From an uncultured Candidatus Sumerlaeota bacterium (GTDB taxonomy: Bacteria > Sumerlaeota > Sumerlaeia > SLMS01), in assembly GCA_964437365.1 (NCBI GenBank), contig CAYTGM010000021.1:2522-66521 (forward strand): a DNA stretch of 64,000 nucleotides, given 5' to 3'. Below the pieces are notes generated by a model. That model was given only the letters and a program-made list of their open reading frames with translations. It was not told where the DNA came from and searched no databases. This document shows, one piece after another, positions 1-64,000 of this stretch. Both the position numbers and the translations under genes were made by a program. Numbering within the stretch: the first letter of the stretch is position 1; every line of letters starts with the position of its first letter.

Positions 1-1509
1 GCTATCCAGGCATGGGTTGATGAGATTGCTTCTCTGAACTACAATTCGATCGCGATTCATACCCGCTATCGTGGAGATGCGACGTACTTTCCAAACAAGA
101 CAGATTCCACGTTTCCGAATAATGAGCCTCGTAACTCCGCCGCAGGTAGCATAGACGTTCTTGAAGAGTTCACAACACGAGGTCATGCGGCTGGCCTTAA
201 GGTGTTCGCCTATGTGAATGCGTGGCTGGTGACTGACGGAGCTGATTCTGATCCTCGCTCTAACCATGTAATCAATACGCATCCTGAATGGATTACCTAC
301 GCCTATAACGGTGGAAATCCCATCGTTCAAACGACGGCTCAGGAACCCGAGGGAATCTGGCTCGACCCTGGACTTCCTGCGGCTCGCGCTTACACCGCAG
401 ACATCTGCGGCGATATCATGATGAACTATGATTGTGATGGAATTATTCTCGATCGCATCAGATATCCTCAGACAAGCTTCACACGTACCAACACAGACTT
501 CGGTTATCATCCTGATGCAGTTGCTGCATTCAATGCCGCTTATAGTAAGAGTGGAACACCTGATCCTTATGATGCCGACTGGATTCAGTACCGTAAAGAC
601 CAGATCACAGCCAGTGTCAGCGAAGTTTATAACACGATCACAACGATTGATTCTAATCATATCCTTCTCGCTTATCCGATCGGACGCTTCAATGATGCAA
701 TCAACTATAACTATCAGGACTGGCCTGTGTGGATAAGCAGTGGAGCTATCGACGGAGTTCTTCCTCAGATCTATACGAACAATAACACAACCTTTTCTTC
801 CCGTATCGATACACATATCAATGCCTGGTCAGGTACGCGCCTTCTGGGCGTTACGACACAGGCCTATGTATCTGGTGTAGATGTGGACGGGCAGATCGAT
901 ATCGTTCGTCAGAAGAATCTCGCTGGCACTTCGCCGTTCCGCCACGGATCTATGGGGGCTCTTGGTTATTTCACAGACCTTCAGAACGCCTGGGGCGGTG
1001 TAGCACCGTGGCCAGCGATGCCATGGAAGGGTTCTCCGACTCCAACTCCGACGCCCACCCCGACACCTACTCCGTCGCCGACACCAACAGCCAGCCCAAC
1101 GCCTTCACCGTCTCCAACGGCAAGCCCGACACCGAGCCCATCACCAACGCCAACAGCTACTCCAACTCCGACCCCTACACCAACGCCTCCGCCTTCCGCG
1201 ACCGATGTACATGTGGAGTCCATTGTTCCTTCCACAGTTGCTTTGGGTCAGGGTCAGAAGAAAGCTCAGGCAGACATCACGATCTTCGATGATCTCGGTA
1301 ACCCGGTTTCGGGAGCGACGGTCTCTGCTACCTTCACTGGCGATATCAGCGACACGGAAAGTGGAACGACAGACGCCAATGGAGTTGTAACTCTAATAAC
1401 CTCAAATCAGGTCAAAGGCCGCTTGAATTTCACAGTCTGTGTAGACAGTGTGACGGCAAGTCTTCCCTATGACAGCAATGACAACGTGGAGACCTGTGAT
1501 AGTAACTGA
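1..1509 (+). CDS. Glycoside hydrolase-like family 10 (GHL10/DUF187, YddW-like) protein with Pro/Thr linker and C-terminal Ig-like domain; 5'-partial
   Basis: Frame 1 is open from base 1 (AIQAWVDEIASLNYNSIAIHTRYRGDATY), so the gene starts upstream of the window. Motifs WLDPGLP, YDCDGIILDRIRYP, QDWPVW...PQIY are typical of GHL10. Confidence 0.8.
   Translation, partial: AIQAWVDEIASLNYNSIAIHTRYRGDATYFPNKTDSTFPNNEPRNSAAGSIDVLEEFTTRGHAAGLKVFAYVNAWLVTDGADSDPRSNHVINTHPEWITYAYNGGNPIVQTTAQEPEGIWLDPGLPAARAYTADICGDIMMNYDCDGIILDRIRYPQTSFTRTNTDFGYHPDAVAAFNAAYSKSGTPDPYDADWIQYRKDQITASVSEVYNTITTIDSNHILLAYPIGRFNDAINYNYQDWPVWISSGAIDGVLPQIYTNNNTTFSSRIDTHINAWSGTRLLGVTTQAYVSGVDVDGQIDIVRQKNLAGTSPFRHGSMGALGYFTDLQNAWGGVAPWPAMPWKGSPTPTPTPTPTPTPSPTPTASPTPSPSPTASPTPSPSPTPTATPTPTPTPTPPPSATDVHVESIVPSTVALGQGQKKAQADITIFDDLGNPVSGATVSATFTGDISDTESGTTDANGVVTLITSNQVKGRLNFTVCVDSVTASLPYDSNDNVETCDSN
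1033..1197 (+). repeat. Low-complexity (Pro-Thr/Ser)n linker-coding repeat
   Basis: Translates as SPTPTPTPTPTPTPSPTPTASPTPSP...PTPPPS with varied codons. Confidence 0.9.
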
Positions 1510-1543
1510 TCACGTTCATCATCCTAACAGATTCATATGAACA

Positions 1544-1577
1544 AACGCCCATCTCCTCGGAGGTGGGCGTTCTTCTT
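1544..1577 (+). terminator. Intrinsic terminator after the GH gene
   Basis: Hairpin aacgcccatctc-ctcg-gaggtgggcgtt followed by cttctt; lies between convergent genes. Confidence 0.7.
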
Positions 1578-1729
1578 ACCGCATGCATTCTTGAGAGCCC
1601 ATGAATGTCTTTTGAATTCAGATCAAGAGTGAGTGGGAATGGAATAATAAGTTTCTTCGCTGAATCTGGTACTCAGGGTAAGTCCCTCTTAGCCACTTTC
1701 CGGATCATGTCGGGTGGGTTCGAACATTC

Positions 1730-3025
1730 TTACAATCTTAGACCTTTATGGATTGCATCACGCATAGACGAGTTAAGGCTCGCTTCTTCGGCAAAATCAG
1801 GCCATCGTTTCACGGAGTTATACACTTCCTGATAGATGGTCTTCCAGCGACCTCTCTTCATGAGGGAAATTCGTGCGCATTCCTGGAAGTCTTCCTCACT
1901 GAAGTTATCCTGCTTTCCATTGAGTGTCATCTGATGTCGTGAGGTCCAGTCTCCTTCAGGGTTATAGGCATAGGTCAGATCAAAGGCGGGGGAGAGCGAC
2001 CACTTGCCTTTCTTATCCATGAGGAAAGCAATGTTCTTCACATGGTCGTCCTGGTTTCTTGCAATGATGTTGAAGCACATCCGTCGATAGAGCTGTTCAA
2101 TGCTCTCCATTGGTAAATCCAACTGCCTTGCTGTCAGTATGGCTTGTTCGTAGGAGTAAGCCCCTGCCATATTAAAGTCAAAATGAGCCATCGCGGCAAG
2201 GGACTGCATATGGAGTTTTTCTCCTCCATTAAGTCGATCGAAGCGCTTTGTCATAAAGTGACGTCGGTCTGCTTCTTCGAAAAGGCGACATTCAGTAATG
2301 TCTATACCTGCACTCTTCGCCATCAAATAATACGCATACTCTGCAACTCCGTATTCTTTCGGATCTTCGAGCTCTTTGTCCTTGTTTCCGCTGACCCCAT
2401 CGAACTTAAGGAGCCAGTACTCAAAGCCTTTTTCAGCTGGTATTTGTCCCGACCGTACCTCGTTCGTCTGTGGGTTCCAGGCAATGACTGCTTTTGCCCG
2501 GGCGCCACCTGCAGATGTCCCAACACGTAGGATCTGTTTCAGAGCCTCTTCTTTCTTCTTTTCCTCAAACGAGACTTTCAGGTTGTTTCGTTGACTGAGA
2601 ATCTCCGACGCGAGTTGGACAAGTCGGTCGACCTGGATCTTGTTTGTCTGTCGGGCAACAGGGCCAATGGCGGGTCTATATTCTAGTGCTCCCATGCCAC
2701 GTCGTCCTGTATAGCAAAGTCTCTCCACGGCATTGAAGGAGTCAGGCGTACGACCCTGAGAAGCAAGCCAGGCGTTAATCAGTGCGTTACCAAACTTGTC
2801 GGGCAGAGAATCGGAGAGCATTCCCGGGAGCCCGTGAAAGGAGCGCTGGGAAAGTTCCGGAAAACGATAGATGCTTCGCTTTACCGGCATCATGATGGGA
2901 GATGGCTCTACGCCGCTTCGTGCGAACTGAGGATCGTATTCAAAAGAGGCTACACGTTGATCATCTTCAATGGAAACGGCTCCGATAGTACTTCCCCAGA
3001 GTCGGACCTCTGCGATGGTGTTCAT
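1730..3025 (-). CDS. hipA: HipA family Ser/Thr kinase toxin (type II TA)
   Basis: HipA N-terminal domain (LSDSLPDKFGN), GTSAGGARAKA loop, WLLKFD, NQDDHVKN, LSPAFDL. Confidence 0.92.
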   Translation of the reverse strand: MNTIAEVRLWGSTIGAVSIEDDQRVASFEYDPQFARSGVEPSPIMMPVKRSIYRFPELSQRSFHGLPGMLSDSLPDKFGNALINAWLASQGRTPDSFNAVERLCYTGRRGMGALEYRPAIGPVARQTNKIQVDRLVQLASEILSQRNNLKVSFEEKKKEEALKQILRVGTSAGGARAKAVIAWNPQTNEVRSGQIPAEKGFEYWLLKFDGVSGNKDKELEDPKEYGVAEYAYYLMAKSAGIDITECRLFEEADRRHFMTKRFDRLNGGEKLHMQSLAAMAHFDFNMAGAYSYEQAILTARQLDLPMESIEQLYRRMCFNIIARNQDDHVKNIAFLMDKKGKWSLSPAFDLTYAYNPEGDWTSRHQMTLNGKQDNFSEEDFQECARISLMKRGRWKTIYQEVYNSVKRWPDFAEEASLNSSMRDAIHKGLRL

Positions 3026-3372
3026 GAGTCATCTCCCCACTGCCAATCATCCCTCTCTTTGTCTTCCTTTTTTCGCGATGAGGCCCTCTTCCGCTCTTCT
3101 CCTTTGAGTTTTAAGAGTTGAAGGGGGCTTGGCCCTTCTTCGGGTAAAAGTTGCTCCAGGCCTTCGATGAGGTCGAGTGCCCTCAGCACACGGATCAGAT
3201 TATTAAGTTGAGAAGTCGACCCCGCTTCCATGCGCTCGAGGGTTCGCTTGGAAATACCTGCTTCTTTTGCCAGTTGAGCCTGGGTCAGATCGTAGGAAAG
3301 ACGTCTCTGAGTCAGGCGCTTACCTATTTCTTCGAGAATAGCGTCGTCTGTGAGAAGTGGATTGAAAGGCAT
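3022..3372 (-). CDS. XRE-family HTH antitoxin (HipB-like)
   Basis: LTQAQLAKEAGISKRTLERMEAG HTH; overlaps the hipA start (ATGA). A strong RBS (AAGGAGGAG) precedes ATG 3372; the ORF track extends to 3414. Confidence 0.88.
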   Translation of the reverse strand: MPFNPLLTDDAILEEIGKRLTQRRLSYDLTQAQLAKEAGISKRTLERMEAGSTSQLNNLIRVLRALDLIEGLEQLLPEEGPSPLQLLKLKGEERKRASSRKKEDKERDDWQWGDDS

Positions 3373-3402
3373 CTGCAGCTCCTCCTTAGGAACTGAGAGC
3401 TT

Positions 3403-3466
3403 TCTATTCGCCATGAATGACGATTACAAGCAGAAATTTGATCCTATTCGCCTTTTGTTGCGAATT
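3403..3466 (-). promoter_or_regulatory. Putative hipBA promoter with two palindromic operators
   Basis: ATTCGC-N8-GCGAAT (3446-3465) and degenerate ATTCGC-N8-ACGATT (3406-3425), 40 bp apart. Minus-strand TTGTAA-N17-TAGAAA overlaps the proximal site. Confidence 0.6.
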
Positions 3467-3484
3467 AATCTCAGTTGAAGAGTC

Positions 3485-4780
3485 TTACCTGGAGCGAAAA
3501 TCATCAACTTGTTTGATGGCTTTCACCACATTCAGCGGTGATTGTTGACGATAGCTCTGCTCGATGTCACCGAGCAAAATCGCAAGCTTTGCGTCATTCG
3601 GCTGCTGGTCGAGGGAGCTTTCAATCCAGGAGACACGTTGATCAGATAGAGTCTGAAGTTCTCTTAGGACTGCAGCCTTGCTCACCGTTGTTTGTTGATT
3701 GTAGAGAAAGACCCCCACTCCTCCAAGGATCGCGCCAAGGAAAATCATTGTTGCTGTATAGATGGCCCCGCGAAGTTTGACGGGAATAGAAAGCTTAAAT
3801 CTCTGACTTCTGGTTTGTTGAGAAGAAAAGATTATCTTTTCCAGATCTTTGATGAAATTCTCCACTCCGAGAGGTCGTCTGGAAATATCAGCAGACAAAC
3901 AACGCTGAATAAAGAGAGCAATCTCCTTAGTGAGAGTATCTGTCTTCAGGTCGAATTCCGCATTCTGATTCTTTTTCAGCAACTCTGCTGAGGACCCCGT
4001 TTTTTCGATGAGGGGTTTCCCGGTCAGAGCAAAGTAGAGCGTTGCGCCCAACGCATAGATATCACTCTGGTGTGTCGCTGGTTCACCTCTGGCCTGTTCG
4101 GGTGCCATATATCCAATCGTTCCTGAAATTACTCCCGATTGACTAATCAGTTCATCACGTGTTGCTGCTATACCGAAATCTGCAATTTTGACGCGACCTT
4201 CAGAAGAAATAATAATATTCTCAGGCTTGATATCGCGATGAATGATACCAAGATCATGAGCTGCTCTTAAGCCTTTAGCAGCTTCGAGGATGATTCGAAG
4301 GACTTGCTTATCTGACGGAGGGAGTGGACTGTTAACCTTCTGCTTCAGGTTTTCTCCGTCGACAAACTCCATGGCGAAGAAAGTGATTTCCCCAACAGTA
4401 TGAAACGAATATACTTGGACAACATTCTCGTGGGCCAGTTTACCTGCCTGCTCAGCTTCTTTTTTCAGTGCGCGAACAAGGTCGACGTTATTTCGGTTGG
4501 TGACAAATTTGAGGGCAACATCACGGTTCAGGCTACGATCTTTTGCTTTCGCGACAGCGCCCATACCTCCCTGACCAATAATTTTCTCAACTTCAAAATC
4601 TGCCTGGTCAGCAACGACCTGAAGGCCTTTTAAGAAGGTATATCCTTCTTTGCCTTCAAAGAATTTCTGCGACTTTTTTCGGGGTTCTATATCGTGCAGA
4701 GTCGTTTCGAGACTTGTTTGAAATTCAGTCTGAACGGAATCTTCGTCCTGCAACCTGACTGTCGAAAGTTGAGTTTCCAT
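3485..4780 (-). CDS. Hanks-type Ser/Thr protein kinase with C-terminal TM helix
   Basis: IGQGGMGAV, VALK, HRDIKPEN, KIADFG, GTIGYMAPE, DIYALG; TM near the C-terminus. Start probably 4780 or 4789 (ORF track gives 4822). Confidence 0.92.
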   Translation of the reverse strand: METQLSTVRLQDEDSVQTEFQTSLETTLHDIEPRKKSQKFFEGKEGYTFLKGLQVVADQADFEVEKIIGQGGMGAVAKAKDRSLNRDVALKFVTNRNNVDLVRALKKEAEQAGKLAHENVVQVYSFHTVGEITFFAMEFVDGENLKQKVNSPLPPSDKQVLRIILEAAKGLRAAHDLGIIHRDIKPENIIISSEGRVKIADFGIAATRDELISQSGVISGTIGYMAPEQARGEPATHQSDIYALGATLYFALTGKPLIEKTGSSAELLKKNQNAEFDLKTDTLTKEIALFIQRCLSADISRRPLGVENFIKDLEKIIFSSQQTRSQRFKLSIPVKLRGAIYTATMIFLGAILGGVGVFLYNQQTTVSKAAVLRELQTLSDQRVSWIESSLDQQPNDAKLAILLGDIEQSYRQQSPLNVVKAIKQVDDFRSR

Positions 4781-4782
4781 TT

Positions 4783-5349
4783 CTACCATCTGCTCGATTC
4801 TGCTCCACCAAGCATGGAACAATTCGTTCTTACCAGATCACCATGGCTGAAGGTTCCATTGGTTGGATCGTAAATACCCGACTCATAGATCTGAGTAAAC
4901 CCATCCACAATGAGGTCCTTGATAACATCATTAAATTGGTCCTGAGAATCAGGGCCCACAGATCCTAACACGTACTTATTGATGTCACGTGAGCCAGCAG
5001 GGAACGTAGGGTTCTTCGCAATATCAACGTAGTAGATCTGTCTGAGTTTTCCATCTTCTGTCGAAAACGGATCATTTGGAAGAGATGTCATATAGGCGAT
5101 TGGAGTTGTTAAAGGAGCCAACCCCATACGTCGTTCACCTGTGTCAATGATGTCTGGCTGGGGAGGGAATTTGCCTGTGTCTATATGGTAAACGTTCAAG
5201 GCAACGGAAAGTGTCCGCATTTCACTATGCGCGCCCGAAGACTTTGATCTTGTTTGAGCCTCTAGAAAGTTAGGAACCGCGATCGCGGCAAGAATGGCTA
5301 TGATTGCAACAACGATCAGAAGCTCAATGAGAGTAAATCCCTGTTTCAT
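4783..5349 (-). CDS. Type IV pilin-like / pseudopilin protein (prepilin N-terminal cleavage-methylation motif)
   Basis: MKQG^FTLIELLIVVAIIAILAAIAVPNF class III signal; C-terminal SVGPD and YDPTNGT motifs. Confidence 0.88.
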   Translation of the reverse strand: MKQGFTLIELLIVVAIIAILAAIAVPNFLEAQTRSKSSGAHSEMRTLSVALNVYHIDTGKFPPQPDIIDTGERRMGLAPLTTPIAYMTSLPNDPFSTEDGKLRQIYYVDIAKNPTFPAGSRDINKYVLGSVGPDSQDQFNDVIKDLIVDGFTQIYESGIYDPTNGTFSHGDLVRTNCSMLGGAESSRW

Positions 5350-5568
5350 GTCCGGACTCCGTGCGAGTGAGATTGCTCACGTGTAATCAGCAACGCAGAG
5401 TCCCACTTTGTAAGAGAGAAAGAGTGGAGACCGTAGATCATTGAATGAAGGGGAATTAGGTACTATTGCCTGGAATAATTATTTATAAATCCAGGTACTT
5501 TCACCAAAGAAAGGGAGATATAAGCAGCTGTGCAGATTGGCGTGCTGTGCCGGAATTGCACACTGAAA

Positions 5569-6714
5569 TCATGGATTAAATGACCTGTTACGACTGGAAG
5601 ATTCGAGAGAACTCTGACCTTCAAGATAACGAGAAAACTCTCGTGCGAGCGCCTCAGAAAACTTGGACTGAGCTTCTTTCGTCATGTGAAGGAGATCGGG
5701 AAAATCGGAATCATCAAATAAAAGACCCGTGCTCATCAAAGGAGTTTCCCATTTCGTAGACACTGTTTTGAACGTCTTAAATTCGCTTGGTGTTACTGCC
5801 AGATTATACATTTCCTGGATCGGGGAGGAAACGGGCATCTCAAAGAATACAACTGTTCCCCCATGCTCTTGAACAATTTCAACAATATCACGAAGACGTG
5901 ATTTCTCCCAATCGGCTTTGTATGAGGGTATAAACGGAACCCCATAGTCTGTTGGATTGGTATTATCGGGATCCTCGACATAGAGATCTCTTGTACTGAG
6001 AACTTTGTCACGTACTTGCTCAACACCCTTCTGGTCTGTCCGAATTCCTCCGCTTCCATCCATTTCAATTTCGGGATTGTCGTCTTTTTTCCCCTGATCA
6101 GATTTGCTGGTAAGATTGTTATCGATAATCCCTCCCAGTTTATTAATGATTCCGATTCTAAAGTAATAGCGCTTACTATATAAATCTGATTTCTGGCCTG
6201 CGTGGAGCAGGGAAAGCCTCATTTTTTCCTCGAAATCATAGTCAGATTCTTTCCAAAGTATATTCAGCGTTTCGTTATCAAGAAGACTTGTTACCATTCG
6301 TACGTCACTTTGATTGACGATCCAGGGGTCTGAAGTCTTGTTCCAGAAAGGAATTCCTGCAGGAGCTTCCAGAAATACATACTTCCCCTTAAAAGCGTCC
6401 TCGTTATTCTCTGCCATCCTTTTGATCGTTGCATAATACTGAAACATCGTCGTATAGCCAAAACCGTAGTTCAGAACCTTCGGATCATCATAAGTTGATG
6501 ACGTCCTGGCCAGTACATCTTCGAAGACTTCTGTATTGATCGAAGCAGCTACACGAGAACTTCCGAGAAAGAGCACATCAAAATTCTGCTCTTCTGGATT
6601 CTCTGCAAGGTAGGGCAAGCCATAGTCGTCTCCATAGATCTTCCATTGACGAAAAAAAAGTTCGGCTCCACCGAATAGCAGCAAGGGAATGAGAATGTAG
6701 AGTAGATATTTCAC
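5569..6714 (-). CDS. Membrane-anchored SGNH-like protein (AlgJ/DltD/DUF1574-like O-acylation partner)
   Basis: N-terminal TM, LFLGSSR (G-x-S block I), C-terminal DLLH (DxxH); directly downstream of an MBOAT gene. Confidence 0.6.
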   Translation of the reverse strand: MKYLLYILIPLLLFGGAELFFRQWKIYGDDYGLPYLAENPEEQNFDVLFLGSSRVAASINTEVFEDVLARTSSTYDDPKVLNYGFGYTTMFQYYATIKRMAENNEDAFKGKYVFLEAPAGIPFWNKTSDPWIVNQSDVRMVTSLLDNETLNILWKESDYDFEEKMRLSLLHAGQKSDLYSKRYYFRIGIINKLGGIIDNNLTSKSDQGKKDDNPEIEMDGSGGIRTDQKGVEQVRDKVLSTRDLYVEDPDNTNPTDYGVPFIPSYKADWEKSRLRDIVEIVQEHGGTVVFFEMPVSSPIQEMYNLAVTPSEFKTFKTVSTKWETPLMSTGLLFDDSDFPDLLHMTKEAQSKFSEALAREFSRYLEGQSSLESSSRNRSFNP

Positions 6715-6726
6715 GTTTCGTTCCCT

Positions 6727-8139
6727 TTAGAATTGAAAATAGATGAAAGTTTGCTGAACAGGAGCTGGGAAAAGAACCATCGCCAGCAACATCAGACAGA
6801 TTACAACATATCCTACACCATACTTCCATCCAATTCCCTCTCTGGGATCATCAGCATTCTTCATAAACAATTCAACAAGCCAGAGCATTGGAACAAACAA
6901 GACTAAATAAGCAATATATTCCCCGACTCCGCGATGGGGAAGGAAATCTGTAAAGATATGAATCGTGAACTCATAGACTTGCTCCATGCTTTCAGCTCTA
7001 AAAATTAACCAGCCGAAGCAGACAAAGTGAAACCAGACAATCATCCAAAGTGCTTTAAGGACCTTGTGGTTTAATTGAAAGATCTGACGATCTATACAGG
7101 TCAAACGATGAATGACTAACAATAATCCCTGATAGATTCCCCAGAAAATGAATGTCCAGGCAGCTCCGTGCCAAAGACCACCTAGAATCATTGTCAGCAT
7201 CAGGTTGCGATAGGTCTTATTGACAGTGCCGCGGTTTCCTCCCAGGGAAATATAGAGATAATCACGTAGCCATGTAGAAAGACTGATGTGCCATCTTCGC
7301 CAGAACTCTGAAGGGTTGGTAGAAAGGTAGGGAATATTAAAGTTCTTCATGATGTCGATTCCCATCAGTCTCGCAAGGCCTCTTGCAATATCTGAATAAC
7401 CACTGAAATCACAATAGATCTGATAAGCGAAAGCATAAATGGCAAGTAAACAGATGAGGCCATTAGGAGTTTCTTCGGCTCCAAAGGCCTGATTCGCAAT
7501 GATCGCAAGGTTGTCAGCAATGACGATCTTTTTGAAGAGCCCCAAAATGATGAGCCAGATTCCTTCTCGAACATGAGTCCAGGTAATTGTGCGAGGAGAA
7601 CAGATCTGAGGAAGAAGGTGGGAGGCGCGCTCGATCGGTCCGGCTACCAACTGCGGAAAATAGGCGACGAAAAGAGCGAAATTCAAAAGGTCAGTGGTTG
7701 GTTCGAGCTTTCTTCGATAAATATCAATCGTATAGCTCATTGTTTGAAAAGTATAGAAGGAGATTCCGACCGGCAGAACGATATTTAATCTCAGATTCTC
7801 AGTTGGGAGCTCGGTGAGTGTCCCGATCAAAGACTCAGCACTCGAGATAAAAAAATTAAAGTATTTGAAGACTCCAAGCATCCCAAGGTTAAAGATACAG
7901 CTTAATAGGAGATATTTGCGTCTGACTTTGTCATCTTGAGAATGATGCAATTTCTTCCCGACAACAAAGTCTATCAGGGTAGACAGGACGATCAGTGAAA
8001 GAAATCGCCAGTCCCACGCTCCATAGAAGACATAGCTGGCGATAAGTAATAATAAATTCTGGAGTCTTAGAGTAGAGAAGTAATAGAGAGGGAAGACAAC
8101 CAAACAGAAGAGTACAAAAGTTAAGCTATTAAAGGCCAT
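6727..8139 (-). CDS. MBOAT family O-acyltransferase (AlgI/DltB-like)
   Basis: LPVGISFYTFQ, FPQLVAGPIER, DFSGYSDIA, FWRRWHISLS, GLWHGA. Confidence 0.93.
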   Translation of the reverse strand: MAFNSLTFVLFCLVVFPLYYFSTLRLQNLLLLIASYVFYGAWDWRFLSLIVLSTLIDFVVGKKLHHSQDDKVRRKYLLLSCIFNLGMLGVFKYFNFFISSAESLIGTLTELPTENLRLNIVLPVGISFYTFQTMSYTIDIYRRKLEPTTDLLNFALFVAYFPQLVAGPIERASHLLPQICSPRTITWTHVREGIWLIILGLFKKIVIADNLAIIANQAFGAEETPNGLICLLAIYAFAYQIYCDFSGYSDIARGLARLMGIDIMKNFNIPYLSTNPSEFWRRWHISLSTWLRDYLYISLGGNRGTVNKTYRNLMLTMILGGLWHGAAWTFIFWGIYQGLLLVIHRLTCIDRQIFQLNHKVLKALWMIVWFHFVCFGWLIFRAESMEQVYEFTIHIFTDFLPHRGVGEYIAYLVLFVPMLWLVELFMKNADDPREGIGWKYGVGYVVICLMLLAMVLFPAPVQQTFIYFQF

Positions 8140-8315
8140 CGACGCCTCTCATGTTCTGCCTGAGTTGCATGAGTATTCTTTCCGTGTACTCTCCTGTCAC
8201 AATCATGAGTGAAACAACGACTCGTCTGCTCACAAGGCAAGACATTTTCCCTTCTATAAGAACAAATTCAACTTCAATTCTGTCCTGCTTCAATAAAAGG
8301 GTTCCCGGAATTATA

Positions 8316-9734
8316 CTAGAACTGAAAATAGATGAACGTCTGGTTAACGGGTGCTGGAAATAAAAGGATAGCCAATAGCATCATGGAAATAATGATATAA
8401 CCAAGACCATACTTCCAGGCGGGAGACGTATGCGGGTCATCAACATTTCTCATGCTGAACTCTACGGCCCAGAGCATCGAAGGGAAAAAGAGAAGATATG
8501 CCAATGGTTCTGCGAGATCAACAGTCAGGCGCATATCTGTAAGTATAGCCCCTATAAAATCGCAGACCTGATTCAGATCTCTTGATCTGAAAAGCAGCCG
8601 TCCAAGAGACGCAAAATGAAACCAGACGACAAGCCAGATGATTTTCATATAGAGTGCTTCTGACTTAAATAACTTTCGCTCCCGACAAATATATCGATAG
8701 AGAACCAATAGGATTCCCTGATAGATTCCCCAGAGGAGAAATCGATAACCCGCTCCATGCCATATCCCGCTGACTAGAAGTGTAATTAAAAGATTTCGGT
8801 AGGTTCTGGCTCTCGTTCCACGGCTTCCTCCAAGGGGGAAATAAACATAATCTCTCAGCCAGGTAGAAAAACTAATATGCCACCTTTGCCAATGGTCGGC
8901 AGGATTTGTTGCAAGCAGAGGGATATTAAAGTTTTTCATAAGATCTATACCCATCAGTTTGGCCAGGCCACGGGCAATGTCTGAGTAGCCACTGAAGTCA
9001 CCATAAATCTGATAGGCAAAAGCATAGACAGCAATTAAACACGCCATCCCTCCCGGAGTTTCCTCTGATTCGAAAACCTGATTCACGATGATCGCCATAT
9101 TATCTGCTATGACAACTTTCTTAAAATAGCCGAGGATCAGCAGCCATAATCCTTCTCGAATTCGAGTCGAGGTGATCTTTCGTGGTTTCGAAATCTGAGG
9201 TAGGAAATTAGATGCTCTTTCGATCGGACCAGCGACAAGCTGAGGAAAAAAGGCTACAAACAGGGCAAAATCGAGAAACCTTTTAGAAGGCTGCATGTTT
9301 CCTCGATAAATGTCTATGGTGTAACTCATTGTCTGAAACGTATAGAATGAGATTCCAATAGGAAGAATGATGTTCAATCTGAAGGTTTCTGCCGGCTGAT
9401 TTGTGAGAAGTGAAAGGAGATCTTGAGCTCCCTCCAGGAAGAAATTAAAGTACTTGAAAAAGCCCAGCATTCCAAGATTACAGAAACAACTGACTAGAAG
9501 AAGACGGTACCTAATCTTCGGATTCTCAGTTTTTGCGATCGTGCTCCCGATGAAGTAGTCAATGCAGGTTGAAATAAGAATAAGGGAGAGAAATCGAGGG
9601 TCCCAGGCTCCATAGAAAAGATAGCTGGCAAAAAGTAGAAGAATATTTTGTAGTCGAAAGGGAGACAAATAATAGAGAGGGAAAACAATGAGACAAAACG
9701 AAGCAAAGGTAAAACTGTTAAACGCCATGATCAA
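8316..9734 (-). CDS. MBOAT family O-acyltransferase (AlgI/DltB-like), paralogue of 6727-8139
   Basis: Same motif set (LPIGISFYTFQ, WQRWHISFS, GIWHGA); both proteins end QTFIYFQF. Confidence 0.93.
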   Translation of the reverse strand: MIMAFNSFTFASFCLIVFPLYYLSPFRLQNILLLFASYLFYGAWDPRFLSLILISTCIDYFIGSTIAKTENPKIRYRLLLVSCFCNLGMLGFFKYFNFFLEGAQDLLSLLTNQPAETFRLNIILPIGISFYTFQTMSYTIDIYRGNMQPSKRFLDFALFVAFFPQLVAGPIERASNFLPQISKPRKITSTRIREGLWLLILGYFKKVVIADNMAIIVNQVFESEETPGGMACLIAVYAFAYQIYGDFSGYSDIARGLAKLMGIDLMKNFNIPLLATNPADHWQRWHISFSTWLRDYVYFPLGGSRGTRARTYRNLLITLLVSGIWHGAGYRFLLWGIYQGILLVLYRYICRERKLFKSEALYMKIIWLVVWFHFASLGRLLFRSRDLNQVCDFIGAILTDMRLTVDLAEPLAYLLFFPSMLWAVEFSMRNVDDPHTSPAWKYGLGYIIISMMLLAILLFPAPVNQTFIYFQF

Positions 9735-9820
9735 GCCTTGCCATGGATTCTCATCTCAATTCCAATACTCAGAAAGTTTCTCTTCCCGAGTCCGCAAATC
9801 AATCGCTAATCAGCCTGAGG

Positions 9821-11017
9821 TCAATTGGTCATGCCTAGAGACACCGTAACCATTCTCTCTTTATCATTGTCCAGGGTACTGACTAGAAGGTGTTCAGGAT
9901 CAAGGAAGGGGATCCCTTCTTTCTCGTTATAGTATGATATAAAACTGTCCGACAGCTCATCAGTAAATCTACGTCGAGCATCCCTGTTCATGTGAAGTAA
10001 GTCAGGGTAATTCTCATCTTCCGGCTGATAGTTCACAGAGATATAGTCTGCACCCCAACTCGTCGCATTCTCGAAAAAACTCCCATAGTCATCCTCACTT
10101 AGTATTTCATTATATATATCACGAAGTGGACTTGAAATGGGCATTCGAAAGAAAACGAATTCACCTCCCTTTCCTTCAACGTACTCTACGACCTCTCTCA
10201 ATGAGCACTTTTCCCAATCCGGTTCGTTGGTCGGGATCGACCCGATGAAGAGATCGGGATTAATTTGATTAGACTTATCAGCTCTTGAGACGAGAGATTC
10301 CCTCAGTTTAAGGATTCTATTGCGACATGAATTAACAGCTTTGTTATCCGTCCTGATCCCACCGGCCTCTGCAATATTGACTTTTACCGATCTCGAAGGC
10401 TCTTTGTTTACCCTGTTGATTACATTATTCTCTATTAACTTGGTCATTTTGCGGAACAGACCGATACGAAAGTAGTAACGCTTCGTATATAAGTCAGAAT
10501 CCTGAAAGCCATGGAGAACTGACAACCTCAATTTCGACTCCAGATCATAGTCACTATCCGACCAGAGTCGATCGAAGGATTCATCATTCAGGAGTCCGGC
10601 AAGCATTCGATCGTCGAAATCATTATATGTCCAGGCCCCTCGGTTATTCCAACTACCAATTCCATTCGGAGCTTCCATCAAGACGTAGGAGCCCTGGAGT
10701 GCTCCAGGTTGCTTATTCTCCAGTGCTTTCAATGCGAACAGGTACTGGAACATTGTCGTCGAGCCATACCCGCCATTAACGACACCCTTTAACTCAGATA
10801 AGTGTTCCCCACCACGCTTTTGAAGCTTCTCCCGAAATTGATCAGCATCAATACCTGCCGCTACTCGAGAGTTGCCCAGAAACAGAATATCAACTTCTTC
10901 CAGTGCTAAAGCTGGAAGGCCTTTGGAATCACCGTAGACCTTCCAGTTTCGAATGGCAAGTTCACCCACCAGGAAAATAGCAAGTGGGATTAGAATCCAA
11001 CAACAAACAGCTTTCAT
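9821..11017 (-). CDS. Membrane-anchored SGNH-like protein, paralogue of 5569-6714
   Basis: LFLGNSR, TTMFQY, KRYYFRIG, GGIRTD and PDLLHM shared with 5569-6714. Confidence 0.6.
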   Translation of the reverse strand: MKAVCCWILIPLAIFLVGELAIRNWKVYGDSKGLPALALEEVDILFLGNSRVAAGIDADQFREKLQKRGGEHLSELKGVVNGGYGSTTMFQYLFALKALENKQPGALQGSYVLMEAPNGIGSWNNRGAWTYNDFDDRMLAGLLNDESFDRLWSDSDYDLESKLRLSVLHGFQDSDLYTKRYYFRIGLFRKMTKLIENNVINRVNKEPSRSVKVNIAEAGGIRTDNKAVNSCRNRILKLRESLVSRADKSNQINPDLFIGSIPTNEPDWEKCSLREVVEYVEGKGGEFVFFRMPISSPLRDIYNEILSEDDYGSFFENATSWGADYISVNYQPEDENYPDLLHMNRDARRRFTDELSDSFISYYNEKEGIPFLDPEHLLVSTLDNDKERMVTVSLGMTN

Positions 11018-11079
11018 AATTTGTCACCCTGTAATTGTGTCTAGAGGGACGATTACAGACAGACAAATATTAGGCAGGC

Positions 11080-12774
11080 TTATTCTTCGTCGGTAACGCA
11101 CCCCTCCGACGCGGATTTCACAAGACGAATATATTTCGCCAGAGTTCCGCGGGTCGCCTTATAAGGCGGCATTTTCCACTCTTCCCTGCGCTTTTCCAAC
11201 TCTGTTTCAACAATGTCAACAGTGAGAGAGTTTGAATCTGCATCAATCGTGATCATATCGCCGTTCCTGATAAGAGCAATGGGACCGCCTTCCTGCGCTT
11301 CTGGACAGATATGACCCACGATAAAACCGTGTGATCCACCAGAAAAGCGTCCATCAGTTAGCAGGGCTACATCTTTACCCATACCAGCACCCATAATCGC
11401 TGCAGTAGGGGAGAGCATCTCCGGCATCCCCGGACCGCCTTTAGGACCTTCATACCTGATCACCACCACATCACCTTTTTTGATCTTCTTCTGCTCAAAA
11501 GCTTCGATCATCTCTTCTTCGGAGTCAAAAACGTTCGCTGGCCCTGTAAATTTGAGACCTTCCTTGCCGGTGATTTTTGCAACAGCTCCTTCAGGAGCGA
11601 GATTCCCCTTAAGAATCTGTATATGCCCTGTCTTCTTGATAGGATCTTCAAGAGGCTTCACAATCGGTTGATCTTTACTTAGCCCGGGAACATCCGCGAG
11701 ATTTTCAGCAACTGTTTTCCCCGTAACCGTCATACAATCCCCATGAAGGTGACCTTTCTCCAGAAGGTATTTCATCACACCGGGTATGCCCCCGTATTGC
11801 TGAAGGTCCTCCATAACATACGCGCCACTTGGTTTCAGATCCGCCAGCATTGGTGTCTTATCGCTCAACTTCTGTATATCATCGATGGTAAAATCAACTT
11901 CCACAGACTTCGCCATCGCAAGAAGATGGAGCACCGCATTTGTAGAACCACCTAATGCAGCAGCAACGACAAACGCATTCTCAAAAGCTTTGCGCGTCAT
12001 AATATCCCGCGGTTTGAGATCTAATTTCAGAAGATTGAGCATCGCTTCTTTCGCTGTTAGACACTCTTTTTCTTTCTGCTCCGAAGTTGCAGGTGAAGAA
12101 GCACTGTAGGGGAGAGACATGCCGAGTGCCTCAATTGCTGAAGCCATGGTATTCGCTGTGTACATACCACCACAGGCGCCAGGACCGGGACAGGCATTGC
12201 GAATGATCCCTTTTCGCTGCTCTTCCGTAATCTGGCCGCTTACGCATGCGCCATAAGCCTGAAAGGCTGAAACAACATCGAGTTTCTCGTCACCAAGATG
12301 CCCAGCCCTGATCGTTCCTCCGTATATCATGATAGATGGTCGGTTCAGGCGACCCATCGCGATTAAACATCCCGGCATATTTTTATCACAACCGGGAAGC
12401 GCGATAAGTCCATCGTACCAGTGGGCCGTCATCGTTGTTTCGATCGAGTCCGCGATTAAATCGCGCGATTGGAGAGAGTAACTCATTCCATCAGTACCCA
12501 TGGAGATTCCGTCACTCACACCTATTGTATTGAATCGACGTGCAACCAGCTCTGAATCCTTCATCCCTTCAGCAACCTTCGCAGAAAGGTCATTCAGGTG
12601 CATGTTACAGGGATTACCTTCGTACCACATACTGGCGATGCCAACCTGAGGCTTCTTCATGTCATCCTCAGAGAGTCCTGTCGCATAGAGCATCGCCTGG
12701 CTTGCTCCCTGTCTCGCCTGCTGTGTAAGAAGTGAACTGTACTTGTTTAACTGGTTGGTATCCGTCTGACTCAT
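11080..12774 (-). CDS. ilvD: Dihydroxy-acid dehydratase
   Basis: [54 protein letters not shown]. Confidence 0.97.
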
Positions 12775-12918
12775 GATTCAATGTCCTTAGTTTCGAGCTC
12801 TTTGCTTGCTCATTACATCAGTTTCCAAGCAGAAAAGGGGGTGCCGGGTACCATGCGCAACTCGAAAGACACAAAGCACAAGGATTCACTGCTGTTGTTA
12901 TGGGTTGAAGGATAAAGG

Positions 12919-13944
12919 ATGAACCATCTGATGAAAGAACTCATAAGAGGGATTCAGTCTTTTCCCCTCTTTATCACACTCATGATGATTCCCCAGTATC
13001 TTCCAGCAGAGGTATTCAACCTGATGACCGTGAAAGGTCCTCTACAGGTTACCACTCCTGGCCTCGTACTTCCTCATGAACATCTTCTTGTAGATTTTAC
13101 CAGAGCGGAAGAACCTTCCCTGGGGCAGTATGAAGAGGAAGAAGCATTCAATGTGATTCTTCCCTACCTTGAAAAAGCCAAGGCAGATGGAGTCTGGATG
13201 CTGATCGATTGCACACCAGAATACCTTGGAAGAAATCCCGTTTTGCTTCAGCGATTGTCGGAAAAAACTGGCATTCACATTATGACCCCAACAGGCTATT
13301 ATGCTGCAGCACGCATGCAATTCTTACCCTGGTATACCGAGGAAAGGAGTGCGGAAGAACTCGCTGACCTATGGATTCAAGAATGGAAGAATGGTATAGA
13401 CGGAACGGAAATCAGACCTGGCTTAATCAAGCTTGGTATAGATGCTTCTCCTCTCCCAGAAACAGCTGTCAAGACTCTTGAAGCTGGCGTTATAGCTTCG
13501 AGAGAGACAGGACTCACGCTCGCTTTGCACGCACCTGATGGTAAAGGCTTTCAAGAAGCTCTCAGACTTCTTCTCCAAAAAGGAGTATCTGCGGACAGGA
13601 TCATCTGGGTTCACGCAAATCTCGAAGTGAATATCGATCTCCACCTCGATGCTGCTGAAAAGGGCGTCTGGATTGAATATGATGGACTGTCACCTGAAAC
13701 GTTAGATCTCCATTTTGACCTGATTCAGAGAATGAAGAAGTCTGGCTACCTCGATCAGATTCTCATCTCTCACGATGCAGGTTGGTATTCAGTTGGAGAG
13801 GAGCGCGGGGGAGATTTCCGCTACTTTGGCGACTTAATGAATACACTCCTGCCTCTACTGAGAGAGAGTGGCTTCTCCGAGCGAGAGATACGAAAACTCT
13901 TCATGACAAACCCCACGAAAGCTTTTTCACTTGCGAACTTTTGA
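12919..13944 (+). CDS. Phosphotriesterase-family amidohydrolase
   Basis: HEH metal motif, DCTPEYLGRN, GLIKLG, WVHA, SHDAG. Confidence 0.88.
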   Translation: MNHLMKELIRGIQSFPLFITLMMIPQYLPAEVFNLMTVKGPLQVTTPGLVLPHEHLLVDFTRAEEPSLGQYEEEEAFNVILPYLEKAKADGVWMLIDCTPEYLGRNPVLLQRLSEKTGIHIMTPTGYYAAARMQFLPWYTEERSAEELADLWIQEWKNGIDGTEIRPGLIKLGIDASPLPETAVKTLEAGVIASRETGLTLALHAPDGKGFQEALRLLLQKGVSADRIIWVHANLEVNIDLHLDAAEKGVWIEYDGLSPETLDLHFDLIQRMKKSGYLDQILISHDAGWYSVGEERGGDFRYFGDLMNTLLPLLRESGFSEREIRKLFMTNPTKAFSLANF

Positions 13945-13993
13945 GGATTAGACACTCTGAGTTCAAATAATTCTTTCCTAAGGAGCAGGACAG

Positions 13994-14854
13994 ATGTTCC
14001 TGAGAATCTTCACCTTATTCTTCACCCTGGCTGTTATTCCAGTCTATGCACAAGAAGCTGAAGGAGCTTCCGAGTCTCAGGAACAGACTCAGAAAGCTCA
14101 GGAAAGGACCGAAAGACAATACAGCGAAGAGGAGAAAGAATGGATCATCATTTGGACTCCCTATGTCTGGCTGATCACAATTGATGGTGAAAGCGGGACG
14201 TCTTCAGCCTCCTCAGAATCCAGAACTGAATTTGGAGATGTGATCAAGTACCTGGAAGGAGTTTTGACTTCCTACCTTGAAGTTCGAATGAAGAGATTCA
14301 TTTTCATCTGGGATTTAAACTATCTGCAAGTCGGCACTGAAGATGACACTTCTCTTGCCGATGGCACCAAAGTCGAAGTTGATGCAGATATTTCAACCTT
14401 CATGACAGACCTCCTGTTTGGCTATCAGGTTATCGGGCCCAAGTGGAATGAGGAACCACCAGAAGACTTTCTTGACCGCATCATTGTCGACCTGCTTGCG
14501 GGGATCAGGTACGTGGACTCTGAAATAGACCTGGAAGTAGAAGCCACGCAGTCAGGCGTCACGCAGAAAATGAGTACCAATCCAGGGGAAGAGTGGATTG
14601 ATCCCGTCGTTGGTGCACAGGTTCGAGTCATGATCGTTGATGATCTATATCTGAATGTGCGTGGAGACGTCGGAGGCTTTGGAGTGGGTTCAGAGTTCAG
14701 CTGGAATGGGATGGCAACTCTGCGCTATCTCATCAACGACACGGTCTCTGTTTATGGAGGTTATCGTGTACTTGATATAGACTACGACGATAATGACTAT
14801 ATCTTCAATAACCGAATTGAAGGTCCACTGCTTGGATTTGCCTTATCATTCTAG
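13994..14854 (+). CDS. Outer-membrane beta-barrel protein, function unknown
   Basis: Signal peptide, TPYVW, WIDPVVG, GDVGGFGVGS, amphipathic strands, C-terminal Phe. Confidence 0.7.
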   Translation: MFLRIFTLFFTLAVIPVYAQEAEGASESQEQTQKAQERTERQYSEEEKEWIIIWTPYVWLITIDGESGTSSASSESRTEFGDVIKYLEGVLTSYLEVRMKRFIFIWDLNYLQVGTEDDTSLADGTKVEVDADISTFMTDLLFGYQVIGPKWNEEPPEDFLDRIIVDLLAGIRYVDSEIDLEVEATQSGVTQKMSTNPGEEWIDPVVGAQVRVMIVDDLYLNVRGDVGGFGVGSEFSWNGMATLRYLINDTVSVYGGYRVLDIDYDDNDYIFNNRIEGPLLGFALSF

Positions 14855-14872
14855 GCGTCTGCCAAAGGAACA

Positions 14873-15712
14873 TTGATGAAACTTATATCCCTGCCCGTGC
14901 TTCTAGTTCTTATTTCGAGTGCTTCTGCTCAATCTCCAGATGAGGAAAGCAATCAAGAAGAGTCCATCAACACTGAATCAGTGGAAACTGTGGAGTCTTC
15001 AGAGCAGACAGGAGGTCAAGACCTTTCCCAGGCAGCCAACGACCCTACCGCTTCCTTAACTTCAGTCCAGCTTGAATACAAAGCCGTTACAGAGTTTCAT
15101 AATCTCGATGATGAAGAATCAGGCGTTATTCAATTTCGATCTGCCATTCCGTTTACGACGGGAGAGCTCAACCACATCGGACGAATCACCGTTCCTCTCG
15201 TGACGGATAATCCATCCGGAGGAGAAGGTATCGGTGACGTTTCTATTTTTGATCTGGTTGTCTTTGATGAAGATTGGGGGCGCTGGGGGGTTGGTATAGA
15301 CTCTCTTCTTCCTACTGCTACTGACGACGCTCTCGCTTCTGAAAAGTGGGCCGTAGGTCCGGCAGCAGGATTTATTGCCCAGGAAGGCAAACTTCTCTGG
15401 GGTGCCTTTAATCAAAACGTCTTCACCGTGGCAGGGAATGATGACAAAGAAGATATCAATGCTTCCATTGTTCAACCTATCATCAACTACTCCTTACCCG
15501 ATGGATGGGCCGTAGGTACTTCTGAGATGAACTTCACCTACAATTGGGAAAAGGGGGAATGGGCAACAATACCTCTGGGAGCAAAACTCACAAAGCTCTA
15601 CAAAGCGGGCGACACACCGATTCAAACCTTCCTGACAGCTGAGCACAATTTTGCCGACAGCAATGTAGCACCAGAATGGACTTTCAGTGTCGGATTTAAG
15701 GTTTTATTCTAG
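14873..15712 (+). CDS. Outer-membrane beta-barrel / putative channel protein
   Basis: Signal peptide, AANDPTA, GIGD, PTATD..L..EKWAVGP, QPIINY, C-terminal Phe; co-oriented with 13994-14854. Confidence 0.65.
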   Translation: MMKLISLPVLLVLISSASAQSPDEESNQEESINTESVETVESSEQTGGQDLSQAANDPTASLTSVQLEYKAVTEFHNLDDEESGVIQFRSAIPFTTGELNHIGRITVPLVTDNPSGGEGIGDVSIFDLVVFDEDWGRWGVGIDSLLPTATDDALASEKWAVGPAAGFIAQEGKLLWGAFNQNVFTVAGNDDKEDINASIVQPIINYSLPDGWAVGTSEMNFTYNWEKGEWATIPLGAKLTKLYKAGDTPIQTFLTAEHNFADSNVAPEWTFSVGFKVLF

Positions 15713-15986
15713 AAGATAGACCTCTCAGAAAAAATCGAGAGGACTCAGCCAAGTACCTCGCGAATAATCTACTATGCAAAAAGTCTAATACGATCCCACA
15801 AATGGTTCATCCAGCGCCGGTGATGTCTGGAAAATCAATCAATAACGCTCACAAACATTAGAATGCGCTCAAAACAAAAGGGTTTCACCTTGACAAGTCT
15901 TTCGGCGCGTGAAGATTCTCACGTTCTCACATAGTTATGGTATGACTCAGTTAACATCACGTTGCTTAAAGTTCGGAGACAAGGCT

Positions 15987-16436
15987 ATGCGTTCTACCCA
16001 AACGTATCAGCACATCATCATCCCCACAAAAATGCAGGAACAGGCCCTTCTCAGGGCATCTCGCCCGCTTCTTCTCAATTACCTATGGCACGTCCTTCAC
16101 AATCTTGACTGTCAGCTGATACAATTCAACGGTGCTGAAGACCATGTTCATCTCCTCGTCAAAGTCGCACCGACTCTCTCACTAAATGAAGTCATGACTA
16201 AGTTGATCAACTCGAGCAGTTATTGGATGACAGAAAACGAGAATTTTCCAGGCTTCTCAGGTTGGTCAGAAGAATGGATCTCCTTCGAGGTTTCCAGCAG
16301 CGACAAGCAGGCTGCCAGTAATTACATAAACAATCAGGATCGTATCCACAAGAGAGAGTCTTACTTTGAAGAGCTGAGTCGACTTATCCTGCAGAGTGAC
16401 TCTCCCCAGAGCGATCCTGTTTCAAGCGTAGGATAA
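15987..16436 (+). CDS. IS200/IS605-type Y1 (HUH) transposase-like protein, diverged, no TnpB
   Basis: DHVHLL (HUH) and YINNQ (catalytic Tyr helix); GGAG RBS before ATG 15987 (ORF track starts at 15909). Confidence 0.8.
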   Translation: MRSTQTYQHIIIPTKMQEQALLRASRPLLLNYLWHVLHNLDCQLIQFNGAEDHVHLLVKVAPTLSLNEVMTKLINSSSYWMTENENFPGFSGWSEEWISFEVSSSDKQAASNYINNQDRIHKRESYFEELSRLILQSDSPQSDPVSSVG

Positions 16437-16444
16437 CTCGCGGG

Positions 16445-17290
16445 CTATTCTCCTGTATTTGTCGGAGACGATTTCCATAGGTTGGCCCAGCCTACTCCGC
16501 GAGCCGGACGTGAAATTACTGGCAATTCAGCGATCAGCAGTGCCTCTGCGTTCACACCATGAGGTCCTTCCATCCAGCATTCTCCATCAGGCCCGTAAAT
16601 CAGAGATGATCCTATACAGTTATATCCCTTCCAGGGACCATCTACCACAGGACCTACATTGCTGCATCCTGCGATCGGTATTTGAAAATCTTTGGCGACA
16701 GGCTGATAAGCTTTATGCCAGATCAGTCCATATGGGTCCTTAACAGGATTGTGCCCCGGAGGAGTTGCCCAGGCACTGGGGGAGAGGATTAGATCCGCCT
16801 GCATATACCCGAGGGACTTCAGAAGGCTGTAATCCTGAGCAAAAGCATCTGCACAGATCAGGACACCGATCCTACCCAAAGCAGTCTCTGCTGTCTCTAG
16901 AGACTGTCCGGCGTCGTAAATACTGTGACCGATTTCGAGTTCATTGAGCTTGCGATGCCGAAGCAAAATTTCTCCCTCTTCTGAAATGAGTATAGCAGAG
17001 TTATAGACATTTTCTCCATCCCGTTCCGTAAGACCAGCACACAGTATAACCTGATAATTCCTGGCGTAGGTCCGATACGCTGCTGCCACTGGTCCATCAG
17101 GAATTGAGGAAGCAAGATCTCTGGCATCAGGGTGTGTCCACCCGATATCCATCGCCTCTGGCAGGAGAACGATATCAGCCCCGTTTTCTGCGGCGATTGC
17201 CACAAGCTCTCCTGCTCGTGCGAGGTTATCACGCCGATTGCCCCACTGAACACGCATTTGAATGAGAGCTAGTTTTACCTGTCTTTTCAT
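16445..17290 (-). CDS. Carbon-nitrogen hydrolase (nitrilase superfamily)
   Basis: Glu-Lys-Cys triad: LLPE, HRK, ICAD. Confidence 0.9.
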   Translation of the reverse strand: MKRQVKLALIQMRVQWGNRRDNLARAGELVAIAAENGADIVLLPEAMDIGWTHPDARDLASSIPDGPVAAAYRTYARNYQVILCAGLTERDGENVYNSAILISEEGEILLRHRKLNELEIGHSIYDAGQSLETAETALGRIGVLICADAFAQDYSLLKSLGYMQADLILSPSAWATPPGHNPVKDPYGLIWHKAYQPVAKDFQIPIAGCSNVGPVVDGPWKGYNCIGSSLIYGPDGECWMEGPHGVNAEALLIAELPVISRPARGVGWANLWKSSPTNTGE

Positions 17291-17465
17291 AAACCCTTTC
17301 CTTCACTAAACCTGAACAGGACTGATAAGGCCTTCCCATGGAAGGGCTCAAAAGCCAAGTCGAAAGAGAAACACAACTAGTGGGGCTTTTTCGTTGATCC
17401 TGAACAACTTACTCGATATGAAATTCCCTTGGAATCGTAAATTCGATTTTAGAGAGAGAATTCAT

Positions 17466-18623
17466 ATGATCAGATTATCTATGCTTCTTGCCTTCGCAGG
17501 CATGTTGTCAGCTCCTGCATGGGCAGAATTCAAGATCCACTCGAAGGAAGATTACGAATCGGGCCAGTTCAAGTCTGGAGTTCAGTATCTCTTCCAGGCA
17601 GGAAGGTTCAACACACGCGTTATTTCCTATGACAGTATTCAAGACGTCGACCTCAAGCAAGGTATCGCAGGCGAAGTCTGTGGGGATTATGGCATCGAGT
17701 TCTCCACCTCACCCTCACAGCGATTTCTCTCTGTTGTCAGTCCAACAAAGCTGAATCGCGAACTACTGGGTGATAACGGGGCAGCTCTTTTTCAAGCCGA
17801 CATTTTTGTTCCCGCAGGCGTAAGTGCCTCTCACAGCGCAGCCGTCGCTACGTTCAACGATACCGATGACAAGCCCATCGAAACGGGAGCCAGCATCTGG
17901 AACTTATATCGCCTTGGTTCCGTCGAAAATTCAAAAGCATACTTCTCTTTTACCGATGGAGGAGCATCCGCAAAAATCTATCTCCATGAAGATATTAAGA
18001 CTTCAGAGGATCTCAGTGGTGGTTGGCATCGATTCCAGCTTCTCTTTGTCGGTCAGGAAGAGATCTATTGCTATATAGACGGAATTCAAACCACTTTCTC
18101 ACCGATCATCGACGGTAGTCTGACAAACTTAAGACCGGGATTCTTTATCTCCTCACCTCAGAACGCTCCTTTCAAAGTTTACGCAGATAACCTGACAATC
18201 ATGTGGTCGAAGAATGCTCAAACACCCGTCCCGGCTCCTCCATGGATCACTGATGAAGAGAAAGTTGAAGCTTCTTCTGTAGAATGGCTGGTTGATCCCA
18301 TTATCGCCCAAAGAAAATCTTATGAATCGGGAAAACCGCTTCTGTATCTCTTCTGTAATCCCTCAAGCGTTGGTTACCAGGAACTTACCAATAATATTTT
18401 TCGATCGAATGACGAAGCACAAACCCTTCTATCTGAATTTATTCTGCTTCGTGTAGACATTAACGAGAAAAGAGGCCAGCAAATGGCTCGCGATATGTCG
18501 ATTGATCGTGTCCCCAGCATTCTTGTTCAAGGAACAAACGACGAGGAGAAAGCTCGTTTCACCATGGACAGCAACCCAACCTGGAACGAAATATCGGATC
18601 CACTTAAGCAAACATTGAATTGA
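17466..18623 (+). CDS. Secreted protein with lectin/LamG-like beta domain and C-terminal thioredoxin-like domain lacking CxxC
   Basis: Signal peptide from ATG 17466; GWHRF...CYIDG; C-terminal GKPLLYLF...RVD...IDRVPSILV. Confidence 0.55.
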   Translation: MIRLSMLLAFAGMLSAPAWAEFKIHSKEDYESGQFKSGVQYLFQAGRFNTRVISYDSIQDVDLKQGIAGEVCGDYGIEFSTSPSQRFLSVVSPTKLNRELLGDNGAALFQADIFVPAGVSASHSAAVATFNDTDDKPIETGASIWNLYRLGSVENSKAYFSFTDGGASAKIYLHEDIKTSEDLSGGWHRFQLLFVGQEEIYCYIDGIQTTFSPIIDGSLTNLRPGFFISSPQNAPFKVYADNLTIMWSKNAQTPVPAPPWITDEEKVEASSVEWLVDPIIAQRKSYESGKPLLYLFCNPSSVGYQELTNNIFRSNDEAQTLLSEFILLRVDINEKRGQQMARDMSIDRVPSILVQGTNDEEKARFTMDSNPTWNEISDPLKQTLN

Positions 18624-18661
18624 CCAAATCATGAACCTCCCCCGCATTTTCGTGGACTTGG

Positions 18662-18698
18662 ACAGCTGGCATGGATTTAATGCCAGCTGTTATTCTTT
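18662..18698 (+). terminator. Intrinsic terminator
   Basis: 11-bp stem acagctggcat/atgccagctgt followed by tattctttt. Confidence 0.65.
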
Positions 18699-18713
18699 TG
18701 GAGAGTACTTAAT

Positions 18714-20708
18714 ATGATTAAATCATGGATCCAGAGTTCAAGGTATCTTCTTTCGCTATCGTTCCTTCTCGCCATCCCAGAATTCCTGGCAGCACAAATG
18801 ACCTGGCAGGAAATTCTACCCACCCCTCAAAGCGTTGAAGAAAAATCCGAAACTATTGATCTCAGAAGACTCTCTGGAATCGAAGTCAGTGAGCCCCTTC
18901 ACGGGCAGGAGTTCAATGCTCTGAAAAGACTTCAGCAGGATTTCGATGATAAGCTGGAAATTAAACTCCCTTACATGGGCCTCCTTATGGAGGAAAGAGT
19001 CAGCCCCACTATTAAGCTCTCCAAAGTTCCACCAATGGCGAATGAAGAAGGTTTTCGAGATGTCTATAAACTGATAGTCAATCATGAAGGGGTCCTCATC
19101 GAAGCTGATACGCCAGTCGGTCTCTTTTATGGTCTTCAAACTTTGAGACAGGCTGTCCGTCTTGCAGCTGCCGAGGAAACATATCTGATACCTCATGGAA
19201 CGATTGAAGATGGATCGGAGTTTCAGTATCGTGGCTTTTATCATGATATATCACGAGGGAAAGTCCCCACCATTGAAACTTTGAAAGAACTTATCGACCT
19301 GCTTGCCCTGAACAAAGCAAACATGTTCCAGCTCTATATTGAACACCCCTTCCTCTTTCCCTTTAACAATCGAATCGCCCAAAATCCCGACGGACTGACA
19401 CCACAAGACATTCGGGAACTGGATCTTTATTGTAAAGAACAGCGCATCGAATTTGTTCCTTCACTGCAATCATTCGGGCACATGGGTGGAGCACTGTCAC
19501 TGCCAGAGTATCGCCATTTGGCTGATATAGAACTTGAAGGAAATTGGGAAGATTTAAGCTGGAATGATCGAATGACCGGCGCCACACTCGATGTCACGAA
19601 CCCCGATGCTCTGGAATTGATGGAGAAGATGCACCGCAGCTATACGGCGCTGTTTACCTCTGACTTTGTCAATGTCTGCGCTGATGAAACGTACCATCTT
19701 GGGCGGGGAAAAGCTCTCCCGGTAGCAGAAGAAATTGGGGTTGGTCGTCTTTACCTCCGACACATGAAATGGCTTAACGATCTTTCCCACCAGATGGGAA
19801 AACGAATGATGTTCTGGGGCGACATTGTGAAGAAACACGAGGACCTTGTCTCAGAGATTCCAAAAGATGCGATTCTTCTTAACTGGGGATACTGGGCGAA
19901 AACGAACTTTGAAAGTACGAAGCTCTTTGCTGATGCTGGCCTGGACTTCTTCGTCTGTCCAGGGACCAGCGGTTGGAATCGTCTGATTAACGGTATACAC
20001 AACGCCGAGATTAATATCCGAAAATACGCTGAAACAGGCAAGAAATATGGTGCCATGGGGCTCCTCAATACGGACTGGGGAGATCACGGTCATTTCAACC
20101 CCCTCGGCGGATCACTCCATGGTATTATTCTGGGAACTTCTGTTGCCTGGAACCCGGAAACAATTGCTCCCGAAGAGTACGATATTGCCTGGGAGAAACA
20201 GGTCTTCGGCAGGGGAGGAGAACAGATCGCTGAAGGGTTACGCCTTCTTGACAGCTCAACTGAATTCAGGGAGACGTGGATTAAAACTTATGCCCCGATA
20301 GACGGTGAGAAACGCTTCACCCCCCTCACAAAAGAAGATGGGGATAGCCTTGTCAAAAATGGCAAACAAGCTGAGGCAATCTTTCAGGAAACGTTGAACA
20401 CTCTTCAGGAGGAAGACCAGCGAAGAGCTGTTGAAGAGTATCTCCACTCAGCGAAAATGCACCAGTTGCTCGGCGAGAAGACTCTCCTGGTGCACCGTTG
20501 GAAAGAGTCCGGTTCAGACCTTTCAGATGAACTCAAGGACGAAGCGCGCCTCTGGATACGCAAGAGCAGAACGTTAATGAACGAGTATCAGCAAATCTGG
20601 ATGGCAAGAAATCGATACTCCGAATTCGACGATCTCATGGAGATTATGAATAGACTTTACGAACAGATCGATGAATTTATTATCAGCGTCGGGAATGAAG
20701 CAGGATAA
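18714..20708 (+). CDS. GH20 family beta-N-acetylhexosaminidase
   Basis: GH20b N-domain (GLFYGLQTLRQ), RGFYHDISRG, SFGHM, catalytic ADE, MMFWGD; signal peptide. Confidence 0.88.
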   Translation: MIKSWIQSSRYLLSLSFLLAIPEFLAAQMTWQEILPTPQSVEEKSETIDLRRLSGIEVSEPLHGQEFNALKRLQQDFDDKLEIKLPYMGLLMEERVSPTIKLSKVPPMANEEGFRDVYKLIVNHEGVLIEADTPVGLFYGLQTLRQAVRLAAAEETYLIPHGTIEDGSEFQYRGFYHDISRGKVPTIETLKELIDLLALNKANMFQLYIEHPFLFPFNNRIAQNPDGLTPQDIRELDLYCKEQRIEFVPSLQSFGHMGGALSLPEYRHLADIELEGNWEDLSWNDRMTGATLDVTNPDALELMEKMHRSYTALFTSDFVNVCADETYHLGRGKALPVAEEIGVGRLYLRHMKWLNDLSHQMGKRMMFWGDIVKKHEDLVSEIPKDAILLNWGYWAKTNFESTKLFADAGLDFFVCPGTSGWNRLINGIHNAEINIRKYAETGKKYGAMGLLNTDWGDHGHFNPLGGSLHGIILGTSVAWNPETIAPEEYDIAWEKQVFGRGGEQIAEGLRLLDSSTEFRETWIKTYAPIDGEKRFTPLTKEDGDSLVKNGKQAEAIFQETLNTLQEEDQRRAVEEYLHSAKMHQLLGEKTLLVHRWKESGSDLSDELKDEARLWIRKSRTLMNEYQQIWMARNRYSEFDDLMEIMNRLYEQIDEFIISVGNEAG

Positions 20709-20907
20709 GCTCTTGCCCAGAGTGGTTACCAAAATTAATCTCCGAATAGATGGTGAGCGAGAGTGAACCGTTTAGGATTCTGAAAACATAGGAATAGGAG
20801 TTCTATTTCTAGGCTTTCAGGATGCTGAAGAGAGTGCTCGCAGCCAGCTTATATCGAACAGGAATTTTGACAGACACTCTAAGATCATTTTTTCACGGAA
20901 CCTGAAT

Positions 20908-21750
20908 TTGAAAACACACGTTAAACTCTTCCTTATCGTACTCTTATCCCTCTCAACCAACCTCTTCGCGCAGGGTATTTCCCGCCATGATCCAGGTCCA
21001 TGGACCGTCTTTCGTGATGAATGTGACGTCTATACAACCTCTACACTCGAAGGAGAGGTTACTGGCCGCCTCGAGATTGGTACCTCGATTGAAGGCACCT
21101 TTCTGGAAACCGAGGATGGTCTTGAATGGCTCGAGATATCAGCTGAAGGTCAGGATTTCTATATATGTCGCAACTGGCTCCATCGAGTTCACCCCGCAAA
21201 CCGGCAGGAAGGAAACCTGAGAATTGGTAGTGAAATTGTCAACCGCTGGTGGGGACTGCCTCTCGATTATGAAGCCGATGATCTTGTTGAAGTTGATTCG
21301 AAATACGGGAGGCGGGGGAGAAGCTACACTCTTAGAAAACCCGCCGCAGAAGCAATCACTGAAATGTTCGAAGCAGCACTCGCTGAGGGAGTTGATATTC
21401 GCATTACTTCAGCCTACCGATCCGGAGACACACAGAAAAGAATCTATACAAGAAATGTGACCAGAAACCCCTACCAGAGAAGCAGCGCGCCACCGGGGCA
21501 TAGTGAACACCAGCTGGGACTGACCGTTGATCTTGTGGATCCCGAAGGAGAGTATTCTTTCAGCCGGGAATTTGATCAGACGCCCCAGGGGAAGTGGCTT
21601 GAAGAAAACGCCTGGAAATATGGCTTCGTCCGCACATATTATCCTCATAACGTGGAAGAGACGGGGTATATATCAGAACCCTGGCACTGGCGATACTACG
21701 GAAAAGAACTCGCAAAAGAGTTTCGTGAAAATGAACATCATCTTCCCTGA
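20908..21750 (+). CDS. M15B D-Ala-D-Ala carboxypeptidase (VanY-like) with N-terminal SH3-like domain
   Basis: SAYRS, PPGHSEHQLGLTVD, EPWHWRY. Confidence 0.9.
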   Translation: MKTHVKLFLIVLLSLSTNLFAQGISRHDPGPWTVFRDECDVYTTSTLEGEVTGRLEIGTSIEGTFLETEDGLEWLEISAEGQDFYICRNWLHRVHPANRQEGNLRIGSEIVNRWWGLPLDYEADDLVEVDSKYGRRGRSYTLRKPAAEAITEMFEAALAEGVDIRITSAYRSGDTQKRIYTRNVTRNPYQRSSAPPGHSEHQLGLTVDLVDPEGEYSFSREFDQTPQGKWLEENAWKYGFVRTYYPHNVEETGYISEPWHWRYYGKELAKEFRENEHHLP

Positions 21751-21758
21751 AGAATACA

Positions 21759-22685
21759 TCAGGGCCTGAATACGACGAAATTCTCCTGGTTGATTGCGCT
21801 CTCACCGCTCCAACGGTAGGCACATAGATAGCCTCCCTTGGCAATACTGTAGTCGATACAGGCTACATTCTCCGCAAGGGGTTGAGGTTCGCGATCCCTT
21901 AACCAGTAATGTCCGATAAAAAGGGGCGGCGCGTCGGCTGGGTAGGTGAGATGATTCTCCAGGGCCCCTTCTTCAATCATCAGATCAGGAACACCGGGGA
22001 CAGCGGGAAACGCAAAGTCTCTATACGTTATCTCAGATGCATGCATATACCAGCGTGTGCGAATCTTTGATCTCATATGTCCTTCCTTGTCAGGGTATTT
22101 CACACCATCTGGCAGTTCAACTTCTTTGCCTTTTAAGAGTGTTTCAATGAGCTGAAAATAAGGATGATCCTCGCGGGACGCGCTGATCAGAAACTCATCT
22201 GTGATTCCGGTTTCATCTATTTTCATTTCTTGGAGCAGTTGGATAGAAGACGGATCCCACACCGCATGTACGGCTCGTAACTGCTCTGAGTCGTAGAAAA
22301 AGGGGAGGGAACGAAACCATTGAAGATACTCATCCAGAAGGGCGGGGGAGAGCTGTTCCAGTGTCTCCAGGTGCTGCTTCGTGGTTCGTTTACACCTTGG
22401 ACGAAGATAGGAACCTTTGAATTCAGGGTCTGGGAAGTGATAAGCGAGGGCGTTCCATTCATGGTTTCCAAGCAGAGCGATGGCGTTCCGTGATTCGACC
22501 ATGGAGCGAACAATCTCAAGGGTTCGGGGGATGTCGGGACCTCGATCAATGTAATCGCCCAAAAAGATCACACGTCTTCCATCTGGATGTTGATAGCCAC
22601 TCCCCTTCCTTTCGTAGTGAAGTTCACTGAGAAGTCGTTCTAGAGGGCCTGCGTGGCCATGGATATCGCCGATGAGATCAAACAT
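21759..22685 (-). CDS. Calcineurin-like metallophosphoesterase (ApaH/PrpE-like)
   Basis: GDIHGH, GDYIDRG, GNHE, GHYW, CIDYS. Confidence 0.9.
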   Translation of the reverse strand: MFDLIGDIHGHAGPLERLLSELHYERKGSGYQHPDGRRVIFLGDYIDRGPDIPRTLEIVRSMVESRNAIALLGNHEWNALAYHFPDPEFKGSYLRPRCKRTTKQHLETLEQLSPALLDEYLQWFRSLPFFYDSEQLRAVHAVWDPSSIQLLQEMKIDETGITDEFLISASREDHPYFQLIETLLKGKEVELPDGVKYPDKEGHMRSKIRTRWYMHASEITYRDFAFPAVPGVPDLMIEEGALENHLTYPADAPPLFIGHYWLRDREPQPLAENVACIDYSIAKGGYLCAYRWSGESAINQENFVVFRP

Positions 22686-22781
22686 TGCTCAATTCCAGAT
22701 TGAAAGGTCTCTTCTCTAAGAGAACGAACCCCAAGAGAGGGTTAGAGGGATCTAAGAGTCAAGCACTGGCGTTCTCTCCCG

Positions 22782-22846
22782 ATGACCGACGTCTGACGGA
22801 CGTCTTATCTACGTCTTACCTACGTCTTGAGTCATCCGTCAGACGT
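22782..22846. repeat. Dispersed repeat copy 1: phased ACGTCT units inside a 12-bp inverted repeat
   Basis: 22782-22831 is identical to 36180-36229. Inverted repeat acgtctgacgga (22789-22800) / tccgtcagacgt (22835-22846). Confidence 0.9.
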
Positions 22847-23372
22847 AGGAGAGTTAAAGGGAAGACATGAGTGCCCCCATGAGGATTGTTTAAATGTCAT
22901 GTTTCAAGACCTTTCGGCCAGTGTCGGAGCTCCCTGAAGAGCTCTTGCTCAATAAAGCCATTTTCTAATTCTTTATGTGGAATAGAAGGGATAGAGGGTA
23001 CTCCCGTTGACAGCAAAAGCTGAAAGCAAGGTAACTCTCTTCCGCATACCGACGCCTCAAGAATCACGCTGGCTCCTTCCCTTGCTACGGAGGGTAAAGT
23101 TGAAGCCGCCTGACAGTGAGACGCGGGTTGATGAGGATGCTGTGAAGAGCTCTGCAGGAAATGCTGTAGAGTTGGTGGTAGGGGCTTTGGGTATTTAAAT
23201 TCTTTTCCTGGATATGTTGAGGGTGTTTGATTGGGTTTAGAGTGTGTGTTTTTGTGTTGGGTGAGTTGTGTGGTGTGTTTTCTCTGGTGCGTGCGGGGGG
23301 CGTTTTTTCGGGGTGGGGGTTTTGGGTTAAATCTTTATTTAACGAACATAAGGCGGCGGCAATAATTCCAAC

Positions 23373-24470
23373 ATGCAGCACCCCATCATCACCATTACAC
23401 CCCATCTACCACCCAAAAGCTCAGGCGTCGCTGACTATGCTTTCGCTATCGCCCAGGAACTCAGAAAACAGTACCAGCGGGAAACGGTCTTTATAACTCT
23501 CAAGCGAGACGGGGAAGAGGGTGACCATTGCGAGGGATTTCCAGTCCACAGAGTAGGGCAGAAGGCGGATGAACTTGCCCAGGTCCTCAGCACTTTCCAA
23601 AATGCTCCCATCTATCTCCATTATTCCGGCTATGGATATCATCAGAGAGGCTGTCCCCAATGGCTCCTTCAGGGAATTGAGAATGCCGTCGGAAAAAGTT
23701 CTCCACCAGGACTCATGACAATGTTTCATGAAGTCTCGGCGGATGACTCTCCCCCATGGACGAAAGCCTTCTGGTTTCTAAGGAAACAGCAACGCATCGC
23801 GAAAGGTCTCGCAAAACTGAGTACCTTTTGTCTCGCGAATACGTCTTCCAATTGCGGACTTGTGAAAGAAAAAGATGAGTCAAAAGTAGAAGGAAAAAAT
23901 CTCTTCACAATTCCAGTTTTTTCAACCGTTGGCGAAAGCGCTCGATTTATTCCCTTCGATGAACGTGAAAGAAAAATGATCATCTTCGGCGCAAAGAAGT
24001 GGAGAGAGCAGATGTATCAAAGACATGGGAGAGCTTTGAATACGTTCTGCAAGAAGATGTCTATCAGTGAGGTTGTGGATATCGGAAGTCCTGTTGAGAA
24101 TATATCATCATATACAGGTGATCTCCCGATCCAGGAGTTGGGAAGGCTGCCCGCGGAGGAGATCCACAGCTGGATGGAGAAAGCCATGTTTGCCGCAAGT
24201 TCCTACCCTTTATTCTGCCTTGGAAAGTCGACGATCTTTGCCAGCTATGCAGCTCATGGCCTTGTAACAGTGCTGGGGGATGAAAGTTCCAGTTTAAGCG
24301 AGGGGCTCCAAGAAGGAAGAGACGTGATCATGCTTAACTCTCCCCCACAGCAAACAAATGACGAAGATCTGGAGAAGGTAGGACGACAGCTCTTTCAATG
24401 GTATCAGGATCACAAGCTGAATGAACAGGTGCGACAACTTGAAGAATTGGCGGTACGGTTGACTCAATGA
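23373..24470 (+). CDS. Glycosyltransferase (GT-B fold, family 1/4-like)
   Basis: GVADYA, HYSGYGY..RGCP, TMFHE, PVFSTVGE, KSTIFASYAAHG. Confidence 0.75.
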   Translation: MQHPIITITPHLPPKSSGVADYAFAIAQELRKQYQRETVFITLKRDGEEGDHCEGFPVHRVGQKADELAQVLSTFQNAPIYLHYSGYGYHQRGCPQWLLQGIENAVGKSSPPGLMTMFHEVSADDSPPWTKAFWFLRKQQRIAKGLAKLSTFCLANTSSNCGLVKEKDESKVEGKNLFTIPVFSTVGESARFIPFDERERKMIIFGAKKWREQMYQRHGRALNTFCKKMSISEVVDIGSPVENISSYTGDLPIQELGRLPAEEIHSWMEKAMFAASSYPLFCLGKSTIFASYAAHGLVTVLGDESSSLSEGLQEGRDVIMLNSPPQQTNDEDLEKVGRQLFQWYQDHKLNEQVRQLEELAVRLTQ

Positions 24471-25504
24471 GAGTTCTCTTCTATACAGAGGTGTTTCATC
24501 CGAGCATCGGTGGGCTGGAACGAATTGTCGAGAATCTTGCAGCGGAATTTCATCGCGCCGGCCATGAAGTAAGAGTGGTCACGCAAACGCCTTCAGATGA
24601 AGAGGAACCTTTTGAGTTTCCTGTCTATAGAAACCCCTCGAGAAAAGAATATTTTGAGCTCTTCCGCTGGTGCGAGTTCTACTTTCAGGGAGGGGTGAGC
24701 CTGAAGGCGCTTTGGCCCTTTCTTTTCGTTCACAGAAAGTACGGCATTCATCATCCGATTTTCTATCCCAATCCAATCAGAAAACCTACCTTCAAGAGGA
24801 AGACACTGGGTTGGATGAAACGCATGGTCTCGAGGATGGCCGATCTCAATGTCTCTCCCAGCGATGTTGTGGCGACTGCGTTGAACACGCATGGAGTTGT
24901 CATCCCTAATTTCTACGATGATGACCAGTTTTACTGTGATGACTCGGTGAAAAAAGACCGAGATATTGTTTACCTCGGCAGGCTCGTTTCCGAGAAAGGC
25001 GTCGACTTGCTTTGCGAAGCTTTGTTGACTTTAAAGATCGAGATGGACCTGAGGCCTTCTGTAACAATTATTGGTCAGGGACCAGAAGAACCAGCTTTGA
25101 AGGAGTTTGCGGCAACCCACGACCTGGAGTCTCAGATCTCTTTTCTCGGTCCCATGCGGGGCGAAGCGTTGACTCAGGCACTGAATCGTCATCAAATCAT
25201 TGTTGTTCCTTCTCGTGTTCCTGAAACTTTTGGAATTGTGGCTCTGGAAGGTATTGCCTGTGGATGTATTCCCGTGGTGTCAAATCACGGAGGCCTTCCT
25301 CAGGCTGTTGGTAACTGCGGCTTAGCCTTTGAAAAAGGGAACGTGACTTCTCTTGCACAAAAACTAAAGTCGCTGCTACAAGATAATCAGTATCAGGGTG
25401 AGTTTCGAAGTTACTTTGAAGACCATCTTGATCGTCACAGGAAACGCGTTGTCGCGGAGAAGTATATACAACATGCAGAAGATATTTTGAAGGGTTCCCA
25501 TTGA
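24467..25504 (+). CDS. GT4 family glycosyltransferase
   Basis: FHPSIGGLE, GRLVSEKG, ETFGIVALEGIACG. Confidence 0.9.
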   Translation: MRVLFYTEVFHPSIGGLERIVENLAAEFHRAGHEVRVVTQTPSDEEEPFEFPVYRNPSRKEYFELFRWCEFYFQGGVSLKALWPFLFVHRKYGIHHPIFYPNPIRKPTFKRKTLGWMKRMVSRMADLNVSPSDVVATALNTHGVVIPNFYDDDQFYCDDSVKKDRDIVYLGRLVSEKGVDLLCEALLTLKIEMDLRPSVTIIGQGPEEPALKEFAATHDLESQISFLGPMRGEALTQALNRHQIIVVPSRVPETFGIVALEGIACGCIPVVSNHGGLPQAVGNCGLAFEKGNVTSLAQKLKSLLQDNQYQGEFRSYFEDHLDRHRKRVVAEKYIQHAEDILKGSH

Positions 25505-26877
25505 TTACCGACTGGCGTTTCATCATTAAACTGGTTCTGTATGTTTCCGTTTTCGAGGGAGCATTAAGAAAGTGGTTTGTTCCAGGTTTGAAGGATATTC
25601 TGTATTTTGCGAAGGATATCATTCTAGTCTATGGATACTTTTTATTTTTCGCCAAGGTAAAGTCGCCGAAGCTTGAAAGTATCTATGAGCCGATCAAACC
25701 ATTCATTCCACTCGTGCTCGTCTTCCTTGGTCTCCAGGTTTTCAACCCTGTGATGTCGCTTCCTCCACTAGGTTTGTTTGGTCTGAAGAATTACCTTCTT
25801 TATGTACCTCTGATCATTGTAGTCCCCCACCTTTTCAGATCCAAAGGTGAACTGGTTCAGTATCTGACATATTTTCTGTACTTGATGATCCCTTTGGGTA
25901 TCCTGGGATTCGTTCAGTACAGATCACCTCAAGGTGCATGGATTAATAAGTATGTTGCCGAGGAAGCGATCACGGTTGCCTATAAGGGCAAAGTAAGGAT
26001 TGTTGGACCTTTTTCCTACATCGGTGGCTATACAGCCTTTCTCTCTTTTATCTTCACTCTTGCCATCGCTCTGCTCACTGCCCACGAACATACCTTCAAG
26101 CAGAAAATGGTTCTTTATGCCTGTGTGGGCTTGTGTCTGGTTAACATGCTGATGACAGGATCGCGAGGAGTGGTCTTTTCATCCATACTTGTACTCTTTA
26201 TTTATCTTGCCGTGCAGTTTGTTTTCAGCCCTGTGATGATTGGGAAGCTGTTGCCGAAAGTTGTGCTTGGCGGCTTTCTTGCCTTAGTCGTAGTGGTTAG
26301 AACAGCAGCTTTTGAAACTTTCGTCGATCGCGTGATGACTACGAGAACAGAGAGTGATGGTCGATTGAGTCCCACAAAAATCGCCATGCAGTTCATAGAC
26401 CTTGGCCGCTACGATCAACCCTTCGGGTATGGAATTGGGACCGGTCACCAGGCGGCGTATGGTTTGGTCAGCAAACTGGGTTTAAGGTTGAAGACTGTTC
26501 CTCCAAAACTGGAGAACGAAACTGATCGTATTCTTGTTGAAATAGGACCACTTGGGTTCTTGATCTGGTACGGCATGAGAGTCGCCCTGCTCTTTGTCTT
26601 ATTCAATGCATTCCTCAGACTTAAATCTACAGTGCTCAGGAACCTTGCTCTTGCCGCTTTTGCTCACCAATTGCTCCTGATACATGGTCAGGTTGTTTTT
26701 CATCACAATTCAAACCTGAACTACTGGTTTCTGGCGGGGCTCGCTGGTTCTGCCATGAGAATTCAACGGAATGCTCAGAAGAAGGTTCAGTACTATATGC
26801 TGGTCAATCAGGAAGAGATACAGCCTGGTTCCTTTTCAGCACCCCAACCCAGTCATCGCAGTCCAAAGACACTTTAA
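25501..26877 (+). CDS. Polytopic membrane protein, Wzy/O-antigen ligase-like polymerase
   Basis: About 10 TM segments, EGALRKW, TGSRG, GYGIG, EIGPLG; embedded in the GT operon. Confidence 0.7.
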   Translation: MITDWRFIIKLVLYVSVFEGALRKWFVPGLKDILYFAKDIILVYGYFLFFAKVKSPKLESIYEPIKPFIPLVLVFLGLQVFNPVMSLPPLGLFGLKNYLLYVPLIIVVPHLFRSKGELVQYLTYFLYLMIPLGILGFVQYRSPQGAWINKYVAEEAITVAYKGKVRIVGPFSYIGGYTAFLSFIFTLAIALLTAHEHTFKQKMVLYACVGLCLVNMLMTGSRGVVFSSILVLFIYLAVQFVFSPVMIGKLLPKVVLGGFLALVVVVRTAAFETFVDRVMTTRTESDGRLSPTKIAMQFIDLGRYDQPFGYGIGTGHQAAYGLVSKLGLRLKTVPPKLENETDRILVEIGPLGFLIWYGMRVALLFVLFNAFLRLKSTVLRNLALAAFAHQLLLIHGQVVFHHNSNLNYWFLAGLAGSAMRIQRNAQKKVQYYMLVNQEEIQPGSFSAPQPSHRSPKTL

Positions 26878-26903
26878 ACCCTGATCTATACAATCATTAT
26901 TCT

Positions 26904-28151
26904 ATGACTCCATCCCATCTATCCATCTCTCACTTCACGGGAAATCCAAATTCCCGACATGCTGCAATGTCTATCTATGAGGCAGGACTTCTGAAAGAAG
27001 TGATTTCAACGACTGCTTTCCGAAACACAGAAGACCTGAAGGTTGCGCGGCTCCTTGGCAAGAAGATGATGAGTCACCTGGGAAGACGGAGCTGGGACCT
27101 GCCTTCTGACGCTGGTTTCTCTTCCTATCCAGGTCGGGATATGTATCATACATTCGTCAAAAAGGCAAAACTCGAAGCATTATTTGGTCTGGATTCCAGA
27201 CTTATACTTCAAAAAGAGTTCAGATGGTTTGATGAGAAAGTCGCAAAGAACCATCTCAGGGGGATAGAGGCCTTCTACGGTTACGAAGATACATCAGCTA
27301 CAACGTTCGAGGCGGCAAAGAGAAAAGGGATGAAGTGTCTATATGACCTTCCGATTATGTATCATCAAACCAGCCGTAGAATCCTGACGGAAGAAGCAGA
27401 ACTGTTTCCTGAATTCAAGAACAGTCTGTCCGCTGCCGTTGAGCCTCAATGGAGGATTGATCGCAAGGAACAGGAACTCGAGCTTGCCGATCATATCTTC
27501 GTCGCTTCGACCATTACGAACAACTCCTTGCTCGAAATTGGTGTACCTCAGGATAGAATCACGGTTATTCCTTATGGTTCTCCCTGCGAATACTATAAGG
27601 TCTACAAGAAAAAAGATACCACGTTTAGAGCCATGTTTGCAGGCTTGAATGGCGCCCGTAAAGGTATCCATTATCTGATGCGGGCCTGGAAAGAACTGAA
27701 GCTCAAAGATTCAGAACTCATGCTTGTTGGCGGCGTTCAGTTTCCAGAGGACTGGTTCCGAAAGAATCTCGATGGAATAAACTATATACAAAATGTTCCT
27801 CATAAACTCCTGAATCGCTATTATTGTCAGGCCAGTGTGTTTGTCTTTCCCTCACTTGTCGAAGGCTTCGGCATGGTTCTTCTTGAAGCCATGGCCTGCG
27901 GTTTACCTATTATCGCAACACCAAATACAGCCGGTCCAGATCTCATTGAAGATGGAAAAGAAGGATTTATCATTCCAATACGCGATGTGGAAGCTTTGAA
28001 AGAGAAACTTGAATGGTGTTCAGAAAACCCAGAAGCGCTCAGAGAGATGGGCAAGGCAGCCCGGCGCAAAGCTAAACAGCTCACCTGGCAGAAATACCGA
28101 GATGAACTCGGCGCCAGAATCACATCCATTATGAGTCACTCTAAGGTCTAG
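26904..28151 (+). CDS. GT4 family glycosyltransferase
   Basis: RKGIHYL, FPSLVEGFGMVLLEAMACGLP. Confidence 0.9.
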   Translation: MTPSHLSISHFTGNPNSRHAAMSIYEAGLLKEVISTTAFRNTEDLKVARLLGKKMMSHLGRRSWDLPSDAGFSSYPGRDMYHTFVKKAKLEALFGLDSRLILQKEFRWFDEKVAKNHLRGIEAFYGYEDTSATTFEAAKRKGMKCLYDLPIMYHQTSRRILTEEAELFPEFKNSLSAAVEPQWRIDRKEQELELADHIFVASTITNNSLLEIGVPQDRITVIPYGSPCEYYKVYKKKDTTFRAMFAGLNGARKGIHYLMRAWKELKLKDSELMLVGGVQFPEDWFRKNLDGINYIQNVPHKLLNRYYCQASVFVFPSLVEGFGMVLLEAMACGLPIIATPNTAGPDLIEDGKEGFIIPIRDVEALKEKLEWCSENPEALREMGKAARRKAKQLTWQKYRDELGARITSIMSHSKV

Positions 28152-28169
28152 TCGCAGGTATATATAATT

Positions 28170-29267
28170 ATGAAAATTATTGCAATCATGCCTGAACTTG
28201 GCAAACCGGGTGGAGTCCAGAGAGTCTCGCGTCAGATATGCGATGCAATAAGCCGATATTCTCATGAAAATAAGCACAAGTTCAAGATCTATAGCTTGAA
28301 TGATCCTGCTGATACTGGCAGTTTCGAAGTATCAGACCAGACGGTACGGTACACAGGATTTGAACGGAACAAGTTCGCTCTCTGGAAGAAGGCCTTGAGC
28401 GAAGCTGCATCAACAGATTTCGCCTTTATTGGCCACCCTTATCTGTCTCTCATTGGCCTTTCCATGAAAATGCGCAAACCGAGTCTTCGCTATGGTGTGC
28501 ATACATACGGAATCGAAGTGTGGGAACCGATGCTCTTCCATCGACAGGTAGGTATGCGATTCGCCCATGTTATCACAAATACAAGCGACTATACAGCCGA
28601 GGAAATGGTGCATCAGCAGGGAATGCTGAACTCTCCAAAACTGGTGACTCTCTATCCTGCTCTTGACCCGAAGTTTACTCATGAAAATGAAGATAACAGA
28701 ATCCATGAAGCAAAGGGACATTACTTTCTCACAGTCGCCCGACTTTCTGTAACTGAGAGGCGTAAACACTTCGAAGAAGCCATCAAAGCATTCGGTTTGT
28801 TCTCCAAAGATAATCCGGAATGGGAGTACAAGATTGTCGGCGATGGAGATTACGTTCCAAAACTCAAAGAAATAGCCAGAGACGCAGGCGTCGAAGATAA
28901 GGTCATCTTTACAGGACGAGTCTCAGATGAAGAAATGAGAACGCTCTATCAGGGATGTCGAGCCTTCGTACTGCCCAGTGGTAAAGAAGGGTTCGGAATC
29001 GTCTTCGTAGAAGCGATGATATACGGCAAGATTGGAATCGGTGGAAACCAGGGAGGTACTCCCGAGATTTTCCGCGATGGAGAAGAAGGCTTTCTGGTTA
29101 AACCTGGAAGTGTTGAAGAAATCTATCACGCCATGTGCAAATGTAAAGATGAAGAAAAGCTCCAGGAAATGGGGCACCGAGCTATCAAGAGGGTACATGA
29201 CCACTTTCTCTATGAAAGACTTGTTAAGACAGTTTATGAAACTCTGGATGAGGCTCTTAAAACATGA
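28170..29267 (+). CDS. GT4 family glycosyltransferase
   Basis: PGGVQR, LPSGKEGFGIVFVEAM. Confidence 0.9.
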   Translation: MKIIAIMPELGKPGGVQRVSRQICDAISRYSHENKHKFKIYSLNDPADTGSFEVSDQTVRYTGFERNKFALWKKALSEAASTDFAFIGHPYLSLIGLSMKMRKPSLRYGVHTYGIEVWEPMLFHRQVGMRFAHVITNTSDYTAEEMVHQQGMLNSPKLVTLYPALDPKFTHENEDNRIHEAKGHYFLTVARLSVTERRKHFEEAIKAFGLFSKDNPEWEYKIVGDGDYVPKLKEIARDAGVEDKVIFTGRVSDEEMRTLYQGCRAFVLPSGKEGFGIVFVEAMIYGKIGIGGNQGGTPEIFRDGEEGFLVKPGSVEEIYHAMCKCKDEEKLQEMGHRAIKRVHDHFLYERLVKTVYETLDEALKT

Positions 29268-30415
29268 AAGTACTCCATGTACTTTCTAACATGGACCCGG
29301 GAAGCGGCGGTCCTGCAAGAGCCATCACAGGTCTTGCCCTCGCACAGAAGAGTGCAGGATTGGACCCTCAGGTCTTTTCCACTTACCCCGGTGACTTTGA
29401 TAAGAGTCTTGTCCTCCAACTGAAGCAGAAAGACATCTCTGTTAAGCTGGTGGGTCCAACCACTCCCCCACTTCAAAGTCATCCAGAGCTGAAAGATTCT
29501 CTTCATAAGCAAATCCAAAAGGCAGATATCGTTCACATCCATGCCCTTTGGGAAGAAGCACAATATCAGGCAGCAAGAATTTCTCACAAGTTAGGGAAAC
29601 CATATATATTTCGACCTTGTGGGATGCTCGATCCCTGGTCACTAGAGCAGGGAAAGTGGAAGAAGAAGGCCTATCTGAACTTTCGCCTCCGGAAATATCT
29701 GGACAATGCCAGTGCTCTTCACTTCACAACAAAAGAAGAGAAAGATCTCACTGCTCCATTAAAGTTAAAAGGAAGAAAGTTTGTCCTTCCAAACGGTATA
29801 GACCTTTCAGAGTTTCAGGACCTCCCAGATCCAGGCTTTCTCTCAGAGAAATATCCAGAAACTCAAGGAAAGCAGAAAATTCTTTTTCTGTCACGAGTTC
29901 ATTACAAAAAAGGTCTTCCCCTTCTGATCGATGCCTTTTCGCGTATAGATCATGAAAACTTTGTTTTGATCATCGCAGGGCCAGATGCTGACAACTATCG
30001 GGCAGAACTTATGCCTCAGATAGAAAGCCGGAATATTTCAGATAAGACAATCTTCACAGGAATGCTTGGAGGAATTGATCGTATCAAGGCCATGGTTGAT
30101 GCGGACCTTTTCATATTACCAAGTCACCAGGAAAATTTTGGGATATCTGTGGTCGAGGCAATGGCATCCGGTAAGCCAGTTATTGTAAGCGAAGCCGTAA
30201 ATCTTGCGAGTTTCGTACGAGAAAAGAGTCTCGGAGAAGTTGTCTCACTCAACAGTGATCATCTCTTGAAGGCTATGAAGAAGATGCTGTCAGACAGATT
30301 GAACCTCGAAGAGACGGGCCGAAGAGCGCGCAATATTGTCATGAAGAAGTACGACTGGAACCGTATCACCAAGCGACTGGCTCAGGTCTATGAAAGGATT
30401 CTAAGCTCAGATTAA
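29264..30415 (+). CDS. GT4 family glycosyltransferase
   Basis: SGGP, SRVHYKKG, LPSHQENFGISVVEAMASG. Confidence 0.9.
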   Translation: MKVLHVLSNMDPGSGGPARAITGLALAQKSAGLDPQVFSTYPGDFDKSLVLQLKQKDISVKLVGPTTPPLQSHPELKDSLHKQIQKADIVHIHALWEEAQYQAARISHKLGKPYIFRPCGMLDPWSLEQGKWKKKAYLNFRLRKYLDNASALHFTTKEEKDLTAPLKLKGRKFVLPNGIDLSEFQDLPDPGFLSEKYPETQGKQKILFLSRVHYKKGLPLLIDAFSRIDHENFVLIIAGPDADNYRAELMPQIESRNISDKTIFTGMLGGIDRIKAMVDADLFILPSHQENFGISVVEAMASGKPVIVSEAVNLASFVREKSLGEVVSLNSDHLLKAMKKMLSDRLNLEETGRRARNIVMKKYDWNRITKRLAQVYERILSSD

Positions 30416-30420
30416 TCAAC

Positions 30421-30996
30421 ATGGGAAAAGAGAATCGTATCGTTCAATTAGATCAGGAAAGCGCCTATAAATCGCCCTGGAACTTTCGCACCAAAGTTGG
30501 TGTCATGCTTTGGCAGATCGTTTGGGTGTTCCTGTTCCGTCCATCTCCTCGCTTCTTCAACAAATGGAGACTCTGGCTGCTGAAAAGATTTGGTGCCAGA
30601 ATTTCTGGACGTCCATACGTCGCACAGTCCTGTAAGATTAAGATGCCGTGGAATCTCACCTTGAAGCATCGAGCCTGCGTTGGGCCAGGAAGTGAAGTCT
30701 ATAACCTTGGTCCTGTTATCATCAAGGAACGAGCGACTGTTGCACAATATGTCTATCTCTGTAACGGATCGCATAACATATCTACTCCCAGGCTTCCACT
30801 TATCTTTGGAAAGATCATTATAGAGAAAGATGTTTTTGTCGGCGCATCAGCACTGATTCTCCCTGCTGTTAGACTGGAAGAGGGAGCTGTTATCGGAGCA
30901 GGATCTGTCGTGACGAAAGATATGCCTGCGTGGCATATTTGCGCTGGAAACCCCTGTCGCGTCATCAAGGAACGTCCGTGGGATCCTGAAGGGTAA
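30421..30996 (+). CDS. wcaF: WcaF-like colanic acid/EPS acetyltransferase (hexapeptide repeat)
   Basis: LFRPSP, WRLWLLKRFGA, MPWNL, YLCNGSH, AGNPCR. Confidence 0.75.
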   Translation: MGKENRIVQLDQESAYKSPWNFRTKVGVMLWQIVWVFLFRPSPRFFNKWRLWLLKRFGARISGRPYVAQSCKIKMPWNLTLKHRACVGPGSEVYNLGPVIIKERATVAQYVYLCNGSHNISTPRLPLIFGKIIIEKDVFVGASALILPAVRLEEGAVIGAGSVVTKDMPAWHICAGNPCRVIKERPWDPEG

Positions 30997-31031
30997 TCGG
31001 GTCCGATCAACCACTTGGATATAAAGGAATC

Positions 31032-31916
31032 ATGAAAAAGAAAACTCCTGTATCAATACTCATCCCTGCCAAGAATGAAATAAAGAACATTCGTGAATGC
31101 ATTGAGTCTGTTGGTTTCTCAAATGATATTGTCGTAATCGATTCCCATAGTTCTGATGGGACAATTGAAGAAGCGGAGTCTCTTGGAGCCAGAGTTGTTC
31201 AGTTTGACTGGGATGGTAAATTCCCCAAAAAGAAAAACTGGGCATTGGAAAACGTCGAATGGAAGAACGAGTGGGTTCTGATCCTGGACGCTGATGAACG
31301 GATTACCAAACCTCAGGCTCGTGAGATTCGTCGCGCTATACGAAACGATCAGTTCGATGGTTACTACATTAATCGTAAGTTTATGTTCATGGGTGGTTGG
31401 CTGAGGTTCTGTGGATACTACCCCAGCTGGAATCTGAGACTGTTCAAGCATGAACTCGGACGCTACGAACGACTTGATGTATCAGGCGACACCGGATCGG
31501 GTGATAACGAGGTTCACGAGCATGTCATTATAGAATCGGAAGCCGATGGGCGTGTGGGATATTTAAAGCACGATATGCTTCACTACGCTTATCCTTCTAT
31601 CGACGTCTGGGTTGAAAAGCATAATCGCTACTCGAACTGGGAGGCTCGGGTCTTGCAGGAGCTCCATGCTCATGGAGATGGTGATAAATTGAAGGCTAGT
31701 CCTTTTGGGAATCCTCTCGAGAGAAAACGTTGGATAAAGAAGCTCGCTCGCCGCGCTCCTTTCCGGCCAACCCTCAGGTTTCTTTATCATTACATTTATA
31801 AGCAGGGTTTTCGTGACGGCTATAAAGGGCTCGTGTTCTGCCGTTTACTCGCCTGGTATGAGTTTGTGAGTATCGCGAAAGCTCATGAACTGAAAAACGC
31901 CGATTTGAATAAATAA
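31032..31916 (+). CDS. GT2 family glycosyltransferase
   Basis: IPAKNE, DSHSSDGT, LDADE, VHEH, KHNRYS. Confidence 0.9.
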   Translation: MKKKTPVSILIPAKNEIKNIRECIESVGFSNDIVVIDSHSSDGTIEEAESLGARVVQFDWDGKFPKKKNWALENVEWKNEWVLILDADERITKPQAREIRRAIRNDQFDGYYINRKFMFMGGWLRFCGYYPSWNLRLFKHELGRYERLDVSGDTGSGDNEVHEHVIIESEADGRVGYLKHDMLHYAYPSIDVWVEKHNRYSNWEARVLQELHAHGDGDKLKASPFGNPLERKRWIKKLARRAPFRPTLRFLYHYIYKQGFRDGYKGLVFCRLLAWYEFVSIAKAHELKNADLNK

Positions 31917-31951
31917 CATCCTAGCTCCCCCGCTGACCTTTTCAACTCTTC

Positions 31952-31979
31952 AAGCTCTCCTTCTTTGGAGAGCTTTTTT
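31952..31979 (+). terminator. Intrinsic terminator at the end of the GT operon
   Basis: aagctctcc-ttcttt-ggagagctt plus T-tract, between convergent genes. Confidence 0.7.
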
Positions 31980-31984
31980 CCTTT

Positions 31985-33226
31985 CTAAGGAAGGTCGAAT
32001 TCTCCAAGCGGAGTTAAACGGCTCTCATCCACATTATGAGAAATCTTACCATTTCGGTCTTTCAGCGACAGAGCATACAGTCTTAAGTGCAAATCATAAA
32101 TAGTTTCGAGGGTCTCAGGATCACCCAGCATAAAGCTGACAAGATATCGACCGGGCACAAGATGATGATTATTGACGGTCGCTCTGTATATAAACTTACC
32201 TGGTTCCAGATTCTTTAGTTCCTGTCCCGTCCCGTGCCAGACGGCTCTCAGTGAATCCATCGTACCAAAAGCGTAACTCACTTCCATCACAGCAATTTTT
32301 TCTGAAATCTCAACTTCCATTTCGATGTTAATTAATTCATCAGAGGTAAATGACTGAGTCTCCTCACCCTTTGAGTTCAAGAACCTGACATTGGTCATAT
32401 GAGCCTTTTTCGATTCAAACCGACCAGTCGGTAATGCTGCTGCCGTCCGTTCATCCATCTCGATAAAGTTTTCACCTGAACTTCCTGCAGAATTTATCGA
32501 TTCATAGAACTCAGGAAGTATATCTTCTGCACTTCCAAAGGCCTTCATTTTTCCATGATCGATCCACAACACCTGATCGGCGATGGCCTCAATGTGCTCC
32601 AGACAGTGAGACACAAAGATAATCGACTTTCCTGCTTTTCTCAGCTCAGCAATCTTTCGCATGCACCTTACTTGAAAAGCAGTATCTCCTACCGCGAGAA
32701 CCTCGTCCAGGAGCAAGAGATCCGCATCGACATGAGCGGCGATAGAAAAACCCAGTCTTATATACATACCCGATGAATACTTTTTCACAGGTGTGTGGAT
32801 AAAGGTATCCAATTGGCTGAAGGCAAGAATATCACCCAGCCGTTCAAGTGTTTCCTTTCTTGTCAAACCCAGAATGGAGCACTGAAGAAAGATATTCTCC
32901 ATCCCTGTGAACTCCTGCTCAAAACCAGCGCCCATCGACAGTAGTGCTGCGATACGCCCTTTCGCACTCAACTCTCCGCTGTCGGGATCGGTTAAACCAG
33001 CGACCATTTTCAGGAGCGTACTTTTACCTGACCCATTCGGGCCGATAATTGCCAGACTCCTACCCTTTTCCAGGCTGAAGCTGATATCATCAACAGCTAC
33101 CAGCTCTCTCTTTTCACCGGGAGCGAACAGATTCTTAACCACCATCTCTTTGAGAGATGTTGTCGACTTACTGAAAATCGTATAGACTTTTCTTAAGTTC
33201 TTTGCTTCAAGAATCGTTTCCATCAA
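31985..33226 (-). CDS. Polysaccharide ABC exporter ATP-binding subunit (Wzt/TagH-like) with Wzt_C domain
   Basis: GPNGSGKST, YSSGM..RLGFS, LDEVLAVGD, VSH; C-terminal Ig-like extension. Confidence 0.9.
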   Translation of the reverse strand: MMETILEAKNLRKVYTIFSKSTTSLKEMVVKNLFAPGEKRELVAVDDISFSLEKGRSLAIIGPNGSGKSTLLKMVAGLTDPDSGELSAKGRIAALLSMGAGFEQEFTGMENIFLQCSILGLTRKETLERLGDILAFSQLDTFIHTPVKKYSSGMYIRLGFSIAAHVDADLLLLDEVLAVGDTAFQVRCMRKIAELRKAGKSIIFVSHCLEHIEAIADQVLWIDHGKMKAFGSAEDILPEFYESINSAGSSGENFIEMDERTAAALPTGRFESKKAHMTNVRFLNSKGEETQSFTSDELINIEMEVEISEKIAVMEVSYAFGTMDSLRAVWHGTGQELKNLEPGKFIYRATVNNHHLVPGRYLVSFMLGDPETLETIYDLHLRLYALSLKDRNGKISHNVDESRLTPLGEFDLP

Positions 33227-34113
33227 CTCTTCCGGTCTTCCCTGAGTTCGTGCACATTTGCCTCAAGAGCAAGAACCTCGTCCATGAGCAAATTCTCTGG
33301 TCGAGCCTTCTGATCGATGCCCGCCTTTTCCACGACAACCGTGGCTTCATCCTTTGAAAGTCCCAGGCTGGCCATGGAAATGCAGTTACAGATCGTCTTT
33401 CTGCGATAACGAAAGATCCCATCAAGAAGTTTATACAGTCGATTGCGATGTTCCAAATCCTTATAGACAGGTTTCTCAAGGGGAGTCAGTCGAATGACAG
33501 AGCTCACAACTTTGGGGGGTGGCAGAAAGGCCTCAGGAAGCACATCAAAGAGCACTTCTGTCCGATACCCCAGAGCAATCTTGTAGCTCAGGGCACCAGT
33601 GCTTCGCTGACCGGGATCCGAGGCGATGCGATCAGCCACTTCCTTCTGAATCATAAACACTAACTGATCAAAGTGAATCGTCGAGTCGACAAACTCGAAA
33701 AGAATGGGACTTGTAATTTGATAAGGAAGATTCCCGATGGCACAAAGCGGCGACTTCGTCTCAAGTTCATCCTTCAGCAGTTCCTTTAAATCAATCTTGA
33801 GAAAATCTTCGTAGACAAATTCGATCGAAGGATAGGAACTGGCAACGTATTCATGCCACTCTTCAAAAGCTCGGTCGAGCTCCACCGCATAGACGTGTTT
33901 GCAGCGCGCACTGAGCTCCACGGTCAAGTTGCCAAGTCCGGAACCAATCTCGATCACCGTATGATCTTTAGTAAGGAGCGCCTCTTCGGCAATCTGAGCA
34001 CAAATTTCCTGGTGCTTCAGATAATGCTGACTCTTCCCTTTTTCCAACCGTATCTCGAGCCGTTTAAGCAGACTTCGAATGTCGGGGAACTCTTGTACTG
34101 AAATTTCATCCAT
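33223..34113 (-). CDS. rsmA: 16S rRNA m6,2A1518/1519 dimethyltransferase
   Basis: K.KSQHYL, EIGSGLG, GNLPYQIT, MIQKEVADR, F.PPPKV.S. Start reassigned to ATG 34113 (ORF track gives 34224). Confidence 0.93.
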   Translation of the reverse strand: MDEISVQEFPDIRSLLKRLEIRLEKGKSQHYLKHQEICAQIAEEALLTKDHTVIEIGSGLGNLTVELSARCKHVYAVELDRAFEEWHEYVASSYPSIEFVYEDFLKIDLKELLKDELETKSPLCAIGNLPYQITSPILFEFVDSTIHFDQLVFMIQKEVADRIASDPGQRSTGALSYKIALGYRTEVLFDVLPEAFLPPPKVVSSVIRLTPLEKPVYKDLEHRNRLYKLLDGIFRYRRKTICNCISMASLGLSKDEATVVVEKAGIDQKARPENLLMDEVLALEANVHELREDRKS

Positions 34114-34274
34114 ACCACTTGAGACCTTTAATCTTCTTCCGTTTATTAGGCTTTGCTGGCGGGAGGCATGGCAATGACTTTTCGAAACCTCGCTGAAGCG
34201 CCATTTAATCATTGGCCCAAGCAAATCTCATCGGCTATGTTTTCCCTTGAATCGTCTCAAAGGAGAAATACCCC

Positions 34275-35237
34275 ATGAAGTACACAAAACTTGGTAAAAA
34301 CGGACCAGAAATTTCCACGATCGGATTTGGAGCCTGGGCAATTGGTGGAATGAACTGGGGGCCTACTGACGATGAAGTCTCCAAGAGAGCTATCCATCAG
34401 GCCCTCGATGAAGGAGTTACCTTTATAGACACCGCCGATGTTTATGGCTTCGGTCATTCAGAAGATCTGGTTGCGGAGGTCCTCGAGGAGCGCGGTGAGA
34501 AGGACAAAATCGTTGTCGCAACGAAAGCGGGAAATGACTTCTATAATACCTCAGAGAAAGATGATAAAGGCTACGGCCCCATTAAGTCGAATGCCGATAA
34601 GGACTACATTATCTATGCGGCTGAGCAAAGTCTTAAGCGCCTCAAAGTAGATGCTCTCGATATTCTACAACTGCATAGCCAGCCAACTGAACTGCTGGAA
34701 GAGGGCGGTGCCTTCGAAGCGCTCGCCATCCTCAAAGAGCAGGGAAAGATCAAACACGCAGGCTGGAGTATCTCTTCATTTAAGGAAACAGAGCAAACTC
34801 CCCTTTTCGAAAAGCACCACGATATCATTGATGTCCTTCAGGTACGGTATAATTTACTTGAGCGAGATGCAGAAAAGACTCTATTCCCAAAGGCCCAGGA
34901 GTACGGCACCGGCGTTATTGTCCGTATTCCGATTCTCTTCGGCCTACTGGCTGGTAAGTTCAGCCGCCAGTCTCGCTTTAATGATGATGATCATCGTCAC
35001 ATGAATTTATCCCCCGAAAAGCTTGATCGTTATCTGCAGCAGTTTGAATCCATGAAGCCTCTCTACAATGCTTTTCCCGATCAGACAACAGTTCAGGTGA
35101 GTTTGCGCTTCTGTACAACCCATCCTGCTTGCCATGTGGCTATCCCCGGTGGAAAAACTCCTGAACAGGTTAAGGAAAACTGCGGGGCGAGTGATTTTGG
35201 ACCACTTCCCGCCGATGTGATTCCAGAACTCAAATAA
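34275..35237 (+). CDS. Aldo/keto reductase
   Basis: IGFGAWAIGG, DTADVYG, ATK, SLKRL..D.LD.LQLH, IPG. Confidence 0.93.
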   Translation: MKYTKLGKNGPEISTIGFGAWAIGGMNWGPTDDEVSKRAIHQALDEGVTFIDTADVYGFGHSEDLVAEVLEERGEKDKIVVATKAGNDFYNTSEKDDKGYGPIKSNADKDYIIYAAEQSLKRLKVDALDILQLHSQPTELLEEGGAFEALAILKEQGKIKHAGWSISSFKETEQTPLFEKHHDIIDVLQVRYNLLERDAEKTLFPKAQEYGTGVIVRIPILFGLLAGKFSRQSRFNDDDHRHMNLSPEKLDRYLQQFESMKPLYNAFPDQTTVQVSLRFCTTHPACHVAIPGGKTPEQVKENCGASDFGPLPADVIPELK

Positions 35238-35264
35238 TTCAGAAAGAGAGAGATAGACACAGAA

Positions 35265-36083
35265 ATGAAAGTTCAGTTGTGGTGTGATATGGAGGGAGTC
35301 GCTGGCATTACTCGCTGGGAGCAGGTAATGTCCGGAAACTCTCTTTACGACGAGTGTCGCATTCTATATACAAATGAAATCAATGCCGCAGTACGCGGAG
35401 CAAAACGAGCCGGCGCCACGCAGATCATTGTTATTGATGGACATGGTGCTGGCGGAGCTAACAGCTGTAACAGTTTCCGCTTCGACCTTCTCGAGTCTGG
35501 CGCAGAGTACATCACCAGTTATCGCTGGGGGTGCTATGTTGAAGAACTGAAGAATGGTACGGATGCTTTACTCCTCCCGGGAGCGCACGCGATGGCTGGT
35601 ACGCCAGACGGAGTTCTCTGTCATACCATGTCGAGCGCCAGTTGGGTGAATGCTTCTTTCAATGATATTCTTGTAGGCGAAAGTGGAATTATCGCCGCTA
35701 TCGCTGGTACTTTCGATACGCCTTGTGTCTGGATGTCTGGCGACGCGTCCACCTGCCGCGAAGTGAAAAGCCTTATCGGTGAAGGAATCACTACTTGCCA
35801 GGTAAAGAAAGGACTTGGAAGATACTCGGCTCGTTCTATTTCTCACAAAGAAGCATGCGAGCGTATAGAAGAGACCACCTTCGAGGCTCTCAAGAATAAA
35901 GACAAGTGGCCGAAACCCTTCAAACTGGAGTCACCTGTTACATTCAAAGTGGAGTTACATAACCCTGACCAGTCGGTTCCTTATGAAGGTCGCCCCGAGA
36001 TTGAGATTCCTGATCCTCGCATACTCATTTCCCGGGCAGACAACGCCTGGGAAGCCTGGAATCAGTTCTGGCCAAGGAAATAG
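35265..36083 (+). CDS. M55 family D-aminopeptidase (DppA-like)
   Basis: DMEGVAGI, DGHG, HAMAG, HT, GE, SGD. Confidence 0.9.
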   Translation: MKVQLWCDMEGVAGITRWEQVMSGNSLYDECRILYTNEINAAVRGAKRAGATQIIVIDGHGAGGANSCNSFRFDLLESGAEYITSYRWGCYVEELKNGTDALLLPGAHAMAGTPDGVLCHTMSSASWVNASFNDILVGESGIIAAIAGTFDTPCVWMSGDASTCREVKSLIGEGITTCQVKKGLGRYSARSISHKEACERIEETTFEALKNKDKWPKPFKLESPVTFKVELHNPDQSVPYEGRPEIEIPDPRILISRADNAWEAWNQFWPRK

Positions 36084-36179
36084 CGAATTTCTGCCTGGAG
36101 CAAAACTTCTCGCCAAATTTTACCTCACTTTTACACGCGCTACGTAGCGCATGATCAGCCATTTCCCTTTCCTCACCGC

Positions 36180-36239
36180 ATGACCGACGTCTGACGGACG
36201 TCTTATCTACGTCTTACCTACGTCTTGAGACGTCCGTCA
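36180..36239. repeat. Dispersed repeat copy 2: phased ACGTCT units inside a 12-bp inverted repeat
   Basis: ACGTCT at 36187, 36198, 36209, 36220 and ACGTCC at 36230. Inverted repeat tgacggacgtct (36192-36203) / agacgtccgtca (36228-36239). Confidence 0.9.
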
Positions 36240-36391
36240 CACATGGGACAGAGGCCGGACAGAGGTTCTTCACCTGGTTTGGATGCCAGTTCTTACAGAG
36301 TGAAGACCTCGCAACCTCCGCTTCGTCGATCTCTGTCACTCAGCGAAACAGAGTTAATCATCATTCTTTCTGCGAAGAGGTAATTCAGGAA

Positions 36392-37105
36392 ATGGCTATT
36401 ATTAAACCATCATCATATATTCATTCAGTACGTGGAACAATCGGCTACGGCGAGAACGAAATGATTCTCTATTCCCGTGATGGCCGCACAGTCATGAGAA
36501 GGAAGGGACGAAATAATAATCCTCCCACAGAGCGTCAGCACTGGCACAGGACGATGACCTCCGTTGTCAGCAGGTCGTACCAGCAAATGCCACCAATACA
36601 GTACCAGAATTGGAAGAAGCTGTCAGAGATATTATTCGAAGCTCCAGTCTGTAAGAAGAGTGTTCGACCTCAATCAGTTTATCATCTCTATACAACGGTG
36701 ACGAAACATCGTCTACTGGCTGGGCAATTACACACTTATGAGCCGCCCAGGCCAGAATACCCAAGCGGTCTCGTCGCGAACCCTGTCGTAACTTATCTGT
36801 CGGACTATCAATTGAAACTTAGTTTCGATCACCCCTACAAAGGTGGTTCTGTTTACTGGAGAGTTCATCTCTCCTCTCGCCTGCCGGGAACGAATGCGCT
36901 GGCTCGCCCAAATGGAATCAGAAGTCCCCTTCCTCAACCCACATCAGCCTATTTCATCTCCTTCGATGGTTCTGAAGAAATGACTATACATACAGAGTCT
37001 GCTTATAACCCCGGAGATGGAATTGGTATTTCGATTCTTACACTCTCATCTGATTTTCTGCCTGGCAGGGAAACTTTCTTTCGTCGTCTTGATATTGGGA
37101 ACTGA
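36392..37105 (+). CDS. Hypothetical protein, DUF6266-like (basic N-terminal arm, helical core, beta-rich C-terminus)
   Basis: Pattern RGTIG...YSRDGRTVMRRK...NPPTERQ...R...YQNW...YHLY recalls DUF6266-type proteins from memory; not searched. Confidence 0.55.
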   Translation: MAIIKPSSYIHSVRGTIGYGENEMILYSRDGRTVMRRKGRNNNPPTERQHWHRTMTSVVSRSYQQMPPIQYQNWKKLSEILFEAPVCKKSVRPQSVYHLYTTVTKHRLLAGQLHTYEPPRPEYPSGLVANPVVTYLSDYQLKLSFDHPYKGGSVYWRVHLSSRLPGTNALARPNGIRSPLPQPTSAYFISFDGSEEMTIHTESAYNPGDGIGISILTLSSDFLPGRETFFRRLDIGN

Positions 37106-37120
37106 GAGCGTGTTGTAACG

Positions 37121-37167
37121 GAGTGCATCAAACTGAACGTTTAAGTTAAGATGCACTCTCTTTTATT
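37121..37167 (+). terminator. Intrinsic terminator after 36392-37105
   Basis: gagtgcatc...gatgcactc stem followed by tcttttatt. Confidence 0.6.
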
Positions 37168-37305
37168 CCTTTATAAAGTTCAAAGATTGAATCAGATCAA
37201 TCCAAAGAATCTATGAAATCCAATGCAAAATGAAAAGAAATTCCAAAGACTTTAATCACTTGCAAAGAGTTTCGAAGGTATAGTAGTCTTTCAATGTAGA
37301 GTAGA

Positions 37306-38565
37306 TTGAAAGAGAGACGAATAAGCCCTGTGAAATCTCAATTTTCCGAGAATGATTACTTACCTCATTTGAGTCAGATCAGCAACGCACTCGTCGGTTC
37401 AAACGACCCGCGAAAAACCGTTGTGAACTTCCTCAAGCAGATCTGTTCCATTCTGGATGTAGATGCTGCTATTGTGAGAACTTATCAGGACCGTTTTCTT
37501 CACTTATACGCCTCCATTGGAATTGAAGAGTCGCTACTTGCCGGACGTCTTCCGGTAGATCAGGGAATCGCCAAGGCAATCAATTCTGATTTGAAGCCCA
37601 TTACGATTCAAAAGGCAGATCAGGACAGCATCACATCATCACTCCACAAGAGAGCCATTGATAAGAAACAGATTTTCGTCTTTCAATCTTACGCAGGATC
37701 ACCGATGCTGATTGCAGGACGTTTTGTGGGAGTGCTCGGTATCTATACGATCGAACGTGTTCGATCTTTCAGTCAAACTGATTTGAATGTCTTACAATTA
37801 CTGGCCAACCAGTTGGGAATCACCATTGAGAATGAGCGTCTGTATGACGAATTAAAGTCTCTCACATCTCTCGGGCGTGGGGTGGTACATGACGTAAAGA
37901 ACTATTTAGCGGCAGGAATAACGGCCTCTTCAATGCTGGAAATTCTTGATGAGTCAGAGAAGAAAGAAGCCTGTCAACATATCGGTGAAGCTCTTCAGCG
38001 TGGACTCAATCTGTGCCACAACTTCCTCGAGCTTCAGAATACCACTCTTTCAGAAGCGTGTGAGATTTCACTGAATCTTCACCTCGAAAACATTCTACCA
38101 ATGATCAAGCATCTGGTCAGTCAGAAAGCCGAAGTGAGGCTTAGTTTCGGCCGAGATCTATACCCTATTTATCTCTCGCCGGAGAATCTGGATCGTATTA
38201 TTCTGAATATTGTAGCGAATGCGCGTGATGCTTGCGGAGAAACAGGACTGATCGACATCGAGACATTGAAGGGATCTGAACGACTCGAGCATGAGTTGGA
38301 TGGGCAGAAGCTACCCAGTGGATCATTTACCGCCATCAAGATTACAGACAATGGCGTCGGCATGGAGCGAGAGCAAATTGCGAGTTTAATGAAAGAGAAC
38401 GTGACCACTAAGCCAAGAGGCGAGGGCTATGGAGTAGGTTTGTCCACAGTTAGTGAACTCATCAGAAAGTCCGGCGGGCATTTATTTATCTCTTCGAGGA
38501 GGAACAGGGGCACGACGGTCTTGCTTCTCTTTCCCACCATGGAAAAGGCTGTGGAAGTCGATTAG
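37306..38565 (+). CDS. GAF-domain sensor histidine kinase (cytoplasmic)
   Basis: GAF domain, H-box HDVKNYL, N-box NIVANARDA, DNGVGM, TTK, GYGVGL. Confidence 0.9.
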   Translation: MKERRISPVKSQFSENDYLPHLSQISNALVGSNDPRKTVVNFLKQICSILDVDAAIVRTYQDRFLHLYASIGIEESLLAGRLPVDQGIAKAINSDLKPITIQKADQDSITSSLHKRAIDKKQIFVFQSYAGSPMLIAGRFVGVLGIYTIERVRSFSQTDLNVLQLLANQLGITIENERLYDELKSLTSLGRGVVHDVKNYLAAGITASSMLEILDESEKKEACQHIGEALQRGLNLCHNFLELQNTTLSEACEISLNLHLENILPMIKHLVSQKAEVRLSFGRDLYPIYLSPENLDRIILNIVANARDACGETGLIDIETLKGSERLEHELDGQKLPSGSFTAIKITDNGVGMEREQIASLMKENVTTKPRGEGYGVGLSTVSELIRKSGGHLFISSRRNRGTTVLLLFPTMEKAVEVD

Positions 38566-38603
38566 CCTGAGAGAGCCTGCAAAGCAGGCTCTGGAATAGT
38601 TCC

Positions 38604-41342
38604 GTGGAAGAAAAGCCTGATCATAAGCAACAGATCCATTCAAACTTGAACTTCCGGGGTCCCTGGGAGATCATACTGTCTGTTCTCCTTATTGTCCTTT
38701 TCTACCGCACTTTCCTGACAGGGATTCCCATTGGAACAGATAACTCCCTGATATACGCGCCGTTTTTCTCGATCCAACTACAGAACGGCAGCCTGCCATT
38801 GTGGCACCCCTACCCTGCCGGCGGTCTTTCTCTCTTGAGCAACTTTCAGGCTGCGATGCTCTATCCATTGAGAGTTCCCTTCTATTTTCTTGAAGATTGG
38901 CGAAGTTATTATCCACTCTTCACACTCATCCATTACTTTGTTGGTTTTGCCGGCACTTCCCTTTGGGTCAGTAACTATACAACGAGTCGTACCTCAGCCT
39001 GCCTCGGTGGACTCTTCTTTTCCCTGGGAGGGCACATGGCAGGAAGAGTTCTCAATCCAACGATCTTTTACAGTGCCTGCTGGGTCCCATGGCTTCTTTT
39101 CGCAGCAAGTGGTAACAAACAGAGAAATTACTGGGCGTTTCTGCTGTCTCTCTTCATGATTATGTCTATCGGATCTCCTCACAGTCTGTTTTACGGAGCG
39201 GTGGGATTTGCTATACAGATTTTTCTTAATCAGTACGGCAGGTGGAATCTGAAATATCTCCTCTCCTATCTGGTGTATGGAGTACCGGCCATACTCCTGG
39301 CCTCGCCCACTTTTTTTTCTGGCTTATCCAGTGTTTCGCAGACATTAAGAACAGGCGCTGACACGACAACAAACCTGTCAGATTCACTGACATGGTCAGA
39401 AATACCTTCCTCTCTTCTCGGGGGAACGGGAGGTGCCCTCTATCCAGAATACCTCGACAAGACTTGTTATATGGGGCTCCCTGCTGTTGTGCTGATTGCT
39501 GTATCACTTTTGCGGAAAGACCCTTGGACAAATCGGGGATGGTTGGCGGGAATTTCTATTACCCTACTCGGTTTCCTTTTCTCTCTTGGAGAAAACATTG
39601 GGCTCCAGTATATGATGCCGTATATTCCCGGCTATAATAGATTAGCGGGGCCTTGTCGTGCATTGATGCTCAGCTCTGCTGGACTCTCTCTACTTGTTGT
39701 CCTCGCCGTTGATTATATCGTTTCTGAGAATCGATGGAAAGTGCTTCTTGGTGTTTTTTGTAGCTTCACCTTGTTGGGGACAGCAGGGTTTCTGCTGAGA
39801 ATTCAGAAGTTCGCATCTGAGGAAGCCCCGGGGGCGTTTGGATGGATGAAAGCGTGGATACTTGCTCCTGATGCGGTTTTTCCATATGTCTATACGTTTC
39901 TCTCGGTAGCCGTCTGGTCTTTTCTGGGAGTGTTGGTTGCCATCATCCTCTGCAAAAAAAGAACCAGCGAAGCTGCAAAGTCACTAACTCTAGCTTGTCT
40001 TATGATCTTCCCACTATTTCAGTTTTCCCCAAGAGTTCTCCCTGAAACGAGATCGGCAAGTTTTTTCGACGCTCCAGAGTCTGTCAGCTATGTGCAATTG
40101 AAAAGTGTTGAAGCAGAGAATCATCCGTTTCGAGTGACAGGCTTTGATCCTTTGAGATATCACGCCAGCGACTTTACCGAGACTCATGCGCGACACTACC
40201 TTGTCCCTAACCTGTCGTCACTTTATGATCTGGAAGATATACAGGGATTCGATCCGCTTATTCGTGGAAGTTATGTGAAACTGGTCGAGAGGACAAGCGG
40301 TCGAGCCGGCTTTGACGATCCGATTAGAAATGTTCAGATTGCGAAGCCCGATGAAACACTCTTTCGACTGCTGGGGGTGAAATACCTTCTTGGTCATCCG
40401 GGAGATCGACATCTTGAACAAAATGGATTTCTTCTAAGCCAACAGGGAGCAGGCAAAACACTCGGTCTGGGAAATGAAGAAGAACTCATCAGTGCACTGC
40501 ACTTTGTTACTTTTGTGGATGGACGTGTGAAAGATTATCCTCCTGGTATGACCGTCGCACAGGTGACGGTGGAAGGATCAGAGAAAACTGTGACTCTTCC
40601 TGTACGACTTGGAATTGAAACCTCTCATGCCCACGCCTTGAACGAAGTCATCGGCCTCGATCCCAAACTTGCCGAGGTACGACGTCATGCCGAGTGGAAG
40701 TATCGAGCTCCCCTGCCCGATGGAATGGGGTATCGACTTGATATCGCCAATTATCGCGGAATTATTTCCCTGCCAGAGCCCATGAGAGTGAGGCAGATTA
40801 CCTGGCAGCTGATGATTCCTGTTAAACTTCAGGTGTTTACCCAGGGATATCGTGTGGCAGGTTACGAAGATCATCCAGAGTGGGAGCTTGTCCATGCTTC
40901 CTATCCACCAGTTTACGAATTTAAGCGGGCTCTACCCCGCTTCACTCTTTCTGATCTTAATGCTGAAGAATTAGAATCTATCGATTCACCGGAAGAACTG
41001 TTAGATCATCTGAAAGTACCAGAGAAGACATTTCTTAAGAGCTATACGGGGCAGCAGATTGAGGCTTCCTTGCCCGCGGATGGCAAGAGCCTGATTCTTC
41101 ATCAGCCTTTCGACTTTGCACGAAGAGTCTTCGCTGGAAATGAGCGCTTGGAATGCTTTCCTGTTCTCGATGGAAATCTGACAGCAGTGAAACTTCCTGA
41201 AGACCGCGCTTCAGAAGAGGATATCTTAATTGCTTATCGTGCACCAGGCTGGGCGAGCTATACAACGATTCTGGGATGGCTGGTGGTTTTTGTTCTTGCG
41301 ATGGCAGGGTTTAATCGTGGGCGTGAGAATAAGAGTCGTTGA
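38604..41342 (+). CDS. YfhO-like GT-C membrane glycosyltransferase
   Basis: LPLWHPY..GG......Q...LYP, many TM segments, QGFDPL, LGVKYL, C-terminal TM. Confidence 0.72.
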   Translation: MEEKPDHKQQIHSNLNFRGPWEIILSVLLIVLFYRTFLTGIPIGTDNSLIYAPFFSIQLQNGSLPLWHPYPAGGLSLLSNFQAAMLYPLRVPFYFLEDWRSYYPLFTLIHYFVGFAGTSLWVSNYTTSRTSACLGGLFFSLGGHMAGRVLNPTIFYSACWVPWLLFAASGNKQRNYWAFLLSLFMIMSIGSPHSLFYGAVGFAIQIFLNQYGRWNLKYLLSYLVYGVPAILLASPTFFSGLSSVSQTLRTGADTTTNLSDSLTWSEIPSSLLGGTGGALYPEYLDKTCYMGLPAVVLIAVSLLRKDPWTNRGWLAGISITLLGFLFSLGENIGLQYMMPYIPGYNRLAGPCRALMLSSAGLSLLVVLAVDYIVSENRWKVLLGVFCSFTLLGTAGFLLRIQKFASEEAPGAFGWMKAWILAPDAVFPYVYTFLSVAVWSFLGVLVAIILCKKRTSEAAKSLTLACLMIFPLFQFSPRVLPETRSASFFDAPESVSYVQLKSVEAENHPFRVTGFDPLRYHASDFTETHARHYLVPNLSSLYDLEDIQGFDPLIRGSYVKLVERTSGRAGFDDPIRNVQIAKPDETLFRLLGVKYLLGHPGDRHLEQNGFLLSQQGAGKTLGLGNEEELISALHFVTFVDGRVKDYPPGMTVAQVTVEGSEKTVTLPVRLGIETSHAHALNEVIGLDPKLAEVRRHAEWKYRAPLPDGMGYRLDIANYRGIISLPEPMRVRQITWQLMIPVKLQVFTQGYRVAGYEDHPEWELVHASYPPVYEFKRALPRFTLSDLNAEELESIDSPEELLDHLKVPEKTFLKSYTGQQIEASLPADGKSLILHQPFDFARRVFAGNERLECFPVLDGNLTAVKLPEDRASEEDILIAYRAPGWASYTTILGWLVVFVLAMAGFNRGRENKSR

Positions 41343-41447
41343 AGGGTTTCCGCAGTCTTATTCTTATGCTTTACTCAACTCTACCAGATCAGCGAAAAAG
41401 AAAATCTGCCATACTATGGGTCTGCTCGATAAGGCCAGCGACGACGA

Positions 41448-44024
41448 TTATCCGCTGACCCAAGGGGTTTCATGCCCCTCTTGAAAACGGCTTTCCCTGA
41501 AATGAAAAGTTAACGGAATGGATTCTCTTAAGACTCCATCGCGGCCTTTAGCAATGATCAGTTTGCTGAAAGCTGTTCCGTGAGCTTTCAGTTTGATCTG
41601 TTTTTCATTCATCGCTTCGTCCCACTCTTTACGCTTCTGCATGCTGTTTGCCGGAGGGCGTTTATCCATACTCAAAGCAGTGGCCAGCTCTTCATTGTCC
41701 AACGGTTGGAAGAGGAAGACAATGTCGGGTGTATACGTTCCCCGGGCGGAACCCATCACGTCAGCCAGATCGGATGCCCAGCCCATCTTCTCGCTTGGTT
41801 TACGCGCTTCAGAAATCACCATGACGGGATCTCCTTCGCCCATATCTCTTAGAGTTTTCATGGCACCTATACGCCACTTATCAGCTTCAAGCTCACTCCT
41901 AATGGAACCTTGAAGATGATTAGGAATTGGCCAGACCTGAAGATAGTCGACTAGAATAAAGGCACGTTTAGCACCTGTGCGAGTCTTGAGTGCATTGAGC
42001 TCGTAATAGATCTTCTCAAGATTGGGTTCTGGGAAATTCCGCTCATCGAGAACACAAACACGAGGACCGATATCTCTGAGAGCTTTCTCTGCCTGATCAA
42101 GGCGTTCAATCTCATCTGGTGTAAAAAAGACTTCACGTCCTCTGCCCCGCACCTGACCTGCAGTCGGATGACCAAACACGAGTGTCTTCCAGTCTATACG
42201 AGCAAGTCGACATTTGATGCGAGAGAGAATATCCCAGCGGGTCATTTCAAGCGAGACAAATAGAAAGCAGGCGTCTGGGTTAGAAAGGACTATATCTGTT
42301 CCCAATTGAACGGAAAGTGCCGTCTTTCCAACATTCGGCATGGCAGCAAGAAGCATCAACCCTCGAAGGCCGAGAGTGGCATTGTCCAGGAGTGGAAGTG
42401 TCTTCTGGGGAAGTCCGATATACTCAGACCCGCGCCACCGCTGCAGGCGCTGCTCGTGCTGATCAAGCTCTTCCGCGAGCGATTTGATCGGTTCTGCTTT
42501 GAGAACACGCTCGCGAGCGCGCAGCTGATCAATGCCTGTTGAAAGAAGATCTTTCGCTGCTTTAAGATCCTTTTTTTCCAGCTGCTGAGCCGCTGTGTGC
42601 ACCAGTCGTCTATATTCGGCGAACTCTTTCTCCTGCTGAGCTTTCAGCCGAAGTTCTTCCCGGTACTTAAAGATCGCTGACTCATCTAAGCCGGAATCTT
42701 CCATCAATGCCGGCCAGAAGAAAGTCTTAAGGTCGAGGGCATGATTTGAACCTTGAATAGAACTATCGAATTTCAAAGAGACATCGAGAAGTTGTCGAAG
42801 AGAATAGTCATCCCATCCTGCAGGCGGTTTGAAAACGTCGAGAAAGTGTTGCGCAATATAGCGCAGACCATGGATGCGTCGAGCCATCAATTCTTTAAGA
42901 GGGGCGATGTCTCCTTGATGGTGTCGAATGAACTCGTCGGGATCTTTGGCATCACCCAGAAGTGCCGATTCGATGACGTACACATGCGGGGCTTTGCGGG
43001 CCGTATAGGCGTTCTCAAGAGCTTTGACGGTCCCCTCTTCTCCTGCGGTGTCGCGATCAAGAAGAAGAGTGACTGATTCGATCCGAGAATCAAAGAGCTG
43101 CTCGAATTTCTTAGAACTTAACACAGATCCTGCCCCACCAAGTCCGGCAACTTCTTTATAGCCGTTAGCCTGGATCAGGAGGACATCAATGACTCCTTCT
43201 ACAAGAAGTAGATTGCTGAGTGGTGTGTAGCCATTTCTGGCACTACTCAGTCCGATGGGAGGAAGATCGCTCTTCGAGCTTCCTCTTAGATACAGATATT
43301 TCGGCTGTGATTCTTCGTCCGGTGCCCGGGCAACGATCGTTCCGATCGATCCATGAAGGTCTCGCCAGGCAATGAGAAGTCGTCCTTCCCACAATGTTGC
43401 CGGATCCCCTTTCTTATCTGTAACGAGGCCTGAGTTTTCTATTTCTTCTTTGCTGAAGCCTTTTTCTTTCAACGACCTTTTAACAGAATCAACCGTTGTA
43501 TAGATACCGACATCTAGAGAATTGAGCTGATCAGGCTTAAAGCCTCTTTTTTCGACCAGATATTGCCTGGTTTTCTCGATGTTTGGGTGAGTACCTGAGA
43601 GAAGCGCTTGATGTGCGCCTTCGAAGAAGACTTCCAGAAGATGTTTCCGCGTTTCTTTTGTCTGTATATCTCGCCTGAGTTCTTCCGATATGTTACGTTC
43701 CGGCATGGAAACCCCAGCCAGCTGAGCGAGTGTCTTGACCGATTTCCAGTAATCCTCTCCTCGCGGCCATTGTCCTCCGTTCACATAGGCAAGCCAGCCG
43801 ATGAAATCCCCGCCGTGAATTTTGAAACCCCAGGGGGTCTGCTGCCAGACTTCAACGCGGTCGGGACGCGGGTTTCCTGGAAGACTTTTTGTAAACTCTC
43901 GCTGAGTAGCTCGCCATCCCGTGGGCGATCTCTCGAAGCCAAACTCCGGGAAGGCTTCGCCAATGCGATCAAAGAGTGCCTGATAGATTGTCGAAAGAAG
44001 CTGTTCTGAATCCAAGAGGACCAA
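41448..44024 (-). CDS. DnaG-type TOPRIM primase fused to DnaB-like SF4 helicase
   Basis: YLVEKRG, GRLLIAWRD..G, PKYL, VEGVID, LDRDTAG, KDPDE; helicase motifs AAMPNVGKT, SLEM, ILVDYLQ, AKGRDG. Confidence 0.88.
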   Translation of the reverse strand: MVLLDSEQLLSTIYQALFDRIGEAFPEFGFERSPTGWRATQREFTKSLPGNPRPDRVEVWQQTPWGFKIHGGDFIGWLAYVNGGQWPRGEDYWKSVKTLAQLAGVSMPERNISEELRRDIQTKETRKHLLEVFFEGAHQALLSGTHPNIEKTRQYLVEKRGFKPDQLNSLDVGIYTTVDSVKRSLKEKGFSKEEIENSGLVTDKKGDPATLWEGRLLIAWRDLHGSIGTIVARAPDEESQPKYLYLRGSSKSDLPPIGLSSARNGYTPLSNLLLVEGVIDVLLIQANGYKEVAGLGGAGSVLSSKKFEQLFDSRIESVTLLLDRDTAGEEGTVKALENAYTARKAPHVYVIESALLGDAKDPDEFIRHHQGDIAPLKELMARRIHGLRYIAQHFLDVFKPPAGWDDYSLRQLLDVSLKFDSSIQGSNHALDLKTFFWPALMEDSGLDESAIFKYREELRLKAQQEKEFAEYRRLVHTAAQQLEKKDLKAAKDLLSTGIDQLRARERVLKAEPIKSLAEELDQHEQRLQRWRGSEYIGLPQKTLPLLDNATLGLRGLMLLAAMPNVGKTALSVQLGTDIVLSNPDACFLFVSLEMTRWDILSRIKCRLARIDWKTLVFGHPTAGQVRGRGREVFFTPDEIERLDQAEKALRDIGPRVCVLDERNFPEPNLEKIYYELNALKTRTGAKRAFILVDYLQVWPIPNHLQGSIRSELEADKWRIGAMKTLRDMGEGDPVMVISEARKPSEKMGWASDLADVMGSARGTYTPDIVFLFQPLDNEELATALSMDKRPPANSMQKRKEWDEAMNEKQIKLKAHGTAFSKLIIAKGRDGVLRESIPLTFHFRESRFQEGHETPWVSG

Positions 44025-44342
44025 TCCTTGTAGTCTTTTAGCACATACCCAGCATCTTCAGGGCTGAAATTAGTTAAGCGATTAAACCTTCACCATAGTG
44101 AGAGCCAGATACATATGGAATGAAGAGAAAAGAGTGCAACTGCTTTCACTTCAAAGCTCTGAACTCACTTAATTGATGGTGATGAATAAACTGAATTCCA
44201 TCATTTGAAGGCGCTTATAAGCGGGAATTGAAGAAAATCGGTTGCTGTCTTCCCGGCGCGTGGGCGACTTAATCATCCATAATCTAATGGCTTTGTGCCG
44301 CATCAAGATGAGACCTCACTCATACGGAAAGTTTAGTTAGTT

Positions 44343-45368
44343 ATGGCAAAGACTGCACTCATTACCGGTATCACTGGACAGGATGGTAGCTATCTCACAG
44401 AGCTGCTCCTGGAAAAGGGGTACACGGTTCACGGAATCGTTCGTCGTTCCTCCAGTTTTAATCGAGAAAGAATCGATTCGATCCACGTGGATGAACACTC
44501 ACCTGAAGCACGCGTTTTCCTTCACTATGGTGATCTGGCTGATGGCTCTTGCCTGCAGCATATTATCGAAGAGTCCAAACCTGATGAGATCTATAACCTC
44601 GCTGCTCAATCGCACGTTCGCGTGAGTTTTGACAAACCCGAGTATACAGCGGATGTAACGGGTCTTGGAACGCTTAGATTGCTCGAAGCTGCACGTCGTG
44701 TTGCTCCTAAAGCACGCTTTTACCAGGCATCTTCCTCAGAAATGTTTGGTGGTGTTCAGGAACAGGCTCAGTCCGAAGACACACCCTTCCACCCTCGAAG
44801 CCCCTACGCCGTTGCAAAGGTCTATTCCTACTGGCAGACCATCAACCATCGCGAAGCCTACGGAATGCATGCAAGCAATGGTATTCTGTTTAACCATGAG
44901 TCGCCTCGTCGCGGAGAAGCCTTTGTAACACGTAAAGTGACACTTGGGGCTGCCCGTATCAAGAAAGGCCTTCAGAAGCGATTATACATGGGTAATCTTG
45001 ATGCGAGAAGAGACTGGGGCTTTGCTGGTGACTACGTTGAAGCGATGTGGCTGATGCTCCAGCAGGATGAAGCAGATGATTATGTAGTGGCTACCGGTGA
45101 GACTCAGTCTGTGAAAGAGCTTCTCGAAGTTGCTTTCGAGTGTGTGGGTCTTGACTGGCAGGATTATGTCTCGATCGATAAGAAGTACTATCGCCCAAGT
45201 GAAGTGGACTTCCTGCTTGGCGATCCCGCAAAGGCTAAGAAGAAGTTGAACTGGGAACCTAAGGTTTCGTTCAAGGAATTGGTCAAGATGATGGTTGAAT
45301 CAGATCTTCAGTTGGCCGAGGAAGAAATGAAGCTGGCAGAATTGAGACAGCAGAGAATTTCTTCCTGA
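44343..45368 (+). CDS. gmd: GDP-mannose 4,6-dehydratase
   Basis: [48 protein letters not shown]. Confidence 0.97.
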
Positions 45369-45398
45369 TTAGCAGGATAAGTTAAGGTCCTGGACCAG

Positions 45399-45433
45399 AA
45401 ATCCCCGCTCAGAGATGAGCGGGGATTTTCTTT
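45399..45433. terminator. Bidirectional intrinsic terminator
   Basis: 13-bp stem aaatccccgctca/tgagcggggattt between convergent gmd and the pilX-like gene. Confidence 0.8.
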
Positions 45434-45452
45434 GCTCGATGTGCACGGGGCA

Positions 45453-47627
45453 TCAAGGTTTGTTCGCGATGGCGTAATTGATACCGATCGGTTCCATCGG
45501 ATAATCTTTCACTTCTACGAGGGCAGGCATTCCCGGAGGAGGTGTTGAGCCTTTAAGTGACTCATCCCAGTTGTAGTTACGGGTTGGAGGGTCGTAGTAA
45601 CCTTTACCGTCACAGCAACGATACTTATGCATGGCGACAGGACTTTGGAAGAGGACAAGTATTGAACCATTGTAGTTGTGTGTCTTGTTCCAGTTTTCAA
45701 GATACCGCATCACATTGTGCGCTCCTCCGCTGCCAAGCAGGCGTGAGGTAGGATCGTCTTTGTTTTCATACACAGCTGATGTATCTCCCATGAGAAATAT
45801 CGTATTCGTTTCAATATTTCCGACAGGCTTCGAATACCACTGGTTCTTATCCCAACTGAATTCATCTTCTCTCCAGTCATTCCCCATATCGCGCGTATAG
45901 CCTCTTGCTCTCGTGGCTCCAGCAGGAAAATTGGGATCATCTGAATCAAGGATTGTGAAGAGTTCGTCCTCAGAGGTATCAGGTTTTCCGTCACCGTTCA
46001 GATCCTTTGTGGCGAGCCAGTGAGGAGTCGAGGTTACGGTCATCGAATCACCTCCGATAACAGCAGTAACGCGATCATCAACGTCCTTCTTATTGATATC
46101 ACCAACGGTATAGACGGGTCGGTCGCTGTAAAAAGCGAAGGCTCCGGCGCTGTTTTCGGGAAGAGTATCAGCATTTACAACCCGAACAGCAGGCATGTAA
46201 GTGTCTCTGCCATCTGCCATCCATCCTTCAAAACTGACTATAGGTGCTCTTGAGTCCGTATCGAAAACGACATTTCCTTCAGAGTCCAGTACAGGTATGG
46301 GGTCCTGATTTCCTTCTGCCAGAGAATAACTGTCGGTGTCACCCGGAGTTGTACTTACATAAATAACTCCGTTGGATGAAGACCAGTCGATTTCATCCAT
46401 GTCGTTTAGAGCACCCATGTCTATATCAAGGGTTCGAACAGTAGTCTGCTGATGCCCATCGTAGAATTCGCCTACTGAAACGACATCATTGACAACAGAG
46501 CTGTCCAGTTCGGTCAGTGTTCTTTCATAGCTGTCATTGACAGTTTGAAGCCACATGCGTATTGTACTTGGATCTCCAGGATCACCTGTAACGATGATAT
46601 CAGCAAGGTATTCCAATTTTGAACGTTTCAGCTCTGCTGTATCATTTTCTGAATCTGCTCTTCGGAACATGTCATACATATTCGAGCCGGTAGGAAGGGG
46701 TGGTCTGATGGGATTAATGCCATGCGCTGAATCCATCATTTGAGATTTCCATCGATCAAGTGCCGCCTGAAACCAGCCTTCATCAAGGTGATCCAGATAA
46801 TCATCACCGTTGTGAGGCTCGGGAGGGGAAGACATATCTACCCACGAACTGCCCGCTCCAGGATTATATTTGTCATCTGGCACTTTGACTTCAACTTTGC
46901 CTCCCTGGCTACTGCCATCATTTCCACGAAACCGATAGATATTCTTTGCACTGGTCACTTTTTCATGGAAACGAACCGTATCTACAGCCGAGAGATACAT
47001 ATTATCATTTGAATGAACGCGTCCCCGAACATTCATCGTTGGACCCGGGTGAAGCTCCATTGTTTCTTCGTAGAAGATGGCAAATGCATAGAGGGGAATA
47101 TAATCGAGTGTAACTCTTCGTTTAACACCTGCTCCTTTGAATCCCAAAGTGTCTGCATTATTAGTGGTTTCTCGAGCGAAAGTCACCAGTTCATAATCCA
47201 ATCGGGCTGTCTTGTACCCGTACCAGTCGTCAGTGGGATTTGTAATCTCTTCGAATTCAAAGGTGTTGCTACCAATAGGGCGTATGTAAGAGAGCAGTTC
47301 ATCATCGGTGTCAGTGACAAGGTCTGCTCCTTTAGGAGCTCGCGGCTCTATGTTATAGACAACATCATCCAGTACGAGGTAGTCACCACCGGTCTGGTTC
47401 GGAGGGTTGGTTGTCAGAAGATAGACAACGTTTCTTGAAAAATTCAACATGGAGGCTTTGGCAGCTTCCAGAGAATTTGTATAGAGTCGGGCACGATGAG
47501 TCTGCCGTGTTTCCTGCTGGACATGATACATCATGGCGCCAACAGAAATTGCTAACACGGACACGAAGACAAGACTTAGTATAAAGACTGATCCTCGTTT
47601 AGTTTTGTTGATTCTGTTTCCTTTCAT
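45453..47627 (-). CDS. PilX-like large minor pilin / tip adhesin
   Basis: KRG^SVFILSLV class III-like signal without Glu5; FAIFY, GRVHSN, GGAHNVMRYLENW, YYDPPTRNYNWD, PPG.P. Confidence 0.72.
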   Translation of the reverse strand: MKGNRINKTKRGSVFILSLVFVSVLAISVGAMMYHVQQETRQTHRARLYTNSLEAAKASMLNFSRNVVYLLTTNPPNQTGGDYLVLDDVVYNIEPRAPKGADLVTDTDDELLSYIRPIGSNTFEFEEITNPTDDWYGYKTARLDYELVTFARETTNNADTLGFKGAGVKRRVTLDYIPLYAFAIFYEETMELHPGPTMNVRGRVHSNDNMYLSAVDTVRFHEKVTSAKNIYRFRGNDGSSQGGKVEVKVPDDKYNPGAGSSWVDMSSPPEPHNGDDYLDHLDEGWFQAALDRWKSQMMDSAHGINPIRPPLPTGSNMYDMFRRADSENDTAELKRSKLEYLADIIVTGDPGDPSTIRMWLQTVNDSYERTLTELDSSVVNDVVSVGEFYDGHQQTTVRTLDIDMGALNDMDEIDWSSSNGVIYVSTTPGDTDSYSLAEGNQDPIPVLDSEGNVVFDTDSRAPIVSFEGWMADGRDTYMPAVRVVNADTLPENSAGAFAFYSDRPVYTVGDINKKDVDDRVTAVIGGDSMTVTSTPHWLATKDLNGDGKPDTSEDELFTILDSDDPNFPAGATRARGYTRDMGNDWREDEFSWDKNQWYSKPVGNIETNTIFLMGDTSAVYENKDDPTSRLLGSGGAHNVMRYLENWNKTHNYNGSILVLFQSPVAMHKYRCCDGKGYYDPPTRNYNWDESLKGSTPPPGMPALVEVKDYPMEPIGINYAIANKP

Positions 47628-47687
47628 TTGTTACTTCACCTCATGAAGTTTCGAATCCCGTCTCCCCTGCGAATCATTCGATCGCTC

Positions 47688-48350
47688 TTATCCCTCTGGT
47701 TTGTTGTGGGGAACGATGACCTGCCGAAGTATCAGCCCCTGATATCCGGGACCTGTATACCGGTCATCATCTGAAGGTTCATAGGAACGGTCGCCGATAC
47801 GGACAAATAGTTCAACGTGGTTGCGGCCACCATCGGTCAGCTCTTGAAACACGGGTAACAAATCACCATCTGAGTCTCTCATTCGGGAAACCTGATCGAT
47901 GAAGATTCTTTCCCGACTTTCGACAACATTACCTGAAAAGTCCGTCACCTTTTCAAACAGCACGAGTCTGTTATCATCGAGAGTCTCCGTATTGTTATCA
48001 CCATCAATGTATTCCAGGGTTGTTTCCTTAGAGCGTTTATCGTAGATCACATTTCCACTCTCATCATTCGTGAAGAGTGAATCCACACCGCGAAAGATAA
48101 TCTTGTCGTTGCTGACGAAGACCATGTCACTGGCGCTGGATAACACATTCGTCAGATCCTGTTTGAAAAGGTTGGCGTCTTTTTGAAAACGCTGTTGAAC
48201 TCTGATCCCTTTCAGTGCTCGCGCGTAGAAGATCATCGAACTGACAATCATCACGCTAATGAGGGTAAAGATGGCGACGACGATCAGCATTTCTACAAGG
48301 GAGAACCCTGTACGTTTTGCGATTGTGCCTCTGTTTGGTCTTAAAATCAT
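47688..48350 (-). CDS. PilW-like minor pilin
   Basis: RTG^FSLVEMLIVVAI prepilin motif. Confidence 0.8.
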   Translation of the reverse strand: MILRPNRGTIAKRTGFSLVEMLIVVAIFTLISVMIVSSMIFYARALKGIRVQQRFQKDANLFKQDLTNVLSSASDMVFVSNDKIIFRGVDSLFTNDESGNVIYDKRSKETTLEYIDGDNNTETLDDNRLVLFEKVTDFSGNVVESRERIFIDQVSRMRDSDGDLLPVFQELTDGGRNHVELFVRIGDRSYEPSDDDRYTGPGYQGLILRQVIVPHNKPEG

Positions 48351-48362
48351 TGTATATATTCC

Positions 48363-49061
48363 TTATCCACCAACGTTGTCTGCTGATCGGGGAATCTCAA
48401 TAACTCTTCTAAGAGTTTTGTAGTCTTCTCCATCATCCCACCGGACGGTAAGAACGATTGTCTTACAGTTGTTCAGGACAAAGGTGTCACCAGCCGTGGG
48501 AAGAGGTTTCAAATCTAAAGAAGTACCGCCCGAAAGATCTGTCGTCAGGGTTAGTTTGTTTGATGTGTTGGAGGTGACCCGCGCAATCTGACCAACATTC
48601 TTTGTTGTCGAAAGGATTGTCACATAGGCATCGGTCCATTCGTTCGTGACCCAGTCTTCATGGCCTGTGGGAAGATCCACAGTTATGGAGTTCTCGGTTG
48701 CAGAGGTCACAGTTCCCCAACCCTTTAACTCGAAGAATACTTCGTAGTCTGAGGGCTTGTCTGGATTCTCAGGGTCCAGCTTTACTTCGAGGGGATCTGA
48801 CGAGGTCTTGTTGAAGACGATTTCCAGGTCATCTGAAGATAGACTACTCGAACCGATTTTCTCGTAATCGGCAGCGTAAGCTTTTCCCTGGTAATAGTCT
48901 GCTAATTGGATGGCGCCGTAATGCTCTCGGTTATTCGCATTCTGCCGCAGTGAGGCAATGATGGCACCCATGAATGCGAGGGAGGCGATTGCAAAGATGG
49001 CTGTGGCAATCATCAACTCGATCAGAGTAAAGGCACGGCCCATAGAATTTCTGAAATGCAT
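48363..49061 (-). CDS. PilV-like minor pilin
   Basis: GRA^FTLIELMIATAI prepilin motif, C-terminal LTVRW. Start uncertain (ORF track extends to 49127). Confidence 0.8.
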   Translation of the reverse strand: MHFRNSMGRAFTLIELMIATAIFAIASLAFMGAIIASLRQNANNREHYGAIQLADYYQGKAYAADYEKIGSSSLSSDDLEIVFNKTSSDPLEVKLDPENPDKPSDYEVFFELKGWGTVTSATENSITVDLPTGHEDWVTNEWTDAYVTILSTTKNVGQIARVTSNTSNKLTLTTDLSGGTSLDLKPLPTAGDTFVLNNCKTIVLTVRWDDGEDYKTLRRVIEIPRSADNVGG

Positions 49062-49268
49062 AGTTTTCGGTAACCATATTAATTCTCGTCCCCTCCCCTT
49101 AGAGCAGGAATCGTTGCCTATTCTCACGACAAAGCTCGAATGTTACTTAAACACTATGTTTTCAACACTTTGCAAATCAGACTTCATCATCAAACTACAG
49201 GACATGAATTCATTCGAGCACATAATGTGTGCAGCCTGTACGATTACAGGGGAACAATTTCTGTGATT

Positions 49269-49301
49269 AAAAAAAGAACCGCCCTCACAGGGGAGGACGG
49301 C
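49269..49301 (-). terminator. Intrinsic terminator downstream of the Nfu gene
   Basis: Minus strand reads ccgtcctcccctgtgagggcgg followed by ttcttttttt. Confidence 0.6.
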
Positions 49302-49340
49302 TAGAGTGTTCTATTTGTCGTTTAGTTAAGGTATAATAAA

Positions 49341-49913
49341 TTAACCGGGCTGAAGTACAACTTCAGGATCCACCTTCTCTTTGAGAAGATTTTCGATTGC
49401 TGAGAGTGTACTCGCCGTCGAAGTTGGACAACTTCCGCAAGCACCCTGATAGCGTATTGTTATGACCTTTCCTTCAATACTGAGCAGCTCTACTCCGCCT
49501 CCATCGCCTGCAAGAGCTGGTCGTATGAACGTGTCCATGATCTCTTCAACTTTTTGGGACATCTCGTCTTTCGGAGCATCGGCGTCTGCTTTTGCTCGTT
49601 CTTCTTTTAAATCAGCAGCGAGCTTATTCGCTGACTCAACATCATATTTTGGGACACTTTCCTCGATCAATTCTCTGATAGCTTTCCAGTCTGCAGAGCG
49701 TGTTCCGCTGACTGAAACAAAATCTTCTGCTATCAGAACGGCATCTACTTCCCCTAAATCAAAAATTGCTTTAGCAAATGGAAAGCGTTCGGCCTGATCA
49801 GCACTCTGGAAGGAAAGTGACTCTCCCTGAGGAGCAAGCTGTGTATCGGTGTGAAACTTAAAGGCGTTTGGGTTTGGAGTTGGTTCGACATGTGACAAAG
49901 CAATTGTAGACAA
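49341..49913 (-). CDS. Nfu/NifU-family Fe-S cluster carrier (NifU_N + NifU_C)
   Basis: EPTPNPNAFKF, IRPALAGDGG, YQGACGSCP; AGGAG RBS before TTG 49913 (ORF track gives 49991). Confidence 0.9.
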   Translation of the reverse strand: MSTIALSHVEPTPNPNAFKFHTDTQLAPQGESLSFQSADQAERFPFAKAIFDLGEVDAVLIAEDFVSVSGTRSADWKAIRELIEESVPKYDVESANKLAADLKEERAKADADAPKDEMSQKVEEIMDTFIRPALAGDGGGVELLSIEGKVITIRYQGACGSCPTSTASTLSAIENLLKEKVDPEVVLQPG

Positions 49914-50007
49914 TTTAGATCTCCTGTAGCTGATGTTTTTTCTGAGCTGCACCAGCTCTTGATAATAATCATTTAAAGGGGCATGAACCATGCCGACGAG
50001 TCCCGAT

Positions 50008-50610
50008 TCAAGCTACATTCTTTTGTTTTCGGCCTCTTTTTCCGGCGCGGTGGCGGGGTCTTGATGCGAGTTGATTATGATAACCCCTCATTTCAAGAAG
50101 ATCGATGGGTACTTTTAACTCACAAATTCGTCCAACCACTGGGAGTGTCGTGCAAATGGTTGCTCTTTTACCCCTTCGCTCAGCGATAATCCCCTGGAGA
50201 CCTTCCATGGGGCCAGAAATCACTTCAACGATTCTTCCCTTAGTTGGGTAGACTGAATGCTCCAGATTATACGCTTTTCGGCCCACTTCACAAAGAATTG
50301 ATATTTCTCTGGAAGGGATCTCGCTCGGATCGTTTCTTCTGGTACCTACCCAATACTCGAAATTTGGAAAATCTTGAATCGTGCGCTTTAATCCTGCCGT
50401 TAAGAGTGTGCAGCCCAGGAAGACGTAATTGTTAAACAAGAGAGGAAATGATCGGTCTCTTCCTGCTTCTCTTACCTCATCAAGAGGGAGAAAGGGCTCT
50501 ACACCATCTAACGAGTCTAAAGTGGAAGCGAGAGCCTTCTCACTTCCTGCCTTCGTATAGATTGCGAACCACTTCTTCTCGCCATGGGAGATCATGTCAT
50601 GAGCTTTCAA
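50008..50610 (-). CDS. Specialised NusG paralogue (RfaH/UpxY/LoaP-like antiterminator)
   Basis: WFAIYTK..SEK, LLFNNYVFL, KOW motif VEVISGPMEGLQG; located in a polysaccharide locus. Confidence 0.85.
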   Translation of the reverse strand: MKAHDMISHGEKKWFAIYTKAGSEKALASTLDSLDGVEPFLPLDEVREAGRDRSFPLLFNNYVFLGCTLLTAGLKRTIQDFPNFEYWVGTRRNDPSEIPSREISILCEVGRKAYNLEHSVYPTKGRIVEVISGPMEGLQGIIAERRGKRATICTTLPVVGRICELKVPIDLLEMRGYHNQLASRPRHRAGKRGRKQKNVA

Positions 50611-50636
50611 CTACATTTTGATACTGCGACTTACCA

Positions 50637-51797
50637 TTAAGGAACCGGCGAGTATGTAGCGTTGACTCCTGTTGAGATCGTCGTTGAGAAGATATCGCCA
50701 ACAACACCAAGAACAGCTCTGACCGGGTGTTCATAGACGAAGACTTGATCATTATCTTTAAGGGCGAAGTCCGGTTCTTTTCGCTCCTTGATATTCTTAG
50801 CGTGAACGAAGAATGATTCCTGAGTTCCATCGGCGTTGGTTCGCACAACCTCTACTCGATGTGCTGCTTTGTATCTTAATCCACCTACTTCATTCATAAC
50901 CTGAGAGAGGGTTCTAAGGCTTGGACCAAGAAAGACAACGCGAGGGCTTCTAACAGGCCCTTGAACATTCACTGTTCCTGCCGGGGGGATATAGATCACA
51001 TCTTCTGGTTCCAAAATGATATTGTAGGTCAGATCACCACCGATAATAAATTCATCCAGAGGAAGAATGATTTCGTCTCGTGGTAAAACTGTTTCACCGT
51101 CATCCGTGAGACGATTGATGAGTTCTTGAGGAGACAACTCCAGGCGTTCTTTCTGAGGGATTTTTTGGCGATATACCTTCAACGTGGAGGCAGGTGGTAG
51201 ACCATCAGAGCGACCACCAAAGGTCAGTCCACCGGCTTTGAAAACAGCATCAAGGACCGTATCACCAACTTCCAGTTCGTAGCGACCTGGTTCTCTCACA
51301 GTCCCAAGGATAGTAAACTGGTTCTGATAATACTTTTCTATTCTAAGTATAGGTTGTGGATCTATAGTGAACTCATCAAAGGCAACTCGAATATCTTCCT
51401 GCAGTTGAGCTGCAGTTTTTCCATGGGCCTTGATCCAGCCGACATAGGGAAGAGTGATTCCTGGATCCTGTGTAACAGGGATTTCGAGTCCAGTAATGAT
51501 TTCCTCATCATCACTCTGGTTCAAGACTTCCGGATCTACGAACGACAATGACAGGATATCTCCAGGGCCAATAACATATTCCGTTCGCTCGGGAATTTGC
51601 ATCGCAGCAATATTGAGTTGTTTAAATCTTTCAATGAGGTTGTCCTCAATAGGATCGATCGGCGGTGGTACGAATCGACTATTGGGTCCGCGGGTTCCGC
51701 AGGAGGCCAAGAGGGTGATGAACGATAAAAGGACTAGAAACGATGACACAAAACGCATATTGATGGATCCATTCTCTTTCGGACTAAACAGGGTCAC
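50637..51797 (-). CDS. wza: Polysaccharide export lipoprotein (Wza/Poly_export + SLBB)
   Basis: Lipobox LASC, YVIGPGD, ITLPYVG, G.VREPG.Y, repeated SLBB domains. Confidence 0.85.
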   Translation of the reverse strand: MTLFSPKENGSINMRFVSSFLVLLSFITLLASCGTRGPNSRFVPPPIDPIEDNLIERFKQLNIAAMQIPERTEYVIGPGDILSLSFVDPEVLNQSDDEEIITGLEIPVTQDPGITLPYVGWIKAHGKTAAQLQEDIRVAFDEFTIDPQPILRIEKYYQNQFTILGTVREPGRYELEVGDTVLDAVFKAGGLTFGGRSDGLPPASTLKVYRQKIPQKERLELSPQELINRLTDDGETVLPRDEIILPLDEFIIGGDLTYNIILEPEDVIYIPPAGTVNVQGPVRSPRVVFLGPSLRTLSQVMNEVGGLRYKAAHRVEVVRTNADGTQESFFVHAKNIKERKEPDFALKDNDQVFVYEHPVRAVLGVVGDIFSTTISTGVNATYSPVP

Positions 51798-53010
51798 TGA
51801 TCGATGTTGCTAGTTTTTTTGAACTGCTATTATTTGATGTTCTCTCGTGCACACGGTATTCATTTAATTCCGCACTTTCGCGGGCTCTCAGAACCGAAAG
51901 AAAGGCAACATTCTCAATGAGCAGAAGAAGCCCGCAAAACAAAAAGGATGCATTCAGGAGAGTCAAGAGCGGTGCCTCTGCTTTCTCGAGCGTGTATGCT
52001 GTCAAACCAAGATAAGCAGTCACAAACCAGAGGATCCAGACAACTCTCTTTTGTGACAAGCCCAGACTCAATAATCGATGGTGAATATGTTCTTTATCGG
52101 GTGCAAAAGGATGCTGACCACGACGAGTCCGCCTGATAATGGCGATCCCAATATCTACAACAGGAACCGCTATACAGAGCAGAGGAATCAACAGTGTGAG
52201 AACTGCTGTGCTCTTTGTACCCGTTGCCAGCGTTGAATAGGCAAGTAGATACCCAAGTAAGAGAGACCCCGTATCACCAAGAAAGATTTTCGCTGGATGA
52301 TAGTTGTGGAAGAGAAAACCAAGACAGGCTCCCGCCGTTAGGACCGGTATCAGTAGGAGAATGGATTGATCGTAGCCAAAAATAATCGACGCCAGAACAA
52401 TAGAAGCAATAGCACATATACCAGAGCACAAACCATCCAGGCCGTCGATAATATTGACAGCATTCATGAGCCCAACCACCCAGAAAACCGTAAGAAAATG
52501 GCTCCAGAATGAGAGCTCAAGAGTTCCGCTTGCAGCGAAAGGCCAGCTGATCGATTCGAGACGAAGCCCTCCAAGACTCATCACAAGACCGACAATAATC
52601 TGGCCTGCGAGCTTAAATGAAGCCCTCATTGAATAGACATCATCGAGTATACCTATACCAATAATGAGCAACGCACCGATGATCAGGACTATCAATTCGT
52701 GACTTCTCGCCTGGAAGAAAGATGGCGCACCCAACGCAGTTAAAGATAAAGTAATAATGATTCCGCCAAAGACAGCAAGACCACCAAGTCGAGGTGTCGG
52801 TTTCAAGTGAACGCGCCGGGCGTCGGGCTTATCCATTGCTCCCACCCGACTCGCCAGTTTACCCGCTAAGGGTGTCAGGAGGAGAGTGATCAGTGCTGCT
52901 ACGGCTCCGGCGATAGTCATAACGATCCATGCCGGTATGGATCCGAATACTGTTTGTAGAGGGGTCATAAAAAAACTCTTATAGCTTAGACCATTCCCCT
53001 CTGCTGCCAC
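51784..53010 (-). CDS. wecA: Undecaprenyl-phosphate GlcNAc-1-phosphate transferase (WecA/TagO, MraY family)
   Basis: PTPRLGG, GILDD, NAVNIIDGLDGL, FLGDTG, DKEHIHH. Confidence 0.85.
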   Translation of the reverse strand: MAAEGNGLSYKSFFMTPLQTVFGSIPAWIVMTIAGAVAALITLLLTPLAGKLASRVGAMDKPDARRVHLKPTPRLGGLAVFGGIIITLSLTALGAPSFFQARSHELIVLIIGALLIIGIGILDDVYSMRASFKLAGQIIVGLVMSLGGLRLESISWPFAASGTLELSFWSHFLTVFWVVGLMNAVNIIDGLDGLCSGICAIASIVLASIIFGYDQSILLLIPVLTAGACLGFLFHNYHPAKIFLGDTGSLLLGYLLAYSTLATGTKSTAVLTLLIPLLCIAVPVVDIGIAIIRRTRRGQHPFAPDKEHIHHRLLSLGLSQKRVVWILWFVTAYLGLTAYTLEKAEAPLLTLLNASFLFCGLLLLIENVAFLSVLRARESAELNEYRVHERTSNNSSSKKLATSISDPV

Positions 53011-53031
53011 CGCAGAGGAAAAATCCTTTAT

Positions 53032-55398
53032 TTAGTCAACCTTTGAATCTGCGAGAACCTTTTCCTCGTAATCATCTTCTGGCTGTTGTTCATAGCGATA
53101 GCTGTAATGTCCGTAACCATAGCCGTACTGGTAACCATAGTAACCTTTACCTCTGTTCTGAACGGTATTGTTGTAAACAATTCCCAGTATTGGGGCATCC
53201 AGAGAACGAAGTTTTTCAACAGTTCTTTTAAGGACCTCGATAAGTGTACTCCCCTGCTTAACAACAAGGGCCAAACCATCTACTCTCTTCGAGAGTACAA
53301 GAGCGTCTGCCATTCCGTGAGCAGGCGCAGAATCCAGGATAATCATGGAGTAGCGATCTCTTAACCGCTCGATCAATTCTTTCATCGCATGACTTTCAAG
53401 AAGTGTTATTGGAGAGGGAGTAATTAGACCTGCAGGCAGCATTTCCAAGTTCTTAAACTCTGTTGGAACAATTGCCTCATCCAAACTCGTTTGTCCTGTC
53501 AATACATCAGATAACCCTGGCATTTTCGGTACGTCGAAGATTTTGTGAAGACTTGGCCTCTTCAAATCGCAGTCAATTAGAAGAGTTTTCTTACCTTGTT
53601 CAGCGTAGATGATAGACAAGTTCGAAGAAACAGTTGATTTACCTTCCTGGGGAAAACAACTCGTCACAAGAATCACCTGTGGCGGGTGTTCGGCACTTGA
53701 ATACTGTACCGAGGTTCTAAGGTACCTAAATGCCTCGGCTTCATTCTCCTTTGAATCAGGATTGAGCAGCTGGACAGGACGACGCCCTTTTTTCTTTTGA
53801 AAAAGAGATTTCTTTCCACGCTGTTTCAGAAAGGGTACAAAACCAAGAGTAGGAAGACCGAGCTTTGCTTCGATCATGTTTGGGTTCTTCACAGAGCGAT
53901 CAAGGTACGTTAACCCGAAGACAATGACAGAACCAACGGCGAATCCGAAAATCGTGAAAAGGATCATCGTCTTCGTCAGATTAGGTGAGGTTGGCGCCGT
54001 TGCAATCGTCCCACGTGTAACGATCGTAACGTTTGTTGGATCGACGTCGTCCTTAATCTCAACCTGTTCATATTCCTGGAGGAGCTTTTTCAAGTTTGCA
54101 TCAAGGATCTGCTCTCGTGTCCTAAGCTTACTGAAGTCTTCCATCAGGGGATCGTATTTACTGACCGATTTCTTGTGACTCTCCAACCGATCAGTTAACG
54201 CTGCGATTTTATTCTCAGCAAGGATGAGTTCCCCCTTGATAATTTCTTTCAACTCATCACGTCGCGCCTTCATGTTTTCAAGAATCAGCTCACGTTGCTT
54301 CAAAAGTCGTTGAACGTCAGGATGCCTATCTTCGAATTTTGAACGCTCTTGTGCGATAAGCATTTCAAGCTCATCAAACTGCTCTTTCATCCTTTGATAA
54401 CGAGCACTGTCAAGAAGGAGGAGTTCTTCTGTCGTTTCATTATCGATATTATTTACCTTGGCTTCCAGCAATGCTTTGTCATTCAATTCTTTTTCAATTT
54501 CTCGAATTAGTTCTGAATGCGTTGTATTAGCAATCTGGTAAGCCTCATCAATCGCACGTATATCGTGCTTCTGATTGAAAGCATAGATTTGTTCGCGTAG
54601 TCTATCAAGATCATCGTTTCTCTTCTGAATCTGTTTTTCAAGATACTCGAGTGCATATCGGAAACGTTCAGCGTTTTCGTCTATGTCATTTTCTTTGAAC
54701 TGTTCAGCAAACTCGTTAGCAATTCTGGATGCACGAGTTGGATCGTTACTGCGAACGGTTATATCAATCAACTTGGTGTTGGGTCTCTGAATCACAGAAA
54801 CAGAATTCAAGAGTCCTAACGCAGCCTGCTGACCATCGAGGATATCTTTGTCTATAACTGGCTCAGGATAGGAAACGATTCTCTTCCTGACTTCGAGTGC
54901 AAATTCTCGGATAGATTCCCGCAAGACCTTAAGAGGTGAAGTCTCATCTACTTCCTTTGAGATATTCCTGTACTGATGACCAATAGCATCAATCACACGA
55001 TTTGCAATCTTTGGACTCTTAATCAGAGCAACAGCTGTCTGTATTTCATCCCTCTGATAGTAAACCTGGGAGCGCTCTCCACCGAAATTCACAATCTGAG
55101 CCGCTGTGGGCTCATACTTGATCGTTGCTGTTGATGTGTAAACGGGAGTCGTGCGATTGACCTGAAATGCACCCAGACAGCCTGCAACGATGATACAGAA
55201 AACGATCAACCAGCGTCTTTGCCACAGTGGCTGAAGATAGGTTTCGATTCCTTGCGCTGAATCTGCTGAGTTCTCATCATCAGATCCTCCAGATTGTCCA
55301 TCAGGACCCATCATCGGTATCATCACCGACTGAGTTGTTGGCCCCAGAGATTTGATAAATGAGTTCTCTTGAGAGTTACCTTTTTTTTCGATATCCAA
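53032..55398 (-). CDS. wzc: Polysaccharide co-polymerase / BY tyrosine kinase (Wzc)
   Basis: Two TMs flanking a coiled coil, EAFRYLRT, PQEGKST, IDCDLKRP, DSAP, Tyr-rich tail GYYGYQYGYGYGHYSY. Confidence 0.9.
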   Translation of the reverse strand: MDIEKKGNSQENSFIKSLGPTTQSVMIPMMGPDGQSGGSDDENSADSAQGIETYLQPLWQRRWLIVFCIIVAGCLGAFQVNRTTPVYTSTATIKYEPTAAQIVNFGGERSQVYYQRDEIQTAVALIKSPKIANRVIDAIGHQYRNISKEVDETSPLKVLRESIREFALEVRKRIVSYPEPVIDKDILDGQQAALGLLNSVSVIQRPNTKLIDITVRSNDPTRASRIANEFAEQFKENDIDENAERFRYALEYLEKQIQKRNDDLDRLREQIYAFNQKHDIRAIDEAYQIANTTHSELIREIEKELNDKALLEAKVNNIDNETTEELLLLDSARYQRMKEQFDELEMLIAQERSKFEDRHPDVQRLLKQRELILENMKARRDELKEIIKGELILAENKIAALTDRLESHKKSVSKYDPLMEDFSKLRTREQILDANLKKLLQEYEQVEIKDDVDPTNVTIVTRGTIATAPTSPNLTKTMILFTIFGFAVGSVIVFGLTYLDRSVKNPNMIEAKLGLPTLGFVPFLKQRGKKSLFQKKKGRRPVQLLNPDSKENEAEAFRYLRTSVQYSSAEHPPQVILVTSCFPQEGKSTVSSNLSIIYAEQGKKTLLIDCDLKRPSLHKIFDVPKMPGLSDVLTGQTSLDEAIVPTEFKNLEMLPAGLITPSPITLLESHAMKELIERLRDRYSMIILDSAPAHGMADALVLSKRVDGLALVVKQGSTLIEVLKRTVEKLRSLDAPILGIVYNNTVQNRGKGYYGYQYGYGYGHYSYRYEQQPEDDYEEKVLADSKVD

Positions 55399-55495
55399 GA
55401 CTTCCGTACCTTTACTCTTTCGTGTTTATTATTGCTCGTTTTTTTTCAAAGCAGCGATCATTCAATTTCTCTCTCATAACCCTCTCTTCAGCCTT

Positions 55496-57106
55496 TTATT
55501 GCCTCCTGTCGAGGCTAAAGACTCTCCTCCGCCGACTACTCAGCTGATCTCCCATGACCCACCGGGTTCCGCGACCAAAAAACAAAGCGACAAGAATCAA
55601 AAACTGAAATGAAACCAGTGGAATTCGAAGGTGAAACTCACCAAGTGCATGGATTAACCCAACAAGAATACCTGCCAGAGAAGCTCTCATCAGAAGCCGA
55701 TCCTGCCAACTGGACCTCTTAGTCTTAAGTTCCCACCAGTCACGAGAAGAGCGGATCATGAAAAACAGGATAATCCCGGACCCGATTATAAAGGGAAGTC
55801 CCAATTCACTAACAATCTGAGCCCAATCGCTGTGAGTCCAAACAGCGATCTTCCGCCCTGTAACATTTTCAGACAAATGACGATTAATAGAGAACTCAGC
55901 ACCTCTCAATCCGACCCCCAGAAAATAAGTCTCCGGAAGACCCTTCAAGGTTGCAACGGACAACTCTGTCCTTCCGCCGAACGATAAGAAGGAATCACTG
56001 CGGCCTCTTTCAATTCTCTCCGAAAGTCCCCCATGCATAAATGAGAAGGCGACAAGGAAGATGAACACACCAAGAGCAATTACCAGCTTGTCCTTTGGAA
56101 CTTCCCGCAAGAGTCCACTAATCGTTGCCTGTGTTGACCGAGATTCCATGGCTTCTTTCCATTCATGCCATACCTCTATCATTACCCAGACAATGACCAC
56201 CATCGCAGTGGTTAAGATAGATCCACGTGAGAAGGAAACAAACCATCCAATTGCACCTACCAGAAAGACACCACTCATGGCGACAACCTGATCTGAACGA
56301 TGAGTCCCAAGACGTGCCCACTCACTACCCCTGATCGAGTAAAGGACCCCAATGGAAAGCATCAGAGACATCGCGATGAAAGCAGCGTGGTGATTGGGAT
56401 TATAGATCACCCCATAGGTTCGTTCCTCACCACCTAATGCGAATTTCAAGAATCCAATCAACCCTTCAAGCAGGCCACCTACTACAACCAGCGCCACAAG
56501 CGTGCGGGCGCCTCCTTTGCGGGAAGCCAAAGCCAGGGCACCGAGAAAGAAGGCCGTTGCTGCTACCAGTTGATGCCAGGACCTCAGACCTTGCTCGGGA
56601 CTCGTGGCCAGTGTAATATGAGAGGGAAAGTCGATACCTGAGGCATCATAAGAAGCTTTTATGTCACTCCAGATTGGGGACAGCGTGAGAATGAGTCCAG
56701 AAGGCAGCGGAAGGAGCTGCAAACCTGACCAGATAATCATGAAAAACAGAAGTAGAACGATATACTCAACGGGATTACGAAACGTTGTTTTCCGCTTGTT
56801 GAGTGTATAGAAGAGACAGCCCCAACTACCAAGCAGGGCACAGGCAAACCAGGCAACGCCACGATGAATGTCATCATCTACAAGTCCATAGTGGAAAAAA
56901 CCATAAACATATATCAGAGTCACAAGAATAGCGCCGACAATTCCAAGAAGGCCAAGCGGAGCCCTTCCCGGTGAATGCTCGCGGCTCGAACTTCTTCTCG
57001 ATGATCTTCTTACCGATCTGGACTCGAGTTCGTCCTCAGCCTCTTCGTTATCACTCTGGTCTTCGTATGTATCATCCATGGCTTCTTTTCGCATACCTGT
57101 ACTCAT
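55496..57106 (-). CDS. O-antigen ligase / Wzy_C family membrane protein
   Basis: WSGLQLLPLP, YNPNHHA, SFSRGS, GVGL, HSDWAQ..SELG, EFHLRIP. Confidence 0.8.
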   Translation of the reverse strand: MSTGMRKEAMDDTYEDQSDNEEAEDELESRSVRRSSRRSSSREHSPGRAPLGLLGIVGAILVTLIYVYGFFHYGLVDDDIHRGVAWFACALLGSWGCLFYTLNKRKTTFRNPVEYIVLLLFFMIIWSGLQLLPLPSGLILTLSPIWSDIKASYDASGIDFPSHITLATSPEQGLRSWHQLVAATAFFLGALALASRKGGARTLVALVVVGGLLEGLIGFLKFALGGEERTYGVIYNPNHHAAFIAMSLMLSIGVLYSIRGSEWARLGTHRSDQVVAMSGVFLVGAIGWFVSFSRGSILTTAMVVIVWVMIEVWHEWKEAMESRSTQATISGLLREVPKDKLVIALGVFIFLVAFSFMHGGLSERIERGRSDSFLSFGGRTELSVATLKGLPETYFLGVGLRGAEFSINRHLSENVTGRKIAVWTHSDWAQIVSELGLPFIIGSGIILFFMIRSSRDWWELKTKRSSWQDRLLMRASLAGILVGLIHALGEFHLRIPLVSFQFLILVALFFGRGTRWVMGDQLSSRRRRVFSLDRRQ

Positions 57107-58419
57107 TTGTCCTCACCTCTGTCAGATGAACGGACTTGAATCGAATCAACCCAGATATTGATCCGATCTTCGTACATCGCCTTATTTGAGACTCGACGCA
57201 GCCGTATCTCGATCACTTCGCCCTCATCACGAGGATCGACCACCATCGACAGGTCTTTCCAGCGTCGGTCTTCCCAGGTAACTGGTCTGCTGTTCTCCCA
57301 GCGGCCATTAGCTCTGACGGTCATCAAACAGGAAGTTGAAGTATGAGGAGCAACCATCAGACGGAGTGAAATCTCAATTGGACCTGTTTTTGGCGGCACA
57401 GGAAGAACATAAATCGGCCAGCTGAAGTTTGAGCGATTCTCAAGATTATCTGCATAGACATAAAGATTGTAGATACCTCGAACATCAGTCTCGAGACTTT
57501 CTTCTGTTTCTTCATACCAGCGTGTATCAGACCACGCTCTCTCCTGCAACTCTTGCCAACCTAGAGAAAAGTCATTATCTAAAGGATTCTTAAGTAAATC
57601 CGGGTTATCGATATACATACCGCTGACACTCGAAATGGGAACCATTTCCTGAGAGTTCACTCTCCAAATTCGGAAAAGCTGATCGTAGACGATTGGCTCA
57701 ATTGAAGCCAATTTCACGAACTCACGTTTAATCGAAACCTCAGACAATAAGTCATTAGAGACTGCTTCCAGAAGATCCCGGCGGTGGTCTACACTTGAAG
57801 AACTGGCGGAGGCCAGTACTCCCGCAAGATAATCAGGCTCCAGCTGGTTCAGATTCAGTTTCTCGAAAATCTCCAAAGGAGAATATCCGATTTGGCGCAG
57901 GGCTCGTGCTGCTTCGGCTCTTCCTTGTGAATCTAACTCTGATAGCTGCAAAGCAAGCTTCTCCGCATCCTCATCCCGATCCAAAAGCCCAAGTATCTGT
58001 ATGCCCTGCTGTCTGGGAACAGGGTTCGACGGATGAAGGTCATTGGCCGTTTCCAGAGAGGCGACCGCCTCCTCTTCGCTCCCGCTAAAGAGTTGATGAC
58101 GAGAGAGATTCATCCATAAATCTGCCCTCAGTGGTCTGAGGTTAATGGCCTCATTCAATAACCCTACCCCTCGCTCATGGTCGCTGGGGAAGTATTCATC
58201 CGCGTAGAAACTTGCTGCATCCGAGAAATTGCGGACACTGGGATACACTACTTCAGGACTCTCATCGGAAAAATAAGCTTCGGCGCCAAGCTCGCGCCTC
58301 TCCGAAGCATATTCCTTGATCTCCTGGTTCTTGTAAAAATTCCAACCCCATGGGAGTAACAGCCCGGCTGGAATGATACCCAGAAACAACCGTTTGAGTT
58401 GCATCAGCTTTTTGGACAT
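57103..58419 (-). CDS. Membrane-anchored TPR-repeat protein with C-terminal beta-sandwich
   Basis: N-terminal TM, TPR-like AINLRP...W..L...G..EEA...A..LHP; overlaps the ligase start. Confidence 0.6.
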   Translation of the reverse strand: MSKKLMQLKRLFLGIIPAGLLLPWGWNFYKNQEIKEYASERRELGAEAYFSDESPEVVYPSVRNFSDAASFYADEYFPSDHERGVGLLNEAINLRPLRADLWMNLSRHQLFSGSEEEAVASLETANDLHPSNPVPRQQGIQILGLLDRDEDAEKLALQLSELDSQGRAEAARALRQIGYSPLEIFEKLNLNQLEPDYLAGVLASASSSSVDHRRDLLEAVSNDLLSEVSIKREFVKLASIEPIVYDQLFRIWRVNSQEMVPISSVSGMYIDNPDLLKNPLDNDFSLGWQELQERAWSDTRWYEETEESLETDVRGIYNLYVYADNLENRSNFSWPIYVLPVPPKTGPIEISLRLMVAPHTSTSCLMTVRANGRWENSRPVTWEDRRWKDLSMVVDPRDEGEVIEIRLRRVSNKAMYEDRINIWVDSIQVRSSDRGEDK

Positions 58420-58538
58420 TAATTAGCAGGTCCCGTCAAAAAAGAAATTAGACCATGATCCTGTATAGATCACGGTCTAAAGAGCTTGGGAAAGTCAAAA
58501 CAAAAGAAAGTAAAGGCATTTTCTCTGCAAGAAGGTGT

Positions 58539-59840
58539 CTAGCTGGTTTCTCTGGCCGGCCGCTGTGCCCCCCCAGAAGAAGTCGCATAGTTCAATGTGC
58601 TATGTGCAAGCTGGCGAACTCCGCGGATACCTGGAAGCAAACCTTCTTTCTCCAGCATTAAAGAAAACTTACGAACACTGATCACCTGATCAAAATGTCT
58701 CAGGAAATATGTACGACCTTTTTCTCCCATTTCAGTAGCGAGACTTCGATTTCTGGAAAGCTCTCTAACTGCGTTGGAAAAAGCTTCGGCATTTCCTGGC
58801 TCAACGATCAGACCACATCCCGAGTCCTTAATAATGCGTCCTACTTCACAATCATCACTTCCAACGAACAGAACGGGCTTGGCAGATGCCATGATCCCGT
58901 AAAGTTTGCTCGGAACAAGAAGACCATCGTATTTCTTTTGCAGAGTAATCAAGTGCGCGTCAGGAGCTGACAATGACTGAGCAAGAACCTTTCGATCCTG
59001 ATAAGGAAGGAATTGAACGTGATCATTCTTTTCAAGGCTCCGCTGAATAAAGTCTTTCTGACGTCCACCACCAACAAAAGCAAAGTCGACGTGATCTTCC
59101 TCTTTAAGACTATCTATACCTTCAACAACTTCTTTGAAAGAGTGACATGTTCCCATATTCCCGGAATACATGATGGTGAAACGCGACTCGTCGAAATGAG
59201 CTTTAGCAAAGGCGTTGTCATCGCGCTCAATGGGATAAATCTCTTCACTGCTGGCCCAGCTTTGAATGACGTTGATCTTGGAAGACTTAACACCCTTTCC
59301 TTCAATCACTGCTTTCATATCATGGCCGAGAACAACAACACGATTCGCAGTCAGATAAGATAACCGACCGAGAGTAGACCAGATGACCTTCGCGGGACCT
59401 ATCTTCGAAAGAACTCCAGCTTTAACAGCGATATCCGGGTATATATCCATCACCCAGTAAATGAAGCGTGTCTTGCGGAAAACCCGTAGCCAGGTTCCCA
59501 GCAAGGAGATCAGAGGAGGGGTCGTCAACGTGACGACCACATCACAACGGGGAATCATGTGAATCTTCAGAAAAGCTTTCAAGTAGAACGATATATATCC
59601 CATGAACCTTTGACGGAGGCGATCACGCTTTCCGTTTGTGAGGTTGATACGATGAACATGAACACCGTTGAGAACTTCGTACTTGGGAAGCTCGATATCA
59701 CGGCCGTCGTAAAGCGAGCGACTTGTCAATACATGAACTTCATGCCCATCCTGAGCTAGACTTTCACACAAGTCACTCAGCTGCTGGGCTGTCGCTGCGA
59801 AATCTGGCGAATAATACTGGTTAATGAAGAGAAAACGCAT
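58539..59840 (-). CDS. GT4 glycosyltransferase (WcaI/WbuB-like)
   Basis: NQYYSPD, TTPP, DIYPD, YSGNMG, VPSKLYGIMA. Confidence 0.88.
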   Translation of the reverse strand: MRFLFINQYYSPDFAATAQQLSDLCESLAQDGHEVHVLTSRSLYDGRDIELPKYEVLNGVHVHRINLTNGKRDRLRQRFMGYISFYLKAFLKIHMIPRCDVVVTLTTPPLISLLGTWLRVFRKTRFIYWVMDIYPDIAVKAGVLSKIGPAKVIWSTLGRLSYLTANRVVVLGHDMKAVIEGKGVKSSKINVIQSWASSEEIYPIERDDNAFAKAHFDESRFTIMYSGNMGTCHSFKEVVEGIDSLKEEDHVDFAFVGGGRQKDFIQRSLEKNDHVQFLPYQDRKVLAQSLSAPDAHLITLQKKYDGLLVPSKLYGIMASAKPVLFVGSDDCEVGRIIKDSGCGLIVEPGNAEAFSNAVRELSRNRSLATEMGEKGRTYFLRHFDQVISVRKFSLMLEKEGLLPGIRGVRQLAHSTLNYATSSGGAQRPARETS

Positions 59841-60107
59841 TTAGGTGGGGCCTATCATTCTCAAGATTTAACTCAGAGGATCAGTAACTTTGCCACGGGA
59901 GATAACTCTAGTTGGGTTTCGGATTGTCGGTCCCAGCTTACTTCCCAAGTTCTGATACGTGTTGAAATGATTCCAAGGAGTCAAACGCGTCAGGTCAACG
60001 CCAAAACTGTAAAACGTTGAAAACCTCAGAAACTATTTATAAAGCTTTAATAATAAAGGCTTTGGGAGTCATTGCTAGACGTCTGACAGCCACTCAAAGG
60101 ACATGGA

Positions 60108-60143
60108 AATGCCGCTTCCCGAACGAGAGAAGCGGCGTCATTT
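60108..60143 (-). terminator. Stem-loop downstream of the 60198-61019 gene
   Basis: gccgcttc...gaagcggc stem (60111-60136) with only a short U-tract. Confidence 0.5.
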
Positions 60144-60197
60144 CTGTCTATAATTTCGTCCATCATGGATGACTTACAAAATCAAAATGGAGAACGA

Positions 60198-61019
60198 TTA
60201 CTGGTTGTTATTATTACCAGGACCGATCGGGCTGAATGTACCGCCACCACCGTCATCGTCGTCGTCATCATCGTCATCATCATCGTTACTATTCTCATAA
60301 ATTGAATAGCCAAGGAGACCAAGACCAGCGGCACCGGCACCACCGCCGACCCACCACCAGAATGCTCCTTCATCATCATCATCGCTGTCCGTACCTTCGG
60401 CTCCAGCGTTTCCATCAGCAGCGCCATCCTGCTGAGCAACTACAGGAACACGCTGAGACTGCCACAGGCCAGCTTCATTGCGGAAAAGCTCGATGATTTC
60501 ATCGTGACCAACAACGGCAAGCTGTTCACCAGAATCTTTATCAGTAATCGTCACAGAAGAACCAACAGATCCTACTGAAACCTGATCTTGTTCAGAAGAC
60601 TTTAAAGCGAAAACGCGGCTGGATGCTGGACCCGCGCCTTGAGGACCTGACTCGCTTACAGTCATTTGTTTAACTTCCAGATTGTCAAAGCTAACAGCTG
60701 TATCACTGAATCCCCTGGTTGCCACGGCCAAGGTGCCCTTATCAAAATTAATCGCTTTGGTAGTGGTCAGGGTAACATCAGACTCTTCCCCGATGAGTAC
60801 CGTCTCTCCACTCAGAGTCTCTACCTTGATCGGCGCTTTCGTGCTGATAAGCTGGTCGCCATCCTGGATGGACAACATTTCGAGCGCATTCGACTCAATC
60901 TTTTCGTCGGAGCGAATAATCGAGTAAGTGTCCTTTGACTCAGCAATACCAATCTTGTCTGCTGAGACCGTAGTTGCGCAGGCTACAGCCAAGGAGAGAA
61001 AAAATATCGTACGCTTCAT
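60198..61019 (-). CDS. Exported hypothetical protein (FecR-like beta domain, Gly-rich hydrophobic segment, poly-Asp tail)
   Basis: Signal peptide MKRTIFFLSLAVACATTVSA from ATG 61019; GDQLIST...IGEES; WWWVGGGAGAAGLGLLG; run of 11 Asp. Confidence 0.7.
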   Translation of the reverse strand: MKRTIFFLSLAVACATTVSADKIGIAESKDTYSIIRSDEKIESNALEMLSIQDGDQLISTKAPIKVETLSGETVLIGEESDVTLTTTKAINFDKGTLAVATRGFSDTAVSFDNLEVKQMTVSESGPQGAGPASSRVFALKSSEQDQVSVGSVGSSVTITDKDSGEQLAVVGHDEIIELFRNEAGLWQSQRVPVVAQQDGAADGNAGAEGTDSDDDDEGAFWWWVGGGAGAAGLGLLGYSIYENSNDDDDDDDDDDDGGGGTFSPIGPGNNNNQ

Positions 61020-61227
61020 GGGGTCATTCATCACTTTCTTAAAAGTAGGCCTCTGGGAGAGGACACAGAGAGCGTCTTCTCCGTAAGAACAAATCAACCC
61101 AGCTTTTGCGTCAAGGGCCTTTTTGGTTTCGAGAAGGGATTTTTGCCCTGAAAAGAAATTTTTTATAAAAAGACCCGATATTGTCCGTAAAACATGAACT
61201 CCTTCAAACAGTTAGAATCGATCCGAC

Positions 61228-61705
61228 CACTTTTTGTGAGTAAACTGGTTGTATTTTCGAGCAAAACGCCTATAATTCAGTCAAATCACTCTCAGAAAGT
61301 GGATCAAATGTCCCAAAAAACAAAATACAACCTCCCTACTCACTGAAAAGTGCGACAACGGTTGTATTTATACTGATAATACTGGACTTAGCTTCACTTT
61401 TTATCTCGAAAAATAACCACAGGCGATCAGTTTTCTCTTGATCTTGTTCAGGGGGAATCAGGCGCCCCACTTTCCAGTGGGCGCCATGACCCCCGTCTTG
61501 TAACTAATTTTGTAATTAGTTTGTATAGGCTTTTTTATTCTCTAAATGCAATAATATCAATCCTCTACAAGAGTACTAAAAGCACTTTTCGGTGAGTTAG
61601 CAGGTTGTAACCAACACTTTTCTGTGACTCAGCCGGTTGTAATGATCAACTTTCTGTGAGCAACTGGTTGTAAAACAACCTGTCAGCAACACTTCTGGTT
61701 GTTTT
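61228..61705. repeat. Array of ~28-bp motifs CACTTTTCNGTGAG-N5/6-GGTTGTA
   Basis: Copies at 61228 (+), 61322-61352 (-), 61583, 61615 and 61647 (+, 32-bp period); partial copies near 61290 (-) and 61690. Confidence 0.8.
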
Positions 61706-61837
61706 ATTTGACCATCGTGAACATTTATTTCTCGATTATCGAATTTACCCTTGCCGAGCCAGCACAACAATCACATCCTCCCACTTTGTTTCATGGTTTA
61801 CCAAACCAAATATTCATCGAAATCCTGACCTCCTGGA

Positions 61838-62284
61838 ATGTTGGCCTTGTCTCGAGAATCTCAAGAACGACGGAACACCCATCGAGTAGTTTGCAGCTTT
61901 CCTGCAGAAATCTCCTTCGTCCAGGAAGGCAATGACCATACCCTGCCTCGGTTCTCTATCACAATTCTGGATGTTTCCAAAGAAGGATTCCGTGCGAGAA
62001 TGGATTATATTCATTCTACTGAATTTGAAGATGTCCTTCGAAACATCAAAACCGTTAGATTGTCTGCGCGAGGTCCTCTTGGAATAATTTCCGTCCACTC
62101 AAGACTTGTATGGTGGAAATCAACCTATCTCGAAGAAGATACACAGCCTGAGTACCATATCGGAGTTCACTTTACACCTCAAAGTTACGATACTCCCTCA
62201 GCCATTCCATCACTTATTCAAACGGCAGGCAATAATTTCATCCGACCTGGTGATTTTGACATTACGGAAACAAGATCCACCTGA
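61838..62284 (+). CDS. PilZ-domain c-di-GMP-binding protein
   Basis: RxxxR (ERRNTHR) and DxSxxG (DVSKEG) motifs. Confidence 0.8.
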   Translation: MLALSRESQERRNTHRVVCSFPAEISFVQEGNDHTLPRFSITILDVSKEGFRARMDYIHSTEFEDVLRNIKTVRLSARGPLGIISVHSRLVWWKSTYLEEDTQPEYHIGVHFTPQSYDTPSAIPSLIQTAGNNFIRPGDFDITETRST

Positions 62285-62314
62285 TGTCTATCTCTTAAAA
62301 CTCGTATCTATATA

Positions 62315-63727
62315 TCACCTTTTCTCAGGAAAAGATCTTATTTTCACGCAGGGATCCGGGTACCCTGCCAACCCTTGATCACATAGCCATGGGGTATGCA
62401 CACAATTCTTTGGTAACTTCTTAAGCTCGGGAAGCCATTGGTAGACATAATGCCCGTCACCATCGTAGCGTTCCGCCTGGTTCAAAATATGAAAGTAACG
62501 ATTCTCTCTCGGATCATTTCCCAGACCAGAGACATAGTTCCAATTCCCCCAATTGCTTGCTACATCATAGTCTATCAGTTGACTTTCAAAGTATTCCGCC
62601 CCCAAACGCCAATCTATCTGCATATCTTTCACAAGAAAACTCGCCACGTTTTGACGGCCCCGATTACTCATGAAGCCGGTCTCAGAAATCTCTTTCATAT
62701 TTGCGTCGATAAACGGGTAGCCCGTTCTTCCCGCTTTCCAGAGCTCAAACAAATCGTCCTTAATCCGGTCCCCTGTATTTCTGCCCTTGATGCCGCCTGC
62801 TCGAAATACTTTCCAGCCGTATTTCAACAAAACGAAGCGGAAGAAATCTCTCCAGATCAGTTCGAAGATCAGCCAGTAAGTTGACTTATTCTTTGTTCTT
62901 TCTCTTTCATAGCGGATGACTTCGCCATATATCCACCGGGGAGAAATACAACCAAGAGCAAGCCACGGAGAGAACTTCGAAGAATAGTCACACCCCAGTA
63001 ATCCATTTCTGGTTTCCTTATATTCCTTCAGGCAGTCCTTTTCCCAGAAATAATGATTCACCCTTTCCAGAGCAGCTTTTTCTCCTCCTTTGAAATGCAG
63101 CACTCCCCCACCGGTTTCAGGAAAAGGTGCATCACACAATTCCTTCCAGGACGGCAACAAACCCACACTTGAGTCGGCACCCGGAGGCAGGGCTGGAAGC
63201 CGAGACGGAACCTCAAATGGCTCCCTGATGCTGGATCGCTTCTCTATGTCTTTTCTAAAGTGCGTATAGATATCGGGTAGCTCGTAAATCGAGTCGTAAG
63301 GGATATCATCACGATGATAGAGAGTCATGCCCCAGTAGCGATGGGTCTTGATCCCGAACTCTTCGATTTCACTTAATACGTCTCTTTCGATCCTATCTTC
63401 TTCGGGTGCTTCCTCTTCGTAGAAGTAGAGGTCTGTAATTCTGTGCTCTTCACAAAGAGCTTTAATCAAACGAGAGCTATCTCCAGTATTAACAACCAAA
63501 CTGCTCCCCCGCTCTTCCAGTGATTCTCGCAGAGATCGAACAGATTCCAGAAGAAATCGAGTCCGATGGGCCCCTGTCTTTGGAAACCCGAAATGTGTTT
63601 TCTGGAACCAATGGGAATCGAATATATAGACCGGAAGGAGCGAATCGCATCGTGCCGCAGCCTCATAAAGAGGCTCATGGTCGTGAAGACGCAGATCATT
63701 GCGAAACCAGAGCAGTCCATTTCTCAT
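62315..63727 (-). CDS. Cryptochrome DASH (photolyase family)
   Basis: WFRNDLRLHD, YKETRNG..G.DYSSKFSPWL, FELIWRD, SNRGRQNVAS, DYDVASNWGNW, GNDPR. Start ATG 63727 is coupled to the upstream stop. Confidence 0.93.
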   Translation of the reverse strand: MRNGLLWFRNDLRLHDHEPLYEAAARCDSLLPVYIFDSHWFQKTHFGFPKTGAHRTRFLLESVRSLRESLEERGSSLVVNTGDSSRLIKALCEEHRITDLYFYEEEAPEEDRIERDVLSEIEEFGIKTHRYWGMTLYHRDDIPYDSIYELPDIYTHFRKDIEKRSSIREPFEVPSRLPALPPGADSSVGLLPSWKELCDAPFPETGGGVLHFKGGEKAALERVNHYFWEKDCLKEYKETRNGLLGCDYSSKFSPWLALGCISPRWIYGEVIRYERERTKNKSTYWLIFELIWRDFFRFVLLKYGWKVFRAGGIKGRNTGDRIKDDLFELWKAGRTGYPFIDANMKEISETGFMSNRGRQNVASFLVKDMQIDWRLGAEYFESQLIDYDVASNWGNWNYVSGLGNDPRENRYFHILNQAERYDGDGHYVYQWLPELKKLPKNCVHTPWLCDQGLAGYPDPCVKIRSFPEKR

Positions 63728-63861
63728 CGTTTCCTCCTGCACCGGTCACTGCAGTACTTGACGGAATCCCAGCAGTTCTTCCATTTCTTCCGCCAGGCGA
63801 AGGGTCGACCGCACGCTGCACACGTTTTTGTTGGGAGATGGGATTTCTTTAATCGACTCAT
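63724..63861 (-). CDS. DUF2256 family small Cys-rich protein (absent from the ORF track)
   Basis: Hand translation MSRLKKSHLPTKTCAACGRPFAWRKKWKNCWDSVKYCSDRCRRKR*; ATGA overlap with the cryptochrome gene; this family commonly accompanies photolyases. Confidence 0.9.
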   Translation of the reverse strand: MSRLKKSHLPTKTCAACGRPFAWRKKWKNCWDSVKYCSDRCRRKR

Positions 63862-63927
63862 GCATGTTTCTTTGGCAGAGATCGGGCCGGAAAGTTGGGT
63901 TTCCCATCCGGTTGATGCATTGAAACC

Positions 63928-63999
63928 TTATCGGTCGGTAAAGATAAACGACCCGCTGATCAATCCCCCGATGAACATGATCGCGAACCCACCAACTTG
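63928..63999 (-). CDS. 3' end of an upstream membrane protein (partial)
   Basis: Open from the window edge: QVGGFAIMFIGGLISGSFIFTDR*. Confidence 0.4.
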   Translation of the reverse strand, partial: QVGGFAIMFIGGLISGSFIFTDR

Positions 64000-64000
64000 A

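What the first reader, a model, noticed from the sequence alone, without database searches (positions are those of the whole stretch)
36084..37167. Candidate new system: 11-bp-periodic DNA array upstream of a DUF6266-like basic protein
Seen: the ~300-bp intergenic region has 11-bp periodicity in three unrelated words: TTTTAC (36118, 36129), ACGTCT (36187, 36198, 36209, 36220) and GGACAGAGG (36246, 36257). It also has a perfect 14-bp palindrome GCGCTACGTAGCGC (36137-36150) and a 12-bp inverted repeat. A single gene follows with an Arg/Lys-rich N-terminal arm, an NPxTxxQ motif, a helical core, a beta-rich C-terminus and its own terminator. The core array recurs identically at 22.8 kb. Known: 11 bp is about one helical turn (the A-form pitch), so the words fall on one DNA face. 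Inference: a compact cis-array plus DNA-coating protein module, such as a nucleation site for a nucleoprotein filament, a capsid-like or partition-like protein, or a minimal mobile unit. The DUF6266 resemblance is from pattern memory only.
Basis: partly seen in the sequence, partly recalled or inferred. Interest (0 to 1): 0.75.

Follow-up and report, generated by a model that had tools for sequence, protein, structure and literature searches.

The report
Gene family paired with 11-bp repeats
The periodic DNA upstream of this gene is one copy of a repeat scattered across the genome, and ten sister genes each carry their own version of such a repeat just upstream, which suggests an undescribed partnership between a small basic protein family and families of 11-base-unit repeats.

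Summary
The sequence features are real. However, the ACGTCT and GGACAGAGG words are two parts of one ~115-bp imperfect palindrome (window 36170-36284). It is built of 11-bp units and has 41 full-length copies plus 1 degenerate copy in this genome, all intergenic.

The gene (36392-37105) is 1 of 11 dispersed paralogues of a large unnamed family. No Pfam, NCBIfam or PHROG model matches it. The DUF6266 link is only a language-model lead. The predicted C-terminal domain is FN3-like, and the N-terminal domain matches no solved fold.

The key result is an association. Ten of the 11 paralogues form one clade, and each has an 11-bp-unit palindromic repeat 101-264 bp upstream (P about 2e-13). The seven main repeat families (12-61 copies each, 228 loci in all) map one-to-one onto the seven paralogue lineages (P about 0.003). 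A homologue in one of four other Sumerlaeota genomes tested repeats the pattern with a different repeat family.

My best reading (about 0.5) is that each protein recognises its own repeat family, as RAYT does with REPINs, but with a partner that is not a transposase. Binding is inferred, not shown. The rivals are insertion preference and a master-copy effect.

Earlier notes of this scan describe 7- and 9-base-unit palindromic repeats in other phyla, but not this system.

The parts
36118..36134 (+). Two TTTTAC words 11 bp apart (phased pair), 273 and 262 bp before the start codon
   Evidence: TTTAC-N6-TTTAC occurs 11 times genome-wide, and 6 occurrences lie upstream of 6 of the 11 paralogues.
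36137..36150 (.). Perfect 14-bp palindrome, probably not significant on its own
   Evidence: Genome-wide frequency is 5.8 per 64 kb. A similar GC-rich GCGC...GCATG stretch follows the phased pair of paralogue C1b.
36170..36284 (+). One copy of the ACGTCT family (family L1) of about 115-bp imperfect palindromic dispersed repeats built of 11-bp units. It holds the four ACGTCT words, the 12-nt inverted repeat and the two GGACAGAGG words.
   Evidence: nhmmer hit at C21:38691-38805, E 7.7e-32; alignment of copies; loose ends of other copies' contigs at 36170-36180 and 36239-36254.
36285..36391 (+). 107-nt spacer between repeat and start codon. It contains a CTCTGT...ACAGAG hairpin and a purine-rich ribosome-binding stretch. 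No sigma-70 consensus promoter was found here.
   Evidence: 0 promoter-like sites; fold. The other paralogues have TTGACA-17-TAnnnT about 75-110 nt before the ATG.
36392..37105 (+). Gene for a 237-aa basic protein (pI 9.7). Residues 15-37 form a beta-hairpin arm, residues 47-109 three helices, and residues 122-237 an FN3-like sandwich. It is 1 of 11 paralogues.
   Evidence: model with pLDDT 84.4 and pTM 0.74; FN3-like match with Z 8-9; pI.
37121..37167 (+). Intrinsic-terminator-like hairpin followed by a T-run
   Evidence: Fold of -18.2 kcal/mol. The consensus scan did not list it because the loop exceeds its limit.
22771..22886 (+). Second, gene-less ('solo') copy of the same ACGTCT-family repeat. 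It lies in the divergent spacer between a metallophosphoesterase-like ORF and a glycosyltransferase-like ORF (my reading of the translations; no family scan was run on them).
   Evidence: nhmmer hit at C21:25292-25407, E 6.8e-29.

Best explanation
The locus is one unit of a lineage-specific system that pairs a gene with its own repeat family. A clade of ten paralogous genes encodes small basic proteins. Each gene is preceded by one copy of a 90-115-bp imperfect palindrome made of 11-bp units. In most of them the repeat lies upstream of the gene's own sigma-70-type promoter. Each paralogue lineage has its own repeat sequence family, and each family has 12-61 further copies scattered in intergenic DNA. 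I propose that each protein binds the 11-bp units of its own family on double-stranded DNA, one protomer or dimer per helical turn on one face of the helix. Each unit has a 4-6-bp self-complementary core such as ACGT, TGCA, CCGG, CATG or GATC. The copy upstream of the gene would give autoregulation, and the dispersed copies would be further binding platforms of the same protein. The protein may also be needed for these copies to persist or spread. The cutting and joining chemistry is probably supplied by another enzyme, because the family conserves no catalytic-type residues. Shown: the association, its upstream position, the one-to-one mapping and its recurrence in a second genome. Inferred: binding, autoregulation and any role in spread.
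For: (1) Eleven paralogues of about 30% identity have no shared neighbours. Ten form one clade with 100/99 support. The eleventh (C1b) groups with proteins from other sources and is the only one without a repeat. (2) The nearest repeat to the ten genes is always upstream, at 101-264 bp, and the second nearest is 13-47 kb away. As background, 162 of 3859 heuristic genes (4.2%) have a repeat within 300 bp upstream, giving P(>=10 of 11) = 1.8e-13, or 1.8e-9 when counted as 7 of 8 lineages. (3) An unbiased BLAST of the 400 bp upstream hit >=8 other loci for 9 of 11 genes, against 44 of 600 random genes. Downstream regions are not enriched: 3 of 11 against 57 of 600. (4) The seven main families (61, 41, 31, 30, 26, 16 and 12 loci) map one-to-one onto the seven lineages: W=L1, C3=L2, C8/C27=L3, C24=L4, C1a=L5, C17=L6 and C5/C25(/C13)=L0. 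The chance of such a mapping under abundance-weighted draws is 0.0026. (5) Lag 11 is specific. There are 146 genome clusters of lag-11 repeats, against 7, 3, 2 and 6 at lags 8, 10, 13 and 14. (6) In genome G067, from another family of the class, a homologue has a palindromic 11-bp-unit repeat ending about 118 bp before its ATG, and that stretch has 39 matches in G067. (7) All 11 proteins are basic, with pI 8.6-9.7. The nearly invariant residues of the wider family are Arg, Gln and Asn (R36, Q49, R53, N104, R107). (8) In the ACGTCT family the left inner spacer varies (GTCCG in 18 copies, GACGG in 11), while the facing right unit stays the same in all 14 GTCCG copies whose right unit could be read. 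A strict hairpin requirement therefore does not explain the conservation.
Against: No DNA-binding fold or motif was recognised. The N-terminal domain has no structural match (best Z 5.0; Foldseek E > 1), and the C-terminal domain is a generic FN3-like sandwich. Five of 51 scanned relatives carry a C-terminal Laminin_G_3 lectin domain, and the nearest language-model clusters are labelled as tailed phages. Both points fit a structural or surface protein better than a DNA-binding one. Most homologues elsewhere lack arrays. In 17 upstream regions from relatives, lag 11 gives 5 events against 0-6 at other lags. Of 4 upstream regions tested, only 1 is dispersed in its genome. In family f7 the gene is single-copy and shares its upstream flank between genomes; in G036 it lies just before a recN-like ORF; no array is seen there. 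In this window the order differs from the other paralogues: the repeat lies between the phased pair and the gene, which looks like a separate insertion. The genome's 12 divergent Y1 transposase genes are also enriched near these repeats, with 5 of 12 within 1 kb against a background of 8.3%. The seven lineages were defined after the data were seen.
Confidence: 0.5

Rival explanations
1. Insertion preference. The 11-bp-unit palindromes are ordinary selfish REPIN- or MITE-like repeats moved by another enzyme, for example the genome's Y1 transposases. They tend to land just upstream of these genes because of the phased, probably bent promoter DNA or the negative supercoiling behind strong promoters. 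The protein has nothing to do with them and may be a phage-derived structural or surface protein.
For: There are 12 divergent Y1_Tnp genes. Five of them have an 11-bp-unit repeat within 1 kb, at the outer edge of their own hairpin flanks. The repeats are all intergenic, with no orientation or arrangement bias (12 convergent, 10 and 9 tandem, 11 divergent), as selfish repeats are. The window's copy sits in a different place from those of the other paralogues. The FN3 domain, the lectin fusions and the viral labels fit a structural protein. Homologues elsewhere mostly lack arrays.
Against: The one-to-one mapping of seven families to seven lineages has P 0.0026 under random draws. Related proteins C5, C13 and C25 carry related repeats. 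No paralogue has two repeats, and none has one downstream. The Y1 genes have their own flanking hairpin modules without 11-nt periodicity on both sides, and they do not map one-to-one to families. No target-site duplication or conserved target was seen at 42 copies.
Confidence: 0.25
2. Master-copy effect without protein specificity. The ancestor of the ten-gene clade already had a palindromic array upstream. Gene and array duplicated together and diverged. Only the gene-adjacent copy of each lineage acts as donor for new solo copies, for example because it is extruded as a cruciform behind a strong promoter. A generic host or Y1 activity does the copying.
For: The ten genes share an upstream layout: repeat, then an 11-bp-phased pair, then TTGACA, a -10 box and a 5' UTR hairpin. 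The C8/C27 duplication unit runs from the outer edge of the repeat through the upstream region to the gene (253 nt upstream at 87% identity, with no downstream match). This model predicts the one-to-one mapping by descent alone.
Against: The window's copy is an average member of its family, not the one nearest the consensus (111 bits within a range of 81-120). Nothing shows cruciform extrusion or donor activity. The model does not explain why 11-bp spacing and the unit cores are kept in all families.
Confidence: 0.15
3. RNA-level module. The arrays are transcribed and act as structured RNAs, with 11 bp per A-form turn, that the protein binds. Examples would be an antitoxin-like or packaging-signal-like RNA, as in type III toxin-antitoxin loci where repeats precede the toxin gene.
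For: The window copy folds into a long imperfect hairpin of -44.1 kcal/mol over 120 nt. In this window the repeat may lie inside the 5' leader.
Against: In at least eight of the ten paralogues the TTGACA promoter lies between the repeat and the gene, so the repeat is outside that transcript. No Rfam family matches. No compensatory changes were seen: the alifold pairs are invariant, and the variable left spacer is not matched on the right. Solo copies lie in both orientations.
Confidence: 0.05

Closest known systems
REPIN-RAYT systems (REP doublets and their REP-associated tyrosine transposases; PMC3116915, PMC3337134, PMC5581495; I saw search listings and abstract openings only)
   Same: Both have dispersed intergenic imperfect palindromes of about 100 bp in tens of copies. 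Both have several sequence families in one genome. In both, each family is tied to one single-copy gene that has a repeat beside it, and genes and repeats are lineage-specific.
   Different: The partner gene here is not a Y1/HUH transposase: it has no Pfam hit, no conserved catalytic residues, an N-terminal domain without a fold match and an FN3-like C-terminal domain. The repeat lies on the upstream side only. The repeats are arrays of 11-bp units rather than a simple REP hairpin pair. Real Y1 genes in the same genome carry other, non-periodic hairpin flanks.
ParR-parC centromere of plasmid R1 (PMC2241845, abstract opening seen; the 11-bp length of the iterons is recalled)
   Same: In both, short units about one helical turn apart sit beside the promoter of the gene for the presumed binding protein, which suggests cooperative binding on one face and autoregulation.
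   Different: Here there is no ParM-like partner gene and no ribbon-helix-helix fold. The locus is chromosomal, with 228 dispersed arrays, and the arrays are palindromic rather than all direct.
MITE or foldback repeats with periodic arms
   Same: These are also small gene-less palindromic intergenic repeats whose arms are runs of short units, and their mobilising enzyme is unknown.
   Different: Here the unit length is 11. No target-site duplication and no autonomous parent were seen. The repeats show a one-to-one link to a paralogous protein family.
DUF6266 (PF19781)
   Same: It has similar length. It is also the only Pfam family among the nearest language-model clusters: score 0.90, 182 of 256 features shared, the family carried by 26% of that cluster's members, and 10 of 30 named hits in this set.
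   Different: The HMM matches none of the 11 paralogues at E <= 10. It also matches none of 51 wider relatives at E <= 0.01. No paper in the searched library mentions the family.

Membership tests
DUF6266 (PF19781) | Match to the Pfam HMM at or above its gathering score (23.4 bits) | tested here: not met
   There was no match for the window protein at E <= 1 and none for any of the 11 paralogues at E <= 10. A six-frame search of the whole genome gave 0 matches at E <= 10. A distant relationship remains a lead from the protein atlas.
REPIN-RAYT system | Dispersed intergenic palindromic repeats of about 100 bp in several families | tested here: met
   The genome holds 228 loci in seven main families, and all 42 copies of the ACGTCT family are intergenic.
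REPIN-RAYT system | One partner gene per repeat family, flanked by a repeat of that family | tested here: met
   Seven families map to seven paralogue lineages, with the repeat 101-264 bp upstream. The repeat is on the upstream side only.
REPIN-RAYT system | The partner gene is a Y1/HUH tyrosine transposase (PF01797) | tested here: not met
   None of the 11 paralogues has a credible Pfam hit (two stray single-member matches, E 0.05 and 0.088). The genome's 12 PF01797 genes are different genes.
MITE | Terminal inverted repeats with target-site duplications, and an autonomous element with the same ends | tested here: not met
   No duplication or shared flank was seen at 42 copies, and conservation is highest in the centre rather than at the ends. 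Every significant nhmmer hit is a solo copy of 77-117 nt (the best hit at each locus is 98-117 nt), and no longer element was found. The assembly is 93% complete, so a parent element could be unassembled.
Type II partition centromere (ParR-parC) | A ribbon-helix-helix binding protein plus an actin-like ParM gene in the same operon | tested here: not met
   The neighbouring genes are Peptidase_M55 and a GAF histidine kinase. No ribbon-helix-helix match appears in the fold searches.
Type II partition centromere (ParR-parC) | Repeats about 11 bp apart beside the promoter of the binding protein's own gene | tested here: met
   Lag 11 is the only peak in 10 of 11 upstream regions. Phased pairs lie just before TTGACA.
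FN3 / Ig-like fold (C-terminal domain only) | Seven-stranded beta sandwich superposable on solved FN3 domains | tested here: met
   Residues 122-237 match with Z 8.0-9.0, rmsd 2.6-3.5 over 90-95 residues. Foldseek gives E of about 5e-4. This is a fold-level likeness only.
Known RNA family (Rfam) | Match at the gathering score | tested here: not met
   The 5 matches have E 1.2-3.5, all far below gathering score, and none lies on the repeat.

The most novel reading that the evidence does not exclude
A family of small basic, DUF6266-like proteins with a new N-terminal fold are the sequence-specific partners, and perhaps the drivers, of palindromic 11-bp-unit repeat families, with one protein lineage per repeat family. 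This would be a counterpart of the RAYT-REPIN partnership that is not a transposase. In it, protein and repeat co-diversify inside one genome, and the protein polymerises on duplex DNA at one unit per helical turn.
Probability: 0.35. Interest if true: 0.85.

Novelty: new variant of a known kind. Interest (0 to 1): 0.72.

Why it matters
Dispersed palindromic repeats are common in bacteria, but only the REP/REPIN class has a known partner protein. Here a different, unannotated protein family with about 2000 cluster representatives in public data shows the genomic signature of such a partnership: one gene lineage per repeat family, always at the same upstream position. If the proteins bind their repeats, three things follow. 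A large family of unknown function gets a first assignment. The strict one-helical-turn spacing gets an explanation. And the locus offers seven natural protein-site pairs in one genome in which to study how DNA recognition and repeat families diverge together. If they do not bind, the locus still documents an unusually specific insertion or donor site for small repeats.

Tried and rejected
- Family scans. Pfam, NCBIfam and PHROGs scans of the window protein found nothing. A Pfam scan of all 11 paralogues gave only two stray single-member hits (E 0.05 and 0.088) and no DUF6266. Among 51 wider relatives, only Laminin_G_3 on 5 long ones is credible; two single sub-threshold hits were ignored. A PHROGs scan of 83 relatives found nothing.
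- Homology and locus searches. The word-indexed homology search found only the protein itself, and with a profile only 6 proteins, none named. tblastn against GenBank phages with the window protein and two relatives found no match. The search for related loci with alignments A3 and A2 returned a tool error because no column stretch was conserved enough. With the single proteins P0048 and P0009 in viral contigs, no relative was confirmed.
- Repeat searches outside this genome. An exact 25-mer of the repeat found 0 matches in genome contigs. The repeat was not found in the 40 related genomes searched.
- Rfam gave only sub-threshold chance matches.
- A stricter lag-11 autocorrelation scan (31 of 44 matches) found only 34 arrays because the units diverge, so I replaced it with seed-and-BLAST cataloguing.
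- The consensus fold of the ACGTCT family gave only invariant pairs, so it carries no covariation information.
- The homodimer prediction returned 'no answer', which is no evidence either way.
- Sequencing runs. No RNA holder was listed. The one DNA holder looks like the source sample and showed only loose ends from other copies.
- No paper in the searched library mentions DUF6266.
- I first read the gene-repeat adjacency as coincidence, because only 1 of 11 paralogues is beside an ACGTCT copy. I dropped that reading once the other paralogues proved to carry other 11-bp-unit families.
Full report
**Observation.** The ACGTCT-N5-ACGTCT pattern gives 7 matches in the window against 0.18 expected, and the array recurs at 22789-22827. 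A 237-aa ORF follows at 36392-37105, and it ends in a hairpin plus a T-run. The 14-bp palindrome is at chance frequency, 5.8 per 64 kb genome-wide.

**The ACGTCT and GGACAGAGG words are one dispersed repeat.**
- A three-unit pattern finds 94 matches in the window's own genome, which is 5.29 Mb in 44 contigs and 93% complete. The reversed control pattern finds 0. The matches fall into 41 loci.
- A profile built from 37 aligned copies finds 41 full-length copies and 1 degenerate copy, each 98-117 nt and never in tandem.
- The window copies are 36170-36284 and 22771-22886.
- The element is an imperfect palindrome. Conservation is highest in the central 60 nt or so and decays outward.
- On one strand the whole element reads as about ten 11-nt units around an ACGTC-like core. 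Each end carries an 11-bp self-complementary TCACCnGGTGA-like site.
- All 42 copies are intergenic, with no bias of orientation or gene arrangement: 12 convergent, 10 and 9 tandem, 11 divergent.
- No target duplication or common flank is visible.
- The element was not found in the 40 related genomes searched, nor as an exact 25-mer in the species collection. No Rfam family matches it.

**The gene.**
- The protein has no Pfam, NCBIfam or PHROG match.
- The genome holds 11 paralogues of 235-238 aa, 29-55% identical apart from one recent pair at 84%. All start with MA-like N-termini and are scattered among unrelated neighbours.
- A profile of the 11 finds 2002 cluster representatives at E <= 1e-3 and 227 at E <= 1e-10. 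None of the 51 I scanned has a credible named Pfam domain except a C-terminal Laminin_G_3 on 5 long ones.
- The AlphaFold model has pLDDT 84.4 and pTM 0.74. It shows a beta-hairpin arm, three helices and a C-terminal sandwich.
- The sandwich is FN3-like, with Z 8-9. The N-terminal domain, modelled alone at pLDDT 85.5, matches nothing above background: best Z 5.0 and Foldseek E > 1.
- All 11 proteins are basic, pI 8.6-9.7.
- The DUF6266 HMM matches nothing in this genome at E <= 10. The protein atlas places a partly DUF6266 cluster at score 0.90 and unnamed clusters labelled as tailed phages at 0.92-0.97. That is a lead, not a membership. tblastn against GenBank phages and a PHROGs scan of 83 relatives found nothing.

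**The turn in the analysis.** Only 1 of the 11 paralogues lies beside an ACGTCT copy, so I first read the adjacency as coincidence. The upstream regions then told a different story.
- Exact 6-mer repeats in the 330 bp before each gene, with the ACGTCT element masked, occur at lag 11 in 10 of 11 regions (18 events). At every other lag from 5 to 20 there are 0-3 events.
- Genome-wide there are 146 clusters of lag-11 repeats, against 7, 3, 2 and 6 at lags 8, 10, 13 and 14.
- These clusters are further families of palindromes of about 90-115 bp built from 11-nt units, each unit with a short self-complementary core.
- Seed-and-BLAST cataloguing gives 228 loci. Clustering gives seven main families of 61, 41, 31, 30, 26, 16 and 12 loci, plus a few singletons.

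**Association with the gene family.**
- For ten paralogues the nearest repeat is upstream, 101-264 bp from the ATG, and the next nearest is 13-47 kb away. The eleventh, C1b, has none within 10 kb.
- Among 3859 heuristically called genes, 162 (4.2%) have a repeat within 300 bp upstream. This gives P = 1.8e-13 for 10 of 11 genes, or 1.8e-9 for 7 of 8 lineages.
- A test that does not use my catalogue agrees. The 400 bp upstream hit >=8 other loci for 9 of 11 paralogues, against 44 of 600 random genes. Downstream regions are not enriched: 3 of 11 against 57 of 600.
- In the protein tree the ten repeat-bearing genes form one clade (100/99). C1b sits outside it with proteins from other sources.
- The seven families map one-to-one onto the seven lineages: W to L1, C3 to L2, C8/C27 to L3, C24 to L4, C1a to L5, C17 to L6, and the C5/C25/C13 clade to L0 and an L0-like singleton. 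Under abundance-weighted random draws such a mapping has P = 0.0026. I defined the lineages after seeing the data.

**Shared upstream layout.**
- Most paralogues show the same order: repeat, then two short words 11 bp apart, then TTGACA-17-TAnnnT, then a leader of about 70 nt with a hairpin, then the ribosome-binding site.
- One type of phased pair is TTTAC-N6-TTTAC. It occurs 11 times in the genome, and 6 of these lie upstream of paralogues, including the pair at 36118 and 36129 in this window.
- Another type (RCGAWR-N5-RCGAWA followed by CTTGAC) occurs 4 times, all at paralogues. I derived that pattern from those sequences, so this count is only descriptive.
- This window is atypical. The phased pair lies upstream of the repeat, and no consensus promoter was found between the repeat and the gene.

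**Other genomes.**
- Homologues occur in 13 of the 74 other genomes searched in the phylum, at 1-3 copies each. The phylum name Sumerlaeota comes from an earlier unchecked note of this scan.
- Their 17 upstream regions show no overall lag-11 peak.
- In G067 a homologue is preceded by a palindromic 11-bp-unit repeat whose stretch has 39 matches in that genome.
- In G021 a homologue has a six-unit 11-bp array containing TTTAC-like words, with only three short matches elsewhere.
- G062 shows three short matches, plus a 44-nt match to the upstream region of the genome's other homologue. G011 shows none.
- In family f7 the gene is single-copy with a conserved upstream flank; in G036 it lies next to a recN-like gene. 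No array is seen there.

**The Y1 transposases.**
- The genome has 12 PF01797 genes, all divergent from one another at 23-58% identity.
- Most of them are flanked by other repeated DNA, several on both sides; the flanks read at C11 and C13 are hairpin modules, and the C11 flanks have no lag-11 signal.
- Five of the 12 have an 11-bp-unit repeat within 1 kb, at the outer edge of those modules, against a background of 8.3%.
- Two sit beside paralogues (C13, C25).
- They are candidates for the copying chemistry, but they do not map one-to-one to families.

**Interpretation.** I favour, at about 0.5, a cognate protein-repeat partnership. It follows the same genomic logic as RAYT-REPIN (PMC3116915, PMC3337134, PMC5581495; listings and abstract openings only), but the partner protein is different. 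Binding on duplex DNA at one unit per helical turn would resemble ParR on parC (PMC2241845, abstract opening; the 11-bp iteron length is recalled). The lack of compensation between the two arms in the ACGTCT family fits duplex recognition better than a strict hairpin. Binding itself is untested. The rivals are insertion preference (0.25), a master-copy effect (0.15) and an RNA-level role (0.05).

**Checks that gave no answer.** The homodimer prediction gave no answer, and no RNA runs were listed.

**Context from this scan.** Earlier notes describe palindromic repeats with 7- and 9-base units in other phyla. I did not test them. They suggest that periodic-arm palindromes are a wider class, of which this is an 11-base variant with an identifiable partner gene.

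Noticed in passing
window 15909-16436 (+): This is one of the genome's 12 divergent Y1/IS200-like transposase genes (PF01797, 66 bits). The nearest 11-bp-unit repeat is 6.3 kb away.
   Followed up: partly
G000 contig C30:38959-38985, outside the window: Three TTTAC words 11 bp apart sit 8 bp from an ACGTCT-family repeat, in a spacer between convergent genes and with no paralogue nearby. This may be a relic of a lost unit, or a sign that the phased words and the repeat travel together.
   Followed up: partly
G000 contigs C11:2107-2584 and 3262-3683, and C13:66418-66922: The Y1 transposase genes are bracketed by a second kind of multi-copy hairpin module that has no 11-nt periodicity. An 11-bp-unit repeat often sits at the outer edge. 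The same modules lie just after the stop codon of paralogue C13.
   Followed up: partly
L086 (G013:C30), upstream of a homologue: The region upstream of this homologue looks like a CRISPR array: a repeat of about 33 nt recurs with spacers.
   Followed up: no
L104 (G067:C117:1-1476): An IS110-like transposase ORF (my reading of its N-terminus, not scanned) lies beside two tandem homologues of the protein. The dispersed repeat lies between the two homologues.
   Followed up: no
Downstream of paralogues C3 and C24 (G000 C3:83096-83495, C24:17038-17437): The 400 bp after these two genes also hit 19 and 15 other loci. I did not determine what kind of repeat this is.
   Followed up: no
window 36285-36391 and the leaders of the other paralogues: Each paralogue has a GC-rich hairpin directly before its ribosome-binding site. 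The sequence differs in each gene, which may point to a translational control element.
   Followed up: no
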